Of a stretch of 64,000 nt of DNA, positions 1 to 64,000 are shown one piece after another. The notes under the pieces were generated by a model. It was given only the letters and a program-made list of their open reading frames with translations. It was not told where the DNA came from and made no database searches. How positions within the stretch are numbered: the first letter of the stretch is position 1; each line of letters begins with the position of its first letter. Made by a program: the position numbers and the translations under genes. The DNA comes from Gnetum montanum (Eukaryota; Plantae; Gnetophyta): the NCBI GenBank assembly GCA_015680685.1, contig MNCI01000737.1, forward strand, positions 1-64,000, written 5' to 3'.

Positions 1-969
1 AATCAGGTAAGGAGTCTAACAAAACATAGGATTTAACTAGATCTGAAATAACAATTTTATATTCCTCCAACTTATTTAGATTTCCCATCATCTCATCCAA
101 ATGATCTTGAAAAGACACATCAGATCTCTTCTTGCATCTAAAAACTTTCTAATAAATGTGAAAGGTATTCAAATCTAATTTGATTGAGGCCAAAATCTCA
201 TTGCTTAGGGTAGGATAAATGAAAGACAATGCCCTAGTCTTAATTTTCCTCCAATCAGCAGTTGACATTCCTGCTGGTTGAGAGGGATCTAGGGCCTCTT
301 GGCAATCCTTTTGTGCTAAAATAGCCTTCATCAAAATGCTCCAACCGTTCCAGTTCCTTCTTACCAATCTTTCCGTTGTTTGCAACCTCTCCATCTTTTT
401 AAACCTTGCCCTGATACCAGTTGTTATAAACAGATCTGAAAACACACTACAAATGCTCTAGAGAAATTATTAAAAAACCCTACAGATCTAAATAAATCAT
501 TAGAGGCAAAACAGTAAAAAAAAAAAGGAAATAGCACAAGAACACAAAGAGTTACGTGGTTCAGGCCCCTTTTACCCTACTTCCACAACAATGTTGATCT
601 GTCTTCTATTCTTCTCAAATCTTAAGGACACAAGCCGTCCTTGCAACTTTTCAAACACACAATCTGTTATTCCAACAGATCTCATATCAACACCAACAAG
701 ACTCACATCTCCAAGGTAAAACCTTGATACAATGCTTTCACTTTGAAGCACACACTAAAGGCTACCCCAAGCCTTCTATTTATGAAAAAACATGAAGACC
801 AAACCCCAATCCTAATACATGTGGGATAAAACACCAAGCCTCCTATATATGAGGAAACATTAGGACCAAACCCCAATCCTAATACATGTGGGATAAAACA
901 CATCCCCACATTAAATGCAACATAAAAGGAACTACAACAATTAATGTATTTGTCTTCATTTTTCCAACA
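1..969 (-). mobile_element. Ty1/copia LTR retrotransposon, 5' end (LTR 422-969, PBS 408-419, gag start about 394), cut by the window edge, in GCN2 intron 11
   Basis: TG...CA LTR; tRNA-Met PBS TGGTATCAGGGC; gag N-terminus RNWNGWSILMKAIL...DWRKIKTRALSFI; ~67-bp tandem repeat inside the LTR (about 777-902). Confidence 0.88.
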
Positions 970-1224
970 CGTTTGCCTTCTCCTGGGATTACTTTAGGAG
1001 AATGTTCTTTGAGCCTCTCTGAAACCAGAGGACAGCCTAAAGTCTTCCATTAAGGAAAAACAAGAAGAAGTAATAAAAATTGACGCATTTACTAAATCAG
1101 ACGCTCCATAAAGGCTAACACGAGGACTCTCTATGAACACCTATTTGCTTGCCATCAGACCACCATGACCACCACACCCCATGTGTTTTTTTCTCACCTC
1201 TAATCTAATGGAATAACTTCCTTG

Positions 1225-1296
1225 TTAGCTTTCGTTATTAATGATTCATTACACTTTGTATTAGCTTTCGTTATTAATGATTCATTACACTTTGTA
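1225..1296. repeat. 36-bp perfect tandem duplication
   Basis: TTAGCTTTCGTTATTAATGATTCATTACACTTTGTA x2. Confidence 0.9.
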
Positions 1297-1802
1297 TATG
1301 TGTGTGTGTGATGATATATACAAAGGAATACTTAATAGCTTAAATTCATCTTTATGATGGGAGGGAAATTTTTCTTAAACAAGCCTCGTTAGTGATTGCC
1401 AAGCCTTTATCATGCAAGGGCTGAGAAGTTTGTTTTTAAGTTGAATGCTCGTTAATTTCATCTTCAAATTGGGTAATAATTTTCAAAACCCATTAAGATT
1501 CTAGCAATACGATCCCGTCTGTGTAATAGTCATATCGTAATCAATGAATTTAAAAGCCAAACACAGAAAAGTTCTTTTATGTAGCTAAGAACTAAAATTT
1601 TCACAACTAGCAAAATACTCTTAAAATGTTCATCAAGAAACCTGTGATTATAGGACCAAATTATTCAACATGTACGCTTTTGGCAGAACACACTACATTT
1701 AAAATTAAACATCTGCACTTGTAGTACCACAATTAAGCCTCAAAAATTAACAAATAAATTAAGGCATCAATTCAAATGCCATAACATAAGAAACAAACTC
1801 AC

Positions 1803-1920
1803 CTCAAAATTTTATTGTTGAAAGATAATTCGGACTCTTTAAGTCTAATTTTCTTCACTGCGTATTGCCGACCATCTAATTTGTTTCTACATAATACAAC
1901 ATGTCCAAAGCCACCTCTAC
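1803..1920 (-). CDS. GCN2: GCN2 exon 11 (Gly-rich loop and catalytic Lys)
   Basis: [40 protein letters not shown]; TAG acceptor and GTGAG donor. Confidence 0.95.
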
Positions 1921-4900
1921 CTACATAATATATCATAAATCACTATTTGTTAGGTCATGAAACAAAATAACAAACTAACAAATGATTACGCTTGCAACTT
2001 AACCAAGTGCATAGAAATTGTGTTATGAATTAGTGAAATACACGAGTAATTCACAATTTTATAAGGTTATATGTGGGTTTCGTACCGCTCCAATGAATTC
2101 AGTTTTTCCCCATGACTACCAATGGTGAAATAAGTTTTGAACTAGTCTTATAAATATGTATATATGAAATTTCAATGGTTAAAAATCACATATGTGGGTT
2201 TGCACCAATGTTTGGAGCTTCCCTGATGACCTTGGGTCAAGGATGCCTAGCAAAAAGGGCTGGAGGCTGGAAGCAGGTGGCATTGAGGCCTGCTCCCAAC
2301 AAGAGGGTAGTATGCAACTCCGAATGCACAGACACTCTAAAAAAGGGGTTGCAACAATGAAACGCAGCCTTATTGGAAAATTTGTGTCTAGTGGGGTCAA
2401 GCCCAAGTTGGATCTAATCAAAAATGGGCAAAGACCACGTGGAAAGTGGGGGATGTTGAGGTCCGCTGCCTATCAGGGGACCTACTATTGTTTATTTTCT
2501 GATCCATTGAGAAACGTGACCAGCATCTGGCTGAAGGGCCATGGTTTTACGGGGCATAGGGTCTTACCCTTACGCTGTGGAGACCAAGGGTGCATAAGAA
2601 AAAAGACCTTTTTGCTAGAGCATTGATTTGGATTAGGGCATCCAAGATTCCCTAGGATATGTGGATGCTGAACTCTTTGGAAGCTTTGGCAGGTTTCCTC
2701 AATGACTTACTAACATTTGACAGGTTTCCTGGTTCAATGACAAGAATGGGTTTTGCCCACTTTTGTGTGTGGCACTTGCTCTTGTCGAAAGATCTAGTTA
2801 AGGAAGTCATGCTAGATTTTCCAGACAATGAGGAAACTATAAGAATTGAATACAAGAACCTTGAAGAACCCACTTCTCTGCCAAAAGCTGGGAAGGGTTG
2901 CTTGGTTTCTGGAAAGCTTGGGCACCAAGTAGCCAACTGCAAGGTTCAGTGCAAACCTAAAATGGTGGCAAAGCCCAAGGATAAACCAACAACGAGGTCA
3001 AGGTGGTTTTAGATCTAGAAGGGGTGTGCAGTCTCGGTACCCACAATGTCGATAGCTGAGGAGGGGACTATGGCAATGGATGGGACTAGCAATGGTGCAC
3101 AATGAACCTACTGGTGAGGTGTCACCAACACGATCCCCTTGCACACTAATGGGGAATGCAAAACAAGGGGGCTCATCAGGTGCAGAGCTCCCACCTTTGG
3201 GGAGTTGGGTAACAGCAATCTGCAGCTCCTCTAGACCATTGATGTCGAAAATTGTTGGGCTGCAATTTGGCTCTATTGAGTCCGGTGGGAGGCTACTCTA
3301 GCCTCACCAAGGGGCAAGATAGGTTGGCCCAGTGCGCTTGTGGCCAAAGGCAAGCAAACACAGAAAGAAATTGATTTGGGAATTCTAAAGATCCTACGGG
3401 AGGCCTTCAACAAAATGTTGTCAAGTCATCCATAAAGATTCTTTCCTGGAATTGTAGGGGATAGGGTACACCCTACAAAAGAAATACCCCCAAAGAGATT
3501 GTTCAACGGGAAGGATGTGACATTGTCTACTTACAAGAAACAAAGGTTTAGCCATCAAAGTTTGGTTTACTACAATGTGATGGATGGATATCATAGTTGG
3601 TGCCATGCAGGGGCAAAGCTGGGGGGCTTACCATTCTATCCTAGAAGCCACTGGTTTTGGTGGATGAGTCTACTTAGAGCCAAACGGTACACCTAGCCCA
3701 AGCCAACATCTGGCTTACAAATGTGTATGGTGCACAGAATTGGAAGGTTCACTTGTAGGAACTACAACGAGTTGCATCGATGGTGCCGAACAAGGAGTGA
3801 TGGATCTTGATAGTGGATTTTAACCAACATCTCTACCCATGGGAAAAGATTGGAAGAGATGGCACTATTTCTCTTGGTAGTCAGGAAGCACTGGCATTTC
3901 TCCGAGAGAATCATCTGGTCAACATGGCAGTGGAGGGTTGCAACTTCACATGGAGCAATAGGCGGAAAGGCAAAGATCGAGTGCAGTCCCGAATTGATCA
4001 AGTATGAGTTAGTATGAGGTTAGTGCTAAGTTTTGATGTCCATGTGACAAGCAAGGAGAGACAGGCTTCCAACCACCGTTCACTATTATAAAACCTGCAG
4101 GAAGTGTGCGCTATGGCCCCTAGGCCTTTTTGGTTCAAGCGTACATGACTCTCTAAGCCATGGTTGAAGCCACTAGAGTGGAACATTTGGCAAGATTATT
4201 CTCGGGAGAAGGAACCCAACAACTTCCCTAAGCATGATCTGTGAACACTTAAGATGCAAATCAAGGATAGGGCCATGGGGGATAAATACAGGTTTCGGGT
4301 TTACCAAGATCAATTGGTACAAAGATTGGCCGAAGTGCAGTTGAGACAGGAGTAGGGAGAGGATCTGATGATTAAGGACGTCTACTAGTGACACCGATTG
4401 TGAATCATGTAGCTTCAAGAGGGGGACCAAAACACACAATTTTTCTTTGCATCAACCAAAGGACATGGGTAGGAGAAGAACAAACGTAGGCTTGCAGATG
4501 AAGCGGAGGCTATGGCTGATGGGGCAAAGATTGTTGAACTAGTGCAACGGTATTGGGGGGAGATCTAACACAAGAGAGAGACTATTCTGATGTTAGTGCC
4601 AATTAAATGGGTTATTGGAACCTCTAAAAGCTAGGCATTGCTTCATCCCTTCACTTTGCAAGAATTAGAAACAGTGATGACTACTATGAAGCCTAATAAG
4701 GCACCGAGGCCTAACGGGTGGCCCATTGATTTCTTTAAGGAGTTCCTAGATCTTATCAAGGAGAATCTTTTGGATGCCTTTCATTCTATGCTGCGTTGGC
4801 AGGCAGTGCATCGGGAGATCAACTACTCAAGGATTGTTCTGATACCAAAGACTAAAACGTTGTCTTTGCCAGAGCATTTTAGGTTGGTGTCTATAATACC

Positions 4901-7900
4901 CTTCTTCGGATTTTTACTAAGATGCTAGTGTATAGGATGGCGTCACTGATGCCACCTTTGGTAAGGGAGAACTAGGCGGGGTTTGTGAAGGGCCAATTTC
5001 TGTAGGATCAAGTGATCTTGCTACATGAAATCCTCCACTCGTACCAGGCTTCAAGTTTCCCTGGGTGTGAAACTTGATATAAAGAAAGCTTATGATACTG
5101 TAAGTCAGGTAGCAATAGAGACAATCATGCTAAGGAAAGGCTTTAAACCTACTTTTGTGAACCTTTCTCTTCAAATCCAAACTTTGGGTAGCTATTCATT
5201 GGATGTTGGGGGCGGCTGTGGGGTTTCGAGGCACCTAGGAGGGGATTGTGCAAAGGTGACCCACTCTCGCCCCTATTTTTCATCTTACTAATGGACTCAC
5301 TACAAGGATATTAAGAACTAGAGGGCCTTTTGGGTGTGAAAGTGGTTGGTGTTCACTATGTTGTTGAGTATTACGCAAACAACACTTATGTTTTGTCGGG
5401 TGGTTGTGCCGCAAGCAATGGCTCTCCAAAAAGTGCTAGAGCAAATGGCATTGGAGCTGGGGTTAGAAGTTAATAAGACAATCTGCGTTGCACCTAGTCA
5501 ATGTTGAGGTGCAGGTGTAGAGAAGGATTTTCTAGGTTTTGGGTATCTTGCCCAAAACAATTAAGGACTCTTATCTTGGGATGCCAATTTTTGACTAGCA
5601 CAAGAGGCAAACCTAGACTACGCTAGTACAAAAATTAGAAAAGAAAACTGCACATTGGACGACCCAATTTCTGTCCCAAAAAGATAGAATTATTCTTGCC
5701 TCATCTATCCTAATGTCGATGGCAAGATTTACGACGTCTATGGCCCGTCCTCTGATGGGGGTGGCCTAACGAATCGACTAGATAATCTGATGGTTCATGT
5801 GGTCAAGAGGAATGGGGGGCGAGAAGATTCACCTTGTCAACTAGGCAAATACGACTAGACCCAAGCATGTGGGGGGGCTTGGGATATTGTCTTTCAATGA
5901 TGAAGTGGTGCTAGGAATGCAACAGCTAGCTAACTAGTTGATGGTACACGAGTAGCCCGCATAGTGGGTTAGTGTTGTGCAGCAACAGTATGGGCTCTAA
6001 GAGGCTAGATCCATGGAGCTTTGCAAACATATGGCTCATATGTGGGAATGCAAATTGATGGGCAAGAAGCCCAGAGAAATCATTCAACACAAATATCTGC
6101 CGCTACTCAGGTGGAGAGCAATTTGGAGGGGTAGACTTATAGAAAAAATTAATATTTTTGGATAATTAATAGCACATAAGGCATTGCCAATAAGGGGTGT
6201 TTTACAAGGGAGAGGAATGGTTGTTGACCCCCGATGCCCATTATACATGAGGGAAGAGGAAACAATTCATCATTTGATTTACCAATGTGATTACATGCTT
6301 GCCACATGGTGGGCGACAAGGCTAAATCCACTTGCTCACATGAACAAGGACGAAAAGAAAATAGCTATTTTCTAGGCGGCATGGCGAAACTGGAATAATC
6401 TTATCTTTAGGGCACAATAATTGCCCTTGTCGTCCATGACCACTGGTATGGGGCTACGACTATGGGAGGAAGCAACACACACCATGGGACTCAAGCAACA
6501 CTAGCAGCCAATAGTGTAGAAATGCTAGCAAAATCACAAGTTGTGGATGTTGGTTCGATGGGTTGGGTCGGCAAGGGTGCTACCTCAGATTGATGGGATG
6601 CCAAACCTTGCAAATAGCACCTTCTTTGGGAATTGGGAGGGGGAAGAGACACATTTTCGAGGTAGAAGAATTCTCTTAACTGAGGCTGCCATGGCAGAAG
6701 CCTTAGGCCTGCTGGTGGAAGGAGAAGACATTCCGCCAGTGCTACATAGTCATGCGCCTACAAGTGAATTTTTTAGTGGTTGTACACCAAAAATGGCTAG
6801 TGGTCATATTCCGCATACTGTGCTACCATCATTTTGGCAAGAGGTGGTGGTGCTAGTGGACAGATTCTTTGTCCAAAGAGGGACCGCCTTGAAGCTACTG
6901 AGCATGCATTTTGCTTCATGCAATGCCTCAAGTACAATGTGGGTGTTAATTTACCTTGTTTTAAGCTTGATTCGATGCAGCACCAAAGACCAAGAAGACA
7001 TTCTAATTGTATTTTGGCACTGTGGCGACATTGGGCTAAGATTTTGCCAACAGTGCACCAGCCCTTGAAGGGTCTATCAATGACAAAGATTTTGGTTCGG
7101 GTAGGGAGAAAATGCACCAAGCTCAAGCAAGGGTGGGAACATGGGCGAGGAAGCTACCTCATCTCATGGCAGACATGAGCAAGAGTGGTTGACGCATCCC
7201 AATGTACAGAAGGCATGTAGGGACATTGCTAAATAGGCTAGCGTAGCCGAACGGCAGGTGTGGGAGGCTCGTTGGGCTCGTTGGGAGGAACGCAAGGAGG
7301 GTTTGCATTTGACTACAAAATTGGCAAAAAGACAAAGAGTAGAGCTTCAAGATCTGATATACAAGACCCATCTTCAACCAAGGGCAGCTTGGCTACAAGT
7401 CATGCATGATGACTTGCATGAGGGCCCTCACGTGGAGACTAAACAAGAAGGGTGGCTAGATGCAAAGAGGCAGCAACAGGAGGCACAAGAGAGTTAGGAT
7501 TGGGAGGGATCCTTGCCTACAATTGGATTTTACAGACAATAGAAAATGACTATGCCTGAAGATCCACTGTGAGTTGGATCATTTGGTTGGGGGTTGTTTT
7601 GTAGGCGTGCTCTTAGATCAATTTTTCTAGGCAGTGTGGCTACTCATCTTGGGGTTTTTTGGGCCTCTGACCCCAATAGTTTGTGCTTTCCTCTAAGCGG
7701 GTTTTGGTACTATGTTTGCAGAGTTCATCTCTGGACTCTAGGGCTAGGTTTGGGTTACTGATGGCACATGGCACAGGTGAGGTGGTATGAGAGGTGTCGG
7801 CATGTTAATTATCACTGATTGATGTCTAGCGGGGTTATGGATCCCGTTTGTATATATATTTTTCTTCCTTTACAATAAAGCCTAAACATTTCTCAAAAAA

Positions 7901-10900
7901 GGGTTAAAAATCACATTAACACCTTACACAATTTATCTATTCTTACATTTAACCATGCAGGAATATGAAGTGTGTGTCAACTTAAGTTAGAGCATTTAGT
8001 CAATAAAGTTAATATTTTAGCTTGTGCTTTTTATAAAGGTAACAATGTATTAATGAAGTTCGGGTAAAGTATTAACAATATTCTTGTTACTTTTGGATAG
8101 AGAAAACTTTCTCATTAATACACTACACTGAAGGTAGAAGCCTTCAAGAACTTTCAGCAAGCAACAACTTTTGTGGATATCGAATAGCACATGGCTGTTC
8201 TCGACCCCATCCATAGGCAGGAAAGGGCCATTTGTGACTGTACGAGGCTGTCATACCGGCTCTGAGCGGTAGGGGTGGCAGGGTCTCTTGGGGGCCGTAG
8301 TTTTTGTCTCCCCCTCTCTGGAGGGGGGTTTTTGTTGGCCTTTTGTTCATCTATTATTGTCAGTTTATTTTGGCTACAGGATTTTCCGCTGGCAAGGTGG
8401 TGGACGTGGGAGGTTCTTGGCCCACCTAGGGGGTGTTGTGGGGGTTCTTTTTGGGGGAGATGGGAAGCTCCCTCCCCTGTTTTCTAGGGAAGATCATTTG
8501 TAATATTTTGTAAATTTTCCAATTTAATATATCCCGAATGTCTCCAAAAAAAAAGGTAACTGTCATTAATATCAAACCCCTGTATTTTCTAATCTGCACA
8601 TCACTTTCAAATTAAATGTTCAAACATTGATAGAGCAATTACAAAAAAAATTGAAACTGAAACTGAAATTTTTACTTACATCCACCGAGACCCATTGGAT
8701 CTATCAGACCAGTTCAGATTTCCTTTTACAGATTTCTTTTATAAGTCAATGCTACTGAATGGAATCAAACTTATGACCTGGGATTGCCAACCCAAGACTC
8801 TTACCACTAAGCTAACACCTCTTTGTAGCAAAGCAGCAACAAGATTGTTTACTGCTGTGGCAAGAACATTAATCAGCATTTGCTGAAATTGAGGTTCTCC
8901 TAAAACCTTAGTGAATTATCCTTAAAGTACACATATTCAAAACCTAGTATGGTATTAACCTAGCTTTACTGGTAAAGTACCGCTCCTAGCATCATCACTA
9001 AATCATTGTCTAATACATACTTGAGATAAAGTATTAAATGGAATCATATTTTGTGACAACTTGTTCAGACACTATTTTTAATCACTTTGTAACATTCTTT
9101 GCTTACTCAACTGTGTTACAAAACACCATATGACAAGTTACACCTTATCCTATAACACTCATACATATATAAACTACTAGCCATGTCAAGTTATTTTACA
9201 CATTGACACCTAAATTTTATAATGTAACCATATGGAATTTGATTATTTCAAAAAAAAAAAAAGGAACATGCTTACCTAAAAGGCAGATTTCCTCAAAATC
9301 CTTCAGATATCGTGAATTGATAGGTGAAGTGCTGCTTTCTCCAAGTAATTGTAGGCTTTCCTTCCAAAATTGATTTAATATAGGCTGAAATATTCCATTA
9401 TAATTACCACTCGTCCAGTTTGTATTACCAAATAAAGAATATAAAAAAACTAAAGTATAGTGTTCTTTCGTTGAACAGTCACCATCACCTTACATTTGAA
9501 TCTCCCATATTGCAACGATGAAACACATGCTGAAAGGCCTTCTTAAAAAGCTCAGACTCAAGATTTGCCAATTCCCCAGCCCACTGAGGCAAAATCTGTA
9601 TCAAGAATATTAATTCATTTTTCCATAAGTTTGCTCTATCAAAAAATAACAATATCTCATGATGGGGAAAAACCACCAAGTCATACCCCCATGCCCTGAA
9701 GTTCTGATATTAATTCAGGCAAGACATTTGGAACTGGAGCCCTAGAAGAGCACAAAAGTCGAAGCAAATAAACCTGAAAAATATCCCATTGAAAGGCTCC
9801 TAAATTCTTGACTTTATTAATTACCACAAAATGATGTAATTCAACCCAGATGTAAAGACGTACAAAGAGGTTACATTACCATAATCAAATCCTTTTTATC
9901 ATGATAAATACCTTTATCATCTGCTGAACAGAAAAACGAACCTTCAAATTAGATGTCATAATGAATACTTTCTGCAAGAGATTCAAGATTAGTGATGGAA
10001 AAAAGGAAATGCAGTAATCAAGAGTTCAGTCTGCATTTTATTCACAATTTCTTGTACTACAGTTTTCCATCAATCCCAAAGTTAAGAGGAATTAGAACTG
10101 TATAATCTAGAAATTGTATTGATCACTAAATGCACATGTTTTGGTGTTTATGTTTTATATATTATTTTATTCATATCCTATGTTCACTTTTTTATCAAAT
10201 GTTAAAGTTCATGAGTTGTGTTATAGATTAAAGCTTGCGTTAAAACAGGACAGAACTAAAAAAGGTGTTTAATGTCATGTGTCCCCCTCTTCAAAAGCTA
10301 TATAAGAAGCCCAAAGCTCTATATTCAAACTTGATGTGAAACTGGTGAATGCATTGTAATTATGCTCTCATTTCAATCAATAGAGAAGGAGAACGGAAAG
10401 TCCTTTGTGCTGAAGTTCTTTAAGCTTTAAGCTCTTGTTTGTTTTCATTGTTATTTCACAATGAATTCGTAACATAGATCATGTTTTAGATTAGATTGTT
10501 CACAGCATTTCACAATCAATTTCACATGTCACAGCTATTTCACAATCATTTCTCATTTCACAATCTATTTTACATGTTCATATGTTATCTCACAATATTT
10601 CTTAGTTCTATGTTCAGAGTTGAATAGATCATTGAGTTCTATTCTGTTTTTTTTTTTTTTTCTTCTTCTTCTTTTTCTTTTTCTTTTTTTTTTTTTTTCT
10701 CTCTTTTGAGAAGTGTTTGGATTGGATTAATCGTAAAAAGAAATTTACATGAGTTTTGTACAGCCTCAAAAATGAGGGGAGGCCTCTCCCCTCCACCCCC
10801 AAAAAGAAACCCCCGTCATAGAAGGCAGGGCCAACTAAAACCCCACCTACCAACTACCAACACCAAAAAATCAAAATTGGCAGGTCACCCCCATGGACCC

Positions 10901-13900
10901 CCCAAAACCAACCCACTAATCAAAAAACCCAACAAAAACAAAGAAACAAGATCCCCAAGAACCGAAAAAACCCAAAGCCCAAGGACACCACCTATATATG
11001 GCATGGCAGCTATGTACAACAACATATAACCTGCTCTTGACTATAAATGGCATCCAAGACAACCCTGTGCCATTCTGCGTCGACAAAAGCTGCTACCTGC
11101 AAGAAATCCTTAAAGGCTTCGACTTTCCTCGGACATTCCACTCCATCCCCTTTGCCGTCTAGGTGAAGCTCCTTCCCCCTCCAGTTGATATGCTTCCTTA
11201 AGGTCCCCCAAGGCATGTTACAGCCAATATTCATCATCACATAGGGGCATCGCCCCTCCCTTAGCTAGGTCCATGCATTGTTCTCATGCACCCGATTTAG
11301 CTACTGCTGATTGGGTCACCTCCCTCTCTTCCTGTTGATTGTACTCCTAATCCTCCCTATCCTAGGCCTCCTACAAGCGTGCTTCCTCCTGGATCTGCTT
11401 TGAGATCTCCTACCATACGTCAGCCTCCAACGCATGCAACGCCACCACTTCTACCAGGTCCCAATGCCTCTTTTCCTCTTTTGATTCTTCCACATGTCGA
11501 CGCTCCATCTATTCCAGCTACCTTTGGAACTCCTCTTCCCTCTAATGTCATTCTGACTCCTAGAGGGCACGCTCCTCCACCCGAGCCTAAGCAGCCACCA
11601 CCTCTACTGTAGGGGAGAGGCAATCCTCAATCCCCAGCTCCCTTCCCACCCCAAACCCCGCCTCAACCAATTTATCCCCCCTTTGTTTCGAGGATCAATC
11701 CAACTTACCGGCCTCAAACCTTGGCCTCCGTATTTAGCAGATGAACCGCAAACTTACCCTAATTGATCACCAATCCAACCTCCTTGGCCATATGTTGCAA
11801 TGTCCTATTAATCACCAATGCATGAGGCACTACTGCTCGAGAAAACAAAATGGTATCATCAACATAATGTTCAACTAGGCAACTGACACCCCCAATATCC
11901 AGACCTCTCACCACCTTTGCCATGTAATAGGCCCACATTGCGCCCATGACAAGAATAAATAGATAAGGTGACAGGGGATCCCCCTGACGTAACCCCCTTC
12001 CAAGGGAGGAAAACACCCAAAACCACCCCTCCAAAGCCAATGAGAACGCTCCCAACATCTAAATATGCATGCAAAGATCCACAAAGTGCCGATGGAAACC
12101 TTTTTGCAACATTATGTCCTTGAGGGCACTCTAGGACACCATGTCATATGCTTTTGTAATATCAAGTTTGAGGCACATACCTAGGTATTTAGTCACCTTT
12201 AGTGAGTGCATCACTTCCTACACTAGAATGACCTAGTCTTGAATATCCTTGCCCTTGACGAATCCGGCCTGTTGTTCCCCAACTAAACGTAGCATTATGG
12301 GCCCCATTCGAGCCACCAGCATTTTAGTAAATAGGCAAAGCAGAGTGTTGCACATTCCAATCAGTTGAAAATGAGTGGGAGTCGTGGGGTTGGCCATCTT
12401 GGGGATAAGCACCAACCAAGAGCAATTGATCTCTCATTGAACCTACCTCCAACGCAACATGGTGTTAAAGGCATCCAATAAATTATCCAACAAAATATCA
12501 ATGAAAGCTTGGAAAAATTCCACATGCCACCCATCAAGACCAAGCACACTCGCCCCCCCTTCCCTTTTCATAGAAGCAAAGCCTCCCCTAACTCTTCGCA
12601 ACTAAAAGGGGCCAACAACCTCCGATTATCGACTTCATTCAAAATCTGCCCAGTATCAATGGAGAGAGGCGCAGTCTCCTTCTGCTACCAAATACCCAAC
12701 GAATAGGCCATCAGCGTGCGGGCAACCTCTTATTTCTCTTCCAACATAGTGTCCGCGACCTTAATACTATGAATTTGTTTGGATATCCACACCGAATTGG
12801 TACCAATGAAGAAAAAATAGGTATTCCTATCCCCCTCCTAGAGCTAGCATGCACGCCCCCATTGTCTCCAACAAGTTTCATCCTCAACATCCAGATTCTA
12901 GAGCTCTGCAAGCACCTCCCCCTTGTCATCCTTGAGACCCTGCCTCTGCTCCTGCATCACCTGAATCATCGCTAACTGCTCCATCAACAACCCATGGCAA
13001 GACCTAAAAGAAAATTTACCCTCTGACTTTAACACCCTGATGCTCTGTTTCAACAAAGGCAAGCCCTGCTTAAGAAAGTCCCTGGGATCAATGGGGGTGG
13101 GATAGTCCTTTCAAATCTCCTCCACCAACAACCTCAGCCATAGCTTAGCCAAACAAAATCTTTCAAATCAAAACAGCATCAACCCCCCCAACACCGGGGG
13201 ACCAACCCAGCACAATAGTGACTTGTGGTTAGAGGCCACCCGCTCCTTCCCCAAAACAGTCACCCTGGTCCATCAACAAGACCGAGCCCACCCAAACTCT
13301 ATCAATCTTTGTCATGATCCTATCCTTGCCTTTTGTTTGGTTGCACCACGTGAACTGGCAACCCCTGATGTCCATGTCTACCAACTCATGAGCATCTAGA
13401 AACTACAAGAATGGTTGTGCCCCAAGAGGCTCCTAAGTTCCCCCCATCAAACTTCTCCCATGCGTACAATCTCTAATTGAAGTCCCCAACCAAAATCTAG
13501 TTCCCCTAATCCAAGATCAGCAAAGCAATCCTCTATAGCTCCCTCAGTCATTCCTCCCATTGTTGTGCACCATAAAAGTTCGTGAGCCAAATTCCCGTCT
13601 AGTGGAAAAGAATAGTGACACTCCACATGGATGTGTCAACAATCTTGAAAGACCAATGGGACAAGGAGGCCAGCCCCTCAATCCTCCCCCAACAAGCCAC
13701 AAAGTGTGTCTACCAATCTGACTAGCATAACCAATGACATTCGTGTTGTTAAAGTTTTGTCTCTTGCAAACAGGGAGTTCTATTATGTTTGTTGTATGAA
13801 TTTGATGCTTAAAGATAGATCTAAGCAACTTGCATTACAATTCCTACTCAATTGCATCTCACCTTGCAAGGGTCTTGAAGGATTCTTTTGGATCTCCTCA

Positions 13901-16900
13901 AAATCCTTGTTTGATTTAATAATTTCATTAAGATCTATTTGCATAGTTCAATTTGAGGAAGAAATTTGATATTATAAAGGATTTGCTCATAGTTCTAAAC
14001 ATCTTTGTACTTGATCTAAGACCTCCAAGTGGGGGTTAAAGGTTTTAATCACATTTCTTGATGTTTCATGATAAAAGGGAGATAAACCCTAAGGATGCAA
14101 TGCCGAAGTATGTTCAAATTGATTTACATGTCTGATTTCTGTAAAGATAAGTCACTTTGATGTTTTATAGCATTTGTGTGAAGGATCAGGCTAATAGACC
14201 ACAAAATTCAAATTTGAAATCTGATCTATTTTGTTTTTTGCAACTCTACAATCACCACAACCTGACTATGACCTCCTCCACTCACAATTCAGTCATTGCT
14301 GCTCTCCAGAAAATCTCTGATCAAACCACAACTTGCAGTATTTTTCACTGCAACCCATGGTATTCTAAAGAATTTGGCATCAGCCACGACTCATAGCCAG
14401 CTTGCATCATTCATCACAACCCACAATCACTTATGGTCAACCCACCTCAGCAATTAGAAGGAAATTTGAATTTGTCTTTATGGCAACCCAAGCTTCCCTC
14501 ATTGTTAGCTTGCCATAGCACTCGCAAGTCCAACGCAACTTGCAGTCTCCTCGTGATCTAGAAGAAATCAACCACTGCAATCTGCTTTCAACTCATGGTT
14601 GACTTGCAGTCAGCTTTAACTGACCGAAGACTTCCACTACTAAATGTCTGAGCTCTCCAGGCCCACCTTGTTCTTGTGCATGCTCTAACAAGATAGCCTT
14701 TAAAGATAGGAAAACAAAACAATTTTACATGTTGCTTATTCCTAGGTACCATTCTTCCCATTTTAAACAAGTAAAAAGAAAATATTGTTCATAGAGAGCC
14801 TATTATTCTTTGTTTGTTGATATTTTAATACATATTAGCATCCTCAACTAAGCTAACATACCATCAAATGTGTTGTTATACTAAAAGTTTGTTGAATGAA
14901 ACATCGAAGAATGACATTATGATACAGGAAAAGATTGCATCAATAGGCTAAGACATCAGTGCTCATTACTTAAATGAGAATTGTAGACATTTGCCTATGT
15001 ATAGCATTATACTGTTGTTTGAAAAATCACATTTCCATTAATTTCACAACAAATCATGATACACCAATAAACATTCATGATACATATTACCTAAGAGACT
15101 AGTTCAAATGCATAGCACATTGCACATGATATTACACTGGTCAAACATTCATGGTACATATTACTTAAGAGACTATGTTAGATGCATGGCACATTGCACA
15201 TGGTATATTCTGCTAGTTAATTTTTTCAAAGATTTGTCATGGATAATATCAATCTAGGGTTAACATCAGCTTCATGTTTGAAAACTCTAAAGAACTGGGA
15301 TAGGGCATACGAGGTATATTCATTTATATATCGTATATTGAGCAGCAGTGGCACTAGTTAGCACCATATTTCAGTATATACACATTTTATTCAACTACTT
15401 TGTAACTTTTAATAGTTATTATTAATGCCAATCAAGAAATTTCAAAACAATATACCTTTTCTAGCACCAATCAAAAGAATATATATTTAAAAAAAAAAAC
15501 AATGCCAAAGAACAACAACATGTGCTTAAATATCAAACTAAAAAATCTCAAGGCAAAATTCAAATTATTTATGGTAGCAATCAATTACTTCTTGCAAGAG
15601 GAGACCTGTTTTAAAAAGCATGCCAGTAAGGTGTAGAAAATGTTACTATTTGAAAGCATGCATGAATTGGAATGGCAATGTTCACCTAGAAATTAACAAA
15701 AATAGTTCACAATTTTAAGTTTATTTTTACATACTAAAAGTGCTTTTGAATGTTTACCTACAGAAAGGTACCTAAGACAAATCTTCTGAAGAACTTCTAT
15801 TGTAGAATCACTAGCTCCTTTGTGAGAGAGGTCATCCGTTTTGCATTGAGTTTTTTCTTCCATGGAACTATTTGAATTCACTTCAGTCTGTTTTAGCTTC
15901 TTTTCAAGTTCATCTTGTTTAAATGACTTGTTCCTTAAAGGATCAAACATGGCCAAATCAAGCCTGTGTTTTATAGTATATCGTTGAAACTTATCATTAA
16001 GCCCTTTTGTCACCGCACCGTTTCCTTCCCAAGATTCCCCTCCAATTGATAAATCACCAAAGAGATCAATAGCACAGTAAGTTTGGAACTCCTGTGAAGA
16101 GAACGAATCTTGCCCAGAGATTTCTTCCGTATGATGGGTTTCTTCCAAAGAAGTTGAACCCTGAGAAAATGCTGTGCATAGTTAGAAAGAAAATGAAATA
16201 CTGAATATGACTACACCATTTCAATTTAGATAAGCTTGAAATTAAAATAATAATAAAGTGAACTAAATGTCCAATTCAAAACAAAAAATGTGTTTGATAG
16301 GCAAAGATGAAAGAGTGTAGCAGTATGCAGCTACTAGTAGAATAGAACATAAAATTTCTTCAGCTGACACTATTGAGACCAATGAAATCCAAAAATTTGA
16401 GGTGTATAGTGGTATTAGTAGTAAGATGCCAAATTCAAGCGTATATGTACATTCATGACTATTGATCATATTATTCATGTTTATATTGCTAATTTGAAAA
16501 TAAATTACATATAAAATGACAGCAAAAGACTATGGATGTGATTTCGACTGCACACTTATCACTGTAATTAATTGAAACTATACATAAGGAGGTTCTCATG
16601 AGGAAACAACGTACAAGGTGCGCTATGCACTCATGCTTATCCGAAAAAAGGGATAAAAGGAAAGCAAAATGACACAACCTAACAATGAACCTTGAGTGCT
16701 ATAAACACCAGTTAACATTGAACAAAAGAATAACCTTGGATTCTTCTTCATGAGCTTGACCAGGTGGAACAGTATCAGACAAAAATTCTTGAGCAACTTC
16801 AACAAGATTGAAAATCATAATACGCCCTTCTCGAGCATTAGAATTTGACTGTATCACAAAGGAAACCATGGAAATAAATTTAACATGAGTTGTATCATAC

Positions 16901-19900
16901 TCTTATACATAAGATTAATATAAGAAAACACATACATTGATTTAACAAACTGAATGATCATAAAAATGTCAACCTAGTGTCTGTTTTTACTTGTTAAAAT
17001 AAAACATCAACCTCGTATTTTGCAGATATGAGAACTAGATTCAATAGAGATGAGGCTGGAAAACCAACTATTATACTGTTGCAAATTGTAGTGCCTTGTA
17101 ACTCCAAACTATGATATCATATTATTAGTACCTTGGTTATACAGACGGACAGGCAGATAACATAATAGTCAAGCTTTGTGATTAGTTTCAAAATAGTGTT
17201 TATACAAGTATTGGCATATTTCACCATTTCTTACCAATTATCCTCACATTATTTGGTCTTGACTGAATTTACATATGCATCTACTTCAAAATTTTTAAAA
17301 TTTATATTTGATATTACTAAAAACAATTTCCATCATGACTACGTTTGCTTGACACATTCTCTTTGGACAAAAGAATTCATGTAGAAATTATTTGCACTTA
17401 TACATTTTATTACACATTTGAAACTGAAACTGAAAATTCTTTATAAAACTAAAGAGTGTCATTGGATCTATTGAATGGAATTCAATTTTGGCAATGTTTG
17501 TTAAAGAAATTGTGAAATTATTCTACGTAATAATCTCTCTGATTTGTTGTTTTATTTGCTATTTTAGAAATATAGGGGATTTGGTTCTATCTTTGACTGA
17601 AACTTATGAGGCATTATTAGAAGGTATCTTTGTTTCCTTATTTTGTTGAAGATTAGTTATCAACTTTCCCTATACTTTCCTTATTCTTTTTATCAACTTC
17701 CTTGTACTTTCCCTATTATTTAGGAAAGTTGTTTCTTGTATTCATTATATGTAGCTTATATGGCAATAATGAAAAAATGCGGTGAGAATTTTTATTCTTC
17801 ATAGAATTCCACATTAAAATTCCACATGGTATCAAAGGCATCTCTAAAGATTTTCAATGGCCGCTGATAAGGAAGTCTCATCTCCGGAAATCATCCCAAG
17901 CTGTATCAACCAACTAGGTGTCGTCAATCACTCGTCTTTTGTCATCACCGGCCACAAGCATAATAGCCAGAATTATCTCTCTTGGTCACAATCTGTTTTG
18001 ATCTTTATCACTGGTAAAGGTAAAGATGAATACCTTACCGATGAAGCGGTCCAACTAGAGAAGGAAGATGCATCCTTTCGAGCATGGAAGATGGAGAATA
18101 ATTTGGTTACATCATGGCTTCTCAATTCCATGATAAATGAGATAGGAGAAAATTTTCTCCTATATGAAATAGCAACAGAAATTTGGGAAGCCGCTAAGGA
18201 GGCATACTCACACGTTGAGAACAAATCTAAGTTGTTAGAGATTGAGAGTATTTTTTATGATCAACAACAAGGAAATCTCAACATCACACAATACTTCAAC
18301 ATTCTCAATTGTCATTGGCAACAATTAGACATGCTCCAAGAATACAAATGGAAGTGTCCCGACGATGCCACATATTACAAAAAGATTGTTGAAGAAGCAA
18401 GCCTATACAAGTTCTTAATCGGCCTAAATAAGAACTTGGATGATGTTCATGGACATATTTTATCAAAGAGCCCTCTACCAAGTCTTCATGAAGCATTTGC
18501 CAATGTCCAATGTGAAGAGAGCTGCAAGAAAATCATGATGGAAAAGCAAGGCACATCCAACAATTTTGAAGCTTCTGCAATGGCAGCTCATGGAGGACAG
18601 CCAACATTCAACAATGAAAAGCAAAAGAAGGAGAGGCCTAAATGTGACCATTGTCACAAACTTGGTCACACAAAGGATCGGTGTTGGGAATTACATGGCA
18701 AACCCGATGATGTCAAATCTGCACTCGAAAAGATAGCAAAGGACATTCAGCCACAACTAAGAGAAAACCAAAAATCACCGACACCACTCTCTTCAGCAAA
18801 GAACAACTCAAATTACTCCAGAAACTGTTCAAGCAGCAGCAGACCAGTTCATCCTCCTCTCTCATAGCCACCAAATCTATTGCTCACAAAGGTAAAATCA
18901 TGCACGCTTTCAATGTTAAAGGAAAAAATTCTGCTGTTTGGATAGTCAACTCTGGGGCATCTAATCATATGACTAAAGACTCATGGTTATTTATTGAAAT
19001 CAATCCATGTAAGGAGAAGTGGCATGTTCGAATTGCTAATGGAACACATTCTCAAGTGGCTGGAATTGGAATAGTGATATTAACCAAGGATTTGACACTT
19101 CGCTCAGTTTTGTTTGTTCCAAAGTTGGATTGCAATTTGTTATCAATCAATAAACTTACACAAGATTATAATTGTGTCAGTAAATTTTTCAAAAACTTGT
19201 GTGATTTTCAGGATATGGATATAGGGAGGACAATTGGTATGGCTAAGGAAAGTTTGAGGTTATACCTACTTACAAGTAGTAACTCTCCACATGAACAAGC
19301 TCTAAAAGTTGGTAGTCTATGTTTTCAAGATTCATATTCTAGTGTTTCTATTTCTCATTCCAATAATGAAGCCATGCTATGGCACTTTTGTTTAGATCAT
19401 CCCAATTTTGGGTATCTTGAAAGATTGTTTCCATTATTATTCAAGAATAAAAATCCAAATTTGTTCCAATGTGAAGTGTGTCAATTTTCAAAGCATACAC
19501 GAAGTCCATTTCCAAATCAATCATATAAACCTGCTTGTCCTTTTTCAATAATTCATAGTGATGTGTGGGGTCCCTCTCAAGTAAAACATCTTTCAAGATC
19601 ACGATGGTTTGTGTCATTCATTGAAGATCACATTCGCATGACATGGGTATATCTCTTAAAAGAAAAATCCAAAGTTGATCAAGTCTTCAAAAATTTCAAC
19701 ATCATGATTTACACTCAATTTCAAACCAAAATTCAAATTCTCAAAAGAGACAATTGCAAAGAATATTTCAAGTCTATATTGGGAGAACATCTATTGAGTT
19801 AAGGAATCATTCATCAAAGTTCCTATGTTGACACCCCACAACAAAATGGCATTGCAGAACAAAAAAATAGACATCTTCTTGAAGTTGCCCAATCCCTAAT

Positions 19901-22900
19901 GTTTTCAACCAATGTTCCCAAACAATTATGGGGAGGATGCCATCCTCACTGCATCATTCTCCCCATTTATCCCAATACTACCATTCAGGGGGAGAGTGAA
20001 TATAATAAGGAGTGCCAATCTTGGGATGTTGAGAATGATTCAAAATTCCCTCATAACATCGGAACTCCTATAGTTTTCACTTATGAACATGTCAACCAAG
20101 CCTTCCAATCTACTCTACCCAAGCCCACTTCTCAAGAGCCTAACCCTGAGTCTAACCCTTCTTCAAACTCACAAACAAATGATGAGCTAAGTGTCCATTC
20201 TAGGAGAGGAAGTGCACAACATCAAGGAGAACCTCCAACTTCTCTTGAACCCATCCAAAAGTCCAACTCAGATTCATTAAATGAAGGTAACACAATTTCT
20301 AAGATTGTTACTAGTGATACTCCTGATGATTTGGGTTGGCCAATTGCTCTAAGGAAGGGTGTTAGATCATGCACTCAGCATCCAATTCGTAAGTATGTCT
20401 CTTACTCTAATTTTTCAGCAAATTTCCATGCCTTTGTCATGAGTTTGGATGCTATACAAGTTCCTACTAATGTCAAAGAAGTGCTTTAAAATCCCTTATG
20501 GAAGGCAGCAATTCTTGAGGAGATTCGGCCTCTTGAAAAGAATCAGACATGGGAGATAACTGATTTGCCTCCAGGAAAGAATCCAATTGGGTGCAAATGG
20601 ATATTTATAGTGAAGTATGAGGAAGATGGCAATGTTGATAGATACAATGCTCGCCTCATTGCAAAAGGTTTCACTTAGTTTTATGGCATTAACTATCAAG
20701 AAACATTTGCTCCTGTAGCCAAGCTTAACATTGTCAAGGTTCTCTTATCTCTTGCTGCCAACCTCGACTAGCCACTATTTCAGTTAAATGTGAAGAATGC
20801 TTTCCTAAATGGAGACTTGAAAGAGGAAGTATACATGAAAATTCCTCCAGGGTTCGAGACTCATGCTACAAGGAAGCAAGTCTGCAAGTTGAAAAGGTCT
20901 TTGTATGGTCTTAAACAATCTCTAAGAGCCTAGTTTGACAAATTTACAAAGGTGGTGAAGTTGCATGGGTACTCCCAAAGCCAAGCCAATCATACCTTGT
21001 TCATAAAAAGGTCCATAGTTGGTAAGGTATCTATTCTAATAGTTTATGTTGATGATATAATTGTTACTAGTGATTTCACAAAGGAAATGACTAATCTAAA
21101 GAAGGCTCTTACCAAAGAATTTGAGATCAAAGACCTAGAAAATCTCAGATATCTTCTAGGTATGGAGGTGGCTAGATTAAGGAGTGGAATTTCTGTATCT
21201 CAAAGGAAACATGTTCTAGATTTGCTTGAAGAATGTGGAATGTTGGGGTGTAAGCCAACAAACACTCCAATGGAGACCACTAAACTAGGGATTGTAGAAA
21301 TGGGGGCTCCTGTTGACAAAGGTCAGTATCAACGGTTAGTTGGTAGATTGATCTATCTCACATACTCATCCCGACATTGGATTCTCTATCAATGTTGTGA
21401 GCCAATTCATGAATGACCCAAGAGAAGAACACTTGGAAGCGGTCTACAAAATCCTAAGGTATTTAAAGTTGATGCCAAAAAAAGGACTACTCTTCAAGAA
21501 GTGCTCAAGCTGAGGGGTAGAGATATATAGTGATACAAATTGGGCAGGTTCTGTGACTGATCGAAAATCTACATCAAGTTATTGCACCTATTTTTGGGGT
21601 AATCTTGTTACTTGGAGAAGCAAAAAGCAATCTGTGGTATCAAGGAGTAGTGCAGAAGCTGAATTTCATGCTATGGCCCATGGTATTTGCAAAGGATTTT
21701 GGATCAGAAGACTACTCGAAGAACTTAAAGTTAAGATTGAAGAATCAATGAAGCTTCTCTGTGATAACCAATCAACAATCAGTATAGCCAAGAATCCAAT
21801 TCATCATGATCAGACTAAACATGTGGAGATTGATTGGCACTTCATCAAAGAAAAGATTGAANTTTTGGATCAGAAGACTACTCGAAGAACTTAAAGTTAA
21901 GATTGAAGAATCAATAAAGCTTCTCTGTGATAACCAATCAACAATCAGTATAGCCAAGAATCCAATTCATCATGATCAGAATAAACATGTGGAGATTGAT
22001 TGGCACTTCATCAAAGAAAAGATTGAAGGCAATGTCATCCTATTAGTCTACATGCAAACAAGTTCTCTAATTGCTGATATTCTAACAAAAGCCTTACCTA
22101 GAAAATGTTTCAAAGAATTAAGTTCCAAGCTAGGGATGAACAATATTTTCAGACCAGCTTGAGGGGGAGTGTGGAATTATTCTAGGCATTAATCTCTCTG
22201 ATTTGTTATTTTATTTGTTATTTTAGAAATATAGGGAATTCAGTTCTATCTTTGACTAAAACTTATGAGGCATTATTAGAAGGTATCTTTGTTTTCTTAT
22301 TTTCTTGAAGATTAGTTATCAACTTTCCCTATTCTTTTTATCAACTTTCCTTGTACTTTCCCTATGATTTAGGAAAGTTGTTTCTTGTACTCATTTTATA
22401 TAGCCTATACAACAGTAATGAAAAAATGCAGCAAGAATTCTTATTCTTCATAGAATTCCACATTAAAATTCCGTGGAATGCTTCATTTTCTTTGTATCTT
22501 GGCCCAAATTGTTGGGACAGAACATGTGACCTGCAGGAATTTCAAGTCAACTATAATACTATATCAATATGTTGGATTCTAGATGAGCAATGTTCTGATT
22601 AGGTTATCGTGATTACCTTTTTCCAATGATTTACATAATTATATTTTTATTCTAGAGTGTAACTAATCAAATTAGTTAGCTTTTTATTCACACCTTCATC
22701 ACAAAATGAAGAAAACTCCCAAAAAACAAAAACAAAAATAAAATAAAATAAAGAAAGAAAATAAAAGAAAAAGTTTAAACACTTCATTTTTAGGTGATAA
22801 GATATTGCACTTTCAAACTTCCCTGAAGCTTGAATAAATTTTGATATTTTTTCTTCGTCTTTAGCCTCTAATAAAGAAAGTTTTTTTTAATAAAATTTAA

Positions 22901-25223
22901 TATACATAAACACAAGATAAAGTACATGATTCCCAAAAAAATTTTAAAGATCATTATCAAATATGTAAAGATAAATTTAGTAGTACTTGATCCAAAAGCA
23001 TTGTTAGCAAATGATCAATGTCATCGTTTGACAGCCCTCCATGCTTTTGAATTTGTATTTTGGGTGCTTTATGAGGGTAACCAGGTAAACACCTGACAAA
23101 AACATATGAAGAGTTTAATAGGTTAATAACAGAAGAGTAAACACAGATAAAAATTTTTATTTACTAATCTAACTGCACTCTGGAGTTGCCCAACCAGATT
23201 TAAGGAACTAGCAGATTAACGAATCTAATTATCTATAGATGGTAGAAAATAAAATTACTCACCTTATTAGAAGTTCTACAAATATATCCTGACTATTGTA
23301 GGCATTTTCCATTGTCAGGGGTCTGCACAGACCGTGTTTAATGGATGTTTTAAGAAAAATAAAATAAAAATAAAAAGCTAGGAACAGAATAATGAAGTTT
23401 AAGACAGAAACAAAATCAATGCCAAATTGTTCTTACTAAGGGGTCCAAATCATACATAAAAGAACTCTCTCTTACCTAACAACAATAGAAATTAGTGGGG
23501 AGGGCTTCTCAAACAATAGTTTAAAATCTTCTTGAAAAATTGAAGACCTGACAAAAGCAAATGACTTGTCAGACTTCAGTACCATATTTCTGAAGAAAGA
23601 TACATAGGCATAACCATAGGTAATCATCAATAACAGTTTCTAGGAAAGGATATGAAATTACATTATCTGTAGTTGTGCTTACTGACAAATTTTGAGGCAA
23701 GATGCATGTGTTCATATCAAACCATGCCATTGTTCACTGTAGTTCAGTTTTGGACAAGAAAGACAAGGATAAAAAAGTAAAACAGGATAAAAAAGAAAAG
23801 AAAATTATCAACATTTTAGTGCTGATGATTCAGATATAATAATTTGTTTCTAGTTATGTTTATCTAATTGGTGATTATCTAGAGCTTTGGATTTTCCTCA
23901 ATCCATTAATGAGAAAAAGATAGCTAATTCACAGTAATCAACAGCATTGTCTTTTAAAAATTTAAGATTCAACTTCATCGAGTATAGCCAAAAAAACATA
24001 AAACATTGTTCCTCAATCTCAAGATAACTAGATAAGCTCTTCTTCTTCTTCTTCTTCTTTTTCTTTTTTCTTTTTCCTTCTTTGCATTTTTATATCCCTA
24101 TTATTATAGTATGCATAGTTGACATCTGCAGCGACTATGTTTAAAAGAATTAAAATATGTGAAAAATTGAAATTTTTAGAAATTCTGTATTTTGCCGATG
24201 CATTCATTCGCTAGATATGGAGTGTTCCATCTTATAGACGCATAACACCTGCTGGAAACCAGCTAGAATAGCAATTGGTTTGTAATTCTGGAAAAGATGG
24301 CTTGCATGGGAAAATTGAACAATAACGTTTTAGAAGGAAAAGAAAAACACTAATCTTTATGTTTATCGTAGCAACCAAGACGTTTCCTATGCAAATCACA
24401 ATAAAGCCCTTGCATTTATCATTTTCCGGTAGTTGTGCTTAAAAATCCAACAAGCGTTCTAAAAACACCGTTACCAAGCAAGACATATTTATACATTTTG
24501 TACTAGCTACGGTGATTAGAGTCAAAAGGAGTTTCATCGCTTATATATAGCATTGTCATCGAAGAAAGCATCATAAATTGGCGAAATTAGGCCCAGCATA
24601 ACGGCTTGAGATGTCTAATTGTACCGAACACATGGCAACTCCACATGGATTGAAAATTTTTGAAGGAAAATAAGTTGTCTTCTTTGAAAAGGTAATTCTA
24701 CTAGTTCCTTAGTATAACATAAACATACGAGACCATGCACATTAAAATGCGTAAAGTAGAGCTCAGTTTTAAACAAAATGAATAGCTAAACGTAAAAGAT
24801 TGGATGGAATAAAAATAATTTTCAAATCTGAAGTAAATATGTTACTTCAAAAAGAGAATTCAAACGATAAAATTCGTACTAGAAGGCAAAAGATGAGTAT
24901 TCCCATCAACGGCTTTACAGTGAATGATGGAAACATGAAGGGATTCCTTGAAACGAATAGCACGGGCTCGAATTTTAACGGAAGTAATGGCCAAAAACTA
25001 AAAATTCAGACAACATTGAACACAAAGAAATCCGTAATAGAGAGATATCGATTACCGCAAAATTATGCAAGTCAGATAAGATAATAGTATGAAAGTAAAC
25101 ATACAATGCGGTGATCTCATCTGCAATCAAATCAGCACAATCGCCATCGTGAGCTTGGGCAGAGAATTTGCCTTTGCTTTTGGCGGCACCAGCCTTTCTT
25201 CGCTTGCGATTGCCTTTGGCCAT
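1803..25223 (-). CDS. GCN2: eIF2-alpha kinase GCN2, 5' part: 11 coding exons from the RWD domain to kinase subdomains I-II; gene continues beyond base 1
   Basis: Manually spliced GT-AG exons join in consistent phase with no stops: [10 protein letters not shown]...ADEITAL|SSIFQEDFK...R|PLTM...LLIR|[13 protein letters not shown]...LLDQ|[24 protein letters not shown]...|...IDLFG...|KKDLIM|[11 protein letters not shown]...|...|...[13 protein letters not shown]|[28 protein letters not shown]. This follows the plant GCN2 motif order. Confidence 0.96.
2192..7901 (+). mobile_element. Near full-length degenerate L1-clade LINE in GCN2 intron 10 (antisense to the gene), with extra 3' coding domain
   Basis: 15-bp TSD GGTTAAAAATCACAT at 2177-2191 and 7902-7916; AATAAA at 7874 and a short A tail. 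ORF1 remnants with zinc knuckle [17 protein letters not shown]2: KILSWNCRG (3432), [36 protein letters not shown], zf-RVT CPLY...[10 protein letters not shown]. Many stops and frameshifts. Confidence 0.95.
6421..7497 (+). pseudogene. Extra LINE coding segment: plant-transposon-associated domain followed by a coiled coil
   Basis: [35 protein letters not shown]...[11 protein letters not shown], then E/R/Q-rich helices; lies inside the TSD-bounded LINE and starts in the same frame as the zf-RVT. Confidence 0.6.
8131..8554 (+). mobile_element. 5'-truncated LINE copy (3' end only), same family as 10646-13700
   Basis: Encodes [24 protein letters not shown], homologous to [25 protein letters not shown] at 11010-11130 (-); G/T-rich 3'UTR and poly(A). 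Confidence 0.8.
8652..8821 (-). mobile_element. tRNA-derived SINE with (TTTCAG)n tail
   Basis: Head GAGGTGTTAGCTTAGTGG (A box) and AGTTTGATTCC (B-box-like); head shared with copies at 26.7-29.5 kb; tail TTTCAGTTTCAGTTTC shared with 17420-17480. Confidence 0.7.
9276..9384 (-). CDS. GCN2: GCN2 exon 10 (start of kinase domain)
   Basis: [10 protein letters not shown]...[14 protein letters not shown](G); CAG acceptor and GTAAG donor. Confidence 0.93.
9494..9595 (-). CDS. GCN2: GCN2 exon 9
   Basis: [34 protein letters not shown]; CAG acceptor and GTAAG donor. Confidence 0.88.
9687..9773 (-). CDS. GCN2: GCN2 exon 8
   Basis: [29 protein letters not shown]; CAG acceptor and GTATG donor. Confidence 0.9.
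9880..9920 (-). CDS. GCN2: GCN2 exon 7
   Basis: [13 protein letters not shown]; NAGNAG acceptor (CAGCAG at 9926-9921, so the start may be 9923); GTAAT donor. Confidence 0.8.
10646..13700 (-). mobile_element. 5'-truncated, internally deleted L1-clade LINE in GCN2 intron 6
   Basis: ~50-nt A-rich tail at 10646-10697; endonuclease remnants at 13.2-13.7 kb; RT motifs [34 protein letters not shown]; jumps at about 11710 into a coiled-coil 3' ORF. Confidence 0.9.
15070..15215. repeat. Imperfect ~75-bp tandem duplication
   Basis: AAACATTCATG.TACATATTAC.TAAGAGACTA...GCACATTGCACATG occurs twice. Confidence 0.75.
15758..16160 (-). CDS. GCN2: GCN2 exon 6 (linker containing IDLFG)
   Basis: Matches ORF 15693-16148; CAG acceptor at 16163-16161; the GTAAAC donor gives phase 1, which fits exon 7. 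Confidence 0.82.
16735..16848 (-). CDS. GCN2: GCN2 exon 5 (end of RWD)
   Basis: [38 protein letters not shown]; CAG acceptor and GTTAT donor. Confidence 0.9.
17511..22475 (+). mobile_element. Ty1/copia LTR retrotransposon (Ale/Retrofit-like), degenerate, in GCN2 intron 4
   Basis: LTRs 17511-17826 and 22170-22475; PBS TGGTATCAAAGG at 17827; PPT GAGGGGGAG at 22161. Gag with [56 protein letters not shown]. Stops, frameshifts and a deletion in the INT C-terminus. Confidence 0.96.
17857..22162 (+). pseudogene. copia gag-pol polyprotein (disrupted)
   Basis: ORF fragments 17857-18867, 18900-19802, 19899-20489, 20952-21416 and 21553-22162 in copia order GAG-PR-INT-RT-RH. Confidence 0.93.
22987..23092 (-). 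CDS. GCN2: GCN2 exon 4 (RWD YPxxxP motif)
   Basis: [35 protein letters not shown]; CAG acceptor and GTACT donor. Confidence 0.93.
23263..23322 (-). CDS. GCN2: GCN2 exon 3 (RWD)
   Basis: [20 protein letters not shown]; CAG acceptor and GTGAG donor. Confidence 0.9.
23476..23547 (-). CDS. GCN2: GCN2 exon 2 (RWD)
   Basis: [24 protein letters not shown]; CAG acceptor and GTAAG donor. Confidence 0.92.
25105..25223 (-). CDS. GCN2: GCN2 exon 1 (ATG, basic N-terminus, start of RWD domain)
   Basis: [40 protein letters not shown]; donor GTATGT at 25104; phase 2. Confidence 0.92.
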
Positions 25224-25704
25224 AGCAACGACAATGACGCAAAGCTAACCAAGATTGATCTTAGTTTAAAAATCTCAAAACAGTGCCACATGCAATGAAT
25301 CTATATCTCTTTTCCGTGTGCTGGATCGGTTGGAAACGGCTGCGTAATTTAGTTTAAAGCTTTCTCTGACGTGAGGCAGCCGACTTCCGTTATTTCAGCT
25401 GTGGCATTGGAACATGCTCCAAACATCGGAGGTCAATTTCCACTTTGGTTAGGGCCGTGGAAGTTACTATTTTTTCCATTCTTATTTTAGAGTTTATGGA
25501 TTGCAGTTGTAAGTTTCCAGAATGTGTTTGTGTTGTCGTTTTGATTATAAATCAAAAATTACCGTGATGCACAGAGACTTGTTGGAACTTGAAGAAAAGC
25601 ATGGACGCTTTTTACGAATACGAAATGAATAAAAACTATAGTACTTAAAAAAAATAAAAGCTAATATGCAAGCATGCAACACTACACTTCCTGATTTTAC
25701 TAAT

Positions 25705-26579
25705 TGATGAGGGGTAGGGTAAGGGTATTCCAACACTTTATCATATAAGTCATGAGAGCACACTCAAGACTAGATTGTAATTCATGGATGGGCAATGTAA
25801 GTATGCTAAAAGTTGATAATTGGTTCATGATCGTTGTCCAAATGTATAGTTTAACTCTAAGTGAGACATATGATATCTTAATAGTGTGGGCTCTATTTAC
25901 TCCTAAGTGAAAACATGGTTAAGATAGAGTAATATGATCTAACCCTAAGTGTAGTGTAATTAAAGAAACAATTCTAGTCTATGACAATGAGCAATCATTT
26001 ATTTTTGGCTTACTGTACACATCTTGGGTTCATGTAATTGTTACTAGGTTACCAAGTGTTATACTACTGGGCAAACCAAACAATAACACTACTAAGATTA
26101 CCAAACGATTACACTTATACACTCGAAACCAATTGTACTCATTTTGCCTTATTAGTGAGCATGAAAAAGTAAAATGTTTGTGAAAGGTAAAAAACTAAGG
26201 TAAAGTAAACATATTTAAAAAATGAAAATTAAACTAAGTAAAGAAATTAGCCAAGTAAAACAAAGAAACTAAGTGGATATTGCAATGATGATAAGCAATC
26301 TCGATCTGTATTGCCATTCATGAATTACACCCAAGTACAACCTATTCAAATAAAGATTCTATTCAACTACTCAACACCACACTACGGGCATTCACTCTAT
26401 TGCTAAGTGTAATCTATGAAAACAAACTGCAAAAGTTTTCCTAAGATTGTAATGAAAGTTGTTTCGTTGATGTGACCAAGTGTCAATATTAAGAGGGTCA
26501 CATAGCTCCCAATACATCGTATCAACGATGACGTAAGTAAAGTTGCAATATCATAGTTTATGAAAAACAAGGTTTATCA
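25705..26579 (-). mobile_element. Solo LTR of the Athila-like family, about 480 bp upstream of the GCN2 ATG
   Basis: TGAT...ATCA termini with perfect 5-bp TSD CTAAT (25700-25704 and 26580-26584); internal similarity to LTR 30967-31836 (TACACATCTTGG...TTACCAAG, CAATGATGA...ATCTCGATCT). Confidence 0.85.
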
Positions 26580-26699
26580 CTAATGTACTTAAGACATATT
26601 GCTAATCATTATTTTGATGTAACTTAAGTAAAACATACTAAATCATAATGAGTTAATTAGTATTCACCTTTTTTAGGTAATATACCTCTTATTACAATG

Positions 26700-26847
26700 A
26701 AGTATTCCTCTAAAGGTAAGATTTTTTATTTGAAAGCTCTAAGCTATGGGTTCGATCCTCATAGGCTTTGTTGAGTTATAAAGTTCTAATTCGACTATAT
26801 ATGTTAAGGTGTACCTATATTACAATTATTTTGGGGTTCCAACACCT
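26700..26847 (+). mobile_element. tRNA-derived SINE copy
   Basis: B box GGGTTCGATCC at about 26748; body GAGTTATAAAGTTCTAATT.GACTATATAT...GGTGTACCTATATTACAATTATTTTGGGGTTCCAACA. Confidence 0.7.
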
Positions 26848-27744
26848 TAATATATATCTTATTTGACAAGAATACTATTAACTCAAAAATTAAACCTTAT
26901 ATTAAGAAGTGACATAATACTAATGGTATAGAATCTTGATATAAGGTCAATTGTGGTGGACAATTTGTTATACATTTTATACTATCGTTTTCTATTGGAT
27001 CTTCCTTTCCTATAAAAGTTGTATTTCATCAAAGCTTTCCATTGCTACCTCAAATTATTTTGCTATTTTAAGTTTAAGCATGGATATTAAAAGTGATACA
27101 AATGTTGTTAAGACTAAGATCATTTTCCTTATTAACAATTAATTATCCTCTCCTGATTTATCAAGATATTATTTCAATTCTAACTTTATACACCTAAGTG
27201 AGCATCCTAAAATTATAAAGTTTTTTACTTTCCATGTTTTTCTTATTTGCTACTTAGTGTTAAACATATCATATCCTCTAAACTTTTTTGCTTATTATTA
27301 ATATTATTTTTAAGCTCCAACACCCCCCTATAATGATAGTCTCTTCAAGATGAATGTAAAGAAATTATATAGTTAAGTGTTCTTAAAATAATCAAGTTGC
27401 ATATATTTTTAAATGGTAATGATAGGTATAGTAGTTTCATATATTATGACGAACCTTCATACTATGAAAAAGTACCAAGATTTTGAATATAAGATTTTTG
27501 TAATTAGCTTTGTAAGTCTAAAAACTGAAGCATATCTAGATAAAAGAATCTGGCATGTTTAGGATAAATCCTTTACATTGGGGAGGGTACAATTAGATGT
27601 TGCATAATCATGTGTCAAATCTGATGATAATGAAATGATAATAAGTACTTGCCAGTTGCCATTAATGACTCCTCCACCCTTGCCACACTTCATTGATACA
27701 TATATCATCTACCTATAATTTTTGGGATGGAAGGTGAGGAGGGG

Positions 27745-27884
27745 ATGTTGGAACCCAAAATAATTGAAACACACCCCAAGATATATAGTCCAATTAGAAC
27801 TTTATAACTCAACATTACTTATTAGAATCAAACCCATTACATGGAGCTTCCAAATCAAGAGTCTTACCACTAAGCTAACACCTC
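27745..27884 (-). mobile_element. tRNA-derived SINE copy
   Basis: A box TAGCTTAGTGG seven nt after the 5' G; B-box-like GGGTTTGATTC; same body ending TTCCAACA plus a C-rich run. Confidence 0.78.
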
Positions 27885-28004
27885 ATTGTTTCTACCTATA
27901 AATTTAAATACTCTATATACTCATTGTTGATCTATGTTAAAACTTTATTTATTTTATTATTGGTGCTTTATCCTTAACTTTTTGTTGGATCACAATGACC
28001 TATT

Positions 28005-28146
28005 AACTTGTGGTAAGACTCTTAAACTAAAAACTCCAAGTCATAGATTTGATTTTAATAGGTAATGCTAGGTTATACAATTCTAATTGGATTATATATC
28101 TTGAGGTATAGTATATTACAATTATTTCAACGTTTCCCCCACCCCG
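28005..28146 (+). mobile_element. tRNA-derived SINE copy (degenerate)
   Basis: GTGGTAAGACTCTT...TTCTAATTGGATTATATATCTTGAGGT...TTACAATTATTT, ending in a C-rich run. Confidence 0.68.
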
Positions 28147-28149
28147 TAA

Positions 28150-29400
28150 CCTTTTTATTATCATGTTGGATCAAATGTAACATCATGATGTGAGGATATG
28201 GTGTGCTTGAAGCTTAAGTTTGTGACATCCTTGAGAAAATAGTCTTTTAGATAAAACTATTAGCAGCCTAAGTATTGATATACCAAAATTATGTGCATTT
28301 CCTAATGTTATTAACTCATAATAATTCCAAGCACAATTTTCATGAATAATTGGACAATGAACACAATTCAAATTGTATGCACTATTGGTTATCCTTTTAG
28401 CTGCATAATGGATCTTTCACGAATGTGGTTATCCATCCTTCATTTCATAAGTAATGGGGGCATCAAAGTACATATCGTATAGATTTTTTTATGTAATATT
28501 ATAACACTATCTCAAATGGGTAGTCACAACTTAAAAAAGATACACATGTAACTCTTCTTCAAAGGCTATTGATTTGCACAACCTACATATGTCCTTTTCT
28601 TGGGGAAGTTGAATCCATATCCGACTTTCAATTATAAGATGATGAGAACTTAAGCAAAGCTTGCTCATAACATTTTGATACTTAATTGGAATAGTAGCTA
28701 AAAAATATTGAACTTCTACATCTAGTTTATTAGATCTAATGTGGTGTAAATAAAATTGTCTATTTGTCTTCTATATTAGATCACATTTGTGATAAAACCT
28801 TTGCTTAACTAGTTGGTAGATATGCTTAGGATTTTGTTATATGTCCTTCCCAAGAGATTATTTCATTTTCTCAACCATTCCCTTGGAAACATCAATCACA
28901 ATCTTGCAAATTCTCAAGAACTACTTTCGAGAATTTGTCTTACCTTGAGATATGCACACTATGAGTTTATGTGATGAATTAGCACAACACTTTTATTTCT
29001 AAAGCTAATAACTCACATTCATATAATAACATTGAGTAAGGTGTTTGCATCTTCATCTTTAACTCATTGAGAAGAAAAGCTTTTTGCACTCTTTCAATAT
29101 CTGTCCAAAGTTTAACACTCAATCTAGTTCCCCAAACAACACATCTATACAATACAATAAGATAAATGATAGTACAATAAGAAGAAAAATTTGTTTTATG
29201 ACCTTCTAAGCCCAAAGTCCTAAATCCTTGCTCTTTTTGTTGAAAGCACATAGAGCCTTAAAACCTCTTTCTATTTTTTTTATGCACTTCCTTCACATGT
29301 AATTGTCCATATAAATGAGACTCAAATATTTAAAAAAATCTCCTATTTGTACATTAGTACCTTTAAAATGAAAGTTATAATATGCATTTCTTGTACCTTG
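28150..29400 (-). mobile_element. RTE/CR1-like LINE, 3' half of ORF2 (degenerate)
   Basis: FHFKGTNVQIGDFFKYL, VVWG...DIERVQKAFL, SSHHLIIESRIW...ICRLC zinc-finger region. Confidence 0.8.
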
Positions 29401-29404
29401 AATT

Positions 29405-29510
29405 TATACCTAGTGGTATAGGTCTTGGCTTGGTAATCCTAGGTCACAAGTCCAATTCTATTAGGTAGCACTGAGTTATAAACTTCTATAAATCTTGGGG
29501 TGTACCTATG
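29405..29510 (+). mobile_element. SINE 5' part, interrupted by an LTR insertion (3' part at 53448-53483)
   Basis: CTAGTGGTATAGGTCTTGG...GAGTTATAAA...CTTGGGGTGTACCTATG; resumes as CTATTTTTCAATTATTTCGGGTTTCAACACCTCCC at 53448. Confidence 0.72.
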
Positions 29511-32030
29511 TGTAGCACCCTCATTAATTATCTATAAAATATCTTATAAATAACTAATAAAAATGCTACAAAACCCCAAGGATTTGGATTTAACTTTAAT
29601 TTACTAATTAGGAGCATAAATATAGTGCAACTAAATTTCATATTACTTGCATAGATAAGTAAATACAATGTATTGAATGAAAAAAAGAGATTTTCATAGC
29701 CAAAAACATATAGATGTCTAAAAATTTTCATTAGTTATGTCATAAAATAGTACATAAAATAACAATCTCAACAACACTTGTTTTTCCTTAATTGGACATC
29801 TAGGAATAAAGATTTTCATGTTTAAAATTTACAAAATTAATTAATAAAATTTAAAATAATAATTNAAAATTTCTATTTTACCAAAATACAAAATATACAA
29901 AAACAAATTTCCAAGTTCAAAGGATTTCATGTTGTACAGGACTAATCCAACTTTTGTTCCATGTTCCTCTTCTGATGTTTCCTTGCCTACTCTAGGCTCT
30001 TTGCAACAAAATGTGGAGTTAAAACCCCTCAAATAAGAAAGGTTATTATATCTTCCTGTTCATGGAGCATAAAGGTTTAGGGCCAAAAGTCTCAGGTTGT
30101 GGACCATGTAAAGGTTCTTATTTAAATATTCAAAAATGTTTTAAGATTTAGAAATGCCACAAACTTTCCAAAAATTCAAAATAAGTTCAAAAATCTAAAG
30201 AATGTATATTTTATCCAAGCATCTCTAAAGGCTAGGTCTTGGTTACCCTCACTATCAAAAGAATATGTCAACAAGTCTTGGAATAATCTCACTACTATCA
30301 TCAAATTATCCTTTAATTATTTAATATCCAAAGATATCACAAATTTGTCCATCAAAGATTCAAAGAGCGTAAATTTTAATTCAGGCATCTTTGAAGACTA
30401 TGTCTTGATTACCCTCACTGCCAAAGGAACGCACCAATAGGTCTTGGAATAACCTCACTACTATCATCAGATTATCCTTGTGATCTCCTAGTCTCTTACA
30501 CACAATGCTAATAAATTTTTTAGATAAAATGAAGAATAATGCAAAACTTGGCAAGACACAAAGTTACCCTCGAGAAAACCTTTAAAGTGACAAAGCCCAA
30601 TAAAAATTGATTCCTAGAATGTTAGTAGCAACACAACTTCAAGATTGAAGCATCAAGATAATCAATGAGTACAATGGAGAAGAATTGTAGGGGAGAATTG
30701 CAACTTAAGCATTATCCATTATTGTGTTGTATAAAGGATGCTTCCTTAGAGCTCCTTATATATTGCTAGGGTTACAAAAATAAATCCAAAAATAAAACAT
30801 GATTAGGTAGTTTATTTTTAGTGGGGATAAGTATGGAAACCAAAAAAACAAAGGAAATATGATAAAAATAAGAGCACAATGAAGGAAAAAATATCCATGG
30901 AGGAGAAAATTAAGGCAAATTTTCCTTCATTTCTTCATCCACCATACAAATCTCCCTCTTGAAGGTTGATGAGTGGCGAGGTACCCCAAAACTCAACCAT
31001 ATGAATACAAGCATTTCACACACAATCCGATCAAACTCCACAGACGGGCTAGTTGTGGTATCTAGATAGTTACTCATTGATCATAGTCCGTTGTCTTCTC
31101 ACTTGGACTAGTATATGCTTTGTCACCTATGGTTTAGTCCAGAGTGAGGTGTATGATGTGGTTTCTAACCTAGTGCTACTCCTAGAGGCAATGGAAAATA
31201 ACTTTAATTAAGCTAGGAGGAAAAGGGTGAAGAGAGTCTAAGCTAGCCTAAGTGTGATGAGCATCCATCCCTTAATCATTCGTACACATCTTGGACCTTG
31301 TGCACAACTACCACTGGGATTACCAAGCGCATGGCCTAGGTACACTACTGGGATACCAAGTAGTCACACTTGAATGTTCATGATTAAGTCGTATTTATTT
31401 CACGTTTAAGGAGTTTAGGGTGAAGAGATATTAACTACGAAAGCAATAAATAACAATAACAATAAAATAATTAAACTAAGTGAATGCTACAATGATAAAG
31501 TAATCTTGATCTTTATTTTCGGTCATGTGCATGTCCAAGTACGTCACACTCGAATAAAGGTTCCATACAATTACAATCATCACACTGCAGGCATGCACTA
31601 GGGGAAAGGGTTGAGAAGAACTAAAAATGAACTAACTTCTATCTACTAATTGAAAATTAATTGAAAACTAACTAACTCCTTGACTCCTTGCACCTACATA
31701 TGTATTTATAGGCCCACATAGGAGTCATGATATCATGTATCTGATATCGCTTCTTAGGTTGCGATATTGCGTACCCAATATCATGGGTCCAATATCAGGG
31801 GTCTGATATTGGAGCCTACGAAATCATGATTCATCATACCCCCATGACTGAATGAAAACTCTTCCTCGAGTCAAACAATATGAGAGCAAGCCCCATTGAT
31901 TACACATTGGATAGGTATGGGATTATTAACTAACTAGGAATTTATTCATGTTGTAGTGGAGAATTGAATAGAACAAAATTGGGACAGATACAAAAATACA
32001 AAATTACAAAATTACAAAATTTCGTGGAAC

Positions 32031-34818
32031 TCATGTGGTTCTAGGTGGCGGTGGCTCCTCCATGGGACGCTTCCCCTTGTCTTGTGCTCCAAGTTTTGGA
32101 ATTTGATGGCTTTGCAATAGTGCTTGAAGCTTTTCCTCTTCAGTTTAGGGGTCCTGTGCTATCCATGCTGATGCTCCAATGTTTCACGGAGTCGGCACCT
32201 CCCAAGGACATGGTAGTTGCAAGAACATTTGATTTACTTTAACATACTAGGCCGCAAACAACTATTGTTCCTTCTCATAGGCTCTGGCTTTGTCCTTGCA
32301 CTCCTGGAAATCTGTAAGCTATTAAGCCAAGTCTGCTGCGACATCTTTCTATCCTTGGTAGCTAGCCTTAACCACTTCTAGTTTAGAATTTTTCACTTCT
32401 AGCTTTTGCAACATTTTCTTATGCTCTGCAAATTTTGCTTCATATTTGGCATAGGTGGTAACTACCTGCTTCTCAAGCTCTATTCTCAAGCATCCTACTG
32501 TCAACATGGCTAGATTGGCATACTGCAAGTTTGTCAATTCCATGTACTCTATGAGATCTTAAATCTGTAAGTCCCGGCTTTTAAGTTCTGCTTGGTGGGC
32601 AAATGCATATGTGTTTAATATGGCTGGCCAATCAGTATGTTAAGCATTGTAAATGTTGATGTGGGCCTTGGCCATATGGATCTCCTTCTTGATGACTTGC
32701 TTGTACATCCCCACCTGGTCTCTGAAATGCTTCTTTAACTTTTCATGCCACTTGGCCTCATTTTGCCACATGCTTATTTCAATGGTCATCTTCTGACGGA
32801 TTGTGCATACCTCCTCCATTAAGAGGGTTTGATTCTCTTTAGCTAAATGGTTCATGTCTTGGTTGACCCTAACCAACTGTTCTTGTAATTGTTGAAAGTT
32901 TTCTTTGAGAACATTCTTCTGTTTCTTCATAGTGGTCAACCAAAGATTGTCAGTAGTGAGTTATTTATTCTCTTCTTGTAAGGCTCCGAGTGCCTTGGCA
33001 TGCGCGTAGGTTTATGCTTGTGCCTTGGAGGCATCCTAGTCAGCCTTCTCCTTCTCCTCCACCATTCTTTTATTGTCCGCCAATAGCTTATTAAGCTGAT
33101 CTATCTTACAAGTGTCCAGCTGGTCTACGGGAACAAATTGAGATGGGTCCCACTGTACAGCTTGTAGGGTAACGAGCCTCTCTTGGAGTCTTGCCAACTC
33201 TGCTTCTGCATGCTTGGCCCTGGTCTTTGCCATGACCAGCTTTCCTCTGGTGGAGATGAGGTCTGATTATGCTGTTGTGACATCCTGTGGGATGTCAAAT
33301 AAGGATGTCATTACTTGTCCTGTCTATAGCAATCGATCAAGAACATCCTCATGCTCCACAGGAGTCATTGAGGGACCGACTAGAATTTGAGCATCCTGTG
33401 CTTCTGTGAAATCTTCCGGTGGCACAACGGGGATGTTGAAAGATTCTTTGATGTGGTCTGTGATCACTTCTATAGCTCCTACTACATCTTGGTGTTGCAT
33501 GACCACCACTATGGCCCCTTCACCTATTTTCAGTTGCACTTGGAAAGATGCAGTGTTCCCTAAAATATGTTGTGACCAATGGGTTTCTACTCCTCTTTTT
33601 TGGATAGACACCTTGCCCTGTGTGCAATCAATAGAAACTGTGGACCGTACGATGTCGTCGATGACGCAAAAGAGATTAGCATCATCACGACTTCCCCAAT
33701 TGACTGTCTCAGCGATGGTCCTAAGATGGCTCATTAATGGTCTATAATCCTGCGGCGGTGGTGGTGGTTGGTCTTGCTGGCTCATGCTGAGCCCTACTTG
33801 TTGTTGACTAGGCCTTGTGCTTGGGAGTTGGCTAGGCCTAGAAATTTGAGTTGCAGTGGGCCCCACTGGCTATTCTTGCCCTAGCTCCATTGTCTCACCA
33901 GCACTCTTCCTTGGGGCTGGTGGCTTTAGCAGTTCTGCAAATGAAGCATTTTGGGCTCTTTTGGGGATGTCATTGGTGTACCCCAGAATACTAGCATGTT
34001 GCACAACTTCTTGATGAGACAAGGGAAGGGCAACACAAACTTCCCTATCTTACGTTCTTCAAACTACCTCAAGATCTCCATGAGATACAGATGAGGAAGG
34101 TTAGCATTAATCTTTCTCATCAATATCGCACTTCTTCTTGCCACATATGTTGAAACTCTATTTATCCTCTTATGGGGAAGATGTGATAAGTACCAATCTT
34201 GAAGTATATCCTTTCGTCCAGTGTCAAATCTCCATATGTCTTATCTTCTTTGCCGTATGTCCTCTTCAACCAAATCTTTCGTGCATCAGCATTGGAGTGA
34301 GTGGGTAGGTGAGCAACTTTTGGCCCTATATTCAGAAGGTTTAACACTTCCAAAATGGCTTTGGTCGAAAAATCTATAGATACATCACCAATGTCAACTA
34401 TGGTGCCTTCTTCCTTATTGTACCAAAATTGGTACATTTCTCCTAAGTACCAAGCACCACTTTTGGAGAGGATAGGCCATAATGGGGACCCTTTGAGTTG
34501 GTCCCTAATAGCCTCAGGAGCAAATTCTATGAAACGTGTGAAGTTTAATTCCACAATCACAACTATCGACGTGGACCTTTCTTGGATATCTTGGACACAC
34601 TCCAGGGACAACGTGAGGTGTTGTCCTTGTTCAGGTGCTTCAGCAGCTCCTCCTTCTACCTATCTTTATTGCACAGTAGCAAGAGTTTCTTGATAGATGC
34701 TAAATGATTACACCTCTTGCTCTGCTCATTGCTTGGGAGATGCTTATCCTCTACCTCTCCTGGGTCATTTGGACACACCTTGAGAGGGTCCTTCTTATTA
34801 TCCATGTTTAGGGGCCAT
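32031..34818 (-). pseudogene. Athila-type accessory ORF (~930 codons): transposon-associated domain, disordered linker, long coiled coil (copy A)
   Basis: Starts MAPKHG; GDVSIDFSTKAILEVLNL, RIYFKIGTYHIFP, LPFPCLI; heptad-rich C-terminus; collinear with 49909-52445. Confidence 0.8.
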
Positions 34819-36731
34819 CTGCAATCACATGGGGCTGACCATTAGTAAGGTTGTTTACAAAATTTAAATTATACCTTACTTTTGCCTTAATGAATTTGTT
34901 TCTTATTTCATGTGATTCAAAGTTAGAAAATTTTGTGGTAATGTCCCCTAAAATTTTTAATATTGGGCTCTCTTTGATTAGTTGGCTTCAAAATTTTAAT
35001 TTCCTAGTATAGGTAAGGAGATGAGATTGTTTTTTGGCAACATCTTTATTATTTTTATAATCAATTACCCTTTATAGTATCCTTCGGATGATGAAGAATT
35101 TCCAAAAATTTATACATAATTTATAGTGTACCCCTTCCCCACGACTAAGCTGAACACTTTGGGTTCAAGTAGGTTCAATCGAAATGAGAATTGGAGCGTT
35201 AGCAAGCGAGTTATGGCTGGTAGACCAAGAGGTGCGTGAGTCGCAAGTCATAGAAGAAAATTTGAAAAACTCCCCCCATGTGAACAATTGAGAATAATGT
35301 TGNGGGGTGGATCCACATATATATAGTTTTTGAGTACGCGATATCACGTACGCAATAGCATGACCTTGATATCGTGTCAAACTCGGTATCGAGGACCCGA
35401 TATTACAGCCCATCGAAAATAGGGTACTTAGGAAAATTGATAAATTTCTAAAATTCTAAACTAAAAAATGAAGGACTTGAGGTCGGTGTAAAAGATCCAG
35501 GGTAAAATTTAATTTTCCTGAAGGCACAAAAAGTATAATGGCCTAGAATCTGGCAATGAAATGCATGAATCGGATGAGGAGAAAGGACATGTTTCAGTAC
35601 ATAGGAACATTTGAACCAGAAGGATGATGAGGGAAAGAGTATTGTAATACTTGGAGGGTATAAAATGATGTGATGGTGATGTGTTATGAGTGCAATTACA
35701 AAAGTTACGCAAGTGGGTCCTTCCCAAAGCAAGTTCCAACCTATAATGCCCTTGTGTAACCACACCTCGAAATGTCCATAGGCACTAGAAGGGTTAAATG
35801 TAATCTACACAGATGCAACAAAACAAAAACATGGAGATATCACTATGATGAGATATGAATTCCATGCTACCCCGAAAACAAGTCACCATTACAAGAACAG
35901 TGAGGTGAGGTGAATTATAGAGGGGATTGCAAAGATTGGGACATGAGGTAATTGGCCTAGGACATAATGAATCCTCACTGTAAGGCATGATTAGTGTGTC
36001 ATTAATCCTATTGCTCAAAAATTAGGACCAAGTCCATTCCTCTAATCAGTGACATTGCATTGTTTCATCCCAATGATAGACAATAATGAGAGCATCATGA
36101 CGACAAGGTGTACGATCTCTTGGCATTTCGTACAAGGGAGGAGTGATTCTTACTTTGTGGCACTTTTTTTTTGATGAAGTGCTTAATCCAGAGAAGCCAC
36201 CTACCTTCAGGCATGGGTGCATGTCTTTCCAATGGGACCCCCTAGAATAGCGTTGGGTTTCTTTATTAAGTGCCTTTTTATTACTCTTACTCCCATTTTC
36301 CATTAGATCTACAAGGATCTTAGTACAACCAAGTTGCATGATAACTCTCACAAATGTCACTAAAAAGAATCCACAAGTCCCCTTGATGTCACACCCTGGT
36401 CATTCCCACTTAGTCCATCCTTCTTCACTTTGGGTATAATGAACATAAGATTACTTTAAGTTTTAATGAATATCATTGTACCTAGGGTAGAACCTCTTAT
36501 TAATAGAATGGGTGGATGGATGTTGTGGGCTCACTGTTCAAATAATTAGTCACCTGAGACTTGGTAGCATAGAACAACACCTCAGCTAATGAGTCACATG
36601 AGTGTTTTATTTGTAGATGAGATTACTCATAAAAAGACAAAAAGACAAAACAATAAATTGAAAGATAAAAAACTAGAAAAAAAAAATTGTAAAATTTAAG
36701 AAAAGGAAAACATTTATTAATTCTTCTATTG

Positions 36732-38716
36732 TTAGAATGGGGGATACCCCCCATAACTAAATGGTTGAGCATGGCTAGAATTACTAAATGGAAGGTTAGG
36801 ATCATTGCGTGTTGGAAATATTGGGACCCGATCATACTTACCCCATTGGGGTTCACACACTTGATTAGAGTTAACATAGTGGGGCAAGTTATAAGATGTG
36901 GTTAATTTAGAAGGAGTTGACCCACTATGGTACTTGTGACTGTAAGATGGTATGCAAGGATCAACACATCTCCCCATGTGGCTATATTCATTGGGCCGCA
37001 TGGTTGTTGGAGTATTGAGTGGTGGCCCTAATAAGGTAACATGAGGTGTTGGGTTTGAAGAGGAAGATGCACCACAGTGTTGGACTTGTGCTGAGTTGGC
37101 TGATGTAGTGGTTTTTGAACCATGGTATCCCTTTCTACAGTCACATCTAAAGAAGGAATGCCTATGATGTTATGGAGGATTCCCACTACTGTTAACAGTA
37201 GAAGCACAAGTAACATTCGTGGGTTGATGTTGTGGTGCAAATCCTTCAGGTACAATTGGTGGCGATGTAGAAGGAGGTGAAGGATGAGAATTTTAAAATT
37301 GAGAAGAAGTGTAAGGTACCCAAGGTGGTGGTCTTGTTGGTGAGGATATGGGTTGATACTATTGAGGAGAATAATAATAATGTGGTGAGATAGAGGATGT
37401 TGACCTAGTTGGGGAAATAGGATGTTGAACTTGATAAGCACTTAGGTTTAGATGGTATGAAGGGTGTAACCAGTTTGGGGATGGCCTCCCCCAAGATTGG
37501 GATTGTTACCACTATGATTGAACACAGTATTTCTGCATGAACTCTGGATGTACCATTCTTCCCCAATGCTCATGTAACAAGATTGGGCATTGGCCCTTGG
37601 GGTGATTGTATAGGAAAATGTTACATTGATACATATGATTGGCAGTTAAGTTCTTATTCTCTTCAACCTTTCTTTCCAATTGTCTAAAGGTGTTTTGTCC
37701 TATTTCTTGGGTTGTCATAACTCTACCTCCAACAATTTTGGCATATTCTCCACATTTTTCATGTATCCATTCCATCATCCTATTGATCTTTGCCTTAACT
37801 TTATCTAATGATTGTAGTACTGGCAAAGATGGTTCCACCTCCTTGTAGTGAATTGATTTCTTTTCTTCATGATCATGGGCCCTTGTTGATTTTTGGACCT
37901 GTTGAGATTTTTCAGCATTCTCCCATTTAGTCATTTCTCCTTCTTCTTTTGCTGCCTACTTGATAATATCTTGGAATTGATGGGTTTGTAGCTCATATAG
38001 TTGACCTCGGGCATACATCCCTAGGATCTCCCTTGTTTCATTACGGAGCCCATCCATGATGTGATACATTAGCCTTTCCTTGGAGAATCCATGACCTAGG
38101 AAATTGTTTAACAATGAATAGTATCTTTCTAAGGCCATGTCCAAGGGTTCATGTTGCCTTTATTTCCATTCTTGGATTTGTCTCCTCAAGGCTGATACTC
38201 TCACATAGGTTTGATATCTTTCATTAAAGAGTTCTACCATTGTTGGCCAACATCGAATTGATTTTGTTCTAAGGACCTGTACCATACTTTTGCTTGGCCA
38301 ACGAGTGTCACAGGAAAGAGCTTAAATTTTTGCCATCCATTCTCAATGTTGTTCCATGAACAGGCATTGTAGAAGGCTTGTAAATGTTGTTGTAGATCTA
38401 AATCATAGCCTCCTGAAAATTTGGAAAAGTTGTTAAAATTAGGCCTAGGTAGATGGCTTTCCTTATGATGCCTGTAGGATATTTGAATAGCCTCTTGTAT
38501 TTCTATTAGGCTTGTAGTGGCCAGTTGGGGTTCATTGTCACTACGTATGTTATGCAGTTGTGAGTTGGAATGATGTTGTTTGCATTTATGCTCATAGGAG
38601 ACCCCTACATCAGATTGGGTACTCCAAACTTCATCTTCATCATTATATAATTTGTTGGTTCTCCAATGAATTGCCTTACTGGTTGTTGCATTATCATAGT
38701 CTTGTGAGAGAGACAT
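36732..38716 (-). pseudogene. Retrotransposon gag with Pro/Ser-rich extension (copy A)
   Basis: FSKFSGGYDLDLQQHLQAFYNAC...KLFPVTLVGQAKVWYRSL...ALERYYSLLNNFLGHGF...IMDGL (Retrotrans_gag/Athila signature); frameshifted. Confidence 0.88.
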
Positions 38717-39699
38717 TGTTATGAATTGTGTGTGACTTAATTGAATTTAATTAATACTTGTTATAGCGATCTTGTATGATATAACTAATCTAGATAGCTA
38801 GCACCATCCCTAGTAATGGCGCCAACGATGAGTGGTGAGGTACCCCTACACTCAACCATATGAATATGAGCGATTCATGCACGATCTGGTCGAACTTCAT
38901 AGACGGGCTAGTTGTGGTATTTAGATAGTTTCTCATTAATCGCAATTCGCTGTTTTTCCACTTGGACTAGTATATGCTTTGTCACATATGGTTTACTCCA
39001 AAGTGAGGTGTATGATGTGGTTTCTAACCTAGTGCTACTCCTAGAGGCAATGGAAAATAACTTTAATTAAGCTAGGAGGAAAAGGATGAAGAGAGTCTAA
39101 GCTAGCCTAAGTGTGATGAGCATCCATCCCTTGATCATCCATATACATCTTGGACCTCGTGCATGACTACCATTAGGATTACCAAGTGCATGGCTTAGGT
39201 ACGCTACTAGCATACCAAGTAGTCACACTTGAATGCTTGTGATTAAGTCATACTCATTCCATGTTTAAGGAGTTTAGGGTGAAGAGATATTAACTACAAA
39301 AACAATAAATAACAATAACAATTAAATAATTAAACTAAGTGAATGCTGCAATGATGAAGTAATCTCGATATTTATTTTCGATCATGTGCGTGTCCAAGTA
39401 TGTCACACTTGAATAAAGGTTCCGTACAATTACAATCATCACACTATGGGCATGCACTAGGGGAAAGGGTTGAGAAGAACTAAAAATGAACTAACTTCTA
39501 TCTACTAACTAAAAATTAACTAAAAACTAACTGACTCCTCCACTCCTTATGTCGACATGTGTATTTATAGGCCCGAACAGGAGTCACGATATCGTGTATC
39601 TGTTACCACTTCTTAAGTCGTGATATCGTGGGTTTGATATTGGGGGTTCGATATTGGAGCCTACTAAATCATGATTCATCAAAGGTAAAGCTACTTTGA

Positions 39700-42600
39700 A
39701 GAACATTCCAAACCATTGTAGGAAATCAAGTCTAAAGAAGACCAAATGTTGATTGACACCTAAGAAACTTTTTAGTAGAAGTTGACTTGGTAAGTATATA
39801 TGCAAGATTTGCTTCAATAGATATCTTGTTTAGAAGAATTCTTTGCTTTTTAATTTTCTTCTATATATACTGATACTATATTTTCAATGTGCTTCGTTCA
39901 AGCATGAAAAGTTGGATTCTTGAATATGCTTATGGTATTTTGACTAACACAACCAATATTGATCAAAGTCTAAGTGATGCTAAGTTCAACTATTAGCCTT
40001 TGAAGACCTATAGAATCTCTAAATGTCAAGTTAGTAGCAACATATTCAACTTTAGTGGTAGATTAAGTAACACAAGATTGTTTACATCACCAAAGAGATT
40101 AAACACATATCCACTAGTAGATTTCCTACTATCAATATCATTGTTCCAATCTACATCAATGAAGCCATGAAGTCCATTGAAATCATTTTTGTAATAGATT
40201 CTATAATTCATAGTATTACAAAGATAGCGAAGCACTCATTTTACTACAACCTAGTGTTCTTTGGGCATTATTCAATTGAAAGTTTAATACCAGTTTTACA
40301 TGGTGCAGTCATAGGCTTGCAATCGTGCATATTAAATCTTTTAAATATATTTTCAACATATGCAAACTATCCAAGCCAAAGCCTTTTACTAGCCCTATCC
40401 CTTTTAATTTTTGTGCCCAAAATATTTTGTGCAATACCAAGATCCTTTATCTCAAATTAAGAAGATAGATGAAGTTTTAACTTCTAAATATCATGTATGT
40501 TATTATTTGCTATTAACATGTCGTCGACATATAACAACAAGATAACATGTTTTTGACTTGTATTTTTAACATAAATATAGGAGTCTTCTATAGTTCTAAT
40601 GAAGCCAAGATTGATCATGTGATCATTAAACTTTTTATTCTACATCCTTGGTGCTTTTTAAAGCCAATATAGTGATTTTAATAATCAACACATCATATGC
40701 TCTTTTCATTTAATTTCATATCATTTTGGTTGAAACTTATAAATTTCTTTCTCAAGATCACCATTAAGGAATGTTATTTTGACATCCATTTGTTCAAGTT
40801 CAAGATCATAAATAGCTGTAATGGACAACAATGATCTTATGGATGTTAATTTAACTACTAGAATAAAAAATTTCATCATAATCAATTCATTTTGTTTAAA
40901 AATATCCTTTAGCAATTAATTGAGCTTTATACTATTTTCCAGATTTTTCCTATATACCCATTTATTTTCAATGGATTTCCTATTTGGTTGAAGTTCAACC
41001 AATTTTGATATTTTATTCTATGAATTAATGACATTTTAGCATCCATTTGTTCTTTCCATTCTATGTTTTGCATGGATAAACATGTCTCATCATATGTTGA
41101 AGGCTCATCATTTTTAGTAAATAATACATATTCCTTTAGATGTGATGGTAATTTTTGTATATGTGTTGAACATCTTAATGGCTTATCTTCACTAAAACTA
41201 CATTTTTCCTCTTCATGTTGTTCCTCCTTGTCTACCATGCTATCACCATCCTATTTGCTAGGGGCAATATCCCCAGCCAAGGGAGGATGACCCTTAGAAA
41301 TTTCATTATGAATTTGAATAGGAATATATATATATATAGGAGTTAATCATTTGAAGGAGTTTTAGTATTTGAAGATTCCTCTTGCATAGATCCATATTTT
41401 TCTCTAAAGATGATATCTTGACAATAAATAACCCTTTTAGTTTTTGGGTTATATAACTTATAAACTTTGGCACCATGTCCATAGCTAAGAAAAATACATT
41501 TGACAGGCTTAGAGTCTATTTTGGACCTATTAGATTTTGGAACATGTACATAGGCTTCACAATAAAAAATCTTCAAATAATTTAAATTAATGGATCTACC
41601 ACTCCAAACTTCTTCTACAATTTTTCCATCAAGTGCTAATGAAAAAGATCTATTGATAAGATAACATGCAGTCATTGCTGCTTCATTTCAAAAATACTTG
41701 TCAAGATTAGATTCACTGAGCATACATTTGGCATGTTCCATCAATGTTTGATTGAAGTGCTTTGCTACTCCATTTTGTTCAAGAATCCTTGGAATAGTCT
41801 TTTGCTTTTAAATGCATTGTTCTTTGCAAAAAACATTAAATTTATTTGAGCAAAAATCACCACTATTGGCAATTCTTAGAATTTTGATTTCTTTCCTAAA
41901 TAATTCTCAACAAGAGCTTTGAATTCTTTGAATTTTCAAATAGTCCAAACTTATGTTTTAACAAATAGATCAAGCTCTTTCTATAGTAATCATCAATAAA
42001 AGAAACATAATGCATAGCACCTCCAAGAGAACTTGTTTTAATATCTTTAACTGGTTCACCTACATCACCATGTGTTAGTTCTAATATTTGAAGAGATTTA
42101 GCATTACTTTTTTTGAAAACTATGCTGCCTTTGTTTACCATGTAGATAATGATGACAAAAATCTAAGGAATCTTTTGAAAACTTAAATTTACCTTGCTTG
42201 TAAAGTTTCTTAAGTTTTTCACCAAGATGTCCCATTCTTTTATGCCATGAATCAATACTTCAATTTAAATCAATAACTACAAATGCACTTAATTTTTGCT
42301 TTAATGTATTAGCTTCTAATTTATACAAATTGCCTCTTTTAATTCTAGAAGCCAAAAGAGATGAACTATGTAGTACTGAACATTTTCCACCTCCAAAGAT
42401 GATGGTTAGTCATGCATCATCCAATTCACTTACAGAAAAAATATTTTTAGTAAGTGTTGAAACATGATATACATTAAGAATTGATTTAATTGCTCCATTA
42501 TTAAATTGAATCATTACCTTTCCATAACCTACAACTTTGCACAAACCATCATTACTCAATCTTACCATTCTGAGATCATATGATATATACTCATTGAACC

Positions 42601-43480
42601 ACTGAACGTGTGGAGTGTAGTGATGAGATGTACTTGAGTGCACATACCATGAATATGTATCAACATTATCAAAAGATGATACAACATACAAATCTCCCTC
42701 TTGAGCAGAAGGGGCTTTATCACTTTTTGATACATTACTCTCTTTGCTCTTGTTTGGAGAGGCTTTACAATATTTCTTTACATGATCAACTTTACCACAA
42801 TTCCAACATTTAGGTGTCCTCTTTACATATTTTTGAGGCTTATTCTTAAATTAAGGCCTCTTAATAAACTTTGGCTTTTCATCATTTTTAATAAATAATA
42901 CATCATTTTAAGGAGTATAAGTTTTCCTTCTTGCTTCTTTAGACAACAACTGATTAACAATATTATCAAAAATAAAGCTAGTAGATGTATTACTTATAGC
43001 CATTACAAATGTCTCCCATGAATTTGGAAGCATGCTAAGAAATGTGATGCACTAATCTTCCTCATTCAATTTCACCCCAATAGATTGCAATTGATGAACC
43101 AACGTATTGAAGGTGTTCAAGTGTTTTGCAATAGCTATACCTTCAACCATTTTATATTTATATAATTGCTTCTTTAAAAATAACTTATTTGTTAAGGATT
43201 TTGTTTGGTATAAAGCTTGTAGCTTAACCCACAAGTCCTTAACAGAAGAAACATTGGAAACATTAAACAATACCGAATTTGACAAACATAAATGAATGGT
43301 ACTTATCACTTTTAAGTTTATTTTTTTCCATTCTTCATTAGAAATCTTATCTTGCTTCATGCTTGACATTTCACTATGTTAATATTTTTCAATCAAAAGA
43401 TCCTCTATCTTGATATTCCATAGTTCATAATTGGATCTATTGAATTTTTCAATCTCAAATTTGGTTGAAGAGTTGGTCAT
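39700..43480 (-). pseudogene. copia gag-pol polyprotein (heavily disrupted)
   Basis: ORF fragments 43052-43369, 42410-42691, 41896-42141, 41343-41675, 40721-40915 and 40026-40235 in copia order. Confidence 0.9.
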
Positions 43481-45269
43481 GATTTCCTTGCAAATATTTA
43501 GACAAAGAAAAATTATTTTTTGTGAAACCTAGATTCGATACCAATTGTTATTCCTAGTCTCTTGCATACAATACTAATAACTTTTTTTAGATAAAATGAA
43601 GAATAATGCAAAAATTGGCAAGACACAAAGTTACCCTGGGGAAAACCTTCATTGTAAAAAACCCCAACAAAAATTAGTTCATAGATTGTTAGCAACAAAA
43701 CAACTTCAAGATTGAAGCACATAGAGAATCAATGAGTACAATGGAGAAGAATTGCAAGGGAGGATTGCAGCTTAGGCATTGGTTGTTGTTGTGTTATATA
43801 TAGGATGCTTCCTTAGAGATCCTTATATGCTCCTAGGGTTACAAAAATAAACCCAAAGATAAAAGATGATAAGGTAATTTATTTTTGATGGGATAAGTAC
43901 AGGAACAAAAAAAGAAAAAAAAAAGAAAAAAGAAACAAAGGAAATATGATAAAAATAAGAGCACAAGAATGAAAAGTTATCTATGGTGGAGAAAATCAAG
44001 GTAGATTTGCCTTCATCTCTTCATCTACTTTACAACAATTCATTCATGGTCGGGTCTTGGCAATAGCCTCATTACTAACATCCTTAATGGCCAAGGCACA
44101 TGTATCATCAGAAGGATAGGTTTTGACTATGCCTCAACGCATACCACTAGACTCAACTGCTCAGTGTTATAGTCTAGCTAAATCTATAGACTCACATAAA
44201 CTTACGAATCAAAATTCAGGGTAGAAAATCTATTCAAAATCCATTGTTCACATGGGATGGATCTTAATAAAGAATACTCGACTACTACATGCAAACGAGG
44301 ACATATAAAAGATTCATAGCTCCCATTAGTAAAACTGGTCACATAAATATCATTATTTTATTTCAAAAATTCAAAAGATTTCCAAAATGGCCAAAATTCC
44401 ATGATAGCCAAAATTTCACAAAATTTTTGCAAAATTATGTATATGTCATGAGAAAATCCAAAATATTCATAAAATATCCAGGGACAAGATTATGCATATA
44501 TTCATCTTATGATCGGTTTTGCACATGAATGTGCTTTACCACTTGCATTTGAGTTTTCTGTTTTTGAAATTTAATTTAATTTTTAACCTAAGCTTTTTTT
44601 ATAAGTTCTTTTTCTCATTTTCTCTCTTCATTAATACCCTTGCACTCAAGCACTCATAACATACACATCAAGACTCCATATCAAATTTTATTTGAACCTA
44701 CAAAATCTTTATCAAGTGTTCTACTTAATCATATATTGAAATATTATCTAAGATTCACTTATCATGATTACTTAGTTCAAATGCCAATACTTTTATGGTA
44801 TTTTAACAAACTAGAAAATGCAATATATGGAAAACCATAACTCCAATTTTAGTGAACCAAGGGTTAAAACTAACATTTTTGAATGTCTTAGACACATTGG
44901 TAAGGTTAGATTTTGGGTAGAATATCATTCTAAGGTACTTCCTTAATAAAACTGATTTATGCAATATTTGATTATACTTAAAAATGAACTTCAGATTCTA
45001 CTTTAATGACAAAAAGGAATAATGGATATGACATGGGTAAAGTTAGGATTTAGAATTCCTCCATGAACAAAGTATTATATAATCACATGTTCATAATAAA
45101 TTAAAAGATGCATAATTAAATGTGCAGAATAAAGTATAAATATACATAATTGAATGTGCATTATAAAGATTGAATATTCATAATTGAATGTGCATAATGA
45201 ATAAAATATGCATAGGTAAATAATTGTAAAGGCATTATAACTAACAAAAGAAAAACTTCCTAGGGTGAT

Positions 45270-45404
45270 GGGACGCAATATTGCATGGGCCGCAATATCG
45301 CATACGCAATATTGCATGGGCCGCAATATCGCATACGCAATATGGCATCTCTCCTTGCGATATCACATATGCGATATCACAGCCCACCACCAATTCTATA
45401 AATA
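45270..45404 (+). promoter_or_regulatory. LTR U3 promoter: CG-palindrome array plus TATA box
   Basis: Repeated (C)GC(G/A)ATATCGCA units followed by TATAAATA at 45397-45404. Confidence 0.65.
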
Positions 45405-46267
45405 AGAGGCGGCTCTCCCTTGTTTCGAAAGATAGAGTAGATTGTAGCCAAACTCTAGTAGTTTGATCCCTCCAGAGATAGATTATTTTTCTCGTGTCTG
45501 CCTGCAGTGTGGTGAATGTAATTGTACGACATCTTTTATTCGAGTGTGACGTACTTGGACATGCACATGACCGGCAATAAAGATCAAGATTACTTCATCA
45601 TTGCAGCATTCACTTTGTTCATTTATTTAATTAATTGTTATTTACTGCTTTCCTAATTAGTCTTTCTCACCCTTAAACTCATGTTAGAACGTGGAATGAC
45701 TACGACTTGATTATGAGCATTTAAATGTGACTACTTGGTAACCCAGTGGCGTACCTAGGATCTGCGCTTGGTAATCCCAGTGGTAGTTGTGCACGAAGTC
45801 CAAGATGTGTACGGATAATCAAGGAACGGATGCTCATTGCACTTAGGCTAGATTAGATTTTCTTACCCTTTCCTCCTAGCTTAGTTAATTACTACTTTTC
45901 ATTACATTTAGGAGTAGCATTAGATTAGGAAACACATCATACACCTCACTCTAGACTAAACCATACGTGACAAAGATAATACTAGTCCAGGTGGGAAGAT
46001 AGCGAACTGCGACCTGAGGTTAACGATCTAGGTGCCACAACTAGTCCATCTGCGGAGTTCAACCGGATCGTGCGTGAAAATGCTTGTATTCGTATGGTTG
46101 AGTGTAGGGGTATCTCGCCACTCATCATTGGTGCCGTTGCCGGGGACGGTGCTAGTTATCTAGATTAGTTATATCATACAAGGTCGCTGTAAAGGAATTA
46201 ATGATATATCTTTTAAAAAGAAATAATTATAAAAAGTCACACATAATTCACACACAACTTCACAAAA

Positions 46268-48010
46268 ATGTCTCTCCTACAAGATTATAATAATGCCACA
46301 CTTAGTGAGGAAGTTCATTGGAGAACCAACGAACTATATGACGATGAAGATTTGAGTATACAACCTGAAGTGGGGGTTTCTTATAAACACGAGCAAAAGC
46401 AATGTCATCCCAACACACGGAGACATAACTTACTTGATGACAATGAACCCCCACTAGCCACTACAAGCCTAACGCAAATACAAGAGGCTNGTCAACAATG
46501 GTAGAAGTCTTTAACGAAAAATATCAAACCTACGTAAGAGTGTCAACCTTGAGGAAACAAATCCAAGGATGGAAACAAGCAAAACATGAACCCTTGGACA
46601 TGGCCTTAGAAAGATATTATGCACTATTAAACAACTGTCCAGGCCATGGGTTTTCCGAGGAAAGGTTAATGTATCATATCATTGATGGGCTATGTAATGA
46701 AACAAGAGAGACCTTAGGAATGTATGCCCAATGTCAACTATACGAACTACGAACTCATCAAGTCCAAGAGCTTATTCAGAAGGTAGCAAAAGAAGAAGGA
46801 GAAATGGCTAGATGGGAGAGTGTTGAAAACATCAACAGGACCAAAGTTTCAACTTAACAAAGGTCCATGATCATAACAAGGAGAAATCAACCAATCTCAA
46901 GGTGGAAACATCATCTTTGCCAATACAAAAATCGTTAGAAGAAGTTGAGGCAAAGATCAATAAGATGTTGGAATGGATGTATCAAAAGTGTGGAGAATTT
47001 ATCAACACCATTAGAGATAGAGTTTTGACCACCCAAGAAGCAGGACGAAACATTAGACATTCAGAAAAAAAGAATGAAGGGAATAAGTGCTCAACTGCCA
47101 ATCCTACGTATGAATGCAACACATGCCTGTACGATCACCCCAAAGGCCAACGACCAATATTGTTACATCTACATGAGCATTGGGAAACACGTTACATCCA
47201 AAGTTCGTACAAAGGTACTGTGTTGGATCACAGTGGCAACAATCCTAGTCGTGGGGGAGACCACCCTTAGACTGGAGACACCCTTCATGTTATTTGGATC
47301 CAAACGCTTATCTAGTTGAACATCCTGTTTCTCCAACTAGGCCGCTGCACTTTATCTCACCACAGTACTATTCTCCACAATACTATCAGCCCATACCTCA
47401 AACACAATCGCCACCTTGTGCATCTTATACTCCTTCTAGTTTTCAGCATTCTCATCCTTTCCCTCCTTCCATAGTGCCACCAACTATTCCTAAGGTGTCT
47501 GCACCACCACAACAACCCATGAACGTTACTTGTGCTAATACTACCAACAGCAGTGAGAAACCTTAGCAACATCAAAAGCACCCCTTCTTTAAACCTTGCC
47601 GTAAGAAGGGACAACATAATTTAGAGGCTACTGCATCTTTCAACTTAGCACAAGTCCCACACTGTGGTGCACCCTTACCTTTGAATCCAACACCTCATGT
47701 AACTTCATCAAGGCCACCAATTAACACTCCAACAACCATATCGCCCAATGAACACAACCATGGAAGGCATCATCTCAATCCTTGCATATCATCTAATGGT
47801 CCCAAATATCATAGTGGGTCAACTCGTTATCCAGGAACTACATCATATAAAGTGCCCCACTACGCTCATTATAATCAAGTGTGTGAACCCCGAGGGGATA
47901 AGTATGGATCAGTTCCAATATTTCCAACATGCAAGGATCCTCATCTTACATTTATTAATCCTTGCCATCCTCAACCAATTAGTTGTGGGGGATATCCCCC
48001 ATTTCAATGA
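46268..48010 (+). pseudogene. Retrotransposon gag with Pro/Ser-rich extension (copy B; N gap at 46490)
   Basis: MSLLQDYNNAT..., EVFNEKYQT...ALERYYALLNNCPGHGFSEERLMYHIIDGL; homologous to copy A gag. Confidence 0.88.
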
Positions 48011-49397
48011 CAAGCAAGATTAATAACCATTTTTATTTTCTTTTATTTTTCAAGTTTTTATTTTTCAGTTTTTCATTTTTTTCAACTTTTTGTTTTATCT
48101 TTTTGTGTTTTTGTCTTTTTACGTTTTTGTAAGTAATCTCATCTATGAATAAAACACTCATGTGGATCATTGGTTGAGGTGTGATCTATGTTATTAAGTC
48201 ATGAGTGATCAATTATTTGGAATAGTGAGCCCATTACACCCACGCATTCACTCTACAAATAAGAGGTTCTGTTCAAGGGTACAGTGATATTCTTGAAATT
48301 CTTAAAATTTAAATTAATTTTGTGTTTATTGTACCCAGAATGAAGAAGGATGGACCAAGAGGGAATGATTAGGATGTGACATCAAGGGGAATTTTGGTTT
48401 CTCTTTGGTGACATCTGTGGGAGTTATCATGCAACGTGGTTGTACTAAGATCCTTATAGATCTAATGAAAATTGGGAGTAAGAGTAATCAAAAGGGCACT
48501 AAAAAATCAAAGGCTATTCTAGGGGGTCCCACTAGAAAGACATGCACCCATGCCTGAAGGTTGGTGGCTTCTCTGGATTTAGTAAAGTTTAAAAGAAAAA
48601 AAGAAGAGAGAGAAGAAAAGAAAAGTGCCACAAAACAAAAATCACTCCTCCCTTGAATAAAATGCCAAGTGATCGTATGCCTTGTTGTTATGATACTCTC
48701 ATAGTTGCTCATCATGGGATGACACAATGCGGTGTCATTGATTAGAGGAACGGACTTGGTCCTGATCTTGGAATGATGGGTTAATGACATGTTAATCATG
48801 CTTTACACGGAGGACTCATTGTGCCCTGGGTCAGTTACCTCATGTCCCAATCTCTACGATCCCTTTCTATACCTCATCTCATCTCACTGTTTGTGTAATT
48901 GTAGCTCGTGTTCCGTGTAGCATAGATTTTCATCTCATTCCAGTGCTATTTACATGTGTGTGTTTTATCGAGTTAGTGCAGATTACATTTAACCCTTCTA
49001 GTGCTCATGGACACTTTAAGTGTAGTTACACAAGGGCATTATAGGTTGAAACCTGCTTTGGGGAGGACCCACTTGTGTAATTTTTGTTGTAATCTTCACT
49101 TAGGACATAGCTCACACACATAATTTCTTACCCTCAGCTTAATTTTTCAGTTGATTTTCTTTCCCTACTATTATCCCTCTGAATTTCAACGTTCCAATGT
49201 ACTATTACATATTCTTTTTTTTTACCACCCAAGGTTTTATTGATAAAATCCACACCATTATCATTAATGGTGCCTTTTGAATTAATGAAATTTCCCTAGA
49301 ACATCTTGATCATAGTCAATGTCCTCAATTTCCAACGTTAATTTCAAGAAAATCATTTAAAAAATTGATATTTTCATGGTATCTCACATCACCAGGG

Positions 49398-49471
49398 ACG
49401 AGATATCGCGTACGCGATATCACGTATGCGATGTATCATACGCGATATCGCGTCCCTATTGCCTATAAATA
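49398..49471 (+). promoter_or_regulatory. Putative internal promoter of the accessory ORF: CG-palindrome array plus TATA box
   Basis: GATATCGCGTACGCGATATC...CGCGATATCGCG, then TATAAATA at 49464-49471; equivalent array at 35335-35405 in copy A. Confidence 0.6.
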
Positions 49472-49908
49472 GGTACACAGGGGGAGTTTTTGTGATTTTT
49501 CTCTGCGACTTACGATTGAGTGACCCTTGCTTTCTTACTCATATATTGCTCACTGTTACTCTGATTTTTATTTCGTTTACACCTGCTTGAACCCAGAGTG
49601 TTCAGCTTAGTCATGGGGGAGGGACACTTGCCGAAAAGTGCCTAAATTTTTTGAAATTTATCATCGCCCAACAGACATCAATTAGGGTAATTAACTATAA
49701 CACTTAGAATAATTGTGCCTAAAAATCATTTAATCCTTAGGTATACCAGGAAATTAAAAATGGAAACCACCTAAGTCACAGGACTCATTATTACAAACTT
49801 TCGGGCACTATCACACGTGATAATATAAGATCATTAATAAAGAAAAGTAGTAAGGTATAACTTGACTTCAAAAACAACCTTACTAATGTTTGGCCCATGC
49901 GATTGTAG

Positions 49909-52445
49909 ATGGCCCCAAAACATGGACAACAGGAGGGTCATGCTCAAGGTGGAAAGAAACGATCTCGGAGAGGTGGAAGATAAGGTCCTGCCGAACAACA
50001 TGCAGAATAAGAGGAGCACTCATTCAACATCCATCAAGAAGAACCTCCTACCAGACGGTCCAGGCAAGCAGAAGGAGGAGCTGCTGCAATGCCTAAACCG
50101 GGACAACAATTCACGTTGTCCCAAGATTGTGTTCAAGCTATCCATGAGAAGTCCACATTCGTTGTGGTGATTGTGGAGTTAAACTTCAAATATTTTGCAG
50201 AGTTCGCTCCTGAGCCTATTAAGGATCACCTCAAGGGGTCTCCCTTATGGCAGAGACAAAGCATTTGGTGAATTGATGATGGAAGAGAGGGTTTATTTCA
50301 AAATTGGGACATATCACCTCTTCCCCACAAAGGGCTTGAAAAGAATATCCATGTATGTGGCTAGAGGATGTGCAGTGTTGATGGGAAAGGTTAACGCTAA
50401 CCTACCCCATCTATATTTGACAGAGATCCTGAGGCGGTTCAAAGAACAGAAGACAGGGAAGATGGCGTTGCCTTTCCCTTGTCTTATCAGAAAGCTTTTC
50501 CAACGTGCTGGTATTCAGGGATACACCAATGATGTCCTCCAAAAAGCCTAAACTGCTTCATATGCTGAATTGCTAAAGGCGCCAGCTCCAAGGAAAAGCA
50601 TTGGTGAAGAGCTAGGACCAAGAAGAAGAACAGATGGCTGGACCCAATCAACCTTTAGCCACGGGTCCCAACGAACAACAAGAAGCAGGGCCTAGCATAG
50701 GCCAAGATTAACCGCCAACGCTACAAGACTATAGACCGTCAATGAGCCATCTTAGGGCCATCACTGAGATGGTCAGTTGGGGAATTCATGATGACGTAAA
50801 CCTCTTCCATGTCATTGATGATGCCAACCAGCCTACTATTTTATTAGATCGCACAAGGGGTGAATTATCAATTCAAACAAGAGGAGGGGAAAGCAGATGG
50901 TCATAACAAATCTTAGGAAACGCGACAACTTTTCAAGTGCAGTTAGAGACTAGTGAAGGGGCCACTGTGGTGGTCATGCAACACCAGGATGTGGTGGGAA
51001 CTGTTGAGGTGGTCGCTGACCATATCAAAGAATCCTTTAACGTACTTGTTGTGCCACCGACAGATCTTTCAGGAGCACGGGATGCTCAAACTCTTGCCAG
51101 AACCTCAATGACTCCTGCGGAACATGAGGATGCACTAGATCAATTTCTACAAACAGGACAAGTTCTGACGTCCTTGTTTGACATCCCCCAGGATGTAACA
51201 GCAATTCAATCAGACCTCATTTCCACAAAGGGGAAGCTAGTCATATCTGAAGTAAAGGCCGAGCATGTTGAAGCTGAAGTGCAGAAACTACAAGAGCAGC
51301 TCATGGCCTTACAAGCAACACAACGGGACCCTCTACAATTTGTTCCCGTAGACTAGCTAGAAAATTTTAGAATGGAGCAACTAACCAAGTTGATCGCAGA
51401 GAATAAAAGGATGGCAGCTGAAAAGGAGAAGGCTGTTTGGGATGCCTCCGCAGCACAAGCACAAACTCATGCGCATCTTAAGGCACTCAAGGCCTTAGAA
51501 GAAGAAAACAAGCAGCTGGTTGCTGACAACCTTCAGTTGACCACTATAGGAAAGCAAAAGAACGTTCTTGATGAAAATTTTCATCATTTATGAGAACAAT
51601 TCATTTGGGTCAATCGAGATGTAAGCCGTTTAGCTAGAGAAAATCGAACCCTCTTAATGGAGGAGGTACGTGCTATTCGTCAAAAGTCAGCAACTGAGAT
51701 AAGCACGTGGCAGAACGAGGCTAAACGACATGAGAAGCTGAAGGAGCACTTTCGCGATCAAGTGGGAATGTATAAATAGATCCTTGAAAAGGAAACCCAT
51801 ATGGCCAAGGCCCAAATCAACACTATCATTGCTCAACACACTGATTGGGGGGCCATATTGGACACCTACGCTTTCGCCTAGCAAGCAGAAGTTAAGAACC
51901 GGGACTTGCAGATTTAGGACTTGATAGAGTACATGGAGTTGGCAAAACTAAGATATGCCAACCTTGCCATGTTAACAGCAGGGCGCTTGAGAACAGAGCT
52001 TGAGCAGCAGGTAGCTTCCACCCACATCAAATACAAAGTAGAATTTTCAGAATGCAAGAAGCTGTTGGAAAAATTGGATGTTGCAAATTCTGAAGTTGAG
52101 GTGGTAAAAGCCAGCTACTAGGGACAGAAAGATGTTGCAACCGACTTGGCTCGATAGCTAATAGATCTTCACGAATACAAGGATAAAGCCAGAGCCTACG
52201 AGGAGGAACGACGGGTGTTTGCAGCTTGGTATGTCAAGGCCAACCAAATGTTCTCGCAACTACCTTGTCCGTGGGAAGTGCCGACTCCGTCAAACATTGG
52301 AACACTAGCATGGATGGCACAAGACCCTCAGACTGAAGAGGAGAAGCTCTAGGCCATACTTCAACGCCATCAAGCTTCAAAGCCTGGAGCACATGACAAA
52401 GGGAAAGCGCCAATGGAGGAGCCACCGCCACCAGGAACTACATGA
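49909..52445 (+). pseudogene. Athila-type accessory ORF (copy B; ~225-nt deletion near 50250)
   Basis: MAPKHGQQ...; VNANLPHLYLTEI...LPFPCLIRKLFQRAG; coiled coil; ends DKGKAPMEEPPPPGTT*. Confidence 0.8.
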
Positions 52446-53482
52446 GTTCCAAGTTTTTGTAGTTGTAGTACTTTTCGTGTTGTGTCTTTCTTTTGTTTTC
52501 TTCCCACACTATGACATCATTTCATTTTTTCCATCTAATAATCCCATACGTATCCACTGTGTAATCACTGTAACTCGAGGATGAGTTTTTATTCAGTTAT
52601 GGGGGTATGATGGAACGCGATATCGCATGGGCCGCAATATCGCATCTCTCCCTGCGATATCGCAGCCTGCCACCAGTTCTATAAATAAGAGGCGGCTCTC
52701 CCTTGTTTCGAAAGATAGAGTAGATTGTAGCCAAACTCTGGCAGTTTGATCCCTCCAAAGATAGATTATTTTTCTCGTGTCTACCTGCAGTGTGGTGAAT
52801 GTAATTGTACGACATCCTTTNACCCAGTGGCGTACCTAGGATCTGCGCTTGGTAATCCCAGTGGTAGTCATGCACAAAGTCCAAGATGTGTACGAATAAT
52901 CAAGGAATGGATGCTCATCGCACTTAGGCTAGATTAGATTTTCTTACCCTTTCCTCCTAGCTTAGTTAATTACTACTTTTCATTACCTTTAGGAGTAGCA
53001 TTAGATTAGGAAACACATCATACATCTCACTTTGGATTAAACCATATGTGACAAAGATAATACTAGTCTAGGTGGGAAGACAACAAACTGCGACCTAAGG
53101 TTAACGATCTAGTTGCCACAACTAGTTTGTTTGCGGAGTTCGATCGGATCGTGAGTGAAAATGCTCGTATTCGTATGGTTGAGTGTAGGGGTATCTCGCC
53201 ATTCATCACTAGGGTAATTGGATTTCAACATTTAATCATAAAATATTCAGAAGATCTATGACTAAGCTCCAATAGTAGTAAAATAAAGGATACAACACTT
53301 TAACAAATACCCTATCAAGCACATTGATTCACTTATGTAGAAAACTAACAACAATAGCAGTAATAACAATTAGCTAATCTATTGAAATGCATTTGACAAC
53401 ATTAAAGTATTAATAATTAAATTTATGCAAATTTCTAGGTTGTGACACTATTTTTCAATTATTTCGGGTTTCAACACCTCCC

Positions 53483-54690
53483 CAAATCATCAATTTGGTT
53501 TTATCTATATTTACTTGAAGACTAGATGAATGCCAATAATTTTTTTAAATTTGCAACAAATTTTAGATACCATTTGTAGTAGTGGAGATCAATGTAGCAT
53601 GATTTGCATATAAAAGAAGATTCATTACTTAGGATCCAATTTTGATAGCATGACTATCTTGCATGTTGCACAACCATTCATGCATTTCATTAATAAAGAT
53701 ATCAAAGAGAATTGGAGAAAGTGGACAACCTTGTTTAACTCCAATTTTTCTTTTGAATTAAAAATTTTTCTTTGAATTGCTTTTTGTAATTTCAATAATC
53801 ACTTCTTCATACAATCTTGAGTCGCTACAATCAAATATAAAGGAAGGCCAATTTTATGCAAGCACAATCATAGTTTTGAATCAATCATTGAATCATATTC
53901 TTTTGCAAAATTAATAAAACAAATAGAAATTTTTTTATTAGGAATTTTAGCAAATTCTATGCAATGTCTAAAAGTAACTAAGTGATCAATAGTTGAGAGA
54001 TTTTATTAGAAACTTGCTTAATACCTTTCCTTGATGTGATTACTTTCAACGCAAGAACTTATTTTCTTTTTTAGCACAGTACCAAACAACTTTGCAAAAA
54101 TATTACTCACAATCGTTCCATAATTGTTTAAATTATGTTTATTCCCTTTTTGAAATAACAAGATAGCTTTACTAGTTTTCCAATATTGATTTAATTTTGC
54201 TCCATTGCTGAATTTAATTTATGCCAAATTTTTCTATGAATAGCAGATCTTGCCCACTTTAATAATTTTGCATATAAACCATTTGAATCTACAACTTTGG
54301 CATATGCTTTTTAATATCCTTTGTGGCTTCCTCAAGAGGTGTTTGCTGTATAATAGTAGTAGAATTATTATCTTCTTTTGTAAATTTACCTTGAAAAGAA
54401 AAATTAAATGATGAAGAGGCTTTATGACGAAAACATTGCGAAAAGTGTCTACATTCTTTTTTAACGATGTAAACAAAATACCAATAAATTTCCTTTTCTT
54501 GGTTCTAATCAAGCATTTACATACTTTAACTAAACTTTGTCTATCACTCTTATTTGCATTCTTAATATTCTGCCTAACCTTCACACAATCATCATCAAAA
54601 CAAATCTTACGAGCATCCTGTTTTTGTGATTACGTTCTTAATATTTTGAAGTTTAACTAATGATTAAAAACTCAAACTAGGTTTGAAATA
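53483..54690 (-). mobile_element. RTE/CR1-like LINE, RT half of ORF2; continues at 29400
   Basis: TIVSNIFAKLFGTVL, CFINFAKEYDS, GVKQGCPLSP, LQVNIDKTKLMI. Confidence 0.82.
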
Positions 54691-55279
54691 TGAGTAGGAA
54701 AAAGTCAGCAGTTTGGACGAGTCCGAAAAGGACCTCATAATACATTAAACCAATGAACATTAAGATTAAAGTAGTTAAATTTTTATAAATATTATTTTAA
54801 AAAGATTTTCTATCTGCTTTATGAAGCCAAATTTAAAGCCAAATGTAAAATACAGCTTTAGAATCAAACCAGATGTAAATAAATGCAAAAATTAAAGCCT
54901 TGGCAAAACACTACTGCAATAGAGCTGCCCAAAACCGGGGAAAGATATAAAATACAAAAAGTGAAGAGATGTGATTAATTAAAAGTAACCCTATTTATGA
55001 CAAGAAGGTCTATTATCCCTACATTTTGTGAAATGGAAAAGGACGTCCGCATGAAAGTTGTATCGGTCTGCATCTTGTGCACTGTGTGCATGGCCTGACT
55101 GAATTCCGTCGGCCCACCTGTGCTTTTGTCATGGACCGAATATGTGGCATCATTATTGTTTAAATTTTTTAGGTGGGAAGTGAGTCAGTGAGTGAGCATT
55201 AATCACATAAATCTGCAGCTCTAAAAGATGCCTTCGTTCCTGTTTGAAGTGCTAAATATGAATAAACTGCGAATTGAGT

Positions 55280-58200
55280 ATGAATGTAGAAGAATGATCA
55301 TTTGGAACATATACCCTGCAATTACAAAGCAAAAGAAGACTTGTAGATATCTTCTTTCTTTGTCCTGGACCCAGAAACATTAAGGAAACGGTGGACGAAA
55401 CTGAGGAGACTCTGACCAGTCTTTTCTTAGTGCCTTCGCTATTAAGCCAAGCACATGTTCCTTCACGCGGAGTTGCACTTTGTTGTATGCGTTCGCACGC
55501 GATGCCCATAAACTTTGAAAAAGGTTTGAGCGATATATTCGTGTTTGGTTTCGATTCTAAATTACTGACGCTTGGAGAGATGTTCTGTGCAAGATTGCAG
55601 ATATAAGCGGATACTTGAGGAACTTGATATTAAATTGTTCAATGTTTCCACCAACCTGGTTGGAAGAGAAAAGCAGTTACTCAGCATCAAGGATGATATA
55701 ATGAAACTCCGTCAAAATGGGTTTAATGTGGCATCAGTGGAAATAAGTGGTATTGGAAGCATTCAAAAAATCACCTTTGCAAAAGAACTTTATAATCAAA
55801 TTTATTCTCAGTATGATAGGAGTTGTTTTATTGAAGATGTAAGTGGACTTATAGAGAGCCATGGTATAAATGAAGTCCATAAACACATTATCATTAAGCT
55901 TTTCAAATATGATCCAAGTCACTTAAGAATGGAAGGAACCAAACTTTTAAAAGAGAGAGTGCACATTGAAGAAGTTTTAGTTGTGCTAGATAATATTGAT
56001 GGTAAAATTCCATCAAGCATGGTGTTTATTGAAGGTAATGTGTCTCTAAATTCCAGAAGTGTCATTACTGCAACAAGTAGGGAAAAGGGAGTTTTAAAGC
56101 ATGATCCTAGAATTGATAGAGAGTGTAAACATTTGATTCAACTACAAATGTGACAATTAGAATTTTATACTTCAAAAAATTTATTTTGTGAGTAGGCATT
56201 TGGAGGAATTGACAATGTCAGGAATGAATTTAATGAGTTGATAGAAAAGATTGTTTAAAAATGTGATGGGACACCATTAGCATTGACTTTGCTTGGCAGA
56301 CAAGTCTATGGGACATAGATTAAATTCTGGAAAAACTTATGGAATACTATGAAAGATTTTTTGCCTTATGATTTGAAGAAAATACAACTTAGCTATGATA
56401 ATCTTGACACAAAGCTAGAAAAATGCTTGTTCTTAGATGTTGCCATTTTTTTCCATCACAAGAAGGAAGAGATGCTCATTCAACTTTGGGGAGGTGATGA
56501 TGAAGATGGTGAATTAGAAGTTTTTTGTACTCTTGAAGTATTGTAGAGGAAGCTTTTAATTAAGGTGGAGGGTAGTATTTTAGATGTGCATGATTTGCCT
56601 ACGGACTTGGGAAGAACAATAGTTAAATATGAAGATCCTTTGTGCCCTAGCGGTCGTAGTTGGGTGTGGCAGCCTTCCGATGTTAGATATGTGTTATCTG
56701 AGGAAATGGTACGACACTATGCTTTTTATTCATATTTTTAAGATGTTTTTTCATTAAAATAATTAGGGTTTTGTTGTTCCCTCCCTTTGCAATGTAATCC
56801 TTTTTTATAAGAGGTAGTCACCCCAAAGCCTTGGTTGGGAATTTCAAGGACGGAAAAAGTAAAAGTACTTAGCTTAGTGTCAAATGGTTCAATTGTATTA
56901 GATGAAGATGAATATCCATGGTCTGCTGAAGCATTCAACAAACTGCCATCTCTCAAATTTCTCATCCTTAATGGTCATTGTATTGAAATACATGTATTTT
57001 TTTATTTCCTTATTTTTCAAACATGGTAACATTTTGATTTGATTTGTCAAAGACTTCTACATTGTTTTTTGATTTGTCAAAGACTTCTACATTGTTTTTT
57101 GATTTGTCAAAGACTTCCATATTGTTTTTCCAAAGGCAGTAATTTTTCCAGAAAGAGACTGTTATGGCTGAAATGACTAATTTTCTGTAGATCATAGCAC
57201 ACTGCCTAAAAAGTGTGAGAGTCTTACAATTGTCCGGTGAAAGGTTGACCGGTTATGGTAGTGTCCTCAGCTGGTGAGATTCAACGCTTTACCTTTTGTT
57301 AGAAAAACAAAACGTTTTAAAGTATTATTCCATCTTTGACACAAGTCAAATGCCCTTGAACAGGAGACTCCAGCAAAAATGAGGGAACTTAGTTTATCAA
57401 GTTGCAAGAACCTGCAAAGGCTTCCGGAATTCAAGGGTAGGTTTCTGCACTTATCTTGCTTAATACTTGATGGATGCGCATATTTGGACACTCTTCCAGG
57501 CAGCTTTGGCGAACTCCAAGGAATGAAACATCTTCAACTAATAAAATGCCAGGCATTGGTACGGTTGCCGGAGACCTTTGGAAAACTTGAAGGATTGAAA
57601 CATCTCCAACTTGTAAATTGCACTGCACTGGAATCGTTGCCAGAGACCTTTGGAGATCTAAGACGTTTATGTAACTTGAAGATAGAGTTATTAGGTAGAC
57701 TAAAATCATTGTCAGAGTCCTTTGGCAAATTGTCGCAATTAAGAGCATTGAAGATCAATGGCTGTGGAGCTCTGCAATGCCTTCTAGATTCTTTTGAAAA
57801 TCTGTGAAAATTAGGTTCGCTGCATCTTGAGGATTGCCGAGTCTTGAAACACCTGCCGGACTTGAGCATTGAGAAATGCACTGCTCTACCTAGACTACAT
57901 GAATCATTTGGACTTCTTTTACAGTTAAAAGAGTTGACCATCCTGAATTGCAATGCTCTACAACGACGATGTTGCGTTAATAGTCAATCATTTTTTCAGC
58001 ATAGGTGGTTTTCAGCATATGAAGAACCTGATTCTCCATCATTGTCACAGTCTCCAATAGCTGCCTGACAGCATAGACAGTCTTTCAAGTCTGATACATC
58101 TGGAGCTTAATTCATGCTTGAATCTAAAAGTGCTTCCAGCATGTATAGAAAATCTTTCACAGTCAAAAGCGTTGCGTCTCATCAGCTGCTGGAATTTACA

Positions 58201-59405
58201 GGAGTTGCCGGACACCATTGGCAACTTAAAAAATTTAGAATGGCTGTGTATTAGTGATTGCATTGTTTTGAAGGGATTCGCATCTTGGTTAGGGAGTCTT
58301 TCTAGCCTGCAATTTCTAACAGTTCCAGATTGCTGGATGGTGGAAGTCCTCCACATGCACGCATTGGTCAGTCTTGTAGGTTTTGAAGTAATTGTTTGCC
58401 TCAACATGAGGAGAATTGCTGGGCTTTCAAGCCTTCGCAAGCTTAAATACCTTAAAATTGAAAGGTGTTGGAACCTCGTAGACATCCAGCTACCTGAGAT
58501 AAACGGGTGTGCCTCCACTTTCAGCTCTTTGCGTAGTCTCCGTATCAGTGGTTTTTACCACTTACGTTCTCTTCATTACAGCATTGTGCAAAAGCTGCCT
58601 TATGAGTTAGACGATCTGGGGCTCACGCTTAACCACGACATTCTCAGCGCATCATTGGACAACGAGAACAAGGTATGATGTATATATATTTTGTTGATAT
58701 ATGTATGCAAATATAAAATTCTGGCGTGTGCATTCTTGATTTTTGTAGGAATGAATTAGATTAATTAATCTCTTTTTATCTATCTGACAAGTTGTGGCCA
58801 ATTATGTTGAGCATTTGCAGACGATGCCCGCATCTCTTTTTAAGTGGTCATTAAATGCAGAAAAGCACGAGGTTTGCATTGCTATCGAGTGGTAAATGCG
58901 AAGACGAGTCCGGCATTGTTTCCCGTAGTGGAACAAAGGGTTAAATATCTGGTCAGTACCAAATATGATTCCTCCTCTTTCACCTTCATCATTCTCTTTT
59001 CATAAATTTTCTGAGGTTAATGCCTGTTCCTTTTCATTTCCATTCAATTCCGGCAACAGAGTCCAGGTGTTTTGTTTTGTTTCAGTCGTTTGCGCTGTCG
59101 ACCTCCCAATGCACATTCCTCAGCCACAAACTTCTTTCTCTTTCTTGTTTAAAACGATCGATCGTTCCTATATCTATGGCGCTGTTGAGAGTAACTCTTC
59201 TGATTTTGGGGAAGAAATCCTCATGGGTTTTGGCAGCGGTCAACTCCCTAGGGATCGTGACTATAAGATGCACATTTGAGTTCTGAACGATACAGGTTTC
59301 GATAGAATGTCCTATCCAAGCTACGAAGCGCTTGTAAAGGAAGGAAGGACGATTCTTCTGCATGGTAGAGAAGGAGAGGAGCAAAATGAATTATTGGCAG
59401 CATAG
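55280..59405 (+). pseudogene. TNL-type NB-ARC-LRR immune receptor pseudogene with a post-LRR domain
   Basis: Degenerate P-loop GIGSIQKITFA; TIR-type RNBS-A SCFIEDVS; kinase-2 VLVVLDNID; GTPLAL; RNBS-D CLFLDVAIFF; VHDL; many LxxLPExFGxL LRRs. Introns at about 56709-56812, 56994-57190 and 58672-58820. Multiple in-frame stops (55295, 56151, 56544, 57805, 59277) and frameshifts. Confidence 0.9.
57038..57130. repeat. 30-bp tandem repeat x3 in an NLR intron
   Basis: TTGATTTGTCAAAGACTTC(T/C)A(C/T)ATTGTTTT. Confidence 0.9.
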
Positions 59406-60035
59406 AATATTTTTCATTTTTTTAATCCAAAAGTGCAATGATAATTGCATTTTGAAGGCTTTAATTAATTTATTATGAATAAAACCATTCTTTATAATAA
59501 TCTCGTAATCAACTTTCAAATTAAAATGAAAAATAGATCTACCATCCTTCCAAAAAGTATTTGTTCCAAAAAATATCTGGAAAAGCCTGATGTAAACTAT
59601 TGTTAACTTTAAGTAAATTCTCAAGATTAGAAATTAAATTCTCAAAATTCTTTTTCCTCTTTCTATTTAAACCATAGAGGCTAGAAGTTTCATTCTAAGT
59701 AATCCATCTATCATGCATACATAGACAAGAAAATATAGTAATACCAAAATTTCTCCAAGTGGTACATAATCTAGATGCATTAGTAACCCAAGCCCCTTTA
59801 TTAGATAAAAGCCACTATGGGCTAATTTGCTTAAGTATATCTTCTAAAATTGTACTATGATTGTAATTCTAATATTAAGTAAGTTTGCATTAAGTCTTCC
59901 AAATTTGTTTAAGAATTGAAGAACCATGAATAGAAATGGCCTCAGAAAAAAGAAAATACTAAAAAAGTTATTAGAAGACCTATTGTTATCATTTTAAGGT
60001 TTTTCTTACATAACTCTATTTCCTAAAAGGAGCAT

Positions 60036-62532
60036 TGATGAGTAGCGAGTAGTCCCTACGCCTAACCATACAAATCACTAGTGTTCACTAAGTGATTTGG
60101 TTGAATTCCATAGACGTTAGCTCTCTAAGTACATTGGGTCTAGGTAGTGAATCTAAAGGATGTGATTGTTGTCTTCTTAGTTTCCCTTGTGAATTGCAAA
60201 GGTATGGTTAAGTGTAACTAAGGCATATGATTTTTATCATTTTATGTTTTTTATTTAATTTTCTTAAGTGCCGAAAATAAAGTAATTAAATATTTAATTA
60301 ATCTAATAACTAACTAATGCTTAACTAATCCTAACATAAGCATCTGTTCCCACTTTCCATACACATCCTGAACACGTTGCAATGCTACTGGGTTACTAAG
60401 CATAAGTGCTACTAGGATTACCAAGCATTAACATATGCTCGAAGTGGTCATACTTATGTGTATTAATTAATTTCTTAAATGCATTATAGTAAACTTGCAT
60501 GAATAATAAATGCATGAAGTAAAAATTAAGCTAAGTTCAAGTGCTGGAAGGTTTATTAAGAAAGCTTGTCTTTATTGTCATTCACATAGAGATGTTCAAG
60601 TACATTAGTGCTTGAATAAAAATTCATACACTTCTCAACTCCTACTGTGGGCACTTAGAAAATATTCTAACTATGGGAAGACAAAATTGCAAGAGTTCAA
60701 CTATCAACTAATGATCGAATGACATAAATGTGGCTGGTGTGTGCATTCATATAGGCAACACAAGACATTACACTGATGCGTACACGTCAACATAGAAAAC
60801 CACACATTGAGAGGATTGTGTTGATGAGATCCCATTGATGTAGGTAGATGATAACTCATCATACCCCCATGGTTGAATGAAAACTTGTCCTTGGGTGAAC
60901 AAAAGGAGGAACAAGTTTCTTACAAAATTTTGGGATGGTATGGGATTATTAACTAACTAACTAGCACACAAATTGACTCAAACAAACACTAAGTACCCAA
61001 GTGTACAAATTTACAATCTTTACAAAATTTGGTATTCATGACAACAAAATTAAACACTATGACAAAAACTGACATTACAACTCTTCTAGCAGCTTGAATA
61101 TGAGGAAGAAAATCAAATGGTCCTAAGCAGTGGAGATTCTTGAGGTGCCAAAGGACCTTCTCCTACCTCTAATGCATGTAGCTGTTGTGGTTGAGGTTGT
61201 GTGGCTATAGCTATGATTGCTATTGGAAGACAGAAAATAGCTAGCAATGCTTTCATCTTCTCCTCCTTATTCCAAGAATCCTACATGGTGCATGCAACAT
61301 CACTAATGTGGACTAGTATAGAAATATCCCACGAATAAGCATTACAAGGAATAGTTCCTTCCCATTGATGAACTAGGCTATGAATTATTTGTGTTCCACA
61401 TTGAATGCCTTGACTACATTCTACAATTCTTGGTAGTCATTCATCCTTTGGGCTAGGTTCTTAGCTATTGATTGTTGATCAGTGATGCACTATTTGAGAA
61501 CATCAAGTTCAACATTTGTAGTTTCAAGTTTCTACTTTGTCTCTTTGTGATGCTTGAACTTAGCCTCATACAATAGGTACAAGCTAGCCACCTACTTCTC
61601 TACATTTGACAGTGGCCTTCTAGCAATCAACATTGCCAAGTTTGCATATCAAAGGTTAGCAAGCTCCATGTATTTTTTTGTCTCCTCAATTTGTAGCTCC
61701 TTGAGGCAGATTTTGACCTTGTTATTCATGTTTAGTCCATCAAAGATGGATTGCCACACCACCTTCTTGTTGGAGCTACTAAAAGATCTCATTCACCTTT
61801 GCTTTTGTTAGTTTACTCTCTTTTTCATTGATTTATTCTTGAAGGCCAACCTGATCTTTGTAATGGTTCTTGACCCATTTGAATTTAAGGGCCTCATTCT
61901 TCTAAGTGGCGATCTTGATTGCAAATTTCTGATGAAGGGCATGGACTTCCTTCATTGAGAGATTATGGTTTTCTACTACCAACCTCCTCAAATCCATGGT
62001 CACCTTGGCAAACTACTCATGTTTTTTTCTCATGTATTCAACCATTTTTTCTTTTCGAAGCTCAACATTATGTAGGTAATGATTGTCCTTGATCAAGATT
62101 GCATTCTCTCGATGAACCTCTAACAAGTCCTTCTAAATGTTATAGACAGTGGCATCCACTAAGCAAGTTGCTGACTCCTTGGCATACTCAGCCTCTTGAA
62201 GTTTGGATTGAAGCTGCTGAAAGGCTTCATCCCTTGTTATAGCTTGGTTGAGTACTACGGGTTTAGTGAGGCAAGCTCTAAGTTCTACAACTTCTGCTAC
62301 CAAGCACTGATTTTCAGCTTTGGCTATTTCAAGTTGATTCTCTATAATGATGCACTTGCCCTTGCCTCCAACAACATCAACTAGAAAATAATGATGTCAT
62401 TCAAAAGGTCAAAGACCTTTGAAATTAGTTGCTAGGTTTTCACTAGTCATTCTAGCAACTTCTCATGTTGGGCTACGTTGAATCTTCCATTGGCGATTCT
62501 TGTGGATATATGCACATCTTTGAGTGCAATAC
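60036..62532 (-). mobile_element. Older Athila-like element, 3' part (LTR 60036-60861, PPT, accessory-ORF coiled-coil remnant), interrupted at 62533
   Basis: TGATGAG...CTCATCA LTR; PPT CATGGGGGTA; remnant YMELANL*YANLAMLIA homologous to copies A and B. Confidence 0.82.
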
Positions 62533-64000
62533 TGATGAGTGGCAAGATACCCCTACACTCAACCATATGAATATGAATACAAGCGTAGCATGTGAGATCC
62601 GGTCGAACTACGCAAACTAAGTACCTACACGGCCCATGGAACACTTAGGGTTAATTATTCGTTGTCTTTCTAGACTTACTTGTAGTTGTCACGGTGTATG
62701 GTTAAGTAAGTCCGAGGTATATGATTTTTATGCTTTTTATGTTTTATGTCTCCTATGCTAACAAGGTGAAGGGTTAAGAAACTAATTACTAACTCTAACT
62801 AATGAACTAAGTCTAAATTACCTAGCGTCAGCATTCGTTCCCACTTACCGTACACACCCTGAACTGATGCAACTGTGGTTACCAAATGCTAATCGTTACT
62901 AGGATCACCATGCGTAACACACGTGCTCGAAGTGGTCGTATTGAGGCACTTAACTAGGAGGAAAGGGTTGAGAGAATCTAATCGAGCCTAAGCGCGATGA
63001 GCATCCATTCCTTGATCATCCGTACACATCCTTAAATGCTCGTAATCAAGTCGTACTCATTCCGCGTTACTAGGAGATAAGGGTGAGAGAGAAAACAATA
63101 AATAACATGTAATAAATAACAATAATAAAATCATATTCCATGCACTGCAAGGTTTATCCAAGAAGCTCATCTTTATTGTCATACATAATTTGTGTTTAAG
63201 TACAATGTTGCTCGAATAAAGATCTGTTCACTTTAGGACTCCTACTGCAAGCACATGGAAAATATTCTATCTCTAGAGTGAGCAATCTGCCAGAGCTTTT
63301 ATACTGTTTAGCCTAGGATGATGAAATAAGGGAGAGTCGCCTCTTATTTANTTGTTTAGCCTAGGATGATGAAATAAGGGAGAGTCGCCTCTTATTTATA
63401 GATATGACGGGGCACCACGATATTGCGTACGCGATATCGCAAGGGAAGATGCAATATCGCATACGCGATATCACGAGGGATGCGATATCGCGTACGCGAT
63501 ATTACGTCCCATCATACGCCCATGACTAAATGAAAACTCATCCTCGAGTTCATTACAATAATGTCGGGAAGGTATGGGATTATTAACTCAAATGGATCTA
63601 ATGGGATGACATGTGAATGAATCATCATTACAAGACACAACAGACTAGTGTTCATGATAACAAGGGTGAACACCTTATTACATTGACATCAGGCTTTAGT
63701 TGGCAACTGAGAAAAAAGAGAAGAGAGAAGAGGATAGAAGAAGAGAGAAGAAGTCTTGCTGCTGTCAACCCCAAGATTGCGCCTTTCGTTGTCCATCCGT
63801 AAGTGCATCATCGATCTCGTTTCTTGCAAAGCTGCTTCAGTACCGCTCCATTCCAAGTGCTCCTTCTAGATCCAATCCATTGTTACATGACCACCATCTA
63901 CACACACAACACAGTCTTCTATTAGCAAGGGTAGATGAACTTCAATGTGGGTAATACCTTGCTTTGGTGTAAGTCCATTGGCTGGGTTATGGTATGGTAG
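62533..64000 (-). mobile_element. Athila-like element 3' end (LTR 62533-63514 plus PPT), nested in the previous element, continuing beyond the window
   Basis: TGATGAGTGG...CCCATCA; PPT CATGGGCGTA preceded by the conserved GAGTTTTCATT; CG-palindrome array at 63415-63510. Confidence 0.85.
63767..63897 (-). pseudogene. SAM-domain-like exon remnant inside the retroelement 3' region
   Basis: WSCNNGLDLEGALGMERY*SSFARNEID...(frameshift)...RNLGV fits SAM spacing WS-x10-LG(L/M)xxY-xxxF-xxNEID...LG(I/V); preceded by an AG acceptor. Confidence 0.45.

Follow-up and report, generated by a model that had tools for sequence, protein, structure and literature searches.

L1 element and other elements of the window

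The window, i.e., the whole stretch of 64,000 nucleotides that was analysed (Gnetum montanum, contig MNCI01000737.1), contains a heavily decayed plant L1 LINE at 2177-7916 on the forward strand, for which both a poly(A) end and a flanking target-site duplication of 15 bp are present. The duplication, GGTTAAAAATCACAT, occurs in exact copies at 2177..2191 and 7902..7916 and nowhere else within the window, in agreement with an earlier note on this DNA. The L1 layout of a DUF4283-type ORF1 followed by endonuclease (APE), reverse transcriptase (RT), and zf-RVT zinc finger in ORF2 is present in order. In detail, the decayed ORF1 (2203..3400, approximate limits) carries DUF4283 at ~2413-2769 (PF14111, E 6.1e-16), and ORF2 comprises a decayed APE at 3441..4082 (PF14529, E 0.0017; PF03372, E 0.0035; neither reaches its curated cut-off), a frameshifted RT at 4700..5500 (approximate limits), and zf-RVT at ~6109-6309 (PF13966, E 1.2e-13). 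For the RT region, a Pfam RT match was absent in single-frame scans, and the assignment comes from the second L1 of the window, to which tblastn gave E 3e-29 and 8e-22. ORF1-like coding sequence begins almost directly behind the 5' copy of the duplication (2177-2210), and thus the element is probably slightly 5'-truncated.

Downstream of the zinc finger, the part with which L1 ORF2 usually continues, a W..RN..IF motif and the helix after it, is situated at 6364..6500, where this copy is interrupted by stops at 6373 and 6418. The motif recurs in other zf-RVT loci, and a block at ~6452-6500 is conserved in other copies of the element. An in-frame linker follows (6501..6570), with TAG at 6502, 6517, and 6526 here and sense codons in other copies. 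The extension proper consists of conserved block 1 (6571..6730; FFGNW ... RGRRI ... AEALGL), delimited by the depth of diverged copies and silent variation in loose ends of contigs, and conserved block 2 (6805..6977; LP..WQEV ... KLL.MHF / MQCL ... VNLP ... DSM), delimited by a depth peak at 6815-6895, loose ends, and indel rows at 6914-6917; one base near 6915 is missing from block 2 in this copy. A probable third-frame continuation with a KTKKTF.LYFG motif (6983..7100) was read by eye from the translation of this copy. It is followed by a charged, likely helical tail (7105..7497) of uncertain true end, recognised by composition and by colinear copies at 7173-7511, and by a 3' UTR (7498..7900) with a predicted hairpin and a short poly(A), whose limit agrees with the end of other copies at 7885-7892 and with a depth drop past ~7950. 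All of these features are located on the forward strand.

A second L1 of the same clade lies on the reverse strand (~13850-10750) and is 33-48% identical in pieces of ORF2. Its RT end runs directly into an E/Q/R-rich tail, and since neither zf-RVT nor the two-block domain is visible, it is probably internally deleted. A 5'-truncated LINE piece (8131-8555, forward strand) has its 3' 390 bases in common with the second L1 (11126-11010, reverse strand), with a score of 163 versus 40 +/- 6. A G-rich/C-rich hairpin is predicted in all three LINE tails, ~50-90 bases before the poly(A), at ~7828-7848, ~8452-8473, and ~10775-10794. Furthermore, two LTR elements which are ~75-78% alike (34880-32700, reverse strand; 49850-51800, forward strand) were found, both of them broken and with no pol seen in their long open frames. 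The accessory ORF of both combines a PF20167-like domain, a faint match to a DUF1758 peptidase (E 0.07-0.2), and a long helical, coiled-coil-like tail in this order. A decayed copia-type LTR element occupies 17500-22470 (terminal repeats 88% alike, by eye and self-blast), and a fragmented disease-resistance-type gene lies at 55569-58675 on the forward strand (an NB-like piece by eye, LRR matches).

Reading frame of the extension

The end of zf-RVT had been described in the earlier note as running on in frame into a stretch of 35 residues, and indeed zf-RVT, the ORF2-end motif, and this stretch share one frame. This frame contains five stops in 6373-6528 and none in 6529-6915, where the two other frames contain 5 and 8. 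The five stops are all TAG or TAA (4 TAG, 1 TAA), as had been remarked, but this is of little value as evidence, since a distance of a single transition holds for any such stop; 8 of the 9 stops in ORF2 upstream (5704-6372) are of the same kind. Stronger evidence for read-through is the C found at 6502, 6517, and 6526 in other copies.

According to the loose-end cells of other copies, the coding frame is that of zf-RVT up to ~6915. Behind 6914-6917, other copies carry one extra base (three indel rows in run X1, one of them also in X9), and past ~6915 the frame switches to that of an 11-residue motif on the VNLP side, which the earlier note had placed after a frameshift and which does sit in another frame than zf-RVT. 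A reading of 6861-6915 in the VNLP frame is ruled out by the loose ends and indel rows of other copies. From this copy alone we infer two later changes of frame, at ~6980 and ~7100, as well as the end at 7497. With respect to length, the extension is long, but ~45 of the ~363 codons after the NLIF motif (by eye) represent the usual post-zinc-finger helix of L1 ORF2, and thus the extra part amounts to ~320 codons instead of the ~350 proposed before.

The tail frame shows one stop in 130 codons (an internal TAG at 7234) versus 6 and 8 in the other frames. Its composition is charged and, close to the E/R/Q-rich character described earlier, rich in E, Q, R, K, A, and L up to a TAG at 7495-7497. 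The coiled coil claimed along with it did not emerge from the heptad moment, which was significant in none of six tail windows of this decayed copy (best p 0.064). A transmembrane segment, which would mark a plant env-like ORF, was not found in the extension, the highest 19-residue hydropathy mean being 1.19. Compared to the tail of the second L1, 180 of 1000 protein shuffles and 4 of 200 DNA shuffles scored as well, which is at most suggestive of homology between both tails.

Occurrence in other copies

The stretch or a part of it is contained in 10 of 22 listed sequencing runs (4 studies). Public contigs were aligned at 80% likeness, those of four runs on 5600-8000 and those of four (one repeated) on 6290-6680. 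On 5600-8000, 106, 43, 52, and 20 contigs matched in X1, X8, X9, and X10, of which 74, 31, 40, and 18, respectively, were less than 90% alike and thus stem from other copies; contig depth does not equal copy number, the runs are from close relatives with shared inherited insertions, and the classification of X10 as RNA is a guess.

Copies that have diverged to 80-90% likeness occur in runs under four organism labels and are colinear with this copy over zf-RVT, the extension, and the 3' end, which they have in common. Record 1 of X1 spans 6210-6916 with 143 differences and one gap; its length falls short of this copy by one base, at a position that is not listed. In record 22 of X9 (6020-7375), zf-RVT is joined to the tail in order with a spacing shorter by 18 bases, hence in frame. 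The same order is found in record 3 of X1 (5607-7511, in pieces), whose distance from zf-RVT to the tail is 775 versus 821 bases and therefore out of frame. The depth of diverged copies is the highest of the stretch in block 1 (375 versus ~13 for single contigs, X1). Since the colinear copies share their 3' end, the extension lies inside the common ends of the family: it is real and belongs to an L1 family. The earlier note had considered that it might be unique to this copy; the many diverged colinear copies show that it is not. In 6290-6680, none of 12.9 million reads of X12 and one of 12.6 million of X15 matched, which is no test of transcription.

Coding constraint

Constraint was read by hand from loose-end cells, each the consensus of 1-5 contigs; as such cells also include inherited copies common to several runs, they are not independent and no formal dN/dS was derived. 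Three cells before 6835 keep Q-V-P-K-[ST]-T-L-P-Q-[LI], and of their nine variable sites six are at third, three at first (one of them leading to a stop), and none at second codon positions. Behind 6875, four residues (A, K, L, L) are common with this copy, all four through other synonymous codons, and the AEALG motif behind 6677 follows a similar silent-site pattern. These cells support a coding constraint on the extension, with other copies differing mostly at silent positions.

In the sister subfamily, to which the second L1 and the 5'-truncated piece at 8131-8555 belong, pS is 0.94 and pN 0.20 over the final 39 codons in one frame, while the other frames lack such a bias, so that its ORF appears to end in a constrained motif. 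No real Pfam match was obtained for this motif. The sister L1 subfamily likewise has a charged tail, which is coding and under selection as judged from these codons. The neutrality considered in the earlier note thus fits neither the silent-site bias of the extension, as read by hand, nor the pS and pN values of the sister subfamily.

Identity of the two-block domain

Two LTR-element ORFs of the window matched PF20167 with E 2.8e-7 and 1.3e-4, both of which miss the curated cut-off, a piece of 62 residues accounting for the match with E 1.3e-4. By eye, the extension has three motifs in the same order and spacing as these ORFs. The resemblance of RG.x.I...AEALGL and VNLP to the Athila ORFs of the window, to which the earlier note had drawn attention, is visible, but it does not rise above chance in profile tests. 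An hhalign comparison set the motifs in register over 98 columns with a probability of 0.24%, and 14 of 60 shuffles were as good. A two-sequence HMM of the PF20167 ORFs scored the extension at -1.9 bits, with 449 of 1189 reported shuffles as good. In pairwise comparisons, 10 of 1000 shuffles (uncorrected) came up to the BLOSUM45 local score of the extension against the PF20167-positive ORF piece, and 127 of 1000 to that against LTR copy A. These profile tests compare one decayed, frameshifted copy to two-sequence profiles and are of low power.

The database searches gave no homologue. Single-frame pieces of the extension, the second half being split by frameshifts in this decayed copy, gave no Pfam match to PF20167 or PF10536. 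Word-index protein searches returned no match among 481, 26, and 1765 candidates; the last query included zf-RVT, which was missed as well, and thus these blanks say little. Among 1.84 billion representatives, phmmer found only two matches to the extension, both to repeat proteins. By eye, one of these is HECT-like with a repeated insert and the other is a bacterial protein of surface repeats, and both were rejected as summed chance matches. Scans for related loci yielded no confirmed case in 561 metagenome and 39 viral stretches, and the corresponding scan with the LTR ORF gave one match of 16 residues, which was not used. The best two matches of the extension in the PDB had E 0.6 and 1.2, and a single-sequence structure model reached a pLDDT of 34 and an unusable fold. 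A lack of any match had been named in the earlier note as an argument against a shared module. Matches are indeed missing from Pfam, the PDB, and the protein collections, but the blanks are weak because a query containing zf-RVT was missed too, Pfam fails on the first half of the PF20167-bearing ORF of the window itself, and the diagnostic second half of the domain is cut by frameshifts in this copy.

Based on the order of the motifs and on the general pattern of the family, we slightly favour an assignment of the two blocks to a domain of ~140 residues of the PF20167/Athila-accessory type. A module common to LINEs and LTR elements would be plausible, by a narrow preference. The best-surviving alternative keeps the same conserved ORF2 fusion and regards the domain as a new, lineage-restricted one unrelated to PF20167 or to plant mobile domains, with a motif likeness due to chance. 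It would explain why the formal PF20167 tests are all null or marginal and why a homologue was found neither in the protein, PDB, metagenome, and viral searches nor in the zf-RVT loci listed. We nevertheless consider it rather doubtful in view of the three motifs in the order and spacing of the PF20167-positive ORF, with an hhalign register that is nonsignificant, and in view of the low power of the tests, the first half of a true PF20167-bearing ORF likewise escaping Pfam. The L...LGL..EG motif of the extension presumably recalls the plant mobile domain PF10536.

ORF2 fusion or separate ORF

The earlier note had left open whether the PF20167/Athila-like extension is fused to ORF2 or forms an ORF3. 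At three of the five stops in 6373-6528, sense codons occur in other copies: C replaces the stop base at 6502 in three contigs, and at 6517 and 6526 in a single contig, which itself carries TAG at 6496. A fully open copy was not found among the aligned copies, with the stops at 6373 and 6418 lying outside the coverage by diverged copies, and these points, like the spacing of records 1 and 3 of X1, speak against a fusion; each copy apparently has private stops, and none was seen in common. Indel rows were absent among the contigs aligned in 6290-6680. The only ATG at the domain start, at 6598, is GTG in 9 contigs of X1 and 6 of X2, and conservation begins upstream of it, near 6571.

A separate ORF3, which would follow an ORF2 with the normal end and be expressed via re-initiation or from an RNA of its own like the additional ORFs of LTR elements, would agree with the stop density (5 in 52 codons of 6373-6528 versus 9 in 223 upstream), with the linker being the least conserved part, with the ATG codons present in the linker of some copies, and with the stops at 6373 and 6418, for which diverged copies give no coverage. 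These two stops, however, interrupt the normal ORF2 end motif itself, the frame is the same as that of zf-RVT, other copies have sense codons at the three stops around the normal end of ORF2, and the ATG at 6598 is not conserved. We therefore judge an ORF3 unlikely. Due to the silent variation, the sense codons at three of five stops, and the mostly missing start ATG, fusion is the favoured one of the two options, and the extension very probably forms the C-terminal end of a single ORF2 protein.

RNase H and the usual ORF2 end

In the literature, as far as the available excerpts go, the end of plant L1 ORF2 is described as a zinc finger or an RNase H, the latter being a known addition (PMC5348765, PMC5203782, in part). 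For comparison, a zinc-finger pattern was run over metagenome stretches and gave at least 116 zf-RVT loci. Among the 116 listed, the W..RN..IF motif occurs in 27, and 17 match the ORF2 end of the element at E < 1e-3, of which 8 have at least 900 bases downstream. Three of these 8 related loci continue into an RNase H, and five end 122-137 codons past the first cysteine. The extension is matched by none of the 116 listed loci, the best E being 0.48. In L041 and L043, long open frames downstream were considered as relatives of the extension and rejected, as they lie past the ORF2 stops of those loci and look unrelated.

No RNase H was found where it is normally placed, as the earlier note had claimed. 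A profile built from five L1 loci among those listed gave -1.6 bits for the extension, compared to 16.6-94.2 for held-out members and a shuffle maximum of 4.6, and pieces of the extension lack any RVT_3 or RNase H match in Pfam. The extension is thus without an RNase H match, and the element is not an L1 of the RNase H-bearing Ta11 type. That the extension could be a degenerate or permuted RNase H is suggested by its position, by the RNase H-bearing loci L073 and L052 among the best zf-RVT matches listed, and by AEAL and VEGED, which we take to be reminiscent of RNase H motifs. We regard this as very improbable given the failed profile and Pfam matches, the distance of merely three residues between AEAL and VEGED, and an E in other copies in place of the candidate first aspartate.

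A one-off 3' transduction or a functionless nested fragment, for which the heavy decay of this copy might speak, is the least probable of all and is refuted by the many diverged copies that run colinearly through the extension to a common 3' end, together with the silent-site bias.

Possible role of the extension

Taken as a whole, the preferred reading is a multi-copy plant L1 family whose ORF2 continues into a conserved extension of ~320 codons that is not an RNase H and is likely part of one protein, with a PF20167/Athila-type domain, a charged helical tail, and a putative accessory role; we give this full combination an even chance. The extension might act as a non-enzymatic accessory or interaction module in cis with the ORF2 protein and the RNA of the element. 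The tail could serve oligomerisation, and the two-block domain may bind host or chromatin factors and so promote entry into the nucleus, targeting, or evasion of silencing. Host RNase H would take over the removal of the RNA, just as for L1s without an RNase H domain.

Considering its origin, the chances are balanced that a plant L1 lineage took up an LTR accessory module of the PF20167/Athila type and attached it to its reverse transcriptase where RNase H would otherwise sit. If true, the module would serve both retrotransposon orders, its role would be independent of virus-like particles and of an envelope, and a function towards host factors, chromatin, or silencing would become more likely. 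A LINE enzyme has neither capsid nor envelope. Should the homology hold, a LINE-fused module would thus speak against an envelope role of the Athila/PF20167 accessory proteins. In the parts available of the respective papers, the additional ORFs of plant LTR retrotransposons are called of unknown function and often env-like (PMC7264820), the Athila domain was modelled as coiled-coil pentamers and accessory proteins had more predicted host contacts (PMC13547354), and counter-silencing was proposed for transposon-borne plant mobile domains (PMC8616336).

Comparison with known systems

A plant L1 with such an ORF2 end was not reported in the literature found, and the subclade may already figure in Heitkam et al. 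2014 or Repbase. As an L1 architecture it is solid, and the identity of the domain is only a little better than evenly supported. A conserved alternative ORF2 end of 320 codons represents a new architecture that was wholly missed by domain annotation.

According to the excerpts seen of PMC5348765 and PMC5203782, Ta11-type L1s with an archaea-like RNase H at the ORF2 C-terminus have the same DUF4283 ORF1 and an ORF2 of APE, RT, and zinc finger, and both in them and in the present family the frame of the zinc finger continues into an added domain. The part added in the present family, in contrast, has about twice the length, closes with a charged tail, and is not an RNase H. PF20167 (Transposase_32, putative plant transposon protein) is related to Athila ORF1 PF03078, and its ORFs are described, in the portions available, as separate ORFs of LTR elements (PMC11728184, PMC7264820), whereas the putative homologue is here likely fused to a LINE reverse transcriptase. 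The extension and the two PF20167-positive ORFs of the window are alike in motif order and in the layout of a domain followed by a helical tail. Plant mobile domain proteins (PF10536, MAIN/MAIL1) also represent a transposon-borne plant domain with a proposed counter-silencing role, but in the sections seen of PMC8616336 they are described from Ty3/gypsy elements and host genes, and the decayed pieces of the extension lack a PF10536 match.

The gain of C-terminal ORF2 domains by LINEs is already known, as far as the excerpts show, from RNase H and from insect viral helicases (PMC6338049). In insect R1/Jockey LINEs, a viral SF1 helicase is fused at the ORF2 end (PMC6338049, PMC4686597, both in part), so that the uptake of a non-essential C-terminal ORF2 domain by a LINE from a different type of mobile element has a precedent. 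These LINEs differ from the present family in host group, LINE clade, and domain, the helicase being an enzyme with known motifs.
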